64,000 nucleotides of DNA, from the NCBI GenBank assembly GCA_963744145.1, contig CAVUSO010000001.1:640001-704000 (forward strand). Reading direction: 5' to 3'. Made by a program: the position numbers and the translations under genes. The stretch's first letter is position 1. Every line of letters begins with the position of its first letter. The notes under the pieces are model-generated. The model was not told the origin of the DNA and did not search any database. It saw only the letters and a program-made list of their open reading frames with translations. Below are positions 1 to 64,000 of the stretch, in pieces. Origin of the DNA: an uncultured cyanobacterium. Its GTDB lineage: Bacteria; Cyanobacteriota; Cyanobacteriia; Cyanobacteriales; CAWUOF01.

Positions 1-1203
1 TAAAGCTATTGCCAAATTTCCGGTTTGTTCATAAATTTTTCCTAAACTTCCTAATCCAAAAGATTCACCGCGTTGATCACCTATTTTTCTAGCAATAGTG
101 ATCGCTTTTTCCAAGATTTTTACTTTTTGTTGCACCGTTAAGACGGAATTGTTAGATGTTGAGGTTGAGTTCCCTACTTCTGTAGCACTAATTAAAGTAT
201 ATGCTTTGGCACGAGAATCGGGTGCTGCTTCTATTAGTTTTATTGCTTGGGAGGTATAACCAACGAGTTGATCCTGTGGTAGTGATGGTAATTGACTAAA
301 AACGAGTTTATCCTGTGGTGGTGATGGTAATTGACTAGAAAAGAGAACTAAATTCAATAATGCTTTGGCTTGCCATATTCCACCTAATGCTTGACTTTGC
401 TGGATCGTAAGTTCGTAGTATGAACGAGCTTTGGCTGCATCTTTTTGGGCTAAATCCATCAAACGACTTTCTTCTTTCTCCTCTCCCTCCTTTGCCGCAG
501 ACTTAGCTTCTTGTAAATACCGCTTATAGCGACGCTGGAAAACATTTCCCAAATTATTTGAGTTTATACTCATGAGACTAGAATTCTTTAAGCCTGTGGC
601 TAAATTCAAACTCCGATCATAAGCAACGATCGCTTTTTCTAAGTCTCCCCCAAGGTAATAAGCATTACCTAATACCCCTTGTGCTGCGGCTTCTATGCTT
701 TGCTTTTGCTCTTTACGCGCTAACTCTACTACTGACTGCAAAATTGGCACAGCAACCCGAAATTGCCCCAATGCGTTGTAAGTCTGTGCTTGTTCCATCA
801 ATACTTGCGCGAGGATTTGATGGGATTCCCGATCTGAGAGCAATTGATAAATTTTTGCGGCTTTTTTCCATTGGGCGATCGCTTCTCCTAAATTCCCTAT
901 TTGACGATATGCTGACCCCAAGTTACTGTAGATTGTGGCTTTTTCTTTTTGGTTGGATGTTTGGGACAGCATTGATAACCAAATCCCGATCGCTTCTTGA
1001 TACTTTCCAGCATTATAGCGATCGCTACCTTCATCTCCCAAACTAATCTGAGCAGGTATTTCGAGCTTATAATCAGATTTTTCACTAATTAATTGACCAG
1101 ATTTTATTGCAGGAAGTCGCTCAGTAGCGTTCACAATTTCTAACCAATTTAACCCCCCGATAATTAATGATAATATACAGATGTAAACTTGTTTTTCTTG
1201 CAT
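1..1203 (-). CDS. TPR-repeat protein, probably the N-terminal part of a CHAT-domain protein; runs off the window edge
   Basis: Not in ORF track. ATG at 1203 gives MQEKQVYICILSLIIGGLNWLEIVNA... with TPR-like segments (KATIYSNLGSAYRQIGNLGEAIAQWKKA), and the same frame at the window edge reads FGLGSLGKIYEQTGNLAIAL. CHAT is inferred from the DUF928/FHA neighbourhood, not seen. Confidence 0.75.
   Translation of the reverse strand, partial: MQEKQVYICILSLIIGGLNWLEIVNATERLPAIKSGQLISEKSDYKLEIPAQISLGDEGSDRYNAGKYQEAIGIWLSMLSQTSNQKEKATIYSNLGSAYRQIGNLGEAIAQWKKAAKIYQLLSDRESHQILAQVLMEQAQTYNALGQFRVAVPILQSVVELARKEQKQSIEAAAQGVLGNAYYLGGDLEKAIVAYDRSLNLATGLKNSSLMSINSNNLGNVFQRRYKRYLQEAKSAAKEGEEKEESRLMDLAQKDAAKARSYYELTIQQSQALGGIWQAKALLNLVLFSSQLPSPPQDKLVFSQLPSLPQDQLVGYTSQAIKLIEAAPDSRAKAYTLISATEVGNSTSTSNNSVLTVQQKVKILEKAITIARKIGDQRGESFGLGSLGKIYEQTGNLAIAL
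262..340. repeat. 39-bp in-frame tandem duplication inside the TPR gene
   Basis: AACGAGTTGATCCTGTGGTAGTGATGGTAATTGACTA at 262 and a near-identical copy at 301 (SQLPSPPQDKLV / SQLPSLPQDQLV). Confidence 0.8.
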
Positions 1204-1286
1204 GTTCAAGCCCAATCCCTAGCAGACGCTATTAATTAATTTTAGTGATTAACTTAGAAATGAAAATTAAATAACATGATGGTTCA

Positions 1287-1337
1287 GGATCGCCGTGAGT
1301 GCCCTGAGCATAGTCGAAGGGCGCTCACGGCAATCCT
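1287..1337. repeat. GC-rich hairpin carrying the small dispersed repeat (CTGAGCATAGTCGAAG) in its loop region
   Basis: Arms GGATCGCCGTGAGTGCCCT / AGGGCGCTCACGGCAATCC. Confidence 0.7.
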
Positions 1338-1382
1338 AAGCAAATTATTTAATTTCTATTTCTTATCTGACTATTCCCTCTA

Positions 1383-2192
1383 CTAATTGCTCGCTAGAGA
1401 TTGTGGTTGGGAAATATCGATGTTAGATAAACCCTCTTGATCTAGTAGAAAGCGGAAATATTGGGCACTTAATTTATCTCCAGGGTTTGTTAAATAGGCT
1501 GCTTTAGAAATATTGGCAATTGCATCATACCAAAAGCCCGACTTGGCATAAATAGCAGCAATTTGGTACAACTTCTGTGCAGAGGATTGATCTCTGGGAT
1601 CAAGTTTAAGTTGAGGATTTTTTTGAGTAGAATTATCAATCCGTTTAATTAAACCCTGCACATAGATATTTTTGGAGGGATGTTTAGCATTGCAGATTAG
1701 GGAAACAGTCCAGCGATATTCTTGATCAGCGGACAAGCCCTGCACATTATTGGGTAGTTCTAGTTGAAAAATACCATTTTTGACGTTGGAGAATTGTTTA
1801 ACTAGTAATGGTTTTGATACTCCAGGTTGTGTTAGCTCAAATTTCATTACATTTGATGGTGTTTTGGAGACATACCAAAAGAATGTAGGATGATCCGTAG
1901 ATGTTAAGCCAATGTGATCACTGGGAATTAGTAATGAAAGTGAACCAATGGAGTCTGATGGACAGCCTTCTCCCCGCGAACCTGCTGATTCTTGACGTTG
2001 AATTTGAGATTTACTGGTTGGAGGAACGTACTTTTCAAAATCCTCGGCTAAAGCTTTGGTACTGAAAACATTTGGCTGTCCAAAAAAGTTTACAGGGGAG
2101 TATTTGCTCCAGAAATTAAAGGCACCTGTGGATTGCAGTAGGGTAAAAAGAACTGCCCCAGTAAGGATTGTCGTAAATTTAGGGTTAGTCAT
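1383..2192 (-). CDS. DUF928 domain protein
   Basis: AGSRG..C, GLT...HPTFFWYV, YRWTVSLICN and IYAKSGFWYDAI motifs; N-terminal hydrophobic signal. Confidence 0.88.
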   Translation of the reverse strand: MTNPKFTTILTGAVLFTLLQSTGAFNFWSKYSPVNFFGQPNVFSTKALAEDFEKYVPPTSKSQIQRQESAGSRGEGCPSDSIGSLSLLIPSDHIGLTSTDHPTFFWYVSKTPSNVMKFELTQPGVSKPLLVKQFSNVKNGIFQLELPNNVQGLSADQEYRWTVSLICNAKHPSKNIYVQGLIKRIDNSTQKNPQLKLDPRDQSSAQKLYQIAAIYAKSGFWYDAIANISKAAYLTNPGDKLSAQYFRFLLDQEGLSNIDISQPQSLASN

Positions 2193-2312
2193 GGATTTAG
2201 AAAAAAAGCTTATAACGAAGATACCATATTGATATATTTATTTACAATATTTCGGAGAGTTTTTGATTGCCAATGGTAAAATAGAGTTTAATCAACTTAG
2301 TGTTCTCGATCT

Positions 2313-4991
2313 ATGAAATTGCATTTTTACTGGTGTGGGTGGTCAGTAGCTTTTTTTTGGTATTTGTTAGCGACACCTAAACCTACATTGGCCCAAAGTA
2401 TTGTTCCAGATCGGACTCTTCCAGTTAATTCCATTGTGACAAACCAAGGGAACACTAATCTGATCACTGGTGGAACTACGGCAGGTAGCAACCTATTCCA
2501 CAGTTTTACTCAATTTTCTGTTCCGACAGGCAACACTGCTTATTTTAATAATTCTGCAACTATTCAAAACATTATTACTAGAGTTACAGGTAGTTCTGGT
2601 TCCGCGATCGATGGTGTACTCAAAGCTAACGGTACTGCCAACCTATTTTTGATTAATCCGAATGGCATAGTTTTCGGTCAGGATGCCAGTTTGAGCATTG
2701 GTGGTTCATTTCTAGCCACGACCGCAAATAGTTTAAAATTTTCCGATGGGATGATATTTAGCGCCACAAATCCTCAGACTCCAGCCCTATTAAGCATCAA
2801 CGTTCCCATTGGCTTGCAGTTCGGTTCAACACCACAACCAATCTCAAATTCTTCTCAAACTATTAGCAATTATCAACAAGTAGTTGGGCTGGAAGTGCCA
2901 TCAGGCAAAACCCTAGCTCTGATTGGTGGGAACTTAACCCTAACAGGTGGAACTCTGACCGCACCAGAAGGACAAATCGAACTGGGCAGTTTATCTGGTG
3001 CTGGAACGGTTAACTTCAATCAAACAGGAGCGATCGGAAAGACTTATGTTTTTGACTATACAGGGATACAAAATTTTGGCGATATCCAACTATCCCAGGG
3101 TGCTGTAGTCGATGTGAGTGGAGATGGTGGGGGTAATATCAATGTTCAAGGAAGAAATTTGAGTCTTACCGATGGTTCTCAGATTAGGTCTAACACCTTC
3201 GGCACAAAGTTGGGAGGTAGCTTAACAGTAAACGCTTCTGATTCGGTCACCATAACTGGACAAGCTGCGGGTGCTAATCCCATTTCGAGTGCCTTATTAG
3301 CTAATGTGAACGGAAATGAAGTTAGTGGACATGGTAGCAATTTGACCATTAATACAAGACAATTACTGGTTCAAAATGCTGGATTTATATCAACCGCAAC
3401 TTCCAGTTCGGGAACAGCAGGTGACTTAACCGTAAACGCTTCTGATTCAGTGGAACTAACGGGGAATGGTGCGTTTTTGGACGGTTCGACATCTGGTAGT
3501 GGACATGGTAGCAATTTGACCATTAATACAAGACAATTACTGGTTCAAAATGCTGGATTTATATCAACCGCAACTTCCAGTTCGGGAGCAGCAGGTAACT
3601 TAACCGTAAACGCTTCTGATTCAGTGGAGCTAACGGGGGATGGTACGTCTTTGGTCGGTTCGACATATGAAGGTAGTAGTGGACATGGTAGCAATTTGAC
3701 CATTAATACAAGACAATTACTGGTTCAAAGTCCTGGATTTATATCAACCGCAACTTTTAGTTCGGGAGCAGCAGGTGACTTAACCATAAACGCTTCTGAT
3801 TCAGTGGAACTAACGGGAGATCATGCGTTTTTGATCGGTTCGACATATAAAGGTAGTGGACATGGTAGCAATTTGACCATTAACACGAAAAACTTACTGC
3901 TCCAGAATGGTGCCCAAGCAATATCTGTTGTTGAGGGTACTGGCAAAGGTGGAAATTTAATTATCAATGCTACAAATTCCGTAGAATTAATCGGTACTAC
4001 CACAACTGGAAAGGATGGTAGTGCTCTGTTTACTGCCGTTCAGAATCAGGGGTCAGGAAATAGTGGCAATGTGATAATCACCACAAAACAGTTAAGTATC
4101 CAGGATGGCGCTGGGGTCTTTAGCGGAGCTAATTCTGGTACTAGTGGTGCGGGAGGAAATACTATTGTGCGGGCTTCTGATTTTGTGAAAGTCACTGGCA
4201 CAGATATTAAACAGGGTTTGAGGAGTACATTGCATGTCGGAAGTTATGGTAGTGGATCAGCAGGCAATTTAATCATCGACACAGGAAAGTTAATCATTGA
4301 TCACGGAGCAAACATTTTTGCTGTATCTGCTAGTGTTAATGCTGGTGACATAACCATAGACGCTCAACAGTTACTTTTGCGTCACAACAGTAGTTTATCT
4401 GCTAAATCTGGTGGTGCTGGGGATGGTGGCAATATTAAACTGAACTTGCCTACAGGTACTATTACAGCCTTGGAAAATAGCGAAATTACGGCTAATGCAG
4501 ATCAAGGTTCAGGTGGTAAAATTATGATTGAAACTCAATCGGTTTTTGCTCCTCTAGTCGATAAACAAATCACCGCTGCTTCAAGTGGTGGTCTTCAAGG
4601 TCTGGTCGAGATCACAACTCTTGGTGTTGATCCGACTAACGGAATTGTTAATTTAACTCAGCAAGTTTTTGAGCCTAGCAATCAAATTGCTCAACGTTGT
4701 TCTAGAAATTTAGCTAAAACCCAAGATCAATTTGTAATTACGGGCAATGGTGGTTTACCCGAAACACCTTCTAGTATATTGATTCCCTATAAAATACTCC
4801 CGATCATGGCTGTGCATCAAGGAAGAGCGATTGATAATAAAGCACCACAACCAGCGATCGCAAATACCTGGCAGTCGGTCGATCCAATTCAAGAAGCAAC
4901 CGGATTTACCTCTACCCCAGATGGAAAAGTGACCCTCGTTGCTAAGGTAACGCAACCATCAAACTCTGATTATTCAATCTGTTTTCACTAA
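2313..4991 (+). CDS. Filamentous haemagglutinin-family (two-partner secretion) exoprotein
   Basis: Signal peptide then AQSIVPD, NLFHSFTQFSV and NLFLINPNGIVFG (TPS domain); G/S/T-rich beta-helix repeats; cyanobacterial-type C-terminus (C...FVITGNGGLP, IQEATGF). Confidence 0.92.
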   Translation: MKLHFYWCGWSVAFFWYLLATPKPTLAQSIVPDRTLPVNSIVTNQGNTNLITGGTTAGSNLFHSFTQFSVPTGNTAYFNNSATIQNIITRVTGSSGSAIDGVLKANGTANLFLINPNGIVFGQDASLSIGGSFLATTANSLKFSDGMIFSATNPQTPALLSINVPIGLQFGSTPQPISNSSQTISNYQQVVGLEVPSGKTLALIGGNLTLTGGTLTAPEGQIELGSLSGAGTVNFNQTGAIGKTYVFDYTGIQNFGDIQLSQGAVVDVSGDGGGNINVQGRNLSLTDGSQIRSNTFGTKLGGSLTVNASDSVTITGQAAGANPISSALLANVNGNEVSGHGSNLTINTRQLLVQNAGFISTATSSSGTAGDLTVNASDSVELTGNGAFLDGSTSGSGHGSNLTINTRQLLVQNAGFISTATSSSGAAGNLTVNASDSVELTGDGTSLVGSTYEGSSGHGSNLTINTRQLLVQSPGFISTATFSSGAAGDLTINASDSVELTGDHAFLIGSTYKGSGHGSNLTINTKNLLLQNGAQAISVVEGTGKGGNLIINATNSVELIGTTTTGKDGSALFTAVQNQGSGNSGNVIITTKQLSIQDGAGVFSGANSGTSGAGGNTIVRASDFVKVTGTDIKQGLRSTLHVGSYGSGSAGNLIIDTGKLIIDHGANIFAVSASVNAGDITIDAQQLLLRHNSSLSAKSGGAGDGGNIKLNLPTGTITALENSEITANADQGSGGKIMIETQSVFAPLVDKQITAASSGGLQGLVEITTLGVDPTNGIVNLTQQVFEPSNQIAQRCSRNLAKTQDQFVITGNGGLPETPSSILIPYKILPIMAVHQGRAIDNKAPQPAIANTWQSVDPIQEATGFTSTPDGKVTLVAKVTQPSNSDYSICFH
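3324..3885 (+). repeat. Recent tandem repeats of 174-180 bp inside the FHA gene
   Basis: AGTGGACATGGTAGCAATTTGACCATTAA at 3324, 3498, 3678 and 3855; units near-identical at the DNA level. Confidence 0.9.
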
Positions 4992-5043
4992 CTGGAATTT
5001 GGAATTAAGCTGAATTTCTCCTCATTTTTTCCTCTACTAGCCA

Positions 5044-7290
5044 TTAGCTTGTGGCTCCTATTACCGTATCTGTTCCCAGTAAATTATTGTCCTGATACCA
5101 GTTTCCATTACTATCTAATTGTGCAAATGCTCCTACTCCAGTAATAATATCAGCCGCACCAGATGCGAGAAGATAATTATGATTTGTGGCGTCTACAAAT
5201 GGAGCATTACCAGACCAATCATTATTGCTTTGGGAGATAGTTTCAACAGTATCGTTACCAAAATTTGTGGCAATATTACTATCCAATTGTATCCCATCCG
5301 TGTTTGAACCACCAACACCTATTATGCCATCTACGGTATTGTTATAGACATAGCGATCGCCACTGCTATTTGATAATATAAAAATCCCCTGAGCTGAAGT
5401 ATTCCACACTACATTGTGGTCAAAAACAAAGTTTTTAGTATTAATATCGGCATAAATTCCATGAGAGCCAAAGCGCTTTAAACTTAGATTATTTTCACCT
5501 AGCAAATCATGGACATAGTTATAAGCAACTTCTGCTCCCTTCCCATCTGTATTTGGATTTATGCTAATGGCACCGCTATCAGTTGCCTGAAGATGGGTAT
5601 TGTAGACATCATTGTATTTAACGTCTAATCCTGAATCAACCATTATGCCATTGTAGCCACTGTTAAAGACGGTATTTTGAATAAACTGGTTTTTATCAGC
5701 ACCACCTGGATTAGTATGATTACCAGAGATCGCACCCTGATCGACACCTCCATCATAATCAACGTTGGAAATTATGTTGTTATAAATCAATGTCTTTTTA
5801 GCACCATCTAAAAAGAACATACTACCGGAACTACCATTAAACTGGCTATTGGTGAATTGATTTCCAGTTCCTTGAATATCAATTGTTCTAGGAGTCCGAG
5901 CGGTATCAAGAGCAATAGCATTATCCATGCTGTGGCCAATGTAACTGGCATTAACATGATCAATGATGTTATTGTTGCTATTGCTATCAAATTCAAAAGT
6001 GCCAGCTACAAAATTTATTCCTTTGATGGTGATATTTGACCGACCATTCAAAACAAACCAATAATCACGCGCTTTTGCTTCGACTTGCTGGGTATTAGGA
6101 TCGCTACCGTTGGGACTCCAAAAATATAAGTTATTGTTATTTGGATCTTTGAAATATTCTCCAGGAGCATCTAATGCTTGATATTTACCCCACAGATAGA
6201 AATAGTCGTGACTACCAGGCGTATTAGCAGCTTGACTCAGCGTCCCACTTGGTAAACTAAAATCTACCTCATCGGGATTAGAATTGGTAACGTTGCCTGT
6301 AAAATTATTCCACAGATAACCTGGAGCAAAAGTAATTTTACCTCCTTGCCAATTTCCTCCGGCATTCGCTAACGCGCTATCAGTATACCATCCGGCTGTA
6401 TCACTAATGTTACCACCTGTATCACTTACAGCTTTATCGCTATTAGTAAGATTAGTCACTTGATCAATAGAAATATTGGGCCAACGAGCTTCGCTCATCA
6501 TTTGTCCATTATCAATCACTTGATTTTGGCCCAAACCTAAATCCCAATTTTGGTTAGCAACATAAATTTCTTTTCCTCCACTTAGATCATAGGGAACCCA
6601 TCCAGTCACTAAATCGGCACCTGTTACTGTTACTTGTTCGTTGTTATAATTCGTGTAAGTTACGTTATTGTTACCAGGAGTGACTGTTTCGCGATAAGTT
6701 CCACCACGAATGAAAACAGTAGATCCGCTAGGTGCTACACTAGCTGCTTCCTGAATAGTTTTAAAGGCTGTTTGCAAAGTTTCACCATTATTTTGGTCAT
6801 TACCGTTGGTTGCATCTACAAAGTATTGAAAATTATTGGGCGTACTATTAACTTGAGGTGAACTGTAGGGAGTATTTATGTAACCGGGGGCACTCGGTGT
6901 GGGGACTGGACTCGGTGTGGGGACTGGACTCGGTGTGGGGACTGGACTCGGTGTGGGGACTGGACTCGGTGTGGAAATACACATACCAGTAATTGGGTCA
7001 GTAGTCGTACAAGTGGTGCTACCTGGAACTGTTGTTACTACCTGTGAAGTTGAGTTGATGGATAATATCCCAGCAGGCAAACTAGCAAATAGCGAATCGT
7101 TAGTAAGAGCATTATTAACATTTTGTAATAAATTCTGGAAGTCCGCATAGTCAACCATAGTTTGACTATTGGTTTGATTCAACGGAGCTAAGGAATTTGA
7201 GCAACTTGACGAAGATACAATTACACTTGTTGCCAGTGTGTGATTATTGTTATGACCTACAGATGGGATTAAATCAGTATTTACCGTCAT
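5044..7290 (-). CDS. Right-handed parallel beta-helix protein (DUF1565-like start, pectate-lyase-like fold) with a Pro/Thr linker
   Basis: YFVDATNGNDQNNG...AFKTIQEAA...VFIRGGTYRE; EARWPN; LDAPGEYF; Asn-rich beta-helix repeats; (PSPVPT)n linker. Confidence 0.75.
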   Translation of the reverse strand: MTVNTDLIPSVGHNNNHTLATSVIVSSSSCSNSLAPLNQTNSQTMVDYADFQNLLQNVNNALTNDSLFASLPAGILSINSTSQVVTTVPGSTTCTTTDPITGMCISTPSPVPTPSPVPTPSPVPTPSPVPTPSAPGYINTPYSSPQVNSTPNNFQYFVDATNGNDQNNGETLQTAFKTIQEAASVAPSGSTVFIRGGTYRETVTPGNNNVTYTNYNNEQVTVTGADLVTGWVPYDLSGGKEIYVANQNWDLGLGQNQVIDNGQMMSEARWPNISIDQVTNLTNSDKAVSDTGGNISDTAGWYTDSALANAGGNWQGGKITFAPGYLWNNFTGNVTNSNPDEVDFSLPSGTLSQAANTPGSHDYFYLWGKYQALDAPGEYFKDPNNNNLYFWSPNGSDPNTQQVEAKARDYWFVLNGRSNITIKGINFVAGTFEFDSNSNNNIIDHVNASYIGHSMDNAIALDTARTPRTIDIQGTGNQFTNSQFNGSSGSMFFLDGAKKTLIYNNIISNVDYDGGVDQGAISGNHTNPGGADKNQFIQNTVFNSGYNGIMVDSGLDVKYNDVYNTHLQATDSGAISINPNTDGKGAEVAYNYVHDLLGENNLSLKRFGSHGIYADINTKNFVFDHNVVWNTSAQGIFILSNSSGDRYVYNNTVDGIIGVGGSNTDGIQLDSNIATNFGNDTVETISQSNNDWSGNAPFVDATNHNYLLASGAADIITGVGAFAQLDSNGNWYQDNNLLGTDTVIGATS
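6892..6974. repeat. 18-bp tandem repeat (4.5 copies) encoding PSPVPT
   Basis: ACTCGGTGTGGGGACTGG units at 6892, 6910, 6928, 6946 and a partial unit at 6964. Confidence 0.95.
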
Positions 7291-7414
7291 TGTCCTTCCG
7301 GATTTATTAACATAACGTCACACTTAGTATAAGGTAATACTTAATATAACTCCATAAATCACTAAGAATTTTCAGCATCGAGGAAAAATGTAATCATTGC
7401 TGGTCAAAATTTGT

Positions 7415-7930
7415 TCACTTGTCCAGGTGGGAAACATAGCTGTGGATATTTTCTAACTCAAATTGACGTAAAAGTTTTGTCGCTTGGTAAGTCAAAGCTT
7501 CGGAACCTTTGACAACGATTAGATATTTGCCAGCATTGAGACGATCGCGATAGGGTAAAGATTCAGCTCGGTTAAAGATCAAACTAACATCACCACCCAC
7601 AAATATACTACCCATGGCTCCAGCGATCGCACCAAGGACACCACCAAGTAAATGATTACCCCATTCACCAGCCCAAGCAAAAGTATCTAATTTAGTAATC
7701 AGACTAAAAGTACAGCCCGCTGCAAACCCAAACGGGACTAACCAAGTGGCCATGAATTTAGCTCTTTGACCAGCTTGGGCAAATGGGTCTACTAGACCAT
7801 ATTCATCAATATTTTGATAACCTTGACCGAGAATCGTAATTTGATTGATCGGTAGACCGGCTTGTGCCAGAGTAGAATAGACAGATTCAGCTAACAGGCG
7901 ATCGCGAAGCACAGCAACTAGATAATTCAT
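7415..7930 (-). CDS. Conserved cyanobacterial membrane protein of unknown function
   Basis: MNYLVAVL start, two Gly-rich TM segments, YRDRLNAGKYLIVVKG. Confidence 0.75.
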   Translation of the reverse strand: MNYLVAVLRDRLLAESVYSTLAQAGLPINQITILGQGYQNIDEYGLVDPFAQAGQRAKFMATWLVPFGFAAGCTFSLITKLDTFAWAGEWGNHLLGGVLGAIAGAMGSIFVGGDVSLIFNRAESLPYRDRLNAGKYLIVVKGSEALTYQATKLLRQFELENIHSYVSHLDK

Positions 7931-8114
7931 AACTCATCAATGGTAAAATCAACAGGGGTATCAAGTCTGGGATCTGGGGAATTGACAGAGAACCAACCAT
8001 AATTGATGCCCAGATTCTCAATCCTCCAAGAGGTGATCATATTTAATCCTTTCTTTTTAAAGCACTCATGTTAGGGAATATATACTGTTTCTTGGTTTAA
8101 ATGAGCTAATAATC

Positions 8115-9695
8115 ATGTCAAAAGTTCTCGTCTCTGATCCAATTGACCAAGCTGGCATAGATATACTGTCCCAAGTTGCCCAAGTTGATGTCAAACTAGA
8201 GCTAACTCCGGCAGAACTGATTCGGATTATGCCAGAATATGACGCGCTGATGATCCGCTCTGGAACTCGCGTCACTAAAGAAATCATCGAAGCTGGGACT
8301 CAATTAAAAATTATTGGACGCGCTGGGGTAGGTGTCGATAATGTTGATGTACCTAGTGCAACTCGCAAAGGAATTATCGTTGTTAATTCTCCAGAAGGCA
8401 ATACTATTGCTGCGGCTGAACATGCGCTCGCGATGATGTTATCCCTGTCTCGTCATATTCCAGCAGCAGATCAATCAGTTAAAAAGGGTAAATGGGAACG
8501 TCAGCGTTTTACCGGAGTCCAAATCTACAAAAAAACCCTAGGAATTGTCGGACTAGGAAAAATTGGTTCCCATGTGGCTACTGTAGCCCGGGCCATGGGG
8601 ATGAAACTCCTAGCTTATGATCCTTTTATTTCCAGCGAGAGAGCCGAACAACTGGGTTGTCGTTTAGTGGAAATGGATTTACTCCTACGGGAAGCTGACT
8701 ATATCACTCTGCACATTCCCAAAACACCAGAAAGCGCCCATTTAATTAATGCAGAAGCTTTAGCGAAAATGAAACCAACAGCCAGGATTATTAACTGTGC
8801 TAGGGGCGGAATTATTGATGAAGCAGCTTTAGCGACAGCATTACAAACAGGGCAAATTGCTGGTGCAGCTTTAGATGTTTACGAAAAAGAACCACTGGGA
8901 GAATCGCCCCTTCTCAATTTTGAGAAAGAGATCGTGCTTACCCCACATCTGGGTGCTTCGACCACCGAAGCCCAAATTAATGTTTCCATTGATGTAGCTG
9001 AACAGATTCGAGATGTATTGTTGGGATTACCTGCTCGCTCCGCAGTTAATATTCCTGGACTCAATCCTGATGCTTTGGAAAAACTCAGACCATACTTGAG
9101 ATTAGCAGAAACTCTGGGCAATTTAGTTGGTCAACTAGCTGGTGGCAGAATTGATCTACTAAATGTGCAAATGCAAGGAGATTTAGCGAATAATGAAAGC
9201 CAACCAGTAGTAGTGGCATCATTAAAAGGATTACTTTCTCAAGCCTTGCGAGAGCGCGTTAATTATGTTAATGCCACGATCGAAGCAAAAGAGCGGGGAA
9301 TTCGTGTCATTGAAACCCGAGATGCTTCTATTCGAGATTATGCGGGATCGCTACATTTAAAAGCCAAAGGTTCATTAGGTGAACATTCGGTCACAGGTGC
9401 TTTATTAGGAGATGGAGAAATTCGGATCACCGATATTGATGAATTTCCGATCAATGTTCCTCCTACTAATCAGATGCTGTTTACCCTCCATCGAGATATG
9501 CCCGGATTAATTGGCAAGATCGGCTCTTTTTTGGGCGGTTTTAATGTCAATATCGCCAGTATGCAGGTCGGACGTAAAATCGTGCGTGGGGATGCAGTGA
9601 TGGTGTTAAGTCTTGATGATCCTTTACCAGAAGGTGTCCTGGATGAAATTCGGAAAGTTCCAGGCATTCGGGATGCTTACACAGTGGTACTTTAA
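8115..9695 (+). CDS. serA: D-3-phosphoglycerate dehydrogenase
   Basis: GRAGVGVDNVD, GIVGLGKIG, INCARGG, TPHLGAST; C-terminal ASB/ACT domain. Confidence 0.98.
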   Translation: MSKVLVSDPIDQAGIDILSQVAQVDVKLELTPAELIRIMPEYDALMIRSGTRVTKEIIEAGTQLKIIGRAGVGVDNVDVPSATRKGIIVVNSPEGNTIAAAEHALAMMLSLSRHIPAADQSVKKGKWERQRFTGVQIYKKTLGIVGLGKIGSHVATVARAMGMKLLAYDPFISSERAEQLGCRLVEMDLLLREADYITLHIPKTPESAHLINAEALAKMKPTARIINCARGGIIDEAALATALQTGQIAGAALDVYEKEPLGESPLLNFEKEIVLTPHLGASTTEAQINVSIDVAEQIRDVLLGLPARSAVNIPGLNPDALEKLRPYLRLAETLGNLVGQLAGGRIDLLNVQMQGDLANNESQPVVVASLKGLLSQALRERVNYVNATIEAKERGIRVIETRDASIRDYAGSLHLKAKGSLGEHSVTGALLGDGEIRITDIDEFPINVPPTNQMLFTLHRDMPGLIGKIGSFLGGFNVNIASMQVGRKIVRGDAVMVLSLDDPLPEGVLDEIRKVPGIRDAYTVVL

Positions 9696-9892
9696 TTTAA
9701 GTTGCAGCCAAGGATAATCAACAGTCAGCAGCGAATCGGAAAAAATAAGAGTGACTCAGGAGCAATCCTGGCAAAAACTAGATTTTTCCTGCTTGGGCTT
9801 TTCACACCTTATTTTTCGCCTTCGCTGTCTGCTATTAATTTTATCTTCGGATGATAGCAGAGCAATTTTATTATCTACTTTGAGCATTTTGA

Positions 9893-10786
9893 ATGGCATA
9901 TAGCTGGTGGGAAATTTCAATTCTCTGCGATCCAGCTCTAGAGGATTTAATCTTCTGGCGGCTTGATAAGTTTGGCGCTAAAGGTACTTCTAGTCAAATT
10001 AGAGGTAATTCCTGCTTGATCTGTGCCTATTTACCCCAAGAACAAGCTCAATTGCTGGACTTGGCTGCTTTGTCTTTGTGGCTCTATCAAGATGCGTTAA
10101 TTGCGGGTCAGTCCATCCCCGGGATGCAATGGAATTTAATTGATGAAGAAGATTGGGCTAGTAGTTGGAAAAAATATTGGTATCCCCAAAACATTGGCGA
10201 TCGCTTGTTAATTTGTCCTTCCTGGCTATCTGTACCAGCGGATTCTGATCGGTTAGTGATGCGTTTAGATCCAGGTGTGGCTTTTGGGACTGGTACTCAT
10301 GCGACCACTCAGCTTTGTTTAGAAGCATTAGAAATGCGTCTAGGTTTTGAGGAGACTACAGCAATAATTGCTGATATTGGCTGCGGATCGGGTATTTTAT
10401 CCATCGGTGCGGTTTTATTAGGCGCACAAAAGGTTTATGCGATCGATACTGATCCCTTAGCTGTCAGATCAACCATCAGTAATCGCGATGTGAATCAGGT
10501 CAGTAAAGAGCGTTTACTAGTTGGGCTGGGTAGCATCGAGAGCTTGATCCCAATGGTAGATCAACCTCTTGATGGGATCGTTTGTAATATTTTAGCTGAA
10601 GTAATTATTGACTTAATTCCCCAGATGGATGCTTTAGTTAAGCCTAGCACTTGGGGAATCATCAGCGGTGTTTTGTTAGAACAAGCCAAACCTGTAGCTG
10701 ACACTTTAGAACAACATGGTTGGATCGTCGCTACCCTCTGGCGCAGACAAGACTGGTGCTGTTTTAATATTCGACGATCTAATTAG
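9893..10786 (+). CDS. prmA: Ribosomal protein L11 methyltransferase
   Basis: [43 protein letters not shown]. Confidence 0.97.
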
Positions 10787-10792
10787 GGCCTG

Positions 10793-11218
10793 TCAATCAT
10801 CATCAGGGCGATTTTGGTTGGACTGATTAACATCGCCCGGACTTTTTTCCATCCAAACGATCTGACGTTGACTCGGATCAACCCGATCGCTTTGTTCTTG
10901 CATAATAGTTGGTGTTTGCTGAGGATCGAATAAACGACTAAATTCAGCTTGTAAACGATTAACGCGTCCTTCAGTGATTTTTACTTCTGCACGGATTTCT
11001 CGCAACTTTTCCTGTACTGATAAGTAATGAGGCAGATATTGTCCCAATGCCGAAATAGCTGCCCCTGATAAGACCAGATTCACCGTCAGCTTAGTCATAG
11101 TTTCCACCGCTAGAGCGAGACTGGGCTGACGTTGATGACGCTTTTTGTGACGGGGAGTAACTCGTTGTCTGGGTTGAGTTGGGGACAGCGAAGGGGTTAA
11201 GGGTTGAATTGCGTTCAT
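10793..11218 (-). CDS. Conserved cyanobacterial single-TM coiled-coil protein (FtsB/FtsL-like layout)
   Basis: Basic N-terminus, one TM helix, coiled coil; start moved to ATG 11218 (MNAIQP). Confidence 0.65.
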   Translation of the reverse strand: MNAIQPLTPSLSPTQPRQRVTPRHKKRHQRQPSLALAVETMTKLTVNLVLSGAAISALGQYLPHYLSVQEKLREIRAEVKITEGRVNRLQAEFSRLFDPQQTPTIMQEQSDRVDPSQRQIVWMEKSPGDVNQSNQNRPDDD

Positions 11219-11504
11219 GAAAAAGCCGTTAGTGAGTTCGACAATGCCTGTTGGGAAAGCATAGCTGTCTGTATGGCTGTTTGATTTAAAAGACGAGAAT
11301 ACCTGACTTCTACAAAAATCAATTAAACCGATCCGGAAGTTAAACATAGTTTATTCCGGGAATTATTGGTTTGTCGCTCTTTAATTTACCATTGTTGGTC
11401 TGCTGTAACAGCAAGAGTACATTAGCCTGATCTGTCTAGAAAAGATAGATGGCCAAAATTGCACTCTTGCTGAATCGGGTAGAGGTGAGCTAGATCAGGG
11501 GATC

Positions 11505-11600
11505 TTACTTGTATAGTTCTGTAGCTAGCCGGAAAGCTAAGATTCCAGGAATCAGTGCTATGACTAAAGCCACAAAAACTTGAGTATCAGATAAAGACAT
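11505..11600 (-). CDS. psaM: Photosystem I reaction centre subunit XII (below ORF-track cut-off)
   Basis: Translates to [41 protein letters not shown] upstream. Confidence 0.97.
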
Positions 11601-11877
11601 GGTAGAAAAACTCCTCTCTTATCAGGGGTAATCGTTCACCAATTTCGTCTAAATTGGTTTTTTTGGGAATACCTTGTAACAAGATGCAACAGAAAGGGGA
11701 CAAAATTCAACTCCCCACCAAAAATTACTTGCCTGATGAGCAGGAGTTTTTATGTGGGTGATCGCAGAAAGGTAACATAAAAATGTTACCCTAGGTTAAG
11801 GTTGGTAACTGCCGCAAGGCCAGAAATAATTTGCTCACTCCTGTTTTATTGAAGATGATTAGGCTCAAACACAGTTA

Positions 11878-12606
11878 ATGCTGGATCAATTTACTGATTT
11901 TTACCCCAGTCTAGGGATGGATGCTCTATTCCTACTGGTCATTTTAGTGGCTTTAGAAGCAGTTCTATCTGCTGATAATGCGATCGCTTTGGCTTCGATT
12001 GCCCAAGGTCTAGAAGATGAGAAACTCCAGCGTCAAGCCCTAAATCTGGGTTTGCTGGTAGCTTTTGGACTACGAATTACTTTGATTTTGGCTGCTACCT
12101 GGGTGATCCAGTTCTGGCAGTTTGAGCTATTAGGGGCACTCTATTTGTTATGGTTGGTATTCCAACACTTTAAATCTAATCCAGGTGCCGATGGAGAACA
12201 TCACGGGCCACGCTTTACGTCCCTGTGGCAAGCAATTCCTCTGATTGCGTTGACAGATTTGGCCTTTTCTCTGGATAGTGTAACTACAGCGATCGCCATT
12301 TCTGACAAAACCTGGCTAATTTTAACAGGGGCAGGAATTGGCATTATTACGCTCCGGTTTATGGCTGGGTTATTTATCCGTTGGTTAGATGAATACCTAC
12401 ATTTGGCCGATGCTGGCTATATTACAGTTGGTTTCGTGGGAATGCGATTGCTCCTCCGGGTAATTGCCCCGGAACAAGTGCCCCCAGAATGGCTGATGAT
12501 CGCTGCGATCGGTTTATTATTTGTCTGGGGATTTTCCAAACGTACTCCTCCTAAAGCTAATGAGAATAATGACTCACCCGAGCCAATGAGCGATCAAAAA
12601 TCATGA
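11878..12606 (+). CDS. TerC-family membrane protein
   Basis: LEAVLSADNA and IALTDLAFSLDSV motifs; multiple TM helices. Confidence 0.93.
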   Translation: MLDQFTDFYPSLGMDALFLLVILVALEAVLSADNAIALASIAQGLEDEKLQRQALNLGLLVAFGLRITLILAATWVIQFWQFELLGALYLLWLVFQHFKSNPGADGEHHGPRFTSLWQAIPLIALTDLAFSLDSVTTAIAISDKTWLILTGAGIGIITLRFMAGLFIRWLDEYLHLADAGYITVGFVGMRLLLRVIAPEQVPPEWLMIAAIGLLFVWGFSKRTPPKANENNDSPEPMSDQKS

Positions 12607-12615
12607 GTTGAGATT

Positions 12616-12643
12616 GAACTTTTTTGCTCTCCCTTTGGTCTAA
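12616..12643 (+). promoter_or_regulatory. Putative ECF (sigmaE-type) promoter upstream of the ECF sigma gene
   Basis: GAACTT-N16-GTCTAA; the same boxes and spacing recur at 14399-14426. Confidence 0.7.
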
Positions 12644-12684
12644 ATAATCAGCAATGACAAATCGGTCAGGGAGAGCCTCAAAAA

Positions 12685-13299
12685 GTGTTAACGGTGTCAG
12701 CTGATTTATCTATAAATGACCATTCCCAGCACCAACCAGATTACTCCGACTCGGCTTTGGTGCAACAGTGTTTAAAAGGCGATCGGCAAAGTTTTCGTCA
12801 CCTTTATCGCCGTTATCAGTCTAAAGTTAGATCTACTCTGTACCAGTTATGCGGAATCTCGGCTTTAGATGACCTAGTCCAAGAAGTATTTTTGCGAGTT
12901 TGGAAAGGTTTGCCCAATTTACGGGAAACCGGGAAATTTTCCACCTGGATTTATCGAATTACTTGGAATGTAGCCACAGACAAAAGACGAGAGTTTGCTC
13001 AACAGCGTTTTCAACTAGAAACCCTTTATAGTAAAGACGCGATCGCACAGGTTTCTCATCTTTCCCAGGTCACAGATTTTGACCTGATGTATTTGCATTA
13101 TCAAGATTTAGTTCAGCGAGGACTAGCTCATCTCAGTTTAGAGCATCGTAGTGTTCTAGTTTTACACGATTTAGAAGAAGTTCCCCAAAAAGAGGTAGCC
13201 GAAATTTTGAGTATTCCTGTTGGTACGGTCAAATCTCGGTTGTTTCGGGCTCGTGCTGCGCTGCGAGAATTTCTTCAGCAGGAAGGGGTACAACTTTAA
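12685..13299 (+). CDS. ECF-family RNA polymerase sigma factor
   Basis: DDLVQEVFLRVW, FSTWIYRITWN, EVAEILSIPVGTVKSRLFRAR. Confidence 0.95.
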   Translation: MLTVSADLSINDHSQHQPDYSDSALVQQCLKGDRQSFRHLYRRYQSKVRSTLYQLCGISALDDLVQEVFLRVWKGLPNLRETGKFSTWIYRITWNVATDKRREFAQQRFQLETLYSKDAIAQVSHLSQVTDFDLMYLHYQDLVQRGLAHLSLEHRSVLVLHDLEEVPQKEVAEILSIPVGTVKSRLFRARAALREFLQQEGVQL

Positions 13300-13438
13300 T
13301 GAAGTGGAAATGTTAAATTTGGTGTTTGGGTTGAATTTTTAACGAATTTGATTTAAGATATTCTATTTTAATTGCCACTACAGTTCCTTTGGAGTTAAGG
13401 CTACTACAGATCAACAAGGTATTCAGGAGGTTTAACAG

Positions 13439-13846
13439 GTGACTAAGTTTTCTAACGATGATGAACCTTTAGTTGAGTTTTTGCAAAAGCATCGTCCCCA
13501 TATTCCAGAGGGAAAAGCTGATTTAGAAGCGCAAATTATGGCTGTAATTAGTAATTCGGAAACTATCTTACAGCTAAATCAGTCAAATCGATTTATGCAG
13601 AACGTGGGAAGAGGTTTTCATTGGTGGTTGTGGTTTATCCCCGCAGCGATCGCGGCGGTTGTCCTGATGACTTGGGGAGGACAGCGTTACTTAAGTGCAT
13701 CTAAACCTAATCCAGCTCAATTAGCAAGTTTAGAAGCTTTCATAGAAAGCAACTGGGATGGTTCCGGAGTTGATACTGAACCAATGGATAATGATTCTGA
13801 CTCGACCGTTCCTTCCCCATTCCAAATCCGTCATTTGCAGAGGTGA
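13439..13846 (+). CDS. Putative single-TM anti-sigma factor
   Basis: Directly follows the ECF sigma gene; short cytoplasmic domain plus one TM helix. Confidence 0.7.
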   Translation: MTKFSNDDEPLVEFLQKHRPHIPEGKADLEAQIMAVISNSETILQLNQSNRFMQNVGRGFHWWLWFIPAAIAAVVLMTWGGQRYLSASKPNPAQLASLEAFIESNWDGSGVDTEPMDNDSDSTVPSPFQIRHLQR

Positions 13847-14364
13847 GTTTCATGTATTTGCGGAGATTTTCGATTTTAGTAGTTGTGGTATTAGCAATTG
13901 CTAATTCTTCGGTTGCGAGCGCAACCCAAATCAATAAACCAGATAATATTATCCCACCAACAACTTTGAAATCGTCAGATTTCCAACTAGAAATTTCTCA
14001 GATTATTGCTGATGAAAGTACCAGTCGTACTCATCCTCAATGGATTCAAAAACTAAATCTGACGGAAGAGCAAACCCAGAGAATGCAGGAGATCCAGAAC
14101 CAATACAAAGGTCAAATTGCTGAAAAACAAAATTCATTTCATCGCGCACAGCAAGAGTTACGAGAAATGATTGCTAGTTCGGCTTCACCGACCCAAATTC
14201 GCGCCAAACATCGGGAAGTGCAATTGTTAAAGGATCAGCTAGAACGATTACATCTAGAAAGTATAATTGCGATTCGAGAAGTCTTAACTCCTGAGCAACG
14301 TCGTCAATTCGATCAAATTATGGAAGAACGTCGAGAAAATGCCCACTCTAAAGCAGGACAGTAA
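13843..14364 (+). CDS. Spy/CpxP-family periplasmic protein
   Basis: Signal peptide; LNLTEEQ and VLTPEQR (LTxxQ) motifs. Confidence 0.9.
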   Translation: MSFMYLRRFSILVVVVLAIANSSVASATQINKPDNIIPPTTLKSSDFQLEISQIIADESTSRTHPQWIQKLNLTEEQTQRMQEIQNQYKGQIAEKQNSFHRAQQELREMIASSASPTQIRAKHREVQLLKDQLERLHLESIIAIREVLTPEQRRQFDQIMEERRENAHSKAGQ

Positions 14365-14398
14365 TAATATTTTATGAAAATTTTTAATCCTGGAATTG

Positions 14399-14426
14399 GA
14401 ACTTTTATTGACAGTGATGAGTCTAA
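14399..14426 (+). promoter_or_regulatory. Second putative ECF promoter
   Basis: GAACTT-N16-GTCTAA, 75 nt before ATG 14502. Confidence 0.7.
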
Positions 14427-14501
14427 AGTTATAGGATAAATACATATCCAGGGAAATGTAGTAGCTGATTCAGTAATTCTAATTTTGAGGTCAAAATAAT
14501 C

Positions 14502-14790
14502 ATGCGTTTGTCCAAAAATTTGATGATTCCTGTTGGTGTAATTAGCTTGGCTCTAGTAGCTGGTGCTGCTGCTATTTCTCCTCTAGCTGCTCAACAAACT
14601 AAAGCGGAAACTAAGGCATATTCATGTCCAAATATGCTAGGAGCAAGAAACTTATTACTTCAAGCTCGCATTCGATTACAAGATGCGTCCCATGATTTCG
14701 ATGGTCATCGGACAGGCGGCGTTAGACCATGTTAACCACGCTATTGAGGAAGCAAACGCAGCTTTGAAAACAGACGATTGTAAAAGATAG
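14502..14790 (+). CDS. Small secreted helical protein with an HDFDGHR motif; +1 frameshift near 14715
   Basis: Signal peptide; removing one G in ACAGGCG continues ...GHRTAALDHVNHAIEEANAALKTDDCKR* to TAG 14790. Confidence 0.65.
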
Positions 14791-15032
14791 CCCTAATCAA
14801 AAGGTAAGTCTTTTAGATATTTTCTGTTACAGATAATTTGTCAGTGTTTTTATCCCATACCTTGATGGTATGGGTGTTAGTACCTAAGAGATCACTAAGT
14901 CCGATCGCAATACTTCGAGGTCTATCCCCCTAAAAAAAAGAAATAACTTACTCCCTTGATCAGAGGTGCTAGGGGTGATCAAAACTATAAAGCATTTTAC
15001 CTTTAACTAGGGCACCTAACCAGGTTAATTTT

Positions 15033-16545
15033 ATGAATTTAACTCAAAAAATTTCCTTAGTTTCAATATTATTAGGCATAGGTCTCCTGGGTTCAGTCAA
15101 AGTTGCTAAATCCTCCATTGATGCCCAAATACCAATTGTCATTAATCGTCTTACTTTTGGAGCTAAACCAGGGGAAATAGAAAAAATTCAATCCCTGGGA
15201 GTAGAACAATATATCCAGCAGCAACTTTCACCAGAGTCTATTCCAGAATCAGAAGAACTAAATCAACAACTGAATGCTTTACCAACCTTGCACAAAACTC
15301 CCGTAGAAATTTTTAAAGAATATAGTATCCAAGCATCGAAAAAAAATGGAACCGCAAGTCAGGAAGATAAAAAAGCAGCCCGTGAACGGATGAATCTTCC
15401 CACCAAAGAAGCGATTCAAGCCAGATTTTTGCGGAATCTGGAAAGTAACAGACAGTTACAAGAAATCATGGTTGACTTTTGGTATAACCATTTTAATGTT
15501 TTTTCTGGTAAAGGGTTAGATGTTCTCTGGGTAGGAGCTTATGAAGAACAAGCAATCAGACCCTATGCTTTGGGAAAATTTCGGGATTTATTAGGTGCTA
15601 CAGCCCATCATCCAGCGATGTTATTTTATTTAGATAATTGGCAAAATGTTGCTCCTAATAATAAAAAACAACCAAGGGGAGGTAAGTTACAGGGATTAAA
15701 TGAAAATTATGCTCGTGAATTAATGGAATTACACACTTTAGGTGTAGATGGTGGTTATAATCAATCAGATGTAATTGCATTAGCTCGGATTTTGACTGGT
15801 TGGGGATTAAGACCTGGTCAGCAGGCTAATGATAGTGATGGCTTTTATTTTAATGCTAAACAGCACGATTTTAGTGACAAAGTGTTTTTGGGTAAAACGA
15901 TTAAAGGAGCAGGAATTTCTGAAGGAGAAGCAGCTTTAGATATTTTAGCTCGACATCCGGCTACTGCTCATCACATTAGTTATCAATTAGCCCAGTATTT
16001 TGTTGCGGATCAACCACCCAAGTCTTTAGTAGATACTTTAACGAAAAAGTTTTTAGAGACAGATGGGGATATTCGTGAGGTGTTAAATACCTTGTTCCAC
16101 AGTCAGGAATTTTGGGATACAAAAACCTACAATGCTAAGTTTAAAACCCCCTTACAATATATTATTTCTTCTGTGAGAGCAACGGATTTAAAGGTTAATA
16201 ACTTTCGACCGCTTTATGGATTTTTAGACCAGTTAGGAATGCCATTATATGGTTGTCAAACACCTGATGGTTATAAAAATACTCAGGATGCTTGGCTCAA
16301 TCCCGACGCAATGACAAGACGTTCTGAGTTTTGCGACCGGATTAGCGAGCGGTCGGATGCCATTATGGATTGAAAATCCTGAGAATAATGGACGTCCTGT
16401 CCCTCAAAAACCTGTAGATTATAACCAGTTATCTAATACTTTAGGTAATAATTTTTCAACCAAAACCAATCAAACGATCGCTTCAAGTCCTGTCCAACTG
16501 CGATCGGCTTTGATTTTAGGTAGTCCGGAATTTATGTACAAGTAA
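15033..16545 (+). CDS. DUF1800 family protein; one +1 frameshift near 16323 joins the two ORFs
   Basis: RLTFG, FWYNHFNV, PAMLFYLDN, NENYARELMELHTLG; repaired frame reads MTRRLSFATGLASG... and ends LILGSPEFMYK. Confidence 0.9.
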
Positions 16546-16595
16546 GTGGAAGTGATCAAATATCCCGATTAACTAACAAACTAGGAATCATCATT

Positions 16596-17822
16596 ATGAA
16601 AAGACGCAAATTTTTACTCCAAGCAGGATTATTTTCAACCGGATTCCTCATTCCGATCGGTGTGCGTGGTTGGGCTACAACTGGATTAGCGATGGGAAGT
16701 AATCCTAAACGTTTAATTGTCATCTTTTTACGTGGAGCTGTCGATGGATTAAATGTGGTGATTCCCTATCAAGAAGCAGCTTATTACCAAACTCGACCAA
16801 GAATTGCGATTCCACATCCGGGTCAACCGGGAGGAGCGATCGATTTAGATGGAAGTTTTGGATTACATCCAGCTCTATCTCCCCTAATGTCTGCTTGGAA
16901 ACAAGGTAATTTAGCTTTTGTCCATGCTTGTGGTTCACCTGATCCGACTCGTTCTCACTTTGATGCTCAGGACTATATGGAAAGTGGTACTCCTGGGGTG
17001 AAATCAACTAAAGATGGGTGGATGAATCGTTTATTAGGAAATTTACCAGGGCGATCGCCTGTTCAAGCAGTTAATTTAGGGGATACTACTCCGCGTATAT
17101 TAACAGGAAGAATGGCTGTGGCTAGTTTACCATTAGGTAAAGCCGGAGCTAATCCGTTACCATTAGATCGACCAAAAGTTGGTGCTGCCTTTGATCGTCT
17201 TTATAGTGGTAATGATCAGATTAGTACAGTATACCATGAAGGAAGGATGGCACGTCAGACTCTCTTGAGTGATTTAGACGCAGAAATGAAAGCTGCTAAT
17301 CATGGTGCCCCTCTACCTAATGGTTTTCCTGCTGATGCTCAACGACTCGGAAAATTAATGGCTAGAGATCCTAGTATTCAACTGGCTTTTTTAGCCTTGG
17401 GTGGTTGGGATACTCATGTGAATGAAGGTGGTACTCAAGGACAATTAGCCGGACGGTTGTCGAATTTGGGACAAGGTTTAGATACTTTAGCTAAATCATT
17501 AGGTCCAGTTTATCAGAATACGGCGATCGTCGTCATGTCCGAATTTGGGCGTACTGTCCATGAAAATGGTGATGGTGGTACGGATCATGGTCATGGAAAC
17601 GTCATGTGGGTTTTAGGTGGTGGAATTAAAGGGGGTCAAATTTATGGCCAATGGCCAGGTTTAGGGGACTCTCAACTTTATCAGAAACGGGATTTAGCCG
17701 TAACTACCGATTTTCGCGATGTAATTGCTAGTTTGTTAGCAGGACATTTGCAGTTGGAGCCGGAAAAAATTAGTAAGATTTTTCCTAATTATGCCATTAA
17801 TCAAAAAATTCAGCTAGTTTAG
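16596..17822 (+). CDS. DUF1501 family protein with Tat signal
   Basis: MKRRKFL; FLRGAVDGL, TRSHFDAQ, GGWDTH, SEFGRT, GTDHGHG. Confidence 0.93.
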   Translation: MKRRKFLLQAGLFSTGFLIPIGVRGWATTGLAMGSNPKRLIVIFLRGAVDGLNVVIPYQEAAYYQTRPRIAIPHPGQPGGAIDLDGSFGLHPALSPLMSAWKQGNLAFVHACGSPDPTRSHFDAQDYMESGTPGVKSTKDGWMNRLLGNLPGRSPVQAVNLGDTTPRILTGRMAVASLPLGKAGANPLPLDRPKVGAAFDRLYSGNDQISTVYHEGRMARQTLLSDLDAEMKAANHGAPLPNGFPADAQRLGKLMARDPSIQLAFLALGGWDTHVNEGGTQGQLAGRLSNLGQGLDTLAKSLGPVYQNTAIVVMSEFGRTVHENGDGGTDHGHGNVMWVLGGGIKGGQIYGQWPGLGDSQLYQKRDLAVTTDFRDVIASLLAGHLQLEPEKISKIFPNYAINQKIQLV

Positions 17823-17884
17823 GTTTTGAATTTTTGGATTGAGTAGAACTACAGCACCTCTATTTGGAGATTTTCTATTGCTTT

Positions 17885-18061
17885 ATGAACAAATTAATTA
17901 TCAGTATTGGTGCTTTTGTAGGTTCTACAATTGGAGGCTATATCCCCCTGATTTGGGGAGGAAGTTTGTTATCAGTTACATCCATATTTTTGGGGATGAT
18001 TGGTGGTATTTTGGGCATCGTGATCGGGTATGTTATTTCCAAACGGATGGGGTTTATTTAA
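17885..18061 (+). CDS. Small Gly-rich two-TM membrane protein
   Basis: MNKLIISIGAFVGSTIGGYIPLIWGG...GMIGGILGIVIGY glycine-zipper pattern. Confidence 0.6.
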   Translation: MNKLIISIGAFVGSTIGGYIPLIWGGSLLSVTSIFLGMIGGILGIVIGYVISKRMGFI

Positions 18062-18086
18062 TCTAGCTCCTCGCTCAAGATCAGAC

Positions 18087-19754
18087 TTATTTCCCTCCCG
18101 TTGATTCCCCCTCTTTTTTAAGTTTGACAAAAATATCATAGCGAGTGGTGCGATCGCTAGTCACTGCTAGGGTTAACCCCATCACATGGATTGAATTGAT
18201 CCAGTCTTTTTGATTAGGAGGTAATTGGAATAAACTATATTTACCGTTGTTAATCATCTGGTCAACATCAATGAAAAAGTTACCATTATTGGGATTAAGT
18301 TGATTAGGGACTGATGTTTGCCAGACTTTATTTGTCGTTAATGTGTCGGTCGGTTTGGGAACAATACTATTAGCTACTGGTCCGCCAATGGTTAAGTAAG
18401 CAATATTATGATCTAACCATCCATGAAAGAAATTTACGCCACCTTGCGGAGATGTCCAAGCGATCGCAGGTTGTTCGTTTAATTTAGTTTCAGTTACTTT
18501 AAATTTGTATTTAATCTTCATTACCTCATCTAGTTGACCGAGGAATTTTTCGGCTGCACGACGATTGTTGCTTTGCACCATCAATACCATTCCTAAGGGC
18601 AATTTTTCGGGACTATTGTCACTTCCAGGAATCAAAGATAAAGAAAATTCCCCAGCCATCCATGGGATGATATCCTGATCAATATCTGTACCTGTAGTAG
18701 ATGCAATTGCTTTTCTCAACCAATCAGGGCTAACTGTATTGAGTGGATTATAATTAGCATCTTGCTGATAATCTTGCCATAAGCGTTGTAAATTACCACC
18801 AGAAAGCATCATGAGGGTATTTGCTGGTAGAAGTGTGGGCATAATCTTGGCATTATTTTCCACGACCAAGGTTTTGGTACTATGGGGTTTGAGCCAAGAA
18901 ATACTCTTCCATAACAGCCCTTCCGGTTCTAATATTACTGTTGTGGCTAAACCCTGCCAATTTTGTTGAAATAATGCTAAGTTTTGTGGTGGTAGGGGTT
19001 GCACTGACTGCGCTGAAGCGATCGCCGCAGCAATTGGTAAGTTTAAGTATAATTTAGCCAGAGAAGAAGTAGAGTCTTGAATTTGACTGAAAGCATCCAT
19101 ATATCCCGGAGTAATTGCTAAAGATGCTCCTCCTTGAGCTGTATCAATTGTCCGTTCGATCACCTTGGGATCTTCGGTTACCACTAAATAAGGTCCATCC
19201 AGAACTGCGATCGCATAATTATGGTCAGGAAGTCCTTGAGTTTCTTTAATTGTGATCCCTTTATAGGTATGTTCCACCCATTTACCGGTGGAGAGAGGTT
19301 TAGGTTTTTCTAGGATCTGTTTAGCTAAACTAGGATTTTCGATCGGTAACACCACCAGAATGGAGTTTTGTCCCACTGGGACTTGATTGGTGTTAGCACT
19401 CGGAGGAGGTAATATGGCAATAGTTATTTCTTTACCTACCCAGGGTTTAATGTCTGTTTGGAAGTCGTAACCTTGAGCATTCAAAAAGCGATCGCGCCAT
19501 TCTCCGAATTTTTGCGCTAAACTCGCTTGTAGTTCTGGAGTCCCAAATTGTTGTAGTTTTTGCCATTGTTCTGGATTGGTAGAAACAGAAATAGTACCTA
19601 AAACATCCTGGGGAATAATACTAGCACCGACTTGGATATGGTCTAAACGTCCTTTTTGACTCAAAATCCAATAAATAAAAATCCCACCACTAATTAGTAA
19701 AATCGCAGCTCCGATGTTAATTAATCGGGATTTTTTCTTTTTTTCCAATATCAT
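18087..19754 (-). CDS. DUF3352 domain protein
   Basis: N-terminal TM anchor; [13 protein letters not shown] and [12 protein letters not shown] motifs. Confidence 0.88.
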
Positions 19755-20902
19755 GCACTTAACCTAATATCCTCTAATCGCTGATAAAGAGTATCCCGTT
19801 GTTGAGCGGGACGTCCCAAAGAATGAATTGCAGCTTGTAAACTTTCTGCTTCCATACAACTACCACCTTTTGCACCAGCCATGGTGGTAATATGTTCTTC
19901 CATTAACGTCCCACCCAGATCATTACAACCCCACTTCAATGCTTCTATTGCTCCAGCTAGACCAAGTTTAACCCAGCTCGGTTGATGATTAGGAATCCAA
20001 TTTCCTAAAAAAATTCTTGCTACTGCTGTAATTAAAAGTACATCTTGCAGAATTGGTTGATCTCGTCCCACTCGACGACGTAAGGGAGCAGGAGCCATTT
20101 CTCCGACAAAAGGTAATAAAATAAATTCGGTAATTCCCCGATTTCCTTGATTTTTGGCGATTTTTTGGAGCGATCGCAATTTCTCTAAATGTCCCATGAT
20201 TTGGATAGGAGTCTCAATATGTCCACAAAGCATGGTACTGGTGGTAGGGATTCCCTGTTGATGAGCGATTCCCACAATTTCTAACCAGGTGGCGCTATTA
20301 ATTTTTTCTGGACAAATAATTTTCCGCACAGCATCATCAAGAACCTCAGCTGCGGTTCCGGGAAGAGAATCGACACCTGCATTTTTTAGGGTCTGGATTA
20401 CTTCTTGATAACTTAGTTGATCTTCTCTAGCAATAAATTGGACTTCTTGGGGAGAAAAAGCATGGAGGTGTAACTGGGGAAATTGATCTTTAATGGAGCG
20501 GATTAATTTGACATAATAAGATAAGGAAGAACCATTAATTTTTGCTTTCTGATTTAATCCTCCTTGCATACAAATTTCTGTAGCTCTTCTCTTGACTGCA
20601 TCAGTAGCTTTGTCCAAAATTTGGGACCAATCTAGCCAAAATGCACCAATTTCACCCTCATCTCGTCGAAAAGCACAAAAACTACAGTGTTGTTCGCAGA
20701 TATTGGTAAAGTTAATATTCCGATTAATTACATAGGTGACAGTTTTTCCAACTTGGCGATCGCGAAGTTGATCTGCGGTTTCTTGAATGGCAATTATCTG
20801 ATTTGGTTCGGTTTGTTCGAGTAGCACTATTCCATCTACTGAGTTAATATCATCATTAGCTAGGGCGCGATTAAGGATATCTTCAACAATTTTACTTTTC
20901 AT
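19751..20902 (-). CDS. cofH: FO synthase subunit CofH (radical SAM)
   Basis: [52 protein letters not shown]. Confidence 0.93.
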
Positions 20903-20964
20903 GTTAACTCTGGGATCAACCTAATTTTTTGTTAATCCTAACACATCTAATTGCTACTCATCGG

Positions 20965-23356
20965 TTAAAAAATTGGTAATAATAAGGTTTTTTCAATTTC
21001 CTGACGCACTAATGGATTAATATCACCATCACTATAGAGACAATCTACTAGTAATTTATTCGCATCATAATATTGTTTAAGAATTTGCTTTTGTGATTGA
21101 TCAAATTGCCAATAATATTTTTTCTGAGTATGGATTCTCAACAGATTTTTTAATTGTTCAATCCAGTCTAAACCAGAGTTTTGCCACCAATGATTAATTA
21201 AATTTGCATCTCCTGAAAAATCAGGAACTTGCGCGTTTAGTTGGTTCAGCGATCGTTGTAATTCCAGTGCTTGGTCATCATCCAAAATTAAATTAAACTG
21301 AATTGCATAATCAATCGTTTGGGCTATAATGTTAATTCGACTCAGAGCTTTACTCAAGATCTGGTCAGGCATATTTTGGTCATAGTCACTCGGAAAATTA
21401 AAGTTAATTACACCTTGATTAACTGCAAAATCTCGATCAATAGTATAAGCTAGAGACAGATATAATGGCAAGGGAAAGTAAGCAAAATTGGGAAAGGGCA
21501 AATTAGCAGGACCAAGATTAAAGCTACTACTTAAGTGATGATCGATCGCGCGAACTAGAGAAAAGTAAAATGCTCGAAGTGCTGCTGGTTTAGCACTGAT
21601 TCCGCTAGTTTCAGCTTTCGAGTTAATCCAGATCAGTAACTGCTGTAATTTTTCATCTTCCTTAGCGATCGCATCAATATTTTCTTTCATTAATAACAGT
21701 AGTTCATCCGCTGGAATTAACATAGCTGTAGCTAGTAAAAATACCTCTCTCCAGCGGTTTTCAGTAACATGACTTGCCAATTTTTTGAGAGTGTTAATTC
21801 CCCCAGTAGTCATTTGTTTAGCTGTAAAATATTCCTGAAAAGTTAGATGAGAAAAAGAATAAATACGTCGCGCTCTTTCTACCATTAATCCATGCTGGGA
21901 TTCTAGGGATTTTAGCACTGCTTTACTTTCTATTTGCCATCCTACTGAGGTATTATTATAATTTTGTTTCTCTTGAAAATAGTCGGCAATTAATTTCTGA
22001 ATTTTTGTTTGCTCAAAGAAATATTCTCCCGCTTCAAAGGTATAAGCTGCTAAATAACTGAGTAATTGAATTTTATCTGCTTGAGATAAATCTTGATAAT
22101 AATCATCGCGCTCTATTCCTCTAGTTTTATCCCATTTTACTAATAAAATATCCAGTCCTTCTTCATAAAGTTTCACTCGTTGGGAGGGAAAATCAGTTTT
22201 TGCTCTAAATACTAAACAGGTTAAATTCAGTAATAAGGGAGTCACCGCTAATTCGCGAATTTGCTGGTTTTCTGGAACGTTTTAATTTTTCCATAAACTG
22301 AGATGCTTGTGCTAATCCTTCGGTCACCGATTGTCCAGCTACTGCCACAAACCATTTTTGGGCAAAATGTTCAATTTGTTCAATGGTAAAATCTGCTATT
22401 TCTACCTCAGTAAATCCAGTAAATCTGTATTCTTGGGCTGCAATCCGACAGGTGATAATAAATTTATTTTTGTGATATTTTTCCGAAAATTTGCGAATTT
22501 GTTTGATAATTTCTTCCTGATTTTTTTCGGTAACTTCATCTAGCCCATCTAATAAAATTAATCCTCTTCCTTGATTGAGGATGGTTTCAATGTCGCTTAA
22601 TTTTACGCCCGAATTCTCAAATTTTTGTTCGATATAGTTAAGAAAATTAAATTTTTCGCTCTGATCGCCATCTTCAGCAAAATCTTTAAGTATAATAAAA
22701 ATCGGTAATAAGTTAGGGACTAATTTACCTTGAATACATTCAATGGCGAGGTACTGTAAAAAAGTAGTTTTACCTGCTCCTGGTTTACCCAATACTTTTA
22801 ATTTGGGAAATTTCAAGAAAGCATTTAATGCCAATACTTCTTTTTGCAACACTTTCCCTAAACCAAAACGGTCAAATTCATCTTGCTCCGGATTGAAGGT
22901 TTGGCGCAGATCAGCTAGTTCGATCCAGCGATGACTAGAGATTTCTTCCAGAATGTTAACATGAACATAAAGATCATTAAGTTGAATTGGTTGAGCTACA
23001 TCTAATAAACGCAATGTGCCACACTGATCTTGGATCTGCGCTTGACACAGAGTCCGTAACTGTTTAACCAGACTGTCGATCTCAAGGTCGGTGTCCATGG
23101 CTGAAATTTTTAGTTCGGTTATATCATTATCCTTCGGTTGCTCGGCTATTTCTTCCCAATCAAGATCCAACTGAAAACAAATTTCGGTAAAAACTCGACG
23201 ATCAACCGGTTGACAGGCAAAAAAACGGCCAATTGCCTGACGAGTTTTTAGTCCCACTTCGTAGGCTAATTGTTCTTGAGTCCACGCTTTGCGATTAAAA
23301 GCCTTCCTCGCTTTCTGGATACCTTCTAGAGATGCCTGAAGCGATCGCTTGGCCAT
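20965..23356 (-). CDS. HTH-NACHT NTPase (STAND) protein; one frameshift near 22278 joins two ORFs
   Basis: MAKRSLQAS...QEQLA HTH; Walker A GKPGAGKTT; Walker B LILLDGLDE; ITCR; repaired junction LPENQQIRELAVTPLLL; YSFSHLTFQEY; YYDANKLLVDCL C-terminus. Confidence 0.88.
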
Positions 23357-23659
23357 TCCTCTTCTGCCTCCTTTTTTGATATAATAAGACAAATAATACA
23401 ATTTACACCGGATTAAAACGCTTAACCAAACTTGATCTAAATCATGCACCTGGCATAATTGTAATTATTACAACTAGACAGACGGCATCAATCATGCTGT
23501 ACCAAGTGGTCACTGACTTGATTAATTACGACAATGTCTGATAAAAACAGCAGTTAAGGCTAGCTGAGTATCTCAGCTAGTTCATCCTTTTTACTCTGAC
23601 ATTAATTAATCTGCCAATTATTCAGCAAAATTAAACTCTTGTAGTTACGGAGAAATATC

Positions 23660-23942
23660 ATGGCACAACATTTAAGACTCAATTTAAGTGGTGAACAACG
23701 TCTAGAATTGGAAAACGCTCGCGCTCAACATCAACGTCCTTATGTCCGCGAACGGGCTGCTGCCCTTGTTGAAAATTGCTGATGGTCTATCTGGTCGTCA
23801 TGTGGCCCTCTACGGGCTGCTCAAGCGTCGCAAGCCAGATACAGTTTATGATTGGGTACATCGTTATGTCAATCAAGGATTGAATGGATTGTTAGTCCAA
23901 CCAGGACGTGGTAGACGTCCACGTTATTCCCGCAAATCCTAA
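23660..23942 (+). CDS. Stand-alone HTH protein resembling the IS630 transposase N-terminus; +1 frameshift near 23765
   Basis: GGAG RBS; MAQHLRLNLSGEQRLELE...PYVRERAAA / LLKIADG...TVYDWVHRYVNQGLNGLLVQPGRGRRP; no DDE domain follows. Confidence 0.7.
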
Positions 23943-23949
23943 TTAAGTA

Positions 23950-23976
23950 TAGGGGCAATTAATGCCCCTACTTTTT
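23950..23976 (+). terminator. Rho-independent terminator after the HTH gene
   Basis: TAGGGGCA-ATTAA-TGCCCCTA followed by CTTTTT. Confidence 0.7.
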
Positions 23977-24038
23977 GATCAATCAAAAAACTGAGTAAAT
24001 GCAGCTAACCCGAAAAATTCCCAAATCGGGGAATGTAG

Positions 24039-25136
24039 GTGGTGAGAAACCGAGTTTTAATTATTGGGGGTAGGGGTCGGATTGGTCGCAGTGTTGCGGC
24101 TGATTTGGCTAAATATACAGATGCAGAAATTACGATTACTAGTCGCGATCGCCTCACCCAGAAAAATCCCAATTTTCCAGTGCAATTGATCTGTTTAGAT
24201 ATCCAGGATCAAGCTAAATTAGCAGAAGCGATCGCATCTCATCACCTGATTATCAATTGTGCTGGTCCTTTTCATGATCGTCAGCCTCAAGTTTTAGAAA
24301 TCTGTATCCAAACGGGTGTTAACTATTTAGATGTTAGTGATGATCGTGCTTTTACAATTAAAGCTATTTCTCACCAAAAAGCAGCGCAATTAGCCGGGAT
24401 AACTGCGATCATAAATACGGGAATTTTTCCCGGTATATCTAATAGTATGGTGCGTCAGGGAGTGGAAAAATTCGATCAACCGGAACTCATTCATCTCAGC
24501 TATGTAGTCGCAGGATCTGGGGGTGCAGGAGTAACAGTGATGCGAACTACATTTTTAGGTTTACAACGACAATTTTCTGCTTGGATAGATGAAAAATGGC
24601 AAGAGATCAAACCCTATAGCGATCGAGAAATAATTTATTTTCCATCTCCCTATCATCATCTAGGAGTTTACTGGTTTGATCTCCCCGAAGCTTTTACCTT
24701 ACGAGAAACATTTCCTGTGAAAACTGTGATTACTAAATTTGGTTCAGTTCCAGATTTTTATAATCAGATGACTTGGATGGTTGCTCATTTATGTCCTCGG
24801 AGTTGGTTACAAAATCCGCAAGTAATTGAATTTTTAGCTCAGGTTAGTTATGGAATGACTAATATTACCAATTATTTTACTGGAATTGGGGTGGCGATTC
24901 GGGCGGAGGTAACTGGCAAAAAAGATGGTAAAACTGCTACTTTTTGTGGAACTTTAGTACATGAAAATACTGCTATTGCTGCGGGAATTGGTACTGGTAG
25001 TATTGCTGAACTGCTCCTAGCTGGGAAAATAGCTCAACCAGGAGTCTGGTCAGTTGAACAAGCACTCCCTAGTGATTTATTTGAGCAAGCGATGCACAGA
25101 CGTGGTATAAATATTCAACAATCATGGCAATCTTAA
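24039..25136 (+). CDS. Saccharopine dehydrogenase-like NAD(P)-binding oxidoreductase
   Basis: VLIIGGRGRIG, INCAGPF, NYLDVSD, TGIFPGISN. Confidence 0.88.
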   Translation: MVRNRVLIIGGRGRIGRSVAADLAKYTDAEITITSRDRLTQKNPNFPVQLICLDIQDQAKLAEAIASHHLIINCAGPFHDRQPQVLEICIQTGVNYLDVSDDRAFTIKAISHQKAAQLAGITAIINTGIFPGISNSMVRQGVEKFDQPELIHLSYVVAGSGGAGVTVMRTTFLGLQRQFSAWIDEKWQEIKPYSDREIIYFPSPYHHLGVYWFDLPEAFTLRETFPVKTVITKFGSVPDFYNQMTWMVAHLCPRSWLQNPQVIEFLAQVSYGMTNITNYFTGIGVAIRAEVTGKKDGKTATFCGTLVHENTAIAAGIGTGSIAELLLAGKIAQPGVWSVEQALPSDLFEQAMHRRGINIQQSWQS

Positions 25137-25187
25137 TTTTGATTATATTCTTACCATCTAACGCAACATCGAAAATATAATTTTAGA

Positions 25188-25604
25188 ATGGAATTAATCA
25201 ATTATCTGCTCACGCACTATGGTGGTGAATATGATGACAAAATGGAGATTTATGCTAAGTTAGGTGTTTTGTATTATGTCATCTATAATCCTTACTATTG
25301 GCAGCGCGATCGCCATCAACCTTTAGAAATTTATCGGTTAGTAAATCAAGTCTATCAACTGCAAAGTGGGGAACCATTTTGGATGTCAGAAATTGGGTTA
25401 GGAATTGGGAGAGGTAGCTATATAGATGGAGACTCTGAACTAGAGGTACTATATTGGTTTGATCAGCAAGGTAATCGCTATTTGACTACAGCAGAAAGAG
25501 CAATCCAAGCTGAACAAAAAGCTACCGAAGTGGAACAAAGAGCTAGACAAGTGGAAGAATTACTGGTTAAATATCGAGACAGATTTGGAGAATTACCTGA
25601 ATAA
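25188..25604 (+). pseudogene. 5'-truncated Uma2-family endonuclease
   Basis: GGEYDDKMEIYAKLGVLYYVIYNP...LYWFDQQGNRYLT...AEQ tail; the N-terminal half including the PD motif is absent. Confidence 0.75.
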
Positions 25605-25672
25605 AAACAATCTAATTCAATCAATCAATAACTACTACATCATTCAATCCTGTAGACAAGATGACAAGATGT

Positions 25673-28303
25673 CTAATCTAAATAGGACTTAATTGTTTCA
25701 GCTATAAATGCTACAGTTTGCCCCTTCAATATATCAAAGTGATATTCATCAATATAGTGAATTTTCACTTCTTTCCCTACGATTTCACCCCAACCTAAAT
25801 CAGGATTAAAATAGTGTTTTACATGTTGAGATTCACAACGAAACAGCACTAGAGAACCTGGGTAAACCTTAGCAGTATAATCTCTATGTGCTTGCATATT
25901 GATATCTAAAATTTTTAATAGGAAATCAGGGGTAGAAACTTCATTTTTCGATAACTCTCCCATTAGATGTTTTTTGTAATCATAGTTAGTTAGTCGATAG
26001 ACAGTTCTCTCCCATACATAATTTAACTTTTCTTTGATTCCTTTAATTCGCCAAATATTTCCCAGATGAAGTTTGACAAATCCAGCTAGTGACTTTTCCA
26101 CTTTGACCGAATTAGGAGAATCTTGATCACACACTCCTAAAAAGCTAATTTTTTCTCCTTCAGCATCTAGTTGTTGTGCTATTTCAAATGCGATAATTCC
26201 CCCAAAAGAATAGCCAAACAAAAGATAAGGACCATAAGGTTGAATAGTGCGGATCTCCTTCAGATAACAATTAGCCATATCCGTTACTCGAGTTAAGGGT
26301 TCTTGTTTACCATCTAAACCAACTGATTGGAGACCATAAATCGGTCTATCTTCACTAAGTTGACGAGCTAATTCACCATATTCTAAAACATTGCCACCGA
26401 TCGCATGAATTAAAAATAAAGGTGTTTTTGAACCTTGGGTGTGAATTGGTACTAATGATGACCAAGATGGTGCCCATTCCGCTTGAGCCATTACCTCGGC
26501 AAATTCGGCAATTGTTTGTTTTTGAAATAAGATAGCTAGTGGAAAGTTCTTTCCCCAAACTTTTTCGATTTCATTAAACAACCGAACTGCAACAAAAGAC
26601 TGTCCTCCTAATTCAAAAAAATTATCTGTAACTCCAATTGGTTTAACCCCTAAGACCTTTTCCCAAATTTTTGTTAGTTCAATTTCTAATTCATTTCGAG
26701 GAGCAACAAAACTATCTTCTAAATCTGACCGACTATAATCTGGTGCTGGTAAAGCGTGACGATCAATTTTGCCATTTAAGGTGAGTGGTAGAGACTCTAA
26801 AATTACCAAAGCTGAAGGTATCATGTAGTCGGGTAATTTAGACTGAAGTATGGAACGGAGATCAGCAATCTTAGGTGGGTTAGATCCATGAAGTACCACA
26901 TAAGCAACTATTCCTGGTTCACCACTACTAAGTTTCCGTTGAATTACTACACTTTCACGGACTCCAGGAATCTGACGTAAACAGCTTTCAATTTCCCCTG
27001 GTTCAATCCGCATCCCATTTAATTTAATCTGAAAGTCAGTTCGACCGAGAATTTCTAGGTTACCATCAGGATCAAAACCACCTCGATCGCCTGTTCGATA
27101 AAATCGCTGTTGATCAATAGTAATGTATCTTTCTGCGGTTAATTCCGGTCGATTTAAATATCCTTGGGTAACTCCTGGTCCACTGATATAAACTTCACCA
27201 CTAGTACCAATGGGAACTAGATCCTGTTCTTCGGGATCATAGAGACGAATTGTCACATTAGAAAAAGGTTGTCCAACCAGAGTTTTAGTTACAGGTTGTT
27301 CTCTGGAGACAAAATAGGAGCAACCCATACAACTAACTTCAGTACAGCCATAAATAACATAAATCTCGGCATTAGGGAAGAACTTTTGCATTCCCACCAA
27401 AACATTTACCGGAGCTAGATCACCACCAGTGGAAACATGACGTAGTCCAGCAAATTTAGCAATATCGATCTGATTCTCTTCGATATAATTAAATAGTTTT
27501 TTAAGCAGATTAGGGGAAGCATGGATCACTGTGATCTGCTCTAAGATTTGACACATTCGTCGAAAATCTAGAATTTGTTCCCGGTCTAAAAGGATTAGAG
27601 TACCACCCGCGACTAGAGGGGAGAGAAGTTCAAAGAAAGTAATACTGAAACTGAAACGGGCGATCGCGGGCATGATCATGGTCTGATCAAAACCAAATCT
27701 TTTTTGAGCTACACTAATATAGTATTGTAAATTCCCATAACTGGTCATGACTCCTTTGGGTTTACCAGTAGTTCCTGATGTGTAAACAATGTAAGCAGTC
27801 TGGTTTAAGTTAATTACATGATTGGGATTGTCGGTGGAGCAATGCTCAATCGTAGACCAATCCCGATCGCAACAAAAAATCTTGACCGTTAGGGTGGATA
27901 ATTTTGGTAAGAACTCGGCTTGAGTCAGGATTACCTGCGGTTGGTTGTCTTCTAAAAGCGTAGTGAGTCGATCCTGGGGATAATTGGGATCGAGGGGAAT
28001 ATAAACTCCTCCTGCTTTGAAAATACTCAGTAAAGCTATTCCAACTTCCAAAGATGGTTTGAAAAAAACACTGACCCGAACTTCAGGACCTACTCCCACA
28101 TTGATGAGGAAGTGAGCTAGTTGATTAGCTTGTTGATTTAGTTCCAGATAGGTGAGAGCGCGATCTTCAAACCTTAAAGCAATTGCTGTTGGTTGTTGTT
28201 TAGCATGATTTTCAATTGCTTCATGGAGCATAAAGCGATCGCAGCTATTAACAAAGCTAACCGCTTCCTGAGCATCTGACATAAAATCTTTACCCTGACT
28301 CAA
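25673..28303 (-). CDS. Stand-alone NRPS-like enzyme, A-T-TE, no condensation domain
   Basis: YTSGTTGKPKG, YGCTE, FYRTGD, GRTDFQIK, NGKIDR; PCP motif FFELGGQS; TE motif GYSFGG. Confidence 0.93.
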   Translation of the reverse strand: MSQGKDFMSDAQEAVSFVNSCDRFMLHEAIENHAKQQPTAIALRFEDRALTYLELNQQANQLAHFLINVGVGPEVRVSVFFKPSLEVGIALLSIFKAGGVYIPLDPNYPQDRLTTLLEDNQPQVILTQAEFLPKLSTLTVKIFCCDRDWSTIEHCSTDNPNHVINLNQTAYIVYTSGTTGKPKGVMTSYGNLQYYISVAQKRFGFDQTMIMPAIARFSFSITFFELLSPLVAGGTLILLDREQILDFRRMCQILEQITVIHASPNLLKKLFNYIEENQIDIAKFAGLRHVSTGGDLAPVNVLVGMQKFFPNAEIYVIYGCTEVSCMGCSYFVSREQPVTKTLVGQPFSNVTIRLYDPEEQDLVPIGTSGEVYISGPGVTQGYLNRPELTAERYITIDQQRFYRTGDRGGFDPDGNLEILGRTDFQIKLNGMRIEPGEIESCLRQIPGVRESVVIQRKLSSGEPGIVAYVVLHGSNPPKIADLRSILQSKLPDYMIPSALVILESLPLTLNGKIDRHALPAPDYSRSDLEDSFVAPRNELEIELTKIWEKVLGVKPIGVTDNFFELGGQSFVAVRLFNEIEKVWGKNFPLAILFQKQTIAEFAEVMAQAEWAPSWSSLVPIHTQGSKTPLFLIHAIGGNVLEYGELARQLSEDRPIYGLQSVGLDGKQEPLTRVTDMANCYLKEIRTIQPYGPYLLFGYSFGGIIAFEIAQQLDAEGEKISFLGVCDQDSPNSVKVEKSLAGFVKLHLGNIWRIKGIKEKLNYVWERTVYRLTNYDYKKHLMGELSKNEVSTPDFLLKILDINMQAHRDYTAKVYPGSLVLFRCESQHVKHYFNPDLGWGEIVGKEVKIHYIDEYHFDILKGQTVAFIAETIKSYLD

Positions 28304-28368
28304 GTTATGAGAAAACCTATTACATTATTATATTTCAATATGGTTCAGGAACTCGGCGCAGAAGAAGG

Positions 28369-28545
28369 GTTTACCCGCTCGCGTAGTCGAAGGGTGAAGC
28401 ATTCGGATCTAATATTACTGCCCTTCGACTACGCCCCCTTCGACTACGCTCAGGGTAAACTTCGACTACGCTCAGGGCAAGGCTCAGGGTAAACTCAGGG
28501 TAAAGTTTAATCGCTCAATTGTCGCCCGAATGCTTCACCCCTACA
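28369..28545. repeat. REP-like inverted pair (GGGTGAAGCATTCGG...CCGAATGCTTCACCCCTAC) with nested 24-nt repeats
   Basis: Arms at ~28392 and ~28526; several CCCTTCGACTACGCTCAGGGTAAA units at 28421-28504. Confidence 0.85.
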
Positions 28546-28575
28546 CTTAAATTAACCCAATTATATTATATTTTG

Positions 28576-29664
28576 CTAAAGATTGCCGCGCAGAGCTTGT
28601 TCTTTTTCTAGAGCAATGAATAAAGATTTGAAATTTCCAGCTCCAAAACCTTTACACCCATGTCGCTCAATAATTTCAAAAAATAAGGTGGGGCGATCGG
28701 CAACTGGTGTTGTAAAAGTTTGCAATAAATAACCATCTTGGTCACGATCAATCAAAAGTCCTAATTCTGCTAGATCCTCAATCGGTACATCAATTTCTCG
28801 GACCCAGTCTTCGAGATGATCATAGTATTTTTGGGGAATTTTTAAAAATTCAACTCCACGCTCTTTCATTTCCCGAACTGTTTGGAAAATATTATCAGTA
28901 TTCAAACCTAAATGCTGAATTCCCGGTCCATTGTGATAATCTAAATATTCTTGAATTTGAGACTTTCGTCTTCCGGGTGCAGGTTCATTGATGTTAATAA
29001 TTGTACCGGCGCTATTTTTTAGCACTTTTGACATTAGGGCAGAATATTCTGTAGAAATAGCATTGTCATCATAATGTGTTCGCATCTCAAATCCCAAAGC
29101 TTTGACAAAAATGTTAACCCAGCGATCCATCTCTCCTTTTTCCACATTCCCAACTGTATGATCGATGGATTTTAATCCGACCGAATTACTTTGGGTTGAT
29201 TCTTGCTGTACAAACCCCGGTCCAAATTTATTCGCGTAATGACGGCGATCGATAAATTTAACTAAGGTATCACCAAAAATCTTAATTACTGCAAACTCCA
29301 AGATTCCATTCTCATCTTCTTGTTTAGTTGGTGGAATTGCTGCGATCGCACCCTCAGCTATAGCTTGGGTATAGGTAGTCGTTACATCTGTAACTTCTAA
29401 AGCGACGATCGCGATCGTATCTCCATGCTGAAAAACACTTTGAGAAATTGGATGATCTGAATTTAAAGCCGAACTTATAACAAAGCGAATTTCTCCTTGC
29501 TCCAGCAAATAAGAAGACACCTTACGTTCGCCCGTTTTTAGTCCTTTATGTGCGGTATTGGTAAAGCCAAAATATTTAGTATAAAACCCGCAAGTTTGTT
29601 TAGCATTTCCCACATAAAACTCTAAATGGTCTAGTCGTTTAATTAGATTGTTATTGTTCGTCAT
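28576..29664 (-). CDS. hppD: 4-hydroxyphenylpyruvate dioxygenase
   Basis: DHLEFYVGNAKQ, IDHTVGNV, SQIQEYL, GIQHL, RPTLFFEIIER, GFGAGNFKSLF. Confidence 0.93.
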   Translation of the reverse strand: MTNNNNLIKRLDHLEFYVGNAKQTCGFYTKYFGFTNTAHKGLKTGERKVSSYLLEQGEIRFVISSALNSDHPISQSVFQHGDTIAIVALEVTDVTTTYTQAIAEGAIAAIPPTKQEDENGILEFAVIKIFGDTLVKFIDRRHYANKFGPGFVQQESTQSNSVGLKSIDHTVGNVEKGEMDRWVNIFVKALGFEMRTHYDDNAISTEYSALMSKVLKNSAGTIININEPAPGRRKSQIQEYLDYHNGPGIQHLGLNTDNIFQTVREMKERGVEFLKIPQKYYDHLEDWVREIDVPIEDLAELGLLIDRDQDGYLLQTFTTPVADRPTLFFEIIERHGCKGFGAGNFKSLFIALEKEQALRGNL

Positions 29665-30157
29665 ACTCTCTTATCCTAACCTCGGTATCCTCAAAAAACA
29701 TTCTAGAAATGCTAGAAATGTTAGTAACATCAGTTCGACAGCATCTAAAAAACCAGGAAAATATAAGGTTATTGAATTTAAGCATTTATTAATGGGAAAG
29801 TTTTTACCTAAACTCCCACTAAGCAATCACTTACATTTCCATTCAAATGAAGAGGGTAATTTAGTCAATTGTGGATGAAATACAACTCAAACAAGGAGTA
29901 ACGCCCGATTAATTTTTATGGCATTTTCAACAAATATAAGGTTTTACAGTCTTTTTTTCTTCTTTGCTAGGCTGCTTCTATTCTAATCAGCCATAACTGG
30001 TTTGTCAAGTTAATATCCAAAAATTTTATCCAGGTACTTTTTATACCATTTTAATTACTGAACTAAACTTAAGTTTTATTGGTGTAATTCAATGGTCAGA
30101 ATAATTATTGGTAATACCATTAATAAATTTATGAATTTTTTTATGATTTATTGGTGC

Positions 30158-30186
30158 AAAAAAAACTCCTTAGTAATACCAAGGAG
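30158..30186 (-). terminator. Terminator after ndhD1
   Basis: Minus strand CTCCTTGG-TATTA-CTAAGGAG followed by a T run. Confidence 0.75.
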
Positions 30187-30216
30187 CCATTAAACTATAA
30201 CCAAAAACGATGAGAA

Positions 30217-31803
30217 TTAATGAATCATGGGGGCACGTAAATGCTGTAAAGCCACAGGAGAGAGCTGAGGATTTTTGGCTAAACTAGGCAAGGAATCCCG
30301 CAATCGCTCGGTTAACTGTACAGTGGTCCTATCATAAATCTGAGTCACAATCTTGGGATAGAAACCAATCCCAATTATCGGTACTAACAAGCAAGCAATA
30401 ATAAACACTTCGCGAGGTTCAGCATCAATCAAAGCTTGATGCTCCAGCAATTCCTGATTTTCCGGACCATAGAAAATCTCGCGTAACATGGAAAGTAGAT
30501 AAATGGGAGTTAAAATTACCCCTACTGCGGCGAGGAAAATCACAATGACCTTAAAAGTGGGATTGTAAGCATCACTAGTGGCAAAACCAACAAATACCAT
30601 CAACTCAGCCACAAAACCACTCATACCGGGTAAAGCTAAGGACGCTAACGAACAAGTAGTCCACATCGCAAAAACTTTTTGCATCTTTTTCCCCACACCC
30701 CCCATTTCATCCAACATCAGGGTATGAGTCCGGTCATAAGTACAACCGACCATAAAGAATAGACTGGCTCCAATCAAACCGTGGGAAACCATTTGCAACA
30801 TCGCCCCACTCATGCCCAGATCAGTAAAAGAAGCCATTCCAATTAGCACAAAACCCATGTGGGAAATGGAAGAATAGGCAATTTTCCGCTTCAGATTACG
30901 CTGGGCAAAAGAAGTTAGTGCTGCATAGATAATATTCACAACACCAAGAATTACCAAAATTGGCGCAAACACAGCATGAGCATCAGGTAACATCCCAGCA
31001 TTCATGCGTAACAGTGCGTATCCCCCCATTTTTAGGAGAATACCTGCTAGTAACATATGTGCTGGTGCTGTTGCTTCACCATGAGCATCCGGGAGCCAAG
31101 TATGGAGAGGAAAAATTGGTAACTTTACCCCGTAAGCAATCAAAAAGCCAGCATAGAGTAACAATTGGACATTCAATGCGAAATCCTTATTCGCGATCGC
31201 TCTCATGTCAAAAGTAACTGTATCGCCAGAAAACGCCATTGCCAAAGCAGCTAACAAAATAAACAGCGATCCACCTGCTGTATAGAGAATAAACTTAGTC
31301 GCTGCATATAGACGTTTTTTCCCGCCCCAGATCGCCAGAATTAGGTAAACTGGAACCAATTCCAGTTCCCACACCAGGAAAAAAAACAGCATATCCTGGA
31401 CTGCAAACACGGCGATCTGGCCTCCATACATGGCCAGCATTAAAAAGTAAAACAGTTTCGGCTTGAAAGTAACTGGCCAAGCAGCCAAAGTTGCTAGGGT
31501 AGTAATAAAGCCTGTCAAAATAATCAGGGGCATGGATAAGCCATCTGCCCCTACTGTCCAGTTCAAATCCAACTGGGGCACCCAAGTGTAACTTTCTACC
31601 AGTTGCAAATTGGGATTATGGAAGTCGTATTGGGTATAGAAAGCACCAATAATCAAGGCAAAATCAATTAGCCCCACAATTAGTGCATACCATCGTACTG
31701 TTTTTCCTTCCCGATCGGGGATGAGCGGAATTAAGAGCGCCGCGGCGATCGGAAACAAGATAATGGTAGTTAGCCAGGGAAAATTAGCGATATTCATGGC
31801 CAC
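30217..31803 (-). CDS. ndhD1: NDH-1 subunit 4
   Basis: [30 protein letters not shown]; directly downstream of ndhF1. Confidence 0.95.
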
Positions 31804-31942
31804 TTTAATTTTCTTTAAGCAATCACGTTGCAGTTTAACGCTAATTAATCAGACCAAAGTTGATTTTCGATGAAAAATTTAAGATTTTGTGACGCTGACC
31901 AAGAAATTGGTTTCTCTGAAAATCCTCATTTGTCTATACAAA

Positions 31943-31992
31943 AACCCGGTTTCTCCTCTGTTCGCGATCGTCACGCTCTCAGAAACCGGGTT
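31943..31992. repeat. Inverted repeat AACCCGGTTTCT...AGAAACCGGGTT between ndhF1 and ndhD1
   Basis: Perfect 12-bp arms. Confidence 0.6.
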
Positions 31993-32048
31993 ACTTCACC
32001 AAATTCTTGGTTGATTTAGATATCGATCAGTTGCTCATTAGCGTGTTC

Positions 32049-34133
32049 CTATATGGCACTAAACAAAACTACCAAACCCAGAACACCACCAAAGACGATT
32101 AAGGCATAGAATTGGACTCGACCAGTTTCGATGTATTTCAAACCCTCACCACTGAGCAAGGTAACTAATCCAGTCAGGTTAACCGCACCATCGACAATTC
32201 GGTAATCAACTTCCATTACTTGTCGGGCTAAACGACGACTACCCTGAACAAACAGAGCCTCATAGATTTCGTCGAAGTACCATTTGTTCCGGGAGAATTT
32301 ATATAAAACCGGAATTTTGGCAGCGATCGCGGCTGGATCAATCTTCTTACTCCCATACATCAGCACAGCTACAGTAATCCCAATCAAAGCAATTCCGACG
32401 GAACTACCACCCATAATTAGGAATTCTGTCAAATTAAATTCTTCTGCTTTTGCCAATAATTCAACAGCATTTTCACTGGCTGGATGAATAAATTCTTCAA
32501 AATAATTATTGAAGGGCATTCCGACCAAACCAATCAACAAGGAGGGAACTGCCAAAATCATCAAGGGTAAGGTCATGGTTAAAGGAGATTCATGGGGAAC
32601 CTCACTATGATGACCATGGTGATCATGACTGTGGTCTTCCTGAGCTGCTACGCTCAATTCCTGAGCGTGCATCGCTCCTGGACCAAATACTGGTTCTGGT
32701 TCCGCTATTTGACCACTTTCAGCTAGTAATAAGTTGCGGATCTGAGTATCCTGACCTCGAAATTGACCTTCAAAGGTGCTGATGTACATCCGGAACATAT
32801 AAAATGCGGTAATCCCAGCCGTCAGCCAGCCAATGATCCAGAGAGCGGGATTAGCATTAAATACGGAACCTAAGATTTCATCTTTAGACCAGAATCCAGC
32901 AAAAGGAGGTATTCCACAAATCGCTAAGGTGCCAATTAAAAAGGTAAAAGCGGTAATGGGCATATATTTGCGGAGACCACCCATCAGACGCATATCCTGA
33001 GCTAAAATCGGTTCGTGACCAACTACTCCCTCCATCCCATGAATGACTGAACCAGAACAGAGGAAGAGCATCGCTTTGAAGTAAGCATGAGTCATGAGGT
33101 GAAATAATCCAGCCGTATAAGCACCTACTCCCATGGCCATTACCATATATCCTAATTGGGAGATCGTGGAATAGGCTAAACCTTTTTTAATGTCGTTTTG
33201 GGTAATCGCGATCGTTGCTCCCAGAAAAGCCGTAAAAGCACCAGTCCAAGCAATCACATTCATTGCAATGGGGATGTTTTCAAAGACTGGATACATCCGT
33301 GCAATCAGGAAAACTCCTGCTGCTACCATTGTTGCTGCATGGATTAAAGCTGAAATTGGTGTTGGACCTTCCATCGCGTCTGGCAGCCAAACGTGCAAGG
33401 GAAATTGGGCAGATTTAGCTACTGGTCCTAAAAATACTAAAACCGCAAATACCGCAACTAACCCAGCACTAATAGCACCGGATTCTACCAGTTGCTGTAA
33501 GCGATCGCCCATTTCGGTAAATTCAAAGCTACCCGTAGCCCAGTAAATCCCCAGCATCCCCAGCAATAATCCAAAGTCTCCCACCCGGTTGGTCACAAAT
33601 GCTTTTTGACAAGCATCTGCGGCTGATTTCCGGTCATACCAGAACCCGATCAGTAAGTAAGAACACATCCCGACCAGTTCCCAGAAAATATAGACCTGGA
33701 CTAAGTTTGGGCTAATTACTAGACCCAACATCGAGGAGCTAAATAAGCTCAGGTAAGCATAAAAACGCACATACCCAGGATCGTGAGCCATGTAACCATC
33801 GGTGTAGATCATCACCAAAAAGGCTACTGTGGTCACAACTACTAACATCAGGGCGGTCAGATGGTCAACAGTATAGCCCATGGTCAAGTGAAAATTCCCT
33901 GCTGCTGCCCATTCAAACATCTGGGTATAGGGTGGATGTCCATTAACTTGACTCCACAGCAGAGCAAAGGAAAAAGTCATTGCTATCCCCAATAACGTTA
34001 CGACTAATACAGCATTTCCTTGTCGTAAATTATTGGTTGCCTGGTTGTAGGAGATTAGTCCTAATCCAACTAGGAGTGCCCCGACCAATGGTAGCACGGG
34101 AATTAGCCATGCGTACTGATATATAGTTTCCAT
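32049..34133 (-). CDS. ndhF1: NDH-1 subunit 5
   Basis: YQYAWLIP, KSAQFPLHVWLPDAMEGPTP, His-rich loop, PHESP. Confidence 0.96.
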   Translation of the reverse strand: METIYQYAWLIPVLPLVGALLVGLGLISYNQATNNLRQGNAVLVVTLLGIAMTFSFALLWSQVNGHPPYTQMFEWAAAGNFHLTMGYTVDHLTALMLVVVTTVAFLVMIYTDGYMAHDPGYVRFYAYLSLFSSSMLGLVISPNLVQVYIFWELVGMCSYLLIGFWYDRKSAADACQKAFVTNRVGDFGLLLGMLGIYWATGSFEFTEMGDRLQQLVESGAISAGLVAVFAVLVFLGPVAKSAQFPLHVWLPDAMEGPTPISALIHAATMVAAGVFLIARMYPVFENIPIAMNVIAWTGAFTAFLGATIAITQNDIKKGLAYSTISQLGYMVMAMGVGAYTAGLFHLMTHAYFKAMLFLCSGSVIHGMEGVVGHEPILAQDMRLMGGLRKYMPITAFTFLIGTLAICGIPPFAGFWSKDEILGSVFNANPALWIIGWLTAGITAFYMFRMYISTFEGQFRGQDTQIRNLLLAESGQIAEPEPVFGPGAMHAQELSVAAQEDHSHDHHGHHSEVPHESPLTMTLPLMILAVPSLLIGLVGMPFNNYFEEFIHPASENAVELLAKAEEFNLTEFLIMGGSSVGIALIGITVAVLMYGSKKIDPAAIAAKIPVLYKFSRNKWYFDEIYEALFVQGSRRLARQVMEVDYRIVDGAVNLTGLVTLLSGEGLKYIETGRVQFYALIVFGGVLGLVVLFSAI

Positions 34134-34325
34134 TAGTTACGCCTAATTTATCTAACTTTTTTGGCAAAACCGTTTACATTCTGACATATACTTTGGGTAA
34201 AAATAGATCCCGTGCTGATTTCCCTGTTTTCTTGAGTCAACTTAAAACTGCAATTTACCCTTTTGATCGGGTTAATTGCTTCGTTTATCAGTGAGATTAT
34301 GGTTGGTGCCTTTCCTGATCTAAAT

Positions 34326-34451
34326 TAGACAAGAAAGCAAAAGTCCTTATTGATCTATGTTATTGACAGGCAAGATGCCTGTCCCACAAAAGTTATTGAT
34401 TCTGGTGGGACAGGCATCTTGCCTGTCCTATTTATTTTTGCAAGAGGTCTA
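34326..34451. mobile_element. ~126-bp MITE-like element containing an inverted REP-like pair (copy A)
   Basis: TAGACAAGAAAG...GACAGGCAAGATGCCTGTCCCAC-17nt-GTGGGACAGGCATCTTGCCTGTC...GTCTA; second copy at 47417. Confidence 0.8.
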
Positions 34452-34658
34452 TTAATTTAGAATAATCAACAGCAATATTTTTCTCAAATAGAAAATCTTC
34501 CGAAAAACCTGGACTAAATCAACGGATCGGCAACTAATTTTGTTTTTTTCAATTGAGGGGAAAATCAGGGAAAACTAACTTAATGCTGATTCTTCCTGGT
34601 TTTCCCACTCTCTATTTTTCTTGTTTGACGCTTGAGTATTAGTCCCAGGTCAGAATGG

Positions 34659-35021
34659 TTATTTACTACCAACCATTTGTTTCTGGTTAGTAATTACTTG
34701 TTCTGCGATCGCGGTGATGATTGCTTTTTGCAAATCGTCCCGTCTTTGCAATCCTTCAATCCGATGCAACACCTTACCACCAGCAAAGATAATGAGAGTA
34801 GGTAGGGTAGTTAATCGATAGGTAGTAGCTAGTTTTAAACTTTCATCAGCATTAATTTTCACTACTTTGAGCCGATCTGCCTGATCTATTTCTAGTCGGG
34901 TTAACAGGGGGTTAATTATCCGACATAGCCCACACCAAGGTGCCCAAAAATGGGCGATTACGGGGGTTGGGGCTTCTAAAACTTCTTTTGTAAAAGTGCG
35001 TTCGGTTACAGACAACACCAT
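34659..35021 (-). CDS. trxC: Atypical cyanobacterial thioredoxin, TrxC type
   Basis: WCGLC active-site motif; start moved to ATG 35021 (MVLSVTERTF). Confidence 0.85.
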   Translation of the reverse strand: MVLSVTERTFTKEVLEAPTPVIAHFWAPWCGLCRIINPLLTRLEIDQADRLKVVKINADESLKLATTYRLTTLPTLIIFAGGKVLHRIEGLQRRDDLQKAIITAIAEQVITNQKQMVGSK

Positions 35022-35134
35022 TGTCCCTCTGGATTGATAACCTTTTGGATATCCAATTGGGATCATGCTACACCGATTTGGGATCAAATAAACACATAAT
35101 TTTGAGATTTCATCAACAATTTATTTCCTGTTCC

Positions 35135-35849
35135 TTACCAACCAACTTGGGCAGTTGCAACGATTAAGAGTGGGTGAGACCACCATAACAGCCCGACAAA
35201 AATAGCTACACCCAAATAAGCTGGGCGCATAAATTCTTGCCATCTAAAAGTTTGTCGTCCTTGGAGAATAGCTAGAAACGGTATAATCGAAGTCCGAGCT
35301 TTAACCGCTAAAAATTCTTCCCCATAACGAGATTCTAGACGGCGATCGCCATGCCAAACTCCAAATAAATGGTGTAAAATTAGGCCAAGAGAAGTAACTA
35401 GAGTAAAAGTTGTCCCTAACCAAAGAGTATGGGCTATACACCAGAGCAGTTGACCAACCATCTGGGGATGACGACAAATCCGAATAATACCCGTTTCATA
35501 GAGATGGACTTGGGGTTTTTGGACCGCAGCAATTTCCAGCAGGTTAAAAGTAGCTGGGTAAAGAAATAAAAAAGAAATTGCGGAGATAATCCAGACTAAA
35601 GATTGTACTCCCGGAAGATTCTTGGACTTGCCAAAGTTGCTCACCGTCATAACGATGATTAAAAAAATAAATGATTAAGACAGTAGCTAGGGGAATACTT
35701 ACGAGGGCAAAGAAAATTCGATACAGTCTTGGGCCGACTTTGGCTTCGCTCCAGGGACGCAATGCGGCTAACCCACTATGAGCGATCGCAAAACTTAACA
35801 ATAGACCTAGCATGACGAAATGACTAGGAGTCAGATGGGTGAATGACAT
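35135..35849 (-). CDS. NnrU-family protein / 15-cis-zeta-carotene isomerase homolog; +1 frameshift near 35621
   Basis: FAIAHSGLAALR, YRIFFALVS, FFNHRYDG / YPATFNLLE, TGIIRICRHPQ, GVWHGDRRL; repaired junction QVQNLPGV. Confidence 0.88.
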
Positions 35850-36084
35850 ATCAGCTCGACAACGAAATTAGCTTGCATTAACTTTTTGTTTCCAGAAAAG
35901 ATCGAATCAACATACTTATTGCACAAAGTTTCGGTAGACTTTTCTTGAAAATCCATTTCATAAGTAAAGTAAATATTAATACCACTTTTACCCCAAAGTG
36001 TGAGCAACAAGTCTGTCACCCTCCCTGAGCTGTGACTGAGGGGACAATAACTCTGATCATGCTATTTTCTTTTGGTTTAGCAGT

Positions 36085-37092
36085 ATGTCTGACCTTCCTT
36101 TCACTTTAGATCAGTTACGCATCCTCAAAGCGATCGCTGCGGAGGGGAGTTTTAAGCGGGCCGCCGACAGCTTATATGTGTCCCAACCAGCAGTGAGTTT
36201 ACAGGTTCAAAACCTGGAAAGACAGTTAGATGTACCATTATTTGATCGCGGGGGACGTCGAGCGCAATTAACTGAAGCCGGACATTTATTACTCAATTAT
36301 GGTGAAAAAATTCTGACCCTTTGTCAAGAAACTTGTCGAGCGATCGAAGATTTGCAAAATATCCAAGGTGGGACATTAATTGTCGGTGCTTCTCAAACTA
36401 CGGGTACTTATTTATTACCACGGTTAATTGGCTTATTTCGCCAGCGTTATCCAGATGTATCCGTCCAGTTACATGTTCATTCGACCCGTCGGACAGCTTG
36501 GAGTGTGGCTAATGGTCAAATTGACCTAGCGATTATTGGTGGGGAAGTACCCTCAGAATTGCAAGATTCCTTAGAAATAATTCCTTATGCAGAAGATGAA
36601 CTGGCATTATTGTTACCAATTCTTCACCCTTTAGCGAAAACTGATACGATCCAAAAAGAGGATTTGTATAAGCTGCAATTTATCGCCCTAGACTCCCAAT
36701 CGACGATTCGCAAAGTGATTGACCAAGTTCTATCTCGGTCAGGAATTGATCCACGTCGGCTCAAAGTCGAGATGGAGCTTAATTCGATTGAAGCAATTAA
36801 AAATGCGGTTCAATCTGGATTAGGAGCAGCTTTTGTTTCGATTTCTGCGATCGAAAAAGAGTTGCAAATGGGGATCATCCATCGGGCCAAAATTGACGAA
36901 GTAGTAGTGAAACGAATGTTATCAGTCATCATCAATCCCAATCGTTATCGCTCGAAAGCAGCAGAAGCGTTTAATCGAGAAATTTTACCGTTATTTGCCA
37001 CTCAGAACTATCAAAATTCCGAAAGTACATCAGAGCAATCTGAGTTAGTCACTTTACATCCGGTTGTTGCTAATCCTGCGGAAATTGATTAA
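36085..37092 (+). CDS. rbcR: LysR-family regulator RbcR/Ycf30
   Basis: [49 protein letters not shown]. Confidence 0.9.
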
Positions 37093-37100
37093 TAAATTTT

Positions 37101-38471
37101 ATGGATGTTTACTGCACTCGTCCAGGTTGTCCAAAACCTGTTAATACCTTTGTTGATCTTGATGACAGCACCATTCTCAAGACGGTGCAGCAGAAATATT
37201 GTATCACCTGCGGGATGCCACTGATTTTAATTGGTCGTTATTTAACGATCCGACTGTTGGGACAGGGGGGATTTGGCGCTGCTTATCTAGCTCGCGATCG
37301 CTATACACCAGCCATGCGTTCCTGTGTGGTAAAAGTATTTCAACCTGCGGGTGATCTAACTCCTGATCAATTAGCGATCGCGCAAAATTTATTTGAAAGA
37401 GAAGCGACAGTTTTAGAAGAGTTGGGCAATAAAAGCTCGCAAATTCCTAATTTATTAGCTTTTTTTCCCTTAGAAGTTCCCAGTATGACTCCGGGAAAAT
37501 TAGAACAGTTTTTTTATTTAGTTCAGGAATTTATTGATGGTCAAACTTTAGAAGAAGAATTGACGAGCAAGGGCAAATTTTCGGAAGCGGAAGTTTTAGT
37601 AATGCTGAGGGAAATTCTCAATGTGCTGGAATTTGTCCACCAAAATGGTGTCATTCACCGAGATATCAAACTTTCTAATATTATGCGCGATCGGCATGGG
37701 CATTTTTATTTGTTAGATTTTGGTGCAGTCAAACAAGTAACTAAAGCTCCAGCAGTGGGGGGAAATCAAAGGTCAACTGGTATTTATTCCATGGGATTTG
37801 CACCTCCGGAACAAATGTCTGGTGGTCAAGTTTATCCTTCTACAGATTTATATGCTTTAGCGGTTACTTGTATTTGTTTACTGACTGGTAAAGAACCCAA
37901 GGAATTATTTGATTCCTATACTAATCAATGGAATTGGCGATCGCACATTCCTGGAGTGAGTGAGCAATTAGCCCAAGTGCTTGACAAAATGTTATTAAGT
38001 ACCCCCAGTCAACGCTTTGATTCTGCTGCTCAAGTACGAGATCAGCTTTTTTCTCCTGTTCCACTTATTAAACCTAATCCTTTACCTGCAACTATTGTAC
38101 AGAATGTGGCTGCTACTCCCCCAGTTTTTTCCCTGGTTAAGTTGTTAAGTGGAGCAGCATTTGTGGGTTTTGAGGGTGGTTTACTGTTTATTGCTTTGGG
38201 AAGTATATTACAATCACCTCTCATCAGTATGGGGATTTTGGGATTAGTTTTAGGTGGATTGATCTTTGCTCAATCTCGTCGGGTGATCAAAGGTAAAGAT
38301 TTACCAATAATTGCCGGAATTACTTTGGCAATTATTGTTTTTTGTCCACCTTTGCACAGTGGGTTTGAGTTAGTCTATGTGATCATTATAGCAGTTTTAG
38401 CTGGATTAGGAGCGATCGCGATTACCGCACTATTTCGATTGATTTACAATTTTCTTTCTAATATTATTTAA
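37101..38471 (+). CDS. Membrane Ser/Thr protein kinase with N-terminal 4-Cys motif
   Basis: CTRPGC...CITCG; LGQGGFG, HRDIK, DFG, APPEQ; C-terminal TM helices. Confidence 0.93.
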   Translation: MDVYCTRPGCPKPVNTFVDLDDSTILKTVQQKYCITCGMPLILIGRYLTIRLLGQGGFGAAYLARDRYTPAMRSCVVKVFQPAGDLTPDQLAIAQNLFEREATVLEELGNKSSQIPNLLAFFPLEVPSMTPGKLEQFFYLVQEFIDGQTLEEELTSKGKFSEAEVLVMLREILNVLEFVHQNGVIHRDIKLSNIMRDRHGHFYLLDFGAVKQVTKAPAVGGNQRSTGIYSMGFAPPEQMSGGQVYPSTDLYALAVTCICLLTGKEPKELFDSYTNQWNWRSHIPGVSEQLAQVLDKMLLSTPSQRFDSAAQVRDQLFSPVPLIKPNPLPATIVQNVAATPPVFSLVKLLSGAAFVGFEGGLLFIALGSILQSPLISMGILGLVLGGLIFAQSRRVIKGKDLPIIAGITLAIIVFCPPLHSGFELVYVIIIAVLAGLGAIAITALFRLIYNFLSNII

Positions 38472-38551
38472 GCCCACCAATACTCCATCAACTGGACAAG
38501 GGCTGATTGAAAAAGCTAGTTTTGTCAAAATCCGTTAATCTAATTAAATTT

Positions 38552-39577
38552 ATGTCACAAAAAAAAGAAACTATTGTTTTAGGTTTGACGATTTTAATCA
38601 CAACTATCTTAGTTGGTAGTGGTGGGTGGTGGTTGATGAATCGTTCTGGTGTTAATCTCAATCAGAAATTAAGCAATAGCCAAAAAACAGCTAATATCGA
38701 AAGTTTTGCGAAAGTACCTGATATACCATCGGGATTATTTAGTTATGGGGGTAGTACCACTTCGGCCCCAATTCGGCGCGATATAGACCCGATCATTCAA
38801 GATGTTTGGCCCAATTTTAAATTGCGTTATACTGCACCGATTACAGATATTCCAGGTTCAGGGACTGGGATTAAAATGTTATTAGATAATCAGCTAACTT
38901 TTTCCCAGTCTTCTCGGAGTATTAACCAGGAGGAATACCAAGCAGCTAAACAAAAGGGATTTACTCTGAAAGAAATTGCGATCGCGATTGATGGGATTGT
39001 CTTAGTTGTTAATCCTCAGTTAAATATTCCTGGTTTAACCTTAGCCCAGATTAAGGATATTTATACTGGCAAAATTACTAACTGGAATGAATTAGGCGGT
39101 CCCAACCAAATTATTATTCCTTATACTCGTAGTATCGAAGGATCAGGGACAAGCGCGTTTTTTGCAGAAAATGTTTTAGGAAATGAAAAATTTGGGAATA
39201 ACGTGGAGTTAGTTTCCCGAACCACTGAAGCTTTGACAAAGGTGGGAGAAAATTTAGGTGGAATCTATTATGCTTCTGCTCCGGAAGTTGTGACCCAATG
39301 TAGTGTTAAACCTTTACCAGTTGGTCGTAAACTGGAGGAAATGGTTGCTCCTTATCAAAAACCGTTAATTCTACCGGATCAATGTCCTCATCAAACCAAT
39401 AAAATTAATCAAGAGGTATTTCAAAATGGCAATTATCCTCTGACGCGACGGTTATTTGTCATTGTTAAGGAAAATGGTCAAATTGACCAGCTAGCTGGAG
39501 AAAGCTATGGGAAACTAATGTTGACAACCCAGGGACAAGAGCTAGTTGAAAAAGCTGGTTTTGTCAGAATACGTTAA
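38552..39577 (+). CDS. PstS-like periplasmic substrate-binding protein
   Basis: YGGSTT, GSGTGIKML, QSSR, AIDGI, YPLTRRLFVI; N-terminal TM. Confidence 0.85.
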   Translation: MSQKKETIVLGLTILITTILVGSGGWWLMNRSGVNLNQKLSNSQKTANIESFAKVPDIPSGLFSYGGSTTSAPIRRDIDPIIQDVWPNFKLRYTAPITDIPGSGTGIKMLLDNQLTFSQSSRSINQEEYQAAKQKGFTLKEIAIAIDGIVLVVNPQLNIPGLTLAQIKDIYTGKITNWNELGGPNQIIIPYTRSIEGSGTSAFFAENVLGNEKFGNNVELVSRTTEALTKVGENLGGIYYASAPEVVTQCSVKPLPVGRKLEEMVAPYQKPLILPDQCPHQTNKINQEVFQNGNYPLTRRLFVIVKENGQIDQLAGESYGKLMLTTQGQELVEKAGFVRIR

Positions 39578-40105
39578 TAAATTGATCAATTAAAGTTTAA
39601 CTGATGGCAGTAGGTACTTATCTGGGGAAAATCTAGCCAATCTTGCTAGATCAATAGATCCGAGAGCCGAAAATGTGGTACAATATAATTTTTTTAAAAT
39701 CTGAGATTTACCCAAATATCAGATCAGATCAAAACTTTTGTCATCAAGCTCAATTTTTACTTCTGGTTTTTATCTGTGATAAATGTATGCAAATTAGGAT
39801 AGTCTAGACTAGGTAATAATAAAAATTGTTAACAAATAGGGGAATTCTTCCAATTCTTGAGGGAAAATAGAATTGATAGTTGAACCGCGACCGTCAAAAT
39901 GCCTAGATTGATTACAGTTAAAGGAGGAATCGCGAGCAATTAAAGATTAATATGTTAGTTATTTGGGTATATAGTAAAAAAAGGTTTTAATTTTGACGTA
40001 AGTAGTGTTCCCAGAAAAATCATAAATATGGCAAAAGGTTAGTAGGGTAGCGTGAGGTTAGAGCTACCAAAATTTGTAATAATCATTTTCAAGAGCTGTA
40101 AATGA

Positions 40106-43100
40106 ATGAACCCAAATACATATCCAAATAAAATAGTATTAAATTTGACTTGGCCAACTTTATCTACTTTGCTACAAACCATCCAAATTGCACTGAACTC
40201 AAGTGGGTGGTTACGGGCAATCTTAGTAGTGGGGGAAAATTTGGAATTGTGCCAGAGTTTAGCACAAATCTGGGAAGAAGCGGCCAAAAAAATCCTGACT
40301 CAACTAGAAGTAAGTCACCCAGAGCGACGGTTGATCGGATTAAATCCGTTAGAACCAGAAGCGACCTTATTGCATGGCCAAAAACCAACCGTGATTACTA
40401 TTAATGGGATATCAGCCAGTTTAGTAGCGATCAGTTCTCGGTTTAATATATGGATAAGTTTAGATCCAGATTTAAAAAATACAAAAATTAATTATCAACC
40501 AGAGCATCGGGCCGAAAACTGGACGGAAGCATTTTGTGCTTGGCCATTAAATGTATCTTTAATATTTGATCCAATTACGATCGCGGATTTACTAAAAATT
40601 CCTCAAGTTTCTTCTGCTTTACCTTACTGTTGCGACCTAGAAGCATCAGAGTTGCGAAATGATGATCGGATTTTACGTCAATTTTGGCTACAATTAATGC
40701 AGCTGATTCAATTTGATGCAGCGCAGGAGATCATCCCTGCGAGTCCAAGTACCTCGATCGCCAAACCAGAGCTGTTAGAAACGAAAAATCAGCATTCCCA
40801 TTTATCTTCATCAATTGCCGAAGATCATCTCCTCCAAGCATCACCAATTGGGATCATCTATGAAGGATTAGATGGCAGTATTCTCAGAGCAAATCGAGTT
40901 TTTTGTCAGATGATTGGCTATACTGAAAGCCAACTACGGCATTTAGATTGTCGAGCCATTTCCCATCCAGAGGACTTTGTTACTGATCTGAGAATCATCC
41001 AACAGATGCTTGATGGTGGCATAACTCAACAAACTAGACGTAAACGCTACATTTGCCGGAATGGTTCCCAGGTTTGGACAGAAGTAACCATGTCATTAGT
41101 CGGAGAAAGTGCCGCTGAAGATAGTTGTTATTTATTAACATTTGTGCGAGATATTAGTCTCACCACAACCGTAGAGCAGGAAATTCAAGATCGTCGAGCG
41201 CGAGAAGAACTGCTCAAAGAAATCGTCGTGAAAATACGTGCTACCAATGATTTACCGACGATCCTCCGGATCGCAGTAAATCGACTGAGAAAAGCTCTCA
41301 ATACCCATCGAGTGTTAGCATATCAATTTAATCCTGACTATAGCGGCGCTTGTGTGGCTGAAGATGTGGATATTAGTTATCAGTCCATGATGGGACAAGC
41401 ATTTTCCTCAGAATGTATTCCACCACCATATATAGAAGCTTATCGTCGGGGACGGTTGTGGAGTGTAGCCGATACTCATGTTTTATCCCTGGCTTCCTGT
41501 CATAAAGAAATGCTCGATCTAATCAATGTACGGAGCATGATTGCGGTGGCAATTCAATATGCTGAGGAAGGTACGGATTTAGGAACAGGAAAGTTATGGG
41601 GTTTGTTAGTAATACATCATTGTCAAACTCCGAGAGCTTGGACAGAAGATGAAAAACAATTGGTGGGTACGGTAGCAAATCAAATGGCGATCGCGATTGC
41701 CCAAGCTACATTAGTAAAACGATTACAAGCTTATACTCAAGATTTAGAAAATTCTGTCAAAGAACGGACTTGTTCATTAGAGCGATCGCTAAAATTTGAA
41801 CAATTAATCCGAAGTTTAACAGAAACTCTTGCCCTCACCCAAGATGAAGATTTAGTGGTAAAAGCTACCGTAGAAGGGTTAGTCCAAACCCTGTTAGTTG
41901 ATGGTTGTTATGCGGGATTTTTTAATGCTCAGAAAAAGATTTTTGAAGTTACCCATGAATATGGCTTAGGGATGATTGGTTTATCTCTAATTGGTCAACC
42001 ATTTCCCTTTCCTAATTATCCTGAGCAATGTTTTCATACTCTCCAATCTGGGGAGATTTATCTCCAAACAGAAACCTCCGTGGGAGAATGGGAAAAAAGC
42101 GAGAATATCCAGACTAAAGAAGGGATCGCAATGAGGCAAAATGGTCATCATGGATCATTAACCTTTCCCTCACCAGCACTACTGAAGTCTGGTTTATCAG
42201 TACGTTCTCACCCTAGCAACAGGGATCTAGGACAAAACTCAGTTTTAATTTGTCCAATTTTCGATAATCAAGAATTAATGGGAGCGATATGTATATTTCA
42301 AAATCAGCCCCGACAATTTGATCCCAATGAAGTCAAACTACTCAAACAAGTAGCAAATCAATGTGCGATCGCGATTCGTCAATCGCGTCTTTATCAACAA
42401 GAACATTCTGCTCGTCTGAGTGCCGAATATTTTCGTTCATTTTTGGAACAATCTAACGATATTTTTGTCGAATATGACTCCCATTTGCGTTATTTATCAA
42501 TTAATCTTGCTGGTGCAGAAATTTTAGGAAAACTCCCAGCAGAAGTAATTGGGAAAACCAATCGAGAGCTATTAGGACATAATGCTGATGTGATTGAACC
42601 CTTAATTCGTCAAGCTTTTAATACTGGTGAAAAAGTTTTTGCCAATCACGAAATTAATTTACCAATGGGAACTAAAACTTTTGAAGTTGTTTACACCCCA
42701 ATTAAAACATCTAACGGCAATATTCAGCGTGTAATTGGAGTAGGTCGAGACGTAACTGAAATTAGAAAACAATGGCAACTTTTACAAGCTCAAAATTATC
42801 AATTGGCAGAACTTAACCGACTGAAAGAGGAATTTATTGCTACTACCAGTCATGAATTACGCACTCCTTTAACAGCGATTCTAGGGTTTTCCAGTGTTTT
42901 AATTGAACAAACATTTGGTCCACTCAATCAGAAACAAAAAGATTATATAGAACGCATTCATACTAGCGGTGAACATTTATTAGAATTAATTAATGATATT
43001 CTCGATTTATCTCGAATAGAAGCAGATCGGTTAGAATTAGAACCACAACTAATTTTTATTAGTGATATTTGTGAAAGTGTGATTAGTTTATTACAAGAAC

Positions 43101-43576
43101 GAGCAGTAAATCAAGGTTTGACGCTTCAGCTTGATGTCGAGCCAGATTTGGAATATATCGTCGCTGATCCCAGAAGATTGAAGCAAATGTTGTTAAATTT
43201 ATTAACTAATGCAGTTAAGTTTACTCAAGAAGGAACCGTAGGATTAAAAATATATTGTTCTCATAACAGTACAATTTTGAATTTTCAAGTTTGGGATACG
43301 GGAATCGGTATTAATGAAGCTGATCAACAGCGTCTTTTTGCACCTTTCTCCCAAATTGATTCATCTTTATCGCGCAAATATCAAGGAACTGGATTAGGAT
43401 TAGCCATTACTCGCAAATTAGCTGAACTTCATGGTGGTTCTATTAGTTTAGACTCTTGCCCAGGTAAAGGTTCCAGTTTTACTATTTCTTTACCTTTGCA
43501 TCGCAGTTCCCTGATGTCAATGAATCTAAACAATCAGTACGAATGGCAACGTTTTTCCGAATTTAAAAATGAATAG
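40106..43576 (+). CDS. PAS-GAF-GAF-PAS sensor histidine kinase; first GAF is cyanobacteriochrome-like
   Basis: HPED PAS; GAF with CH motif and LWGLLVIHHC..PRAW; SHELRTPL H-box; NLLTNAVKF, DTGIGI, GTGLGL. Confidence 0.92.
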   Translation: MNPNTYPNKIVLNLTWPTLSTLLQTIQIALNSSGWLRAILVVGENLELCQSLAQIWEEAAKKILTQLEVSHPERRLIGLNPLEPEATLLHGQKPTVITINGISASLVAISSRFNIWISLDPDLKNTKINYQPEHRAENWTEAFCAWPLNVSLIFDPITIADLLKIPQVSSALPYCCDLEASELRNDDRILRQFWLQLMQLIQFDAAQEIIPASPSTSIAKPELLETKNQHSHLSSSIAEDHLLQASPIGIIYEGLDGSILRANRVFCQMIGYTESQLRHLDCRAISHPEDFVTDLRIIQQMLDGGITQQTRRKRYICRNGSQVWTEVTMSLVGESAAEDSCYLLTFVRDISLTTTVEQEIQDRRAREELLKEIVVKIRATNDLPTILRIAVNRLRKALNTHRVLAYQFNPDYSGACVAEDVDISYQSMMGQAFSSECIPPPYIEAYRRGRLWSVADTHVLSLASCHKEMLDLINVRSMIAVAIQYAEEGTDLGTGKLWGLLVIHHCQTPRAWTEDEKQLVGTVANQMAIAIAQATLVKRLQAYTQDLENSVKERTCSLERSLKFEQLIRSLTETLALTQDEDLVVKATVEGLVQTLLVDGCYAGFFNAQKKIFEVTHEYGLGMIGLSLIGQPFPFPNYPEQCFHTLQSGEIYLQTETSVGEWEKSENIQTKEGIAMRQNGHHGSLTFPSPALLKSGLSVRSHPSNRDLGQNSVLICPIFDNQELMGAICIFQNQPRQFDPNEVKLLKQVANQCAIAIRQSRLYQQEHSARLSAEYFRSFLEQSNDIFVEYDSHLRYLSINLAGAEILGKLPAEVIGKTNRELLGHNADVIEPLIRQAFNTGEKVFANHEINLPMGTKTFEVVYTPIKTSNGNIQRVIGVGRDVTEIRKQWQLLQAQNYQLAELNRLKEEFIATTSHELRTPLTAILGFSSVLIEQTFGPLNQKQKDYIERIHTSGEHLLELINDILDLSRIEADRLELEPQLIFISDICESVISLLQERAVNQGLTLQLDVEPDLEYIVADPRRLKQMLLNLLTNAVKFTQEGTVGLKIYCSHNSTILNFQVWDTGIGINEADQQRLFAPFSQIDSSLSRKYQGTGLGLAITRKLAELHGGSISLDSCPGKGSSFTISLPLHRSSLMSMNLNNQYEWQRFSEFKNE

Positions 43577-44300
43577 TTATTCTGGCTCAATTTCTAACTT
43601 GCCGATAATTTTGGGCAAATTAACAGACATTGGTAAACAGATGTGATGATCTGATTGAGTGCTGATTAATCCTAATATTCGCAATCTACCCATTAAACGG
43701 GTGACTGTTACTCGAGTAGAACCAATAGCACTACCAATTTGAGCATGAGTGAGAGACCAGGGTAGACAGTAACCATCGTCACAAGGAATGCCAAATTCGC
43801 CAATTAATAAGGTGAGAAATCCTAACAAACGATCAATAGTGCGGCGCTGTCCCAAGGTACTGAGCCAGAGCAGTTTACGTTGATGTTGATAGCGAAATGC
43901 TGCTAATACTTCACTACGGAAATGGGGCCAATTGTCTGAAATCTTGCCAGTACATCCAGAGGACTGAGGTCTGATCAATATGAGCATAACTGGCTAGTGT
44001 AAAAGGTGGCTGAGTGATGATTTCAAAGGGTTCACCAGGACCAATAAAGCCCAAAAAAGATTCCTCAGTCTGGATCGGAGCTAAGGATGATGCGGAATTT
44101 GGAGTGGTCGCATCATGGTTAGATGTGGCTACTAATCTGACTGCACCCCGTTGAACTAAATAAAGTAACCCCGCACGAGTGGGGATTTTTTCATCTTTCT
44201 GAAAATCTCGACATCGGTAGTGTGATTCTGCCCAGTCTAAAATTGGTTGCCAAGTTAAAAAGGGTCGGGTTGCCTCTGCTAATGAGGAAATAGAATACAT
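43577..44300 (-). CDS. Crp/Fnr-family transcriptional regulator; +1 frameshift near 43939
   Basis: LYLVQRGAVRL cNMP-like domain; LTHAQIGSAIGSTRVTVTRLM HTH; repaired junction WQDLDNWPHFR. Confidence 0.88.
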
Positions 44301-44555
44301 AAAAATCGACAGATGAAGATAGCTCGAAATTTGCCTGAGATCCCAATTGACCGTTCGTTAATTAGGTTGGATTTTAGTTCTCCCTAAAACTCATTTATAT
44401 TCAGGATGATCTAGATCAACTATATAGAATAAATGCTTAAGAATAACCTGGTTGTTTCTCAGCATTTCTGCTGGATCAAGTTTTTACACTTAAAAGTCCC
44501 ATCGTCAGATTGAGAAAAATTAACAAGATCAAGCAAAACTTAGAGATGGTAGATC

Positions 44556-45398
44556 GTGAATTTAGGTTTAGTTAAATTAGATCAGCTCGGAATTAAACAA
44601 TTGCTGCGCCAGGGGTTGATGGCGGAATTAAGTTTGGCTCAGGATCAATTAAAATTATTTATGCCTGAGACGATGGTGATTCCCTTACTTAGAGCCAAAG
44701 ATGAGCAAAGAGTGTTTTATATCAGTGCGATCGCTTATAAATTAGCTCAACTCGATCAGATCCCTACCCAGGAAGTGGCAATTAGGTTAGCGACTCATTT
44801 GTCTGATTTATCGATAATTTCCCCAGATGGAAGACTGGAGTTAGAATTTGCAGTTGAGGTGGTTGGTCCGGGTTGGATTCACTTCCAGTTAAGCGATCGC
44901 AGTTTGGCTGATTGGTTACAAGGGATCATCCAGGGGGTTTGGTCAGTCAAGGGACAGTTACCAGATGCGATCGGGGTTTCTGAGAGTTTATTTCTGAGCC
45001 AATATGCTCATGCTCGTTGCTGTTCTTTGTTACGTTTAGCTCAAAGAGAAAGAATTATTGCCCTTGACCCAGCACCAGTGATCCCTTGGTTAAACTCTCG
45101 CGGACAATTACAATTACAAAAACCAGCAGAGTTAAAATTAATTGTCCAGCTAGTAGATCTCCTTGATGTTGTTTGCTGTCCTACTCGTGCGATCGGAACT
45201 CAGGATTTGATCAAATTAGCTAATACTTTGAGTCGATCCTTTACAGAATTTCATCGTTATTGTCAAATTTGGGGTGAAGTCCAGCAGATCAACCCGCAGA
45301 TATCGATAGTCCGACTTGGGTTGGTCATGGTTACCCAAAAAATTTTGCAGTTAATTTTAGAAACTTTTTTAGGTGTTTACAGTCCAGAGGAACTCTAA
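44556..45398 (+). CDS. ArgRS-related protein with N-terminal domain plus DALR anticodon-binding domain, no catalytic core
   Basis: GPGWIHF, QYAHARCCSLLR, FTEFHRYCQI, RLGLV...LG..SPEEL; no HIGH/KMSKS. Confidence 0.85.
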   Translation: MNLGLVKLDQLGIKQLLRQGLMAELSLAQDQLKLFMPETMVIPLLRAKDEQRVFYISAIAYKLAQLDQIPTQEVAIRLATHLSDLSIISPDGRLELEFAVEVVGPGWIHFQLSDRSLADWLQGIIQGVWSVKGQLPDAIGVSESLFLSQYAHARCCSLLRLAQRERIIALDPAPVIPWLNSRGQLQLQKPAELKLIVQLVDLLDVVCCPTRAIGTQDLIKLANTLSRSFTEFHRYCQIWGEVQQINPQISIVRLGLVMVTQKILQLILETFLGVYSPEEL

Positions 45399-45475
45399 CC
45401 CAGCTTGATTAGTCTTGATTATTCAAGGGTTAGTCGAGTTTTACTAATCAATTAGACAAAAAAAATTAATAATAC

Positions 45476-45504
45476 TTGACAAATTCCAGATGAAGCGATA
45501 TATT
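45476..45504 (+). promoter_or_regulatory. sigma70-type promoter of the Yfr2-like RNA
   Basis: TTGACA-17nt-TATATT, 6 nt before GTGTGAGGAG. Confidence 0.8.
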
Positions 45505-45510
45505 TTACCT

Positions 45511-45575
45511 GTGTGAGGAGCGAACCAGTAAGAACACCGAGACGAAACACGGCCAGTCGTCGGTGTTCTTTCTGA
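45511..45575 (+). ncRNA. yfr2: Yfr2-family cyanobacterial small RNA
   Basis: 5' GTGTGAGGAG; stem AAGAACACCGA/TCGGTGTTCTT enclosing a GAAACA-containing loop; consensus promoter upstream. Confidence 0.8.
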
Positions 45576-45584
45576 TGTATAACC

Positions 45585-46457
45585 TTAGAAAATGAATTTT
45601 TTGATCGCTGTAACCACTCCATCTTGTTCAACTTCTGGTGCTACCCATTGAGAAAAAGCTTTGACTGGTTCTGGAGCATTTCCCATCGCGACACCAATTC
45701 CAGCATATTCAAGCATTTCCACATCGTTAAAATTATCACCAATGACCATCACATTAGCCGCTTGTAACCCTAATATTTCCTCAGCTAAATAACGCACTGC
45801 TGTTCCTTTATTGACTAAAGGATTAGTAGCTTCAAAAAAATTAGCCACAGAAGTAGTGAGATATAATTCTGCTGGGGTGTAGCGTTGACGTAGAGTCCCA
45901 ATCAGATGGTCAATTATAGCAATATCATCACTAAGGGCTAAGATTTTGGTGGGTTCAGTAGTTAAAACTTGACGTAGATCACCAACGGGAATGGGTTGAA
46001 TCCCGGAACGTTGAGCATAAAGTTCAGTTTCTGGGGTTAATTCCCGAACATATAATTCCTCATTGATATAAAAGTGGACAGAAAGAGCAGAACGAAGTTC
46101 AGGTTGCTCGAAATAGTCTAACAGTTGTAAAGCCGCAGGGATGGAAACTGGTAGGTGACGATAAATTTGTTCGGTGGTAGGATCTTTAATCAGCGCTCCC
46201 TGGTAGGAAATGAGGGGAAGAATGGAATTGATTTCTTGATGAAAGCGCAAAGCAGAACGGTACATTCTCCCAGTCGCGATCGCAACCGGTATTCCCTTAG
46301 CTTGAACAGCTTGGATTGCTTGTTTTACTGGTTGACTAATCTCGTTTGATTCTCCTACGATAGTACCATCAATATCTAGCACTAGGAGTTGAATATTGCT
46401 CGATGTGCTAATCGAGTGAGTAGCTGAGGTTGATTGACCGATCGGTGTTGGCTGCAT
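45585..46457 (-). CDS. Cof-type HAD hydrolase
   Basis: LDIDGT, IATGR, NKG, IGDNFNDVEM, VAMGNA. Confidence 0.93.
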   Translation of the reverse strand: MQPTPIGQSTSATHSISTSSNIQLLVLDIDGTIVGESNEISQPVKQAIQAVQAKGIPVAIATGRMYRSALRFHQEINSILPLISYQGALIKDPTTEQIYRHLPVSIPAALQLLDYFEQPELRSALSVHFYINEELYVRELTPETELYAQRSGIQPIPVGDLRQVLTTEPTKILALSDDIAIIDHLIGTLRQRYTPAELYLTTSVANFFEATNPLVNKGTAVRYLAEEILGLQAANVMVIGDNFNDVEMLEYAGIGVAMGNAPEPVKAFSQWVAPEVEQDGVVTAIKKFIF

Positions 46458-46548
46458 GATTTAATTAGGTAAGTCGGTAGTTAGACAAACAAGGTCATTA
46501 AGATTAGCTGCTCAGACACAATAATTTTCTCATAACCAAGATACTACG

Positions 46549-47397
46549 TTGAAGATCAAAGAAAATCTGCATCATCATCTCATTCAGATCGTGCGCGATC
46601 GCGATCCTTACCTGTCATCTGCTGGTCATTTCTATGTCCAGGAATATATTCGTCAAGAACTACAACAATGGGGAGAAGTTATTAATCACGAATTTCAGTT
46701 CAGGGGGACGACCCATTACAATCTTGTGTTGGATTTACCTACAGCTAATCCGCTTAATAAAAAGAAATTAGCACCGATTTTGATTGGGGCTCATTACGAT
46801 GCTGTCCCAGGGACACCGGGAGCAGATGATAATGCAACTGGGGTAGCAGTATTGTTGGAATTAGCAAGAGAATTTGCTACTAATCCAGTGAAATATCCCC
46901 TCCGATTGGTAGCTTTTGACTTAGAAGAATTGGGATTGTTAGGTAGTGCTGCTTATGCTCAGGATTTGCGGCAGCAAGGACAACCTTTGTCAATGATGTT
47001 ATCTTTAGAAATGCTGGGATATTGCGCTCGATCTGCTCATTCCCAAAGTTATCCACCAGGACTAGAATCTTTTTACCCAAACTCCGGAGATTTTATCGCT
47101 TTGGTAGGGAATTTACAGACAATTCCCAGGATGATCGGTCTAAGTCGTGATCTGAAGGAATCAGGAACCCCTTGTGAATGGTTACCAGTACCCCTAGGAG
47201 GTTCGACTATTCCTTATACCAGACTTAGTGATCATGCTCCTTTTTGGGATCATGGTTATCCAGCAATGATGGTAACTGATACGGCTTTTTTACGCAATCC
47301 CCATTATCATCAAAACAGCGATCGCATTGATACCCTTGATTTAGATTTTCTGACGAGTGTTTGTCAAGGATTGATCTTGGGAATTAATCGTTGGTAG
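46549..47397 (+). CDS. M28-family peptidase
   Basis: GAHYD, GADDNATG, LEE, SLEMLG, SDHAPF, HYH. Confidence 0.92.
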   Translation: MKIKENLHHHLIQIVRDRDPYLSSAGHFYVQEYIRQELQQWGEVINHEFQFRGTTHYNLVLDLPTANPLNKKKLAPILIGAHYDAVPGTPGADDNATGVAVLLELAREFATNPVKYPLRLVAFDLEELGLLGSAAYAQDLRQQGQPLSMMLSLEMLGYCARSAHSQSYPPGLESFYPNSGDFIALVGNLQTIPRMIGLSRDLKESGTPCEWLPVPLGGSTIPYTRLSDHAPFWDHGYPAMMVTDTAFLRNPHYHQNSDRIDTLDLDFLTSVCQGLILGINRW

Positions 47398-47416
47398 GGA
47401 GATTAATTTTGATCAT

Positions 47417-47542
47417 TAGACAAGAAAGAAAAAGTCCTGATTGATCTATTTATTGACAGGCAAGATGCCTGTCCCACCAGAATAAATAACTTTTGTGGGA
47501 CAGGCATCTTGCCTGTCCTATTTATTGTTGCTTTCTTGTCTA
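47417..47542. mobile_element. MITE-like element, copy B, with 12-bp terminal inverted repeats
   Basis: TAGACAAGAAAG...CTTTCTTGTCTA; same internal REP-like pair as the copy at 34326. Confidence 0.8.
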
Positions 47543-47683
47543 TTAGAGCAAAGCATTTGTGGGACAGGCATCTTGCCTGTCCTATTTATTGTTGCTTTCT
47601 TGTCTATTAGAGCAAAGCATTTGTGGGACAGGCATCTTGCCTGTCCTATTTATTGTTGCTTTCTTGTCTATTAGAGCAAAGCA
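47492..47683. repeat. Three exact 64-bp tandem copies (right half of the MITE plus the last 13 nt of the GH13 gene)
   Basis: Units at 47492, 47556 and 47620. Confidence 0.92.
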
Positions 47684-49697
47684 TATACTTTAGCTTCCCA
47701 AGGGAAAATCGCTTCTTTACCAACTTTATTACCAGGAACTATTCGTTCTTGAGTAATTTCTTTCCATTGCTTACCGATCGGTGTTAATGGCCAATTTGTC
47801 ACTATATATTCTGCGCCATGACTCTGGGGATTAGGAGTGCTATAATCGGAAAAATTAGCCACGACAACTACTAATTTATCTCCCTCACCTCTTTGCCAAG
47901 CTAACACTCGTTTACCACCATTCAAATCAACATGAATAAACTTGGTATCATTTACAGCTAAAGCATCAGAATTGGTACGAAAGCGAACTAATCTAGATAC
48001 ATACTTGAAGATCCGTTGACGCCAATCATCTTTTAGGCGACTATAATTAACAGGATCAATTTGTTTATTCATCTCTCCTTGTTTGGGCTGGTTGATATCT
48101 AAATCCATTTGATCTGCAAATTCATCACCAGCTAAAATCATGGGAATCCCAACCGCAGTTAATAAGCAAACAAAAGCTAATTTAATCCGCGGTTCTGCAT
48201 AGATGACACCATTGTTAATTAAGTAGTTGAAAAAGCGTTCGTTTCCAAAACCACCAACATCGTGAGAAGTTAAGTAATTGACAGCTTGGGTCCCATCGGT
48301 AAAACCTAAATTGCGACAGTCGATTAATTTACGAACACTCCATTCAAAACTCGAATCACCTAAAGCAGTTTTACCTAAAATTACTTGACGAATAATCTGT
48401 TTAAATTTTTCATTCCATAATCCATCTAAACGATTTTGTTTGATTAGAGCTAGGGGAACACTTAATTCTTCTCCTACTACTAGAAAGCGATCACTACTAC
48501 CTCCCCGTTCTTTCCAGAATCTCATGGGCAAAATCTTTAAATTCTTGCAAAAAGTCATAGTTAGCAATATTATTAACACTATCTAGACGCAAACCATCGA
48601 CTCGATAGTAGGTTAACCAATGAGCAATATAAGTTTTTAGATATTCCCGAGCAGGAACAAAGGATGATTTTTGTCCGGTGATCGGATGATAACCATTGAC
48701 CCAGAAATTGTATTTAAACAAATCTCCACCAAATCCATCTCGATGTTTTTCTTCCGGATCTCCACTGCCAACTTTAACATAAAAATCAAAAAAATTAATA
48801 TTGTGGTAAGGATTATTGCGGGAAAAAGCCATGACTACATCGAGAAAAAAGCGTAATCCATTTTGATGACAAGCTTTAATTAAATTAACTAAATTATTAG
48901 TAGCATTAGAGGGTTGAGATGCGGGTACTCCTGGTGGACGACCGAGATAGAAACTAGCTGAAAAATAGTTAGCAGTTCCATATCCCCAGGTGAGATCATC
49001 ATCACTATCTGCTGGAGGTAAAAGTTCGAGGGCATTAATTCCTAATTCTAGTAAATGAGCGCGATTATTTAAAGTAGTAACCGTGGGAAAACTAGGAGGA
49101 TTTTGGTTAGATATTAATAAAGCTAATACATCTTGAAATGTGCCATTACCTATTTCTGTAGTTCCGGTTGAGCGACTATGACTCCAACGAGTTGGTAATT
49201 CATAAATGACTAATCGATTATTTGGCGATCGGGATGGTAAAGGAGGATCACCTTGCCAATTGACGGTTTTTCCATCAGCATCACAAGGTATCAATTCACC
49301 ATTTTTATATAGCACAACACTGGCTGGATCGAAACTAGGAAATCCACCAAAGACAAAAGGGATTGGTGCAGAAAAACGTCGGTCAACTGTCCAAGCGATC
49401 GGATCGGTACAGTAGACAACTTCGATGAAACTCAAGATATTATAGGCGTCAGTATTGTGGACTTTAAACCAGTAAAAATAGACTTGTCCATTATTAAGCT
49501 TACATTTTTTAGCTTCTACCTGCCAAAGTTCTGGAAAATCTGGACATTGTTCCAAAGGAATTTCCCGAATTTTTTTTAAGTTGAGGGACTTAGATTTTGC
49601 TAATTGTGCTAGGTAAAGAGTTGGTTGAGGATAATTTTTACCTGGACAGCCATAAAATAAAATGAGTTTTCTTGCGATTTAATAAATCAACAGCCAT
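47671..49697 (-). CDS. GH13 alpha-amylase/branching-enzyme-like glycoside hydrolase; frameshifts near 49650 and 48521
   Basis: IYEL, LGINALELLP, WGY, DVV, VDGLRLDSV, VGEEL, YLTSHD, GIPMILAGDEF; probable true start ATG 49697 (MAVDLLNRKKTHFILW). Confidence 0.85.
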
Positions 49698-49780
49698 AAC
49701 TGAACTTCCCCTGAGTGAACATAAGTCTATATTACATTATTTTTTCCTATAAAAAATTTTGGCTTGAGCTAAATGATTGA

Positions 49781-49903
49781 CCTAACCCCCCAACCCCCTT
49801 CCCTAAGAGGGAAAGGGGAGTAATTAAGATGGTTAAATTAATGGGAGATTTATTGGATTTATTCTGCTCCCCTTTCCTTTTAGGAGAGGGGTTGGGGGAG
49901 AGT
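49781..49903. repeat. Long imperfect palindromic intergenic repeat (CCCCCAACCCC...AAAGGGGAG / CTCCCCTTT...GGGGTTGGGGG)
   Basis: Mirror-image arms at ~49786-49820 and ~49867-49899. Confidence 0.7.
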
Positions 49904-49962
49904 TCAAACAACTTTTATGGTACAATTAAACGGCATTAGTATTGATAGTGGATATTTCAAAT

Positions 49963-51813
49963 ATGCAAGACAACAATAATAATTTATTCGGGCAAGTTTA
50001 TTTTATCAGACATGGGGAAAGCACTAGCAATGAACGTAATATTTTTGCAGGGGTTTTAGATGTTCCACTTACTCCCTACGGTGAATTACAAGCACATCGT
50101 GCAGGAATCGATCTACAAACAAAGGGGATCAAGTTTGATGTAGTATATGTTTCCCATCTGAAACGTGCAAGACAAACCTGTGAAATAGTTCTTGCTACCA
50201 GTCAAACTCTTAAATCAGCAGATATTCCGATTCAGATTGACTATCGAATTAGTGAGCGATCACAAGGTATTTTTACCAACCGAAATAAAAATCTAGTTCG
50301 TTTAACTCTTGGTTATGAAAGTTTTGAAGAACTATTACATTCATATAATGAATTACCTCCCAATGGGGAAAAAATTGCTCAAGTTTATGCTCGGGTAGTG
50401 GCTTTTTATGAAGAGCGAATTATCCCCCATTTAGAACGAGGAGAAAATGTTTTAGTAGTCTGCCATGAATATATATTAGAACCTTTGTCAGTTTATTTAA
50501 GCGGTTTACCAGCAACTGCATATAAACGTCTAAAACTTCCTAATGCTAAAGCACTAAGTTGTGAAGACTTAATCAAATTTCGTGATTATGAATCTAGTCA
50601 AGGGGCAGAATTACGGAAAAAGATTAATGATCTTTTAACTATGTGGGCTATTCCCTTATATGCGATCGCATTTTTGCTTGGTAGTTTAGTAAAAGTAGTG
50701 AGTAGATCAGCAGAAATACCATCAAATATATTTATAGCAATAACCGTTACTGGTCTGGCTATTGCCACGTTTTATACTTATCTAAGTATTGATTTTCAAG
50801 AGAGTAAAGAACAAGTTAATCCTAAGATTAAGTATATAGTTTATTTCTGGATGTTAGCTCGATATTTAATCGGATTATTATTGATATTTTCTGGAATTTT
50901 AGATCAGAACTATGAAGATTTGGATAAAATTTTATGGGTAATTTTTTGGATGATGCCACCTGCATTAACATCCCCAGTTTTATCTCTTCTATGGGGTGGC
51001 AATCTTTATCCAGCTGCGATATTGTCAAGAACATTGTCGATGATTGCTCCCTTAGCACTAATTGCGATCTTGAGCATGGCGAAATTACCAATTAGTGTTA
51101 AAAGTCTGAACTTTTTTTATTTGATTCTAGTATTGGGATTAGCGATCCCAGCATTAATAGCTCAATTATGGCGTTCCCAATCTCCTGTTCAATCACATCA
51201 TCATAGTAACGAATGGAAATTTATCGGAGTGATGGCGATCGGGTTAATTAATATTGCGATCGGATTTCAATTTACCAAATCAACATTAATTTCGGATATA
51301 TTCTTATCAGTTGATCCTCGTGGTTCAGGAGCTTGTTTGAAGCAGCTAATCATCGCAATTATTATATTTCTCCTGCTCCGGATCTTAGCTATGTTAACTG
51401 CGATCGTTTCTAAACGCTGGCTCAATGCAGCGGAAGCACAGGATATTTATATACTGCTGACCAATCCAAATTTTCTACTTTGGGCTGCTCTGTTCAGTGG
51501 AGTAACTATTGATAATGGCAATCTAACATCTTTAAACTATCAAGTTTTTTGGGCAGCTATGGGATTCTATTGTCTGCCATTTTTTGATCAGTTATTTATC
51601 GTGAATCACTATAGCAGTGACTTATTACGAGAAACGTTAAAGCTATCTCAAATCGCCATGGAAGATGTCAAGAAAATTTTCCTTCAATCCTATAGTAATC
51701 AAGAAATTAATAAAGATGAGTTCGTGGAGTTTTTAGGTAAAATGGAAGATGTTACATTAGGTGAGCGTACTCCTGAAGAACTGAGAAGACATATTGCTGA
51801 TTATTACCTTTAA
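49963..51813 (+). CDS. Histidine phosphatase (phosphoglycerate-mutase-like) fused to a multi-TM transporter-like domain and an EF-hand-like tail; possibly 3'-truncated
   Basis: RHGES, SHLKRARQT, ISER, VVCH; about 9-10 TM helices with MPPALTS...WGGN. Confidence 0.75.
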   Translation: MQDNNNNLFGQVYFIRHGESTSNERNIFAGVLDVPLTPYGELQAHRAGIDLQTKGIKFDVVYVSHLKRARQTCEIVLATSQTLKSADIPIQIDYRISERSQGIFTNRNKNLVRLTLGYESFEELLHSYNELPPNGEKIAQVYARVVAFYEERIIPHLERGENVLVVCHEYILEPLSVYLSGLPATAYKRLKLPNAKALSCEDLIKFRDYESSQGAELRKKINDLLTMWAIPLYAIAFLLGSLVKVVSRSAEIPSNIFIAITVTGLAIATFYTYLSIDFQESKEQVNPKIKYIVYFWMLARYLIGLLLIFSGILDQNYEDLDKILWVIFWMMPPALTSPVLSLLWGGNLYPAAILSRTLSMIAPLALIAILSMAKLPISVKSLNFFYLILVLGLAIPALIAQLWRSQSPVQSHHHSNEWKFIGVMAIGLINIAIGFQFTKSTLISDIFLSVDPRGSGACLKQLIIAIIIFLLLRILAMLTAIVSKRWLNAAEAQDIYILLTNPNFLLWAALFSGVTIDNGNLTSLNYQVFWAAMGFYCLPFFDQLFIVNHYSSDLLRETLKLSQIAMEDVKKIFLQSYSNQEINKDEFVEFLGKMEDVTLGERTPEELRRHIADYYL

Positions 51814-51827
51814 AAATACTGACTATA

Positions 51828-52030
51828 CCTGTAAGTAATAAATTTCCCGAATCAATCCCACCATCGCAACCACAACATTTCCTGATTTTGATACCTACCT
51901 TGCCATAATCCTAACTCTACATTTAAAGGGTCAATTACATAGCGACCACAAGGATTAGGAGCTAACTGCTGATACATTTTATTGATCAGTCGATAGACTT
52001 CTAGTTTCCCTGTTTTAATTTCATATAGGT
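51828..52030 (-). pseudogene. Uma2-family endonuclease C-terminal remnant
   Basis: YEIKTGKLEVYRL...GRYVIDPLNVELGLWQGRYQNQEMLWLRWWD* then shifted GNLLLTG. Confidence 0.75.
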
Positions 52031-52060
52031 CATACTCATGCTGACAGATTGTAGGTTATA

Positions 52061-52517
52061 TATACAGCGGATTCTATGTTGATGAAGTACAGTAAGATTT
52101 GGCGTGAATGGCGATCAGTTAAAGTCTATTGTGATTGATCTGTGTTGGTTGGGCGGGTTTTTGATGGTGATCTGTTTGGAGCAAAATTAATTGGTGAACC
52201 CGCCCCTACAAATCCTGCTTGATTGTGAGCATAAATTCATCGACCAGACATTTTTATGAGCGAAATTCATCTTGAATTTCAGGTTTTTTGGTAAATCAGA
52301 CCAGATCCGAATCGGTTTATCACCTGTAGGGGCGGGTTCACCGATGAATCAGCCACATACAAATAACCCTTGTGCCGAGCGCAGTCGAGGTATTAATGAA
52401 CCCGCCCTGCCCCACAGATCACCGGGCTGAACTCACCCCATCCACATCTCAGACAACAATGTCTCGACTACGCTCGACACAAGTGGTATACTTCACCAAC
52501 CTGGAATAAGCTGTATA
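52061..52517. mobile_element. ~457-bp MITE-like composite with ~30-bp imperfect TIRs and two inverted REP-like doublets
   Basis: Left TATACAGCGGATTCTATGTTGATGAAGTAC vs right (revcomp) TATACAGCTTATTCCAGGTTGGTGAAGTAT, 24/30; GAACCCGCCCCTACA and TGTAGGGGCGGGTTC inside. Confidence 0.7.
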
Positions 52518-52639
52518 TGTGCTAATATTTTGAGCGATAAAGAACAATCTCAATTATCCTTATTATCAATTGCGAAGTTTAACTGAACTGGATTGAACTA
52601 TAAACAGATTCAGAATCAACTATTAAAAAATCTAATCAG

Positions 52640-54529
52640 ATGACATTTATTTTCAGCGAATTTCAACCCATTGCCGCGATCGCGACCACTCCTAACAGCT
52701 ACCAAAGATTAGCATTGGTCTGTCACTCTCTAGATATTCCCCTCTGGATACCCCCAGCTTTAGCCGATCGCGCTAGGAATGCTAAAATTTATCAAGGTTC
52801 TCTCAAAGATCACATAGCTTTTCTTTGGCAAAATCATCGCAGTTTTATATTTTGTTTAGCGACTGGTGCTGTAGTCCGGTTAATTGCACCTTTATTACAA
52901 GATAAATCCCATGATCCAGCAGTAATCGTCATTGATGAAAATGCCAAGTTTGTGATTAGTTTATGTAGTGGACATCAAGGAAAAGCTGATCAATTTGCCC
53001 GACTAATTGCTTTAAAATTAGGAGCCACACCGATTCTCACTGGTGCAGCTAATAGCTTAAATTTACCAGGGATTGATATTTTTGGGTTACCATTTGGATG
53101 GAAAAGAGGTTTAGGAGATTGGACAGGAGTAAGTGCGGCGATCGCTCGTGGTGAATCAGTCCAAGTAATTCAAGAAGTAGGGTCAACTCTGTGGCAAAAT
53201 CATCTACCTCTATCCCATCCTTTTACTTTTGGATTTCCAGAATATCCTAGTCCTGATCACCAAGAACTAATTTCACCTCAAGCAAGAATTTGGATTAGTG
53301 CTACTCAACGACAATTTGCCCTAAAATCAGAATTCCCAAAAGTCCAATGGCACCCCAGAGTTTTGTGGATAGGAATTGGTTGTGAACGGGGAACTTCTCA
53401 AATAGTAATTGCTCAAGCAATTAAACAAATCTGTCAGAGTAATCATTTGGCTGAAGATGCGATCGCTGGGATTGCGACCATTGATATTAAAGCTGATGAA
53501 GTCGGATTAATCGAATTATGTCGCGATCGCGATTATGCTTTCTTAACTTTTCCGGCTGAAGTTTTACGCCATATCCCAGTTCCCAATCCTTCCCCTATTG
53601 TAGCAGCAGAAGTCGGCACTCCTAGTGTAGCAGAAGCTGCGGCTTTAGCTGCGGCTAAATGTGCAGAATTGTTAGTTTCTAAGCAAATCTTTAGACTGGA
53701 AAATCAATCAGGAGCGGTAACGATCGCGATCGCGCAAGCGGAACAAGAATATATTGGACATTCTGGTAAATTATTATTGGTTGGTACAGGACCAGGAAAT
53801 TTAGATCAAATGACCCCAGCAGCACAAATTGCGATTAGTAGTGCTGATGTGATTATTGGGTATTCTTTATATATAGATTTAATCTCCCCATTAATCCATC
53901 CAGGACAAATAATCGAAGCTTTACCAATTACCCAAGAAAGACAACGAGCAGAAAGAGCGATCGAATTAGCGCAATGGGGTTTAACAGTCGCGGTGATTTC
54001 TTCGGGAGATTGTGGTATTTATGGAATGGCTGGATTAGTGTTAGAGCAACTACAACAATTAGATTGGGATGGGAAAACACCGCAAGTACAAGTATTTCCA
54101 GGAATTAGTGCTTTACAATCAGCAGCATCACGAGTAGGGGCACCTTTAATGCACGATTTTTGTGCAATTAGTTTAAGCGATTTATTAACACCCTGGGAAA
54201 TAATTGAAAAACGTCTAATTGCCGCAGCAACAGCAGATTTTGTGGTAGCAATTTATAATCCGCGATCGCAAACCCGGATTCAACAAATCGCGATCGCTCA
54301 AACTATTTTTCTCCAACATCGTCCGGCTCAAACTCCAGTAGCGATCGTTCATTCTGCTTATCGAGAGGATGAACAAATTACTCTCTCTACCCTTGACAAA
54401 TTCTTAGAAATACCCATTGATATGTTAACTACAGTAATCATTGGTAATCACAGCACTTGTATTTATCAAAATTGGATGATTACACCGCGAGGATATTTAG
54501 GTTTTCAGCCAAAAGAGGAAATAAATTAG
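52640..54529 (+). CDS. cobJ: CbiG-CobJ(CbiH) fusion, precorrin-3B C17-methyltransferase
   Basis: ATGAVVRLIAP, DPAVIVID, SGHQG, GIGCERG, SVAEAAAL; VGTGPG, SSGDCGIYGMAG, HDFCAISLSDLLTPW, TPRGY. Confidence 0.95.
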   Translation: MTFIFSEFQPIAAIATTPNSYQRLALVCHSLDIPLWIPPALADRARNAKIYQGSLKDHIAFLWQNHRSFIFCLATGAVVRLIAPLLQDKSHDPAVIVIDENAKFVISLCSGHQGKADQFARLIALKLGATPILTGAANSLNLPGIDIFGLPFGWKRGLGDWTGVSAAIARGESVQVIQEVGSTLWQNHLPLSHPFTFGFPEYPSPDHQELISPQARIWISATQRQFALKSEFPKVQWHPRVLWIGIGCERGTSQIVIAQAIKQICQSNHLAEDAIAGIATIDIKADEVGLIELCRDRDYAFLTFPAEVLRHIPVPNPSPIVAAEVGTPSVAEAAALAAAKCAELLVSKQIFRLENQSGAVTIAIAQAEQEYIGHSGKLLLVGTGPGNLDQMTPAAQIAISSADVIIGYSLYIDLISPLIHPGQIIEALPITQERQRAERAIELAQWGLTVAVISSGDCGIYGMAGLVLEQLQQLDWDGKTPQVQVFPGISALQSAASRVGAPLMHDFCAISLSDLLTPWEIIEKRLIAAATADFVVAIYNPRSQTRIQQIAIAQTIFLQHRPAQTPVAIVHSAYREDEQITLSTLDKFLEIPIDMLTTVIIGNHSTCIYQNWMITPRGYLGFQPKEEIN

Positions 54530-54546
54530 TCTATGTTCGGAGTTTG

Positions 54547-54617
54547 ATCTGTGGGTGGGGGTGGGTTTTTATAATTAATGGGTAAATTGCTAAAATCTGG
54601 GTGAACCCACCCCTACA
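54547..54617. repeat. REP-like doublet of the same family as that inside 52061-52517
   Basis: GATCTGTGGGTGGGGGTGGGTT...GAACCCACCCCTACA. Confidence 0.7.
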
Positions 54618-54697
54618 GCGATCGGCAAATTGAGGATAAAATTGATCGGAAAATATGTGATTAAATTGGTAGGAGCATTAACTTACTACTAGATCCC

Positions 54698-56134
54698 ATG
54701 ACTAATCATTCCTCGGCTGATACTCCCCCCATAATTCCCCAAAGTGAAAAACTCAGTTTCTGGACTAAACTATCTTTTGGAGTCGGTGATTTAGGAACTG
54801 CTATTTCCGCTAATATCTTTGTTTTTTATCTATCCATTTTTCTCACCAATGTTGCTGGAATGAGTGCGCTAACTGCGGGAAGTGTGCGATTAGTCAGCGG
54901 ACTTTGGGATGCGATCAATGACCCAATTATCGGAATATTGACTGATAAAACTAATTCTCCCTGGGGACGACGCTATCCTTGGATGATCTTTGGTGCAATT
55001 CCTTTAGGAATTTTCTTCTTCTGTCATTGGTTAGTCCCACCATTACAGGGAGGAGCTTTATTTGGCTACTATGTTGTCATTACGATGCTATTCAATACCG
55101 CTTTTAGTTGTGTTAATTTACCCTACACTGCACTCACCCCAGAATTAACTCAAGATTACAATGAACGCACCAGTTTGAATAGTTTTCGTTTTACCTTCTC
55201 TATTGGCGGTAGTATTATTTCTTTAATCTTTGCAGGAATTATCTTTGCTACTGTTAAAAATGAAGTTCAACAATATCTAATCTTAGGTGCAATTGGTGCA
55301 GTTTTTTGCATCGTTTGCCCCTATTTGTGCATCTGGGGAACTCGCGATCGCGTATTAGCGTTTGAGAAAAAGGTAGAACCAGAGAGTTCCGAATCATTAG
55401 GTTATTTTCAACAGTTACGAGTGCTATTCCAGAATCGTCCTTTTTTATTTGTGACTGGGATTTATCTATTTTCTTGGTTAGGAGTTCAAGTTACAGCTAC
55501 TATTATTCCTTACTTTGTCACCGATTGGATGAAACTGCAAGCAAAAGATTCTGCTCAAGTAGCTTTAGCCGTACAAGGGACAGCGTTGTTAATGTTATTT
55601 GTCTGGAAACAAGTCAGCGATCGCTATGGTAAAAAAATAGTTTATTTTATGGGGATGATCCTCTGGATTATCGCTCAAGCTGGATTATTTTTCATTCAAC
55701 CTAATCAAATTGGACTACTATATTGCTTGGGAATAGTTGCAGGATTTGGGGTATCTACTGCTTATTTGATTCCCTGGTCAATGATTCCCGATGTGATCGA
55801 CTTAGATGAATTACAAACCGGACAACGTCGAGAAGGGATATTTTATGGGTTTATGATTTTGTTGCAAAAAGTTGGTTTAGCCCTAGGGTTATATTTAGTA
55901 GGATTAGCTCTAGAACGTGCTGGTTTTATTCCTCGAACTGGAGGAGAACAAGTCATCCAACCATCCTCAGCACTGCTAGCAATTCGTTTAGCAATTGGAC
56001 CATTACCAACTATCTGTCTAATTGGTGGTTTAGTTATGGCTTATTTTTATCCAATTAGCCGTGAAGTCCATGCAGAAATTTTGCTCAAACTCGAAGAACG
56101 TAAGCAAAATCATCATCAAGCAAGCTCCGATTGA
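54698..56134 (+). CDS. GPH/MelB-family MFS sugar:cation symporter
   Basis: WDAINDPIIG.LTD, WGRRYPW, PYTALTPEL...ERTSLNSFR, PDVID..E..TG.RREG. Confidence 0.92.
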   Translation: MTNHSSADTPPIIPQSEKLSFWTKLSFGVGDLGTAISANIFVFYLSIFLTNVAGMSALTAGSVRLVSGLWDAINDPIIGILTDKTNSPWGRRYPWMIFGAIPLGIFFFCHWLVPPLQGGALFGYYVVITMLFNTAFSCVNLPYTALTPELTQDYNERTSLNSFRFTFSIGGSIISLIFAGIIFATVKNEVQQYLILGAIGAVFCIVCPYLCIWGTRDRVLAFEKKVEPESSESLGYFQQLRVLFQNRPFLFVTGIYLFSWLGVQVTATIIPYFVTDWMKLQAKDSAQVALAVQGTALLMLFVWKQVSDRYGKKIVYFMGMILWIIAQAGLFFIQPNQIGLLYCLGIVAGFGVSTAYLIPWSMIPDVIDLDELQTGQRREGIFYGFMILLQKVGLALGLYLVGLALERAGFIPRTGGEQVIQPSSALLAIRLAIGPLPTICLIGGLVMAYFYPISREVHAEILLKLEERKQNHHQASSD

Positions 56135-56464
56135 TTCTAACCAGTACCTGTAGGGGCGAAGCATTCGGGCGACAATTTATTACTTAAATCCATTAACATT
56201 ATATCCGAATGCTTCGCCCAGTTCTGTGCCGATAGCTCTCAGATTGATTCTAACCAGTACCTGTAGGGGCGAAGCATTCGGGCGACAATTTATTACTTAA
56301 ATCCATTAATATTATATCCGAATGCTTCGCCCAGTTCTGTGCCGATAGCTCTCAGATTGATTCTCACCAGTACCTGTAGGGGCGAAGCATTCGGGCGACA
56401 ATTTATTGCTTAAATCCATTAATATTATATCCGAATGCTTCGCCCAGTCTGCGCCGATAGCTCC
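56129..56464. repeat. Three ~113-bp tandem units, each with a GTAG-REP doublet
   Basis: Units start 56129, 56242, 56355; TGTAGGGGCGAAGCATTCGG...CCGAATGCTTCGCCC in each. Confidence 0.92.
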
Positions 56465-56522
56465 CAAAAAATCTTAACTGAATGTATTTTAATATCTAGT
56501 TGATCTGTTGGCTGCATAGATT

Positions 56523-56645
56523 GAGGGCAAAGCATTTCGGTAATATTATCCTTCCCTTCGACTACGCCCTTCGACTCCGCTCAGGGTAAACTCAGGGTAA
56601 ACGTTTAAGCCATCATTTATGCGCCGAAATGCTTTGCCCCTACAG
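56523..56645. repeat. REP-like doublet containing a nested 24-nt repeat
   Basis: GGGCAAAGCATTTCGG...CCGAAATGCTTTGCCCCTAC; nested copy at 56554-56601. Confidence 0.85.
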
Positions 56646-56664
56646 TTAAATGAACCGTATTGTT

Positions 56665-57480
56665 TTATGCTTCTGATTGGGGAATAGGAAAAATCTCCCC
56701 AGCTAAATAAGCATCAAAATGTTGTTGAAAGTAAAGCCAAGAACTCATATCATCTGTATCTAATTTAGCCAATGGTGCATTTTTATACAAAGGTAGACGA
56801 GTATTGATTTCATTTTGCATAAATTCCGGTAATTCATGTAAACCGCTAATTTTTCTACCAGTAGCACTATAAATAAGATAACCAGCTCGATTTCCCATTT
56901 TCATCCAGGGTAACCAAGGACCGATTCTATCCCAACTTAGCAGTAATTTAGACACAGAAATTAAATCTGGGTTCTCAATTTCTTCAGTCGGAACTGTGAG
57001 TTTAAATAATTCCGCAGCTTGATAGATGGGATTTGGACTATATTCGCTAAATTTAGCATCTTGACCAAGGGGGTTAGGGTAAGTGGGAAATAAATCAAAC
57101 ACAAATGTGGTATTTTCCCCATCGACTCGGGCTGGAAAAACACCTTTAAAATAACCTTGAACAGGATTATTAGCAACATGGATTACAGGTAAAATTTCTT
57201 CTGTCCAAGGGTTTTGCCATTTGTGAATGATTTCACCAGTCTTCGGATCAAGATAGTAATTTAATTCTCTTGATGTAAAATCCCATCCTCCCTCTGGATC
57301 AGCAATACATCTACCAACGCTTAATCCTAATATTTGAAACAGGAGCTTTCTTTTTTCCCCTGGAATAACCGCATAAATTGAACCTGCCCATGATAAAAAT
57401 GTTGAAGTACCATCTAGAGAACTGCGAACTTTTACCCAGTCTTTAGCATCAAATTCTTTGATTGACCCAACCATTGACAA
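56665..57480 (-). CDS. DUF1838-like protein
   Basis: W.G.IY, SRELNYYLDPKTGE...WQNPWT.E...V.HVAN.PV, R..PWLPWMKMG. Confidence 0.78.
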   Translation of the reverse strand: MSMVGSIKEFDAKDWVKVRSSLDGTSTFLSWAGSIYAVIPGEKRKLLFQILGLSVGRCIADPEGGWDFTSRELNYYLDPKTGEIIHKWQNPWTEEILPVIHVANNPVQGYFKGVFPARVDGENTTFVFDLFPTYPNPLGQDAKFSEYSPNPIYQAAELFKLTVPTEEIENPDLISVSKLLLSWDRIGPWLPWMKMGNRAGYLIYSATGRKISGLHELPEFMQNEINTRLPLYKNAPLAKLDTDDMSSWLYFQQHFDAYLAGEIFPIPQSEA

Positions 57481-57501
57481 ACTCCTCCAAATAGGTGATT
57501 A

Positions 57502-58377
57502 TTAATTATCTTTGTTTTCAGTAAACTGTTGTTCAATTTGCCGATATTTGGGAACACCTATAAGTTGCTCGAATTCTTGGAAACTAACAAAATTTTCAAA
57601 CCCAATAGTTGTTCCCTGATCTTTTAATTGACGGAAACAAGCTGTCATAATATGAGTAGTTGCGAGTAATCCAGATAGCGGGAAAAATACGATCTTAAAA
57701 CCTAGTTGCTGTAATTCGGTAGCCGAAATTTGTGGAGTTTTTCCACCTTCAACAATATTAGCGACTAATGGTATATCGGGAAAAGCAGTCGCGATCGCTT
57801 TTAGTTCCTCAACCGATTGGGGAGCTTCGACAAAAAGTACATCTGCTCCTGCTCCTAGATAAGCTTTACCTCGACGAATTGCTTCTGTTAAACCCAAGGG
57901 GGCTCGAGCATCGGTACGACTAATAATTACCAAACCACTATCACCACGAGCTTGAACTGCTGCTTGAATTTTTCCGACTTGTTCTGTCATAGAAATAACT
58001 CGTTTACCCTCAAAATGACCGCATTTTTTTGGCCATTCTTGGTCTTCCAGAATTACTCCCGCTAATCCTAATTGTACTGCATCTTTGATAATCCGAATCA
58101 CATTTAAGGCATTACCATAACCTGTATCTAGATCCGCAATTAGAGGGATATTAATTGACTGAGCAATTCGTCCGACACTATAAAGCATTTCTGTGGCAGT
58201 CAGAAAACCATAATCGGGCAATCCTAATGTAGAAGCAGCAATTCCAAATCCACTTGTAGCTGTTACTTCAAACCCGATCTGTTCTACTAATTTAGCAGCT
58301 AAACAGTCATAAACTCCGGGAATAATCAAGATTTCAGGGCGATCGAGTAACTGTCGTAGTTTTTGGGGATGATTCAT
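57502..58377 (-). CDS. Isocitrate lyase/PEP-mutase superfamily enzyme (methylisocitrate lyase/oxaloacetate decarboxylase-like)
   Basis: GLPDYG, ADLDTGYG, EDQ.WPKKCGH, SRTDA, NIVEGGKTP. Confidence 0.9.
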   Translation of the reverse strand: MNHPQKLRQLLDRPEILIIPGVYDCLAAKLVEQIGFEVTATSGFGIAASTLGLPDYGFLTATEMLYSVGRIAQSINIPLIADLDTGYGNALNVIRIIKDAVQLGLAGVILEDQEWPKKCGHFEGKRVISMTEQVGKIQAAVQARGDSGLVIISRTDARAPLGLTEAIRRGKAYLGAGADVLFVEAPQSVEELKAIATAFPDIPLVANIVEGGKTPQISATELQQLGFKIVFFPLSGLLATTHIMTACFRQLKDQGTTIGFENFVSFQEFEQLIGVPKYRQIEQQFTENKDN

Positions 58378-58416
58378 ATATACAAAAGAACTATTGGATC
58401 TAAGTTATTAACCAAG

Positions 58417-58567
58417 TGTCAATTTGCTATTGACGAGTTGGGATACTGATGTTTTAATGATATCAAAATTTGGCGATCGCCAGCAGAAAATATCAAAAAA
58501 TATAGCTCATCTAAAGATATAATTATATAATCCGATCTTTAGATAATCTTTTTTTATTGAAAGGATT
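58417..58567 (+). repeat. Copy 1 of a ~150-bp imperfect direct repeat
   Basis: TGTCAATTTG..TTGACGAGTT.GGATA.TGATGTTTTAATGATATCAA.ATTTGGCGATCGC...GAAAATAT.AAA.AATATAGCT...TATATAATC; matches 60663-60817. Confidence 0.85.
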
Positions 58568-58645
58568 ATATATCATCGGTTGTTAGAGTGTAACCGCAGG
58601 CTAGACTGAAATTTAAAATTGGGTAACTAAGCAGGAGTGAGTAGA

Positions 58646-59710
58646 ATGGTTACAAAAATAGCCCTCTTTAATCATAAAGGTGGAGTTAGCAAGACTACAA
58701 CTACATTTAACCTTGGTTGGATACTTGCTGACAAAGGGAAAAAAGTGATTCTTGTGGATGCTGACCCACAATGTAACCTAACTGGCATGGCGTTGGGAGA
58801 GGGAACGGAGGATAATGAAGCCAGAATAGAAAAAATCTTCAATACACACTCAAATATCAAAATAGGTCTAGCGCCAGCTTTTGAATCGCAACCAAAAGCT
58901 ATTGAGGCAGTGGACTGTATTCCGATTAAAGGTCGAGAGGGATTATTTTTACTACCTGGTCATGTGGGCTTTGCAGAATATGAAGTAACCCTAGGTATTG
59001 CCCAAGAACTCAGTGCCTCAATTCAAGCTCTCAAAAATTTACCAGGTTCTATTACAGATTTGTTGGAAAAAACTGCCAAGAAGTTTGATGCGGATTACAT
59101 ATTGATTGATATGAGTCCAAGTTTGGGAGCAATCAACCAGAATTTATTGATGACTAGCGACTTTTTTATAGTGCCGACGACTGCTGATTTCTTTTCCGTA
59201 ATGGCAATTGATTCTTTAGCAAAAGTATTGCCAAAATGGTATGCCTGGGCAAAGGCAGCTAGTTCACTTCCAATCCTGAAAGATGCTGCCTATCCATTTC
59301 CTGATGTCACTCTGCGCTTTTTAGGGATTATTATTCAGAATTACCGAATCATTGGTGGCAAAGAAACTGCTGCTTTTGAAACTTGGATTCAGAAAATAGA
59401 GGAAAATGTTTCCTCTAAATTGGTGCCAATTCTACGTGAGCATAATATGATGCTGCCCAATCAAGTTTATGACCAACAGGGTATTAATCAAAATTTTTGT
59501 CTAACAAAAATTTCCAACTTTAATAGCCTAATTCCGCGCTCTCAAGAGTATGGAACTCCAATTTACGATCTGACCCCTCAGCAATTAGGGCAGGTAGGAA
59601 AAGTATTGGAAAATAACCAGAAAAAGCAAGCTGAGTTTCGAGAGATATTTTCAGACCTTGCAGATAAAATTATCGGATTAACATCTGCTGCCTATGCTGT
59701 CTGCGCTTAA
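58646..59710 (+). CDS. ParA/Soj-like ATPase, orphan conflict-system type
   Basis: NHKGGVSKTTT deviant Walker A, VDADPQCNLT, IDMSPSLG; AGGAG RBS before ATG 58646; no parB. Confidence 0.9.
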   Translation: MVTKIALFNHKGGVSKTTTTFNLGWILADKGKKVILVDADPQCNLTGMALGEGTEDNEARIEKIFNTHSNIKIGLAPAFESQPKAIEAVDCIPIKGREGLFLLPGHVGFAEYEVTLGIAQELSASIQALKNLPGSITDLLEKTAKKFDADYILIDMSPSLGAINQNLLMTSDFFIVPTTADFFSVMAIDSLAKVLPKWYAWAKAASSLPILKDAAYPFPDVTLRFLGIIIQNYRIIGGKETAAFETWIQKIEENVSSKLVPILREHNMMLPNQVYDQQGINQNFCLTKISNFNSLIPRSQEYGTPIYDLTPQQLGQVGKVLENNQKKQAEFREIFSDLADKIIGLTSAAYAVCA

Positions 59711-60443
59711 TCAATTCCAAATCAGTATTGCTCGTGTTCGAGACTTGATTTCTATTCATAATTCTGTCAAAGCTCAGTCTACTCCGGTCTTAGATTTGTC
59801 AGATATTTTGAGAGCTGCTTTAGTTCTGGCGGTGAGTGCTTTGGATTATTATGTGCATGAAGTTGTAATATTAGGAATAATAGAGATTCATAGAGGACAA
59901 CGTTCTGAGCCTAATCCTCCGCCCAACAGTTCTCAATCCGCATTTTCTCGTTTTCAAGTTTCATTGGGTGGCGCAAGACAAGAAAGATTAATAGCTATAG
60001 ATATTGCTTCTTGGCTAGAGAATGAAATCCAACAAAGTCAAGGTTACTCATTTTTACAACAGTCCTATACAGTCTCAGCTTTACTTCCATTGATATCAAG
60101 TAGTATTCACAACAGATTAAACAATACCTCTTGGCTAGAAGATGAAGTTCGCGATCGCCTTGGATACCAGAGTTTTCAGCAACCGGAAAAAATAGCTGAT
60201 GCGATTAGGCTGATTTCAGATCAGAAATTGTGGGATGAGGTGGCAGTGAAACTGGGCAAATCTGCAAAAGATGTTAAGCAACAACTCAGTGTAATTGTTG
60301 ATCGAAGAAACAAAATTGCCCATGAAGCTGATATAGATCCGACTTTTGGGATCGGAAATCGTTGGAACATTGATGAAAGTCAAGTTAACGATGCAGTTAA
60401 TTTTATTGAGCAAGTTGTTGAGAGCATTCATCAAGTTATTTAA
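59694..60443 (+). CDS. HEPN-domain protein (RiboL-PSP-HEPN-like)
   Basis: RAALVLAVSALDYYVHE and RRNKIAHEAD (RxxxxH); overlaps the ParA stop codon. Confidence 0.82.
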   Translation: MLSALNQFQISIARVRDLISIHNSVKAQSTPVLDLSDILRAALVLAVSALDYYVHEVVILGIIEIHRGQRSEPNPPPNSSQSAFSRFQVSLGGARQERLIAIDIASWLENEIQQSQGYSFLQQSYTVSALLPLISSSIHNRLNNTSWLEDEVRDRLGYQSFQQPEKIADAIRLISDQKLWDEVAVKLGKSAKDVKQQLSVIVDRRNKIAHEADIDPTFGIGNRWNIDESQVNDAVNFIEQVVESIHQVI

Positions 60444-60662
60444 GTGTATATGCAAATAATCTAAGCCGTCGATGGAGTGGATAAACAGAAGATATTGGTG
60501 GGGATACAAAAGTTATCTACCGATGGTGACTTGCTTTCCGAATGGCGGTTGAAACGCAAGAGGAACATATTACTGAAACTGTGAATTCTGGATCAGACGA
60601 AATTGATTAGGGTAGGGTGGCAACTTCTGGACTTTCTTTGGTGGTTGCGGTGGGTATTCTGT

Positions 60663-60817
60663 TGTCAATTTGGTCTTGACGAGTTTGGATAATGATGTTT
60701 TAATGATATCAAGATTTGGCGATCGCTCAAAGAAAATATTAAAGAATATAGCTGGCAGATAAATCATATTTATATAATCTTTTTTTTTATATAATCTTTT
60801 TATATTTAAAGAAGATT
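60663..60817 (+). repeat. Copy 2 of the ~150-bp direct repeat
   Basis: Aligns with 58417-58567 at an offset of 2246 bp. Confidence 0.85.
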
Positions 60818-61107
60818 CAAAAATGAGGATAGAAACTGCTATATTAAGAAATGTTGAAGAATTGTCTAAATCTGTCAAATAGGCAGTTTTTAACTATACA
60901 AATCTTAGAAAGGATATCAAGTGTATGGGGCGACTCTAGAAATAGCTGAAATGCCTTCTGTATAATGATTTTGGTGAAACCTGTGGAAAAGCGTAAATTT
61001 ACCGATTAAATACTTGCGGTTTTATGTGTTGCAATGATATGTGAAATTGTCCTTGCTCTACAATTAATAGTTAGACTCTAATTTCAGGAAAGTTTAGTGA
61101 AAAATTT

Positions 61108-62220
61108 ATGAACACATCCTCACATATTTTAAAGCTAATTATGTCAGGCAACATAAATGTTCCGGCAATGATTAACGCTATTATTCGAGCGACGCTTGAA
61201 GCCAGAGAAAACGCTAAAGACCCTAGTTTAATATTCCGTCAAATACATATTTTTCATACAGAGCAATCTCTACAAGCTATGATGGCAAAGTCTAATTCTT
61301 GGCAGTCGGACATTGACTGTCTAACTCAAAGTTTAACAGCGTTATTACCAGTTGGCTTTGATTTAGAGCATCTACAAACTTCTCTACTCTCTGGAATTAA
61401 CTCACGATTATTGGGAGAAGTGACAGGAGAATCATATAATTATCGCCATTCTGTATTTTCATCCTCGGCTGGTGTTGAAGAAATGGCAAATATTCTACTC
61501 AGCATTATACAAGGTGCTGATCTAGAAAATAAAACTCTTGGAAACAAACTTAATGATATATATAGTTTTGCTAAAAATAATCCTAAATATTTTATTAATA
61601 CAAAAGTTTTAGAACATCTTAATCGTTGAATAGCAGAAGTTCGTAATGATGTGGTACACCCAACATCTGGAATTGAAAGAGACAAAGAAACAACAGCAAT
61701 TCAGTCATATCTTTCATCACAGCTTTCTGTTGCTTTTCTTCAGTTTACCATCAAGGCATTGTCTGTTTTCTTGGATGAGCAAGGAAAACTTCTTGATGTT
61801 TTGGTACTTGAAGCAGCAGAAGATGATCAAAGTTTATTTTATTTTGGGTTTGATGGAGATGCCACGGGAGATTATTTGGAAATAGCTTTTGGCGATTTAG
61901 CTCAAGATGAGTCTGAAGTTTTGAGTAGAAGTGAAAAACTTCGAGAAGCAATCAAAAAATTAAAGACTGTAATATTTAAAGAAACAAAAAATAATAAGTC
62001 TGTTCTTTTTGCTGAAGGTGACAACATATTATTTAAAGCCCCATATAACCAAGCTTTACTAAATAAATTACAACAAATTTATACTGATGAAACAGGTCTC
62101 AATTGCAGTATTGGTTATGGAAGTACGTTACGAGAAGCTGCGATAGCTATGCGGCTAGCAAAGGGAAAAGAAGGCAATAGTATCGTTGGTGTGGCAGTGA
62201 AAAGTAATTACACGGAGTAA
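61108..62220 (+). pseudogene. CARF-like + HEPN + mCpol (minimal CRISPR polymerase) gene interrupted by one in-frame TGA at 61627-61629
   Basis: The two ORFs share a frame: ...EHLNR*IAEVRNDVVHP; mCpol motifs YFGFDGDATGDYLE, FAEGDNILF, CSIGYG.TLREA..A.RLAK. Confidence 0.75.
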
Positions 62221-62508
62221 TCCTAATTTCTGGCAAAGCTGGTTTAACAAGCAATACATTTAGAATTATTCTAGCGTTGCACGCACTGAATATGTCAACC
62301 ATTAGACAAACACATGATTGCTATAGGATAGCGATCGCCCACAGCTACTCCTGGTGGTAGCATTTGATCTATATATGCCAATTCATCTGTTGTCAGTTCT
62401 ATGTCAACACTTTTGACATTTCATTGCTGCAAACCAAAGATACCCGATTTCTAGGATTACTCAATTGTTGTTCTCATCATCTATTTTAGAGCAACTTACT
62501 AAGATTTC

Positions 62509-63020
62509 TCAGGTTTTAGCAGCCATACTCACTTTTTCCTTTCGCCATTTTTCTGCACTTTGTTTAACCGCTTCTATTTCCTCAAAATCTACCCGGATCA
62601 CAGCCGTTTCAAATTCTACACCCAAAACTGTGCTAACTTCGAGTATTTCTACAAAACTTGCACATTGGTAATCTGTATCCTCATACTGCCTAACTTGCTT
62701 TTCTTCAATTCCTAGTATCTGAGCTAGTTCTTGCTGACTGATTTTGGCTGCTATCCTAGCTTTAATTAAAGCATCTGGCAACTTATTTATGCTCTCAACT
62801 TTAATGTGAATTGGCTGAGTTGTATCACAATTAATCATTTTTTATATTCAGCAATTTCTGACTTTAATTCGTCAACTTGACTTTGATACGAGTCTCGATG
62901 AAGTTGCCAACGCAGTTGGTCAGCTTTCAAGTTTTCATTATTATCTAATTCCGCTACAGACTTTTCAAATCGCTGTAACCAATCTAAAGAGTTCTGGTAT
63001 TGTTGCTCATTTTTTATCAT
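62509..63020 (-). CDS. XRE-HTH antitoxin-like protein; one-base deletion near 62840 splits it
   Basis: MIKNEQQYQ N-terminus plus LIKARIAAKISQQELA..LG....QV.QYE HTH. Confidence 0.78.
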
Positions 63021-63187
63021 GGGTCCCACCTTTGTAAATCTATTGCAATAATTCCTTTGCGTGTATTTTTCATTGGATCAAATTGAAAAAAGTCTATGTA
63101 AGTTATACCCGCGTCATTAGCTGGGTAATTGGATGGAAAAAACTCCCCCCTGTATTTATTTTTTTGTTCCCCAAGTCGCAGACCCCG
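63017..63187 (-). pseudogene. 3' remnant of a putative nucleotidyltransferase-like toxin gene (DUF6932-like)
   Basis: LRLGEQKNKYRGEFFPSNYPA...YIDFFQFD...KGIIAIDL..WDP*; ATGA overlap with the HTH gene; no start codon or N-terminus. Confidence 0.55.
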
Positions 63188-63197
63188 TTAGCTAGAC

Positions 63198-64000
63198 CTA
63201 TCTATGATGAATAGGTATCTCGATCGCTATCTCCGTGCCCTTTCCAATGGTTGAATTACAGGTTAATTGACCGTCATGTTTTTTGATAATAGCATAGCTG
63301 ACTGATAAACCTAACCCTGTGCCACTTCCCACAGCTTTAGTGGTAAAGAATGGATCAAATATACGGGATTGAATCTCTGGAGGAATACCCATCCCATTAT
63401 CCGCGATCGCAATTCTGACTCGGTCTTTTCCGATTACCTCAGTCTGAATCCGAATTAACGGATCTTTACCAGGTTGACTAATTTCTTCGATCGCATCAAT
63501 CCCATTACTGATAATATTTAGAAATACTTGATTTAACTGACTAGCATAACAAGTGACATTCGGCAAGTCTCCATACTCTTTAATAACTTGGATTGCTGGT
63601 CGTCCACCATCGCGGTTTAAGCGGTTTTGTAAAATTAGTAAAGTGCTATCAATCCCGGAATGTAAATCTACCTCTTTCATCTCCGATTCATCTAAGCGGG
63701 AAAAATTTCGCAAACTCAGGATAATTTGGCTAATGCGATCGCTTCCTGCTTTCATTGATTGAAGAATATTAGTTGCATCTGACCAGATAAATTCGAGTTC
63801 AATTTCTTGGATTTTGGCTTGAATTACTGGATTGGTTTCTGGATATTCCTGCTGATAAAGCTCTAGTAAACTTAGCAAATTCTTGATATAATTTTCCGTA
63901 TGTTTAATATTCCCACTAATAAACGTCACTGGATTGTTAATTTCATGAGCTATCCCCGCTACCAATTGACCCAAAGATGACATCTTCTCACTCTGAATTA
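63198..64000 (-). CDS. Sensor histidine kinase, C-terminal part; begins beyond the window
   Basis: QSEKMSSLGQLVAGIAHEINNP, QLNQVFLN, DNGMGI, FDPFFTTK, GTGLGL. Confidence 0.93.
   Translation of the reverse strand, partial: IQSEKMSSLGQLVAGIAHEINNPVTFISGNIKHTENYIKNLLSLLELYQQEYPETNPVIQAKIQEIELEFIWSDATNILQSMKAGSDRISQIILSLRNFSRLDESEMKEVDLHSGIDSTLLILQNRLNRDGGRPAIQVIKEYGDLPNVTCYASQLNQVFLNIISNGIDAIEEISQPGKDPLIRIQTEVIGKDRVRIAIADNGMGIPPEIQSRIFDPFFTTKAVGSGTGLGLSVSYAIIKKHDGQLTCNSTIGKGTEIAIEIPIHHR

Follow-up and report, generated by a model that had tools for sequence, protein, structure and literature searches.

A probable pseudogene, recently inactivated, from the family of stand-alone CARF-HEPN-mCpol genes in a cyanobacterial genome

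Cyclic-nucleotide systems built around mCpol

The closest described systems to the gene studied here combine a nucleotide-signal synthase with a sensor and an effector. In Panoptes type I, the mCpol (minimal CRISPR polymerase) protein OptS signals constitutively and represses the effector OptE; in KpOptS the binding pocket is formed by two protomers, and the enzyme uses Asp6 and Asp57 (both from the available text of PMC12657218). In Panoptes type II, according to the accessible part of PMC13577387, cA3 is the product of a cyanobacterial mCpol, without which the CARF-TM partner is toxic. For mCpol signals linked to HEPN proteins, the available text of PMC12657218 leaves it undecided whether they repress or activate. 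Further, an mCpol fused to a Csx1-family RNase has been described as a potential single-protein defence (accessible part of PMC13577387, citing Makarova et al. 2020). In the literature that we searched there was no experimental study of a CARF-HEPN-mCpol fusion: its function is a prediction only.

The gene described here occupies positions 61108-62220 on the forward strand of a stretch of 64,000 nucleotides, the whole of which we refer to as the window. With the CARF-HEPN-mCpol fusions (PADLOC profile PDLC01967) it shares the sequence family, the domain order and the organization as a stand-alone gene, but it differs from them in that most of the CARF domain is missing and in that a TGA codon lies inside the HEPN region. 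With Panoptes it has the synthase domain in common, as seen from the Pfam mCpol match and from the model of a homolog, which matches OptS; in addition, a CARF sensor accompanies the cyanobacterial mCpol of type II (PMC13577387, accessible part). However, Panoptes consists of two genes with a membrane effector, either OptE (2TM-beta) or CARF-TM, while here synthase, sensor and a soluble RNase belong to one chain, and no adjacent 2TM or CARF-TM effector gene is found among the neighbours of the locus. The Csm6 and Csx1 proteins of type III CRISPR systems are the best structural matches of a full-length homolog, and the RxxxxH RNase motif is common to both groups. One difference lies in the source of the signal: for Csm6/Csx1 it is the Cas10 complex, while in the CARF-HEPN-mCpol proteins the source is fused in cis. 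Neither the other 38 ORFs of the window nor the genes next to the locus gave a cas hit.

We consider it very probable that 61108-62220 once encoded a stand-alone CARF-HEPN-mCpol protein and became a pseudogene only recently. Among the observations that count against this, the deletion that we describe below preserved the reading frame, which has a chance of one in three, and neither the mCpol domain nor its acidic motifs are damaged.

One gene interrupted by a stop codon

Read codon by codon, 61108-62220 (+) is a single frame with one internal stop, the TGA at 61627-61629. The ORF list divides it into ORF1 (61108-61629, +, 173 aa) and ORF2 (61651-62220, +, 189 aa); the GTG start of the latter lies inside the RNDVVH motif, 21 nt past the TGA. 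The gene is not a single ORF of about 500 aa: these 173-aa and 189-aa ORFs belong to 370 codons in total. After the TGA come ATA GCA GAA GTT (IAEV) and then CGT AAT GAT GTG GTA CAC, which encode RNDVVH at 61642-61659 (+), by its letters the RxxxxH motif of a HEPN domain. An earlier, sequence-only reading of this DNA had taken the two listed ORFs as one frame broken only by this TGA, at the fifth codon ahead of the Arg of RNDVVH. Both statements hold, with four sense codons in between.

For comparison with known families the gene was read through, with an X at the stop, as a protein of 370 residues (P0001). It matches PDLC01967, the CARF_HEPN_mCpol profile of PADLOC, with an E-value of 3.4e-128, over residues 69-364 and positions 180-470 of the 471 in the profile. 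By itself, ORF1 also matches this profile, with an E-value of 7.2e-54 (residues 69-172, positions 180-283). Since one family profile matches across the stop, both ORFs derive from a single gene, and this gene is a member of an already catalogued CARF-HEPN-mCpol family. Profile positions 1-179 are lacking except for a 66-residue N-terminal stub. The combination of CARF-like, HEPN and mCpol parts that had been proposed from the sequence is the one after which the matching profile is named. The two most similar full-length proteins, P0002 (508 aa) and P0003 (503 aa), show 78.0% and 77.2% identity, respectively, to the window protein over aligned columns.

The nonsense codon at 61627-61629 (+) occupies a conserved Leu position. 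In an alignment of the window protein with 11 full-length members (A1), all 11 homologs have Leu in this column, and so do 14 of the 14 genome loci with a readable frame at the site, using TTA (6), CTA (6) or TTG (2). A change from TTA to TGA is one transversion. Further, TGA is the terminator of 3 of the 29 long ORFs in the window, which indicates that this genome uses it as a stop codon. Recoding of the TGA as Sec or Trp was considered and rejected, given the Leu of the homologs and the use of TGA as a terminator; it is also countered by the breaks in other members of the family, which are TAA codons, frameshifts and insertions. The TGA is an ordinary nonsense mutation, and nothing points to recoding.

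Downstream of the stop the mCpol domain, which is Cas10-palm-like, is intact at 61840-62190 (+; PF18182, NF033576). When the half of the protein downstream of the stop is searched, the Pfam model PF18182 matches residues 245-361 with an E-value of 8.5e-29 (100.7 bits, cut-off 26.4). The NCBIfam model NF033576 matches with an E-value of 1.2e-14 (54.9 bits, cut-off 40); with both matches above their cut-offs, the earlier assignment of the C-terminal domain to mCpol stands. So do the DGD and GD motifs that had been noted in it. The acidic metal-binding residues of a palm domain are found in their places, DGD after the first strand (61852-61860, +; D249-G250-D251) and EGDN in a hairpin (62014-62025, +; E303-G304-D305-N306), and both motifs are invariant in A1. 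Judging from motif position and fold match, they would correspond to the catalytic Asp6 and Asp57 of KpOptS.

The structural comparison is based on an AlphaFold2 model of P0002, built from a 63-row alignment (mean pLDDT 84.8) and compared with the PDB using Foldseek. In this model an N-terminal domain with six strands alternating with helices is followed by six helices and a C-terminal palm-like domain. The Panoptes OptS structures 9mnr and 9pd0 are matched with a TM-score by target of 0.76-0.80, an rmsd of 2.7-3.0 Å and an identity of 24-25%, and Cas10 subunits are matched as well. For ORF2 itself, a homodimer prediction (2 x 189 aa, alignment A4, run without controls) gave a median score of 0.29, where the mark is 0.42, a value that we read neither as binding nor as its absence.

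The HEPN-like region is divided by the stop. Its first part, residues 69-173 (61312-61626, +), has no RxxxxH motif of its own, and its second part, residues 175-243 (61630-61836, +), includes the long last helix. HEPN domain and RxxxxH motif are not found in one polypeptide, as the TGA lies between the motif and some 105 residues of the domain. In 63 full-length homologs R, N and H of RNxxxH never vary (R311, N312 and H316 of P0002), in agreement with the first reading of RNDVVH as a HEPN motif. A model of 61312-61836, with an X at the stop, is all-helical with seven helices and a pLDDT of 88. Its best matches in the PDB are the HEPN proteins 7ae6, 2hsb, 5yep and 1o3u, with a TM-score by target of 0.55-0.67 and E-values of 0.04-0.4, none reaching 0.001. 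At the sequence level, no Pfam HEPN model matches the window protein at E <= 1 and the NCBIfam Csm6 model gives only an E-value of 0.12. A profile search of PDB chains with A1 returned only a designed repeat protein (E 1.8e-4, from repeated weak stretches) and an alanine racemase (E 1.6), with no match to Csm6 or Csx1. The HEPN assignment rests jointly on the ranking of these structural matches, on the Csm6 matches of the homolog and on the invariant R, N and H in 63 sequences.

The intact mCpol domain allows another reading, in which the gene has been split functionally. If translation restarted at GTG 61651, or at a TTG or GTG further on, the product would be a free mCpol that carries the last HEPN helix and still makes a cyclic nucleotide, which could feed or guard sensors elsewhere in the genome. 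The DGD and EGDN motifs are kept, the GTG lies only 21 nt past the stop, and ORF2 is present in the protein collection as a 189-aa protein (P0085, the entry of the window itself). Coleofasciculus (P0089, 172 aa) and Brasilonema (P0095, 149 aa) likewise retain C-terminal pieces with mCpol as open ORFs, and Panoptes has free mCpol enzymes of about 14 kDa that work unaided, as stated in the available text of PMC12657218. However, no clear Shine-Dalgarno sequence can be read ahead of GTG 61651, and between 60300 and 62700 there are 13 promoter-like sites compared with 9.4 +/- 2.4 in shuffled sequences; neither promoters nor terminators rise above the shuffles in this interval. Candidates for a partner are also missing: a PADLOC scan of the 38 other ORFs of the window found no CARF, SAVED or Cas10 protein, and none was found next to the gene. 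With the conservation and the damage patterns given in the following sections, we regard such a split as improbable.

Upstream of the pseudogene lie a ParA-like ATPase (58637-59710) and, overlapping its gene, a RiboL-PSP-type HEPN protein with the motif RNKIAH (59694-60443), a pair that fits the "ParA-effector" systems of ParA and HEPN described in the accessible part of a 2026 preprint (10.64898/2026.10.19.760177). Downstream, on the opposite strand, a small ORF and an HTH protein overlap by 4 nt and are followed by a histidine kinase. The pseudogene is located in a small patch of conflict-type genes amid metabolic genes (PEP mutase family, DUF1838, MFS transporter). An Rfam scan of 58000-64000 gave just two matches, both at chance level (E 0.62 and 0.94). 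The window as a whole has 39% G+C and 64 HIP1 octamers, as expected for a filamentous cyanobacterium. The G+C of the gene is lower, 31-36%, which is at most a weak hint of foreign origin.

The lost CARF core and the age of the lesions

The N-terminal region had been suspected of being short, possibly through a deletion, and an alignment to full-length homologs had been proposed as a check. This alignment revealed both the Leu at the TGA and an internal deletion. In A1, residues 1-68 of the window protein align to the N-terminus of the homologs, columns 69-208 are gapped, and the remainder aligns through to the end. A tblastn search with P0002 divides the gene in the same way: residues 1-66 of P0002 match 61108-61305 and residues 201-500 match 61312-62208, both in frame 1, so that residues 69-367 of the window protein correspond to 201-500 of P0002. 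The CARF-like remnant is made up of residues 1-66 (61108-61305, +), with 77% identity to residues 1-66 of P0002. It is followed by the deletion junction, codons S67 and D68 (61306-61311, +), over which the frame is preserved. Compared with full-length relatives, the sequence is short of about 132-134 internal residues (about 400 bp), lost in frame. We also considered that the missing piece could lie elsewhere in the window and rejected this: tblastn at E <= 1e-5 found no further pieces of P0002 anywhere in the 64 kb, only the two already known.

What the deletion removed can be read from the model of P0002. Residues 1-66 hold the elements E7-13, H18-36, E45-50 and H52-60. The deleted stretch contains four of the six CARF strands (E79-83, E111-116, E139-146 and E171-176) with their helices, and also 16 of the 25 residues of helix 185-209, the first helix past the CARF domain. 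It includes D116...G120 (DLTGG), nearly invariant in the 63 full-length homologs and reminiscent of the CARF "DxTHG" motif. With only residues 1-66 kept, there is no N-terminal Rossmann-like CARF domain in the window copy.

That this domain belongs to the CARF class, tentatively suggested from the sequence, agrees with the fold search: in the full-length homolog it folds like the CARF domains of Csm6, of ring nucleases and of Cad1. The model of P0002 matches the Csm6 structures 8pe3, 6tug and 5fsh with E-values of 1.2e-7 to 6e-6 over about 410-440 columns; when Csx1 (6qzt) and Csx1-Crn2 (8y6z) are included the range is 1.2e-07 to 6.6e-05 over about 410-565 columns. For the CARF-only comparisons, Sso2081, Cad1-CARF and Cam1, the TM-score by target is 0.50-0.58.

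Losing the CARF core should by itself abolish ligand control, and repairing the stop codon would then not restore the module. The TGA is not the sole lesion and probably not the main one. With neither half of the protein left able to bind a signal or cleave RNA, the module is most likely dead, and of its parts only the mCpol domain is whole.

A different view of the stop codon is that it is leaky. Low-level read-through would produce a HEPN-mCpol protein without CARF, for instance an RNase that is unregulated or differently regulated. TGA is in general the leakiest of the stop codons, the deletion is in frame, and RNDVVH as well as the mCpol motifs are intact. However, the ends of the deletion do not follow a domain border: they fall within H64-70 and H185-209, two helices of the homolog model. 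Further, in a second copy of the gene (P0086, see below) a frame change at the junction uncouples its N-terminus too. The homologs have Leu at the site of the stop, not Cys or Trp, with no sign of recoding, and the TAA codons, frameshifts and insertions of other members speak for decay rather than for a programmed stop. Read-through is therefore, in our judgement, very improbable.

The lesions could also be artefacts of assembly or sequencing, the real gene being whole. Against this stands P0086, a 109-aa protein from another record. It is 100% identical to the window protein over the shared part, begins at the deletion junction of the window and ends at its stop. P0086 reads MAVG and then IDCLTQ...EHLNR, where MAVG is a reading in the neighbouring frame of the ...TTGGCAGTCGG... 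found in the window; compared with the window there is a 1-nt indel at the junction. As both junction and stop recur in P0086, a record that may come from the same strain as the window, the lesions look inherited, and it is unlikely that they are an error confined to this one assembly. In addition, ORF2 (P0085) is located on a contig of 7.63 Mb, and a clean loss of about 400 bp together with a base substitution is atypical for an assembly error. We give the artefact hardly any credence, even less than read-through.

The remaining sequence has barely decayed, indicating that the lesions of the pseudogene are recent. Of 88 columns that are invariant in the other 11 sequences of A1, the window protein keeps 87, the stop itself set aside; the one deviation is a change from T to N two codons ahead of the stop. 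In the equivalent comparison the other sequences of A1 deviate 0-8 times. Neither is the window protein more distant from outgroups than its sisters are: the identity to the outgroup P0004 is 65.8% for the window protein, 63.2% for P0002 and 65.4% for P0003, while P0002 and P0003 are 72.4% identical to each other. As an alternative to recent lesions, the whole length may still be constrained, which would also fit a product in use. Identity to P0002 is 80% before the stop and 76-81% after it. The upstream part is as conserved as the downstream part, and this is not what selection on ORF2 alone, as in the split reading, would predict.

With these results the inactivation can be described as follows. 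An intact member is a single protein of about 500 aa, with a CARF sensor followed by a helical HEPN RNase with the invariant RNxxxH and by a C-terminal mCpol palm. Its mCpol domains, as a homodimer, are predicted to make a cyclic oligoadenylate, which its own CARF domain would bind, thereby controlling how active the HEPN RNase is. If the two experimentally studied mCpol systems, Panoptes types I and II, are a guide, the signal may be made constantly and hold the RNase off, until a phage sponge or ring nuclease removes it and the RNase is unleashed. The window copy carries two lesions, the in-frame deletion and the Leu-to-TGA change that cuts the protein four codons ahead of RNDVVH.

Intact and broken copies in the family

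A search of a collection of 5.8 billion proteins gave 83 homologs, mostly 495-545 aa long, from Cyanobacteria, Nitrospirota, Chloroflexota and others. When 1.84 billion representatives were searched with a profile, 66 proteins matched at E <= 1e-30, 116 at E <= 1e-10 and 370 at E <= 1e-3; the weaker matches are mostly free mCpols of about 120-130 aa. Some of the representatives are also broken, and in P0153 the tail is the FGFDGDD motif read out of frame.

To see complete loci we scanned one genome per species of the GTDB set and obtained 19 loci, all at most 60% identical to the window. As the window itself contains both search patterns, its species is either missing from this set or stands in it with a genome that has no copy of the gene. 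One of them (L019) is at a contig end and was left out, and among the 18 assessable loci the gene is whole in 10 and broken in 8. In the whole ones it is one ORF of 496-512 aa (L001-L006, L009, L011, L017 and L018), so the homologs are not consistent two-gene pairs, the arrangement that would have spoken against the sequence-only reading. No neighbouring gene is conserved across the loci beyond one syntenic genus group, which fits a stand-alone gene.

The broken copies differ in what has happened to them. In Dapis (L007) there are two in-frame TAA codons and FDGD has become FDCD, and Lyngbya aestuarii (L008) has a frameshift near residue 446. Okeania provides three cases: in L010 an AT-rich insertion of about 131 nt precedes the last 30 codons, and in L012 and L013 there are several frameshifts and insertions, one of them common to both. 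In Coleofasciculus (L014) residues ~181-313 are lost and the frame is changed, in Brasilonema (L015) just residues ~320-498 remain, and a Chloroflexi MAG (L016) has an in-frame TAA at codon 356. Over the eight broken genome loci and the window there are at least seven separate kinds of lesion. Poor assembly does not explain the breaks: in the syntenic loci of Okeania and Dapis the upstream gene (679-682 aa) is whole in five of five, while the mCpol gene is whole in one of five.

Against the functional split, the broken copies do not preferentially spare the mCpol domain. When the protein record P0050 is added to the window and the eight genome loci, there are ten broken copies, and about half of them spare the mCpol (the window, L014, L015, L016 and P0050), while it is damaged in L007, L008, L010, L012 and L013.

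The lesions could also be informative about regulation. For the window one can propose an order in which the CARF core was lost first and the RNase would thereby have been freed from a repressing signal, following the logic of Panoptes. A rescuing nonsense codon would then have arisen just ahead of the catalytic RxxxxH, and what remains would be an orphan mCpol, perhaps making a decoy cyclic nucleotide from GTG 61651. A wider form of this idea is that the single-chain module may be intrinsically costly and repeatedly disarmed in filamentous cyanobacteria. Taken jointly, with the CARF-first order and the orphan mCpol, we hold this scenario to be unlikely, if somewhat less so than the functional split. 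The asymmetry of the lesions was tried as a test of the Panoptes-like logic and discarded: the CARF-HEPN part takes up about 71% of the length and carries lesions in seven of nine broken copies, a share that does not depart from chance. If the scenario were true, the natural pattern of lesions could reveal the sign of regulation in the CARF-HEPN-mCpol family.

For annotation, the two "hypothetical" or "mCpol domain" ORFs should be joined into a single gene that is marked as a pseudogene. No cyclic-nucleotide immune pathway simpler than the CARF-HEPN-mCpol fusion, with synthase, sensor and effector in one protein, can be imagined. The window adds no working example of it and instead provides a natural knock-out that is clean and recent. 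Of the side results of the analysis, the most interesting is that the family decays again and again: together with the many other broken copies, the window hints that the module is expensive to keep.

Genes and spacer around the mCpol pseudogene

Directly upstream of the mCpol pseudogene, the broken CARF-HEPN-mCpol gene at 61108-62220 on the plus strand, there is a two-gene pair on the same strand (58637-60443). According to the Pfam matches, it encodes a ParA-like ATPase (AAA_31, 1.6e-31) and a RiboL-PSP-type HEPN protein of 249 residues with an RNKIAH motif (PF18735, 4.6e-15), and the two genes overlap by 17 nt. The pair resembles the ParA plus HEPN systems that are described in bioRxiv 10.64898/2026.10.19.760177 as "ParA-effector" candidate immune systems. 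It was not found beside the mCpol genes of the other CARF-HEPN-mCpol loci.

Between this pair and the pseudogene lies an AT-rich spacer of 660 bp (60444-61107; 32-34% G+C), with a near-tandem repeat of TTATATAATCTTTTT at about 60770-60800. An unsupported ORF of 102 aa was called on its minus strand (60570-60878); it has no Pfam match.

Downstream, also on the minus strand, a 64-aa ORF (62835-63029) and the gene of a 109-aa HTH_3-like protein (62509-62838; Pfam E 1.1e-4, slightly below the Pfam cut-off) overlap by 4 nt. Laid out in this way, 62509-63029 looks like either a toxin-antitoxin module or two small paired regulators.

Elsewhere in the window, a 456-aa Ser/Thr-kinase-like protein (37101-38471, plus strand) strongly matches the PADLOC PD-T4-6 models (7.9e-87). 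It is perhaps one of the ordinary kinases of cyanobacteria.

Lesions in a second record and in relatives

The deletion junction and the TGA are common to the window copy and the second database record, P0086. Compared with window 61299-61311, P0086 has a 1-nt indel at the junction, so the N-terminal stub is out of frame there.

Among the CARF-HEPN-mCpol genome loci, 8 of the 18 assessable are broken (L007, L008, L010 and L012-L016). Their lesions vary, from in-frame TAA codons and frameshifts to deletions and insertions. In L010 (Okeania sp. SIO3B5), the last 30 codons are detached by an AT-rich insertion of ~131 nt (7402-7532). The insertion contains repeats of TAATAAT as well as an inverted repeat, and it looks like a miniature mobile element. 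Other insertions, of ~100-220 nt, are found in L012 and L013. A flanking gene, of 679-682 aa, is whole in all five syntenic Okeania/Dapis loci. The CARF-HEPN-mCpol gene thus appears to be subject to recurrent loss.
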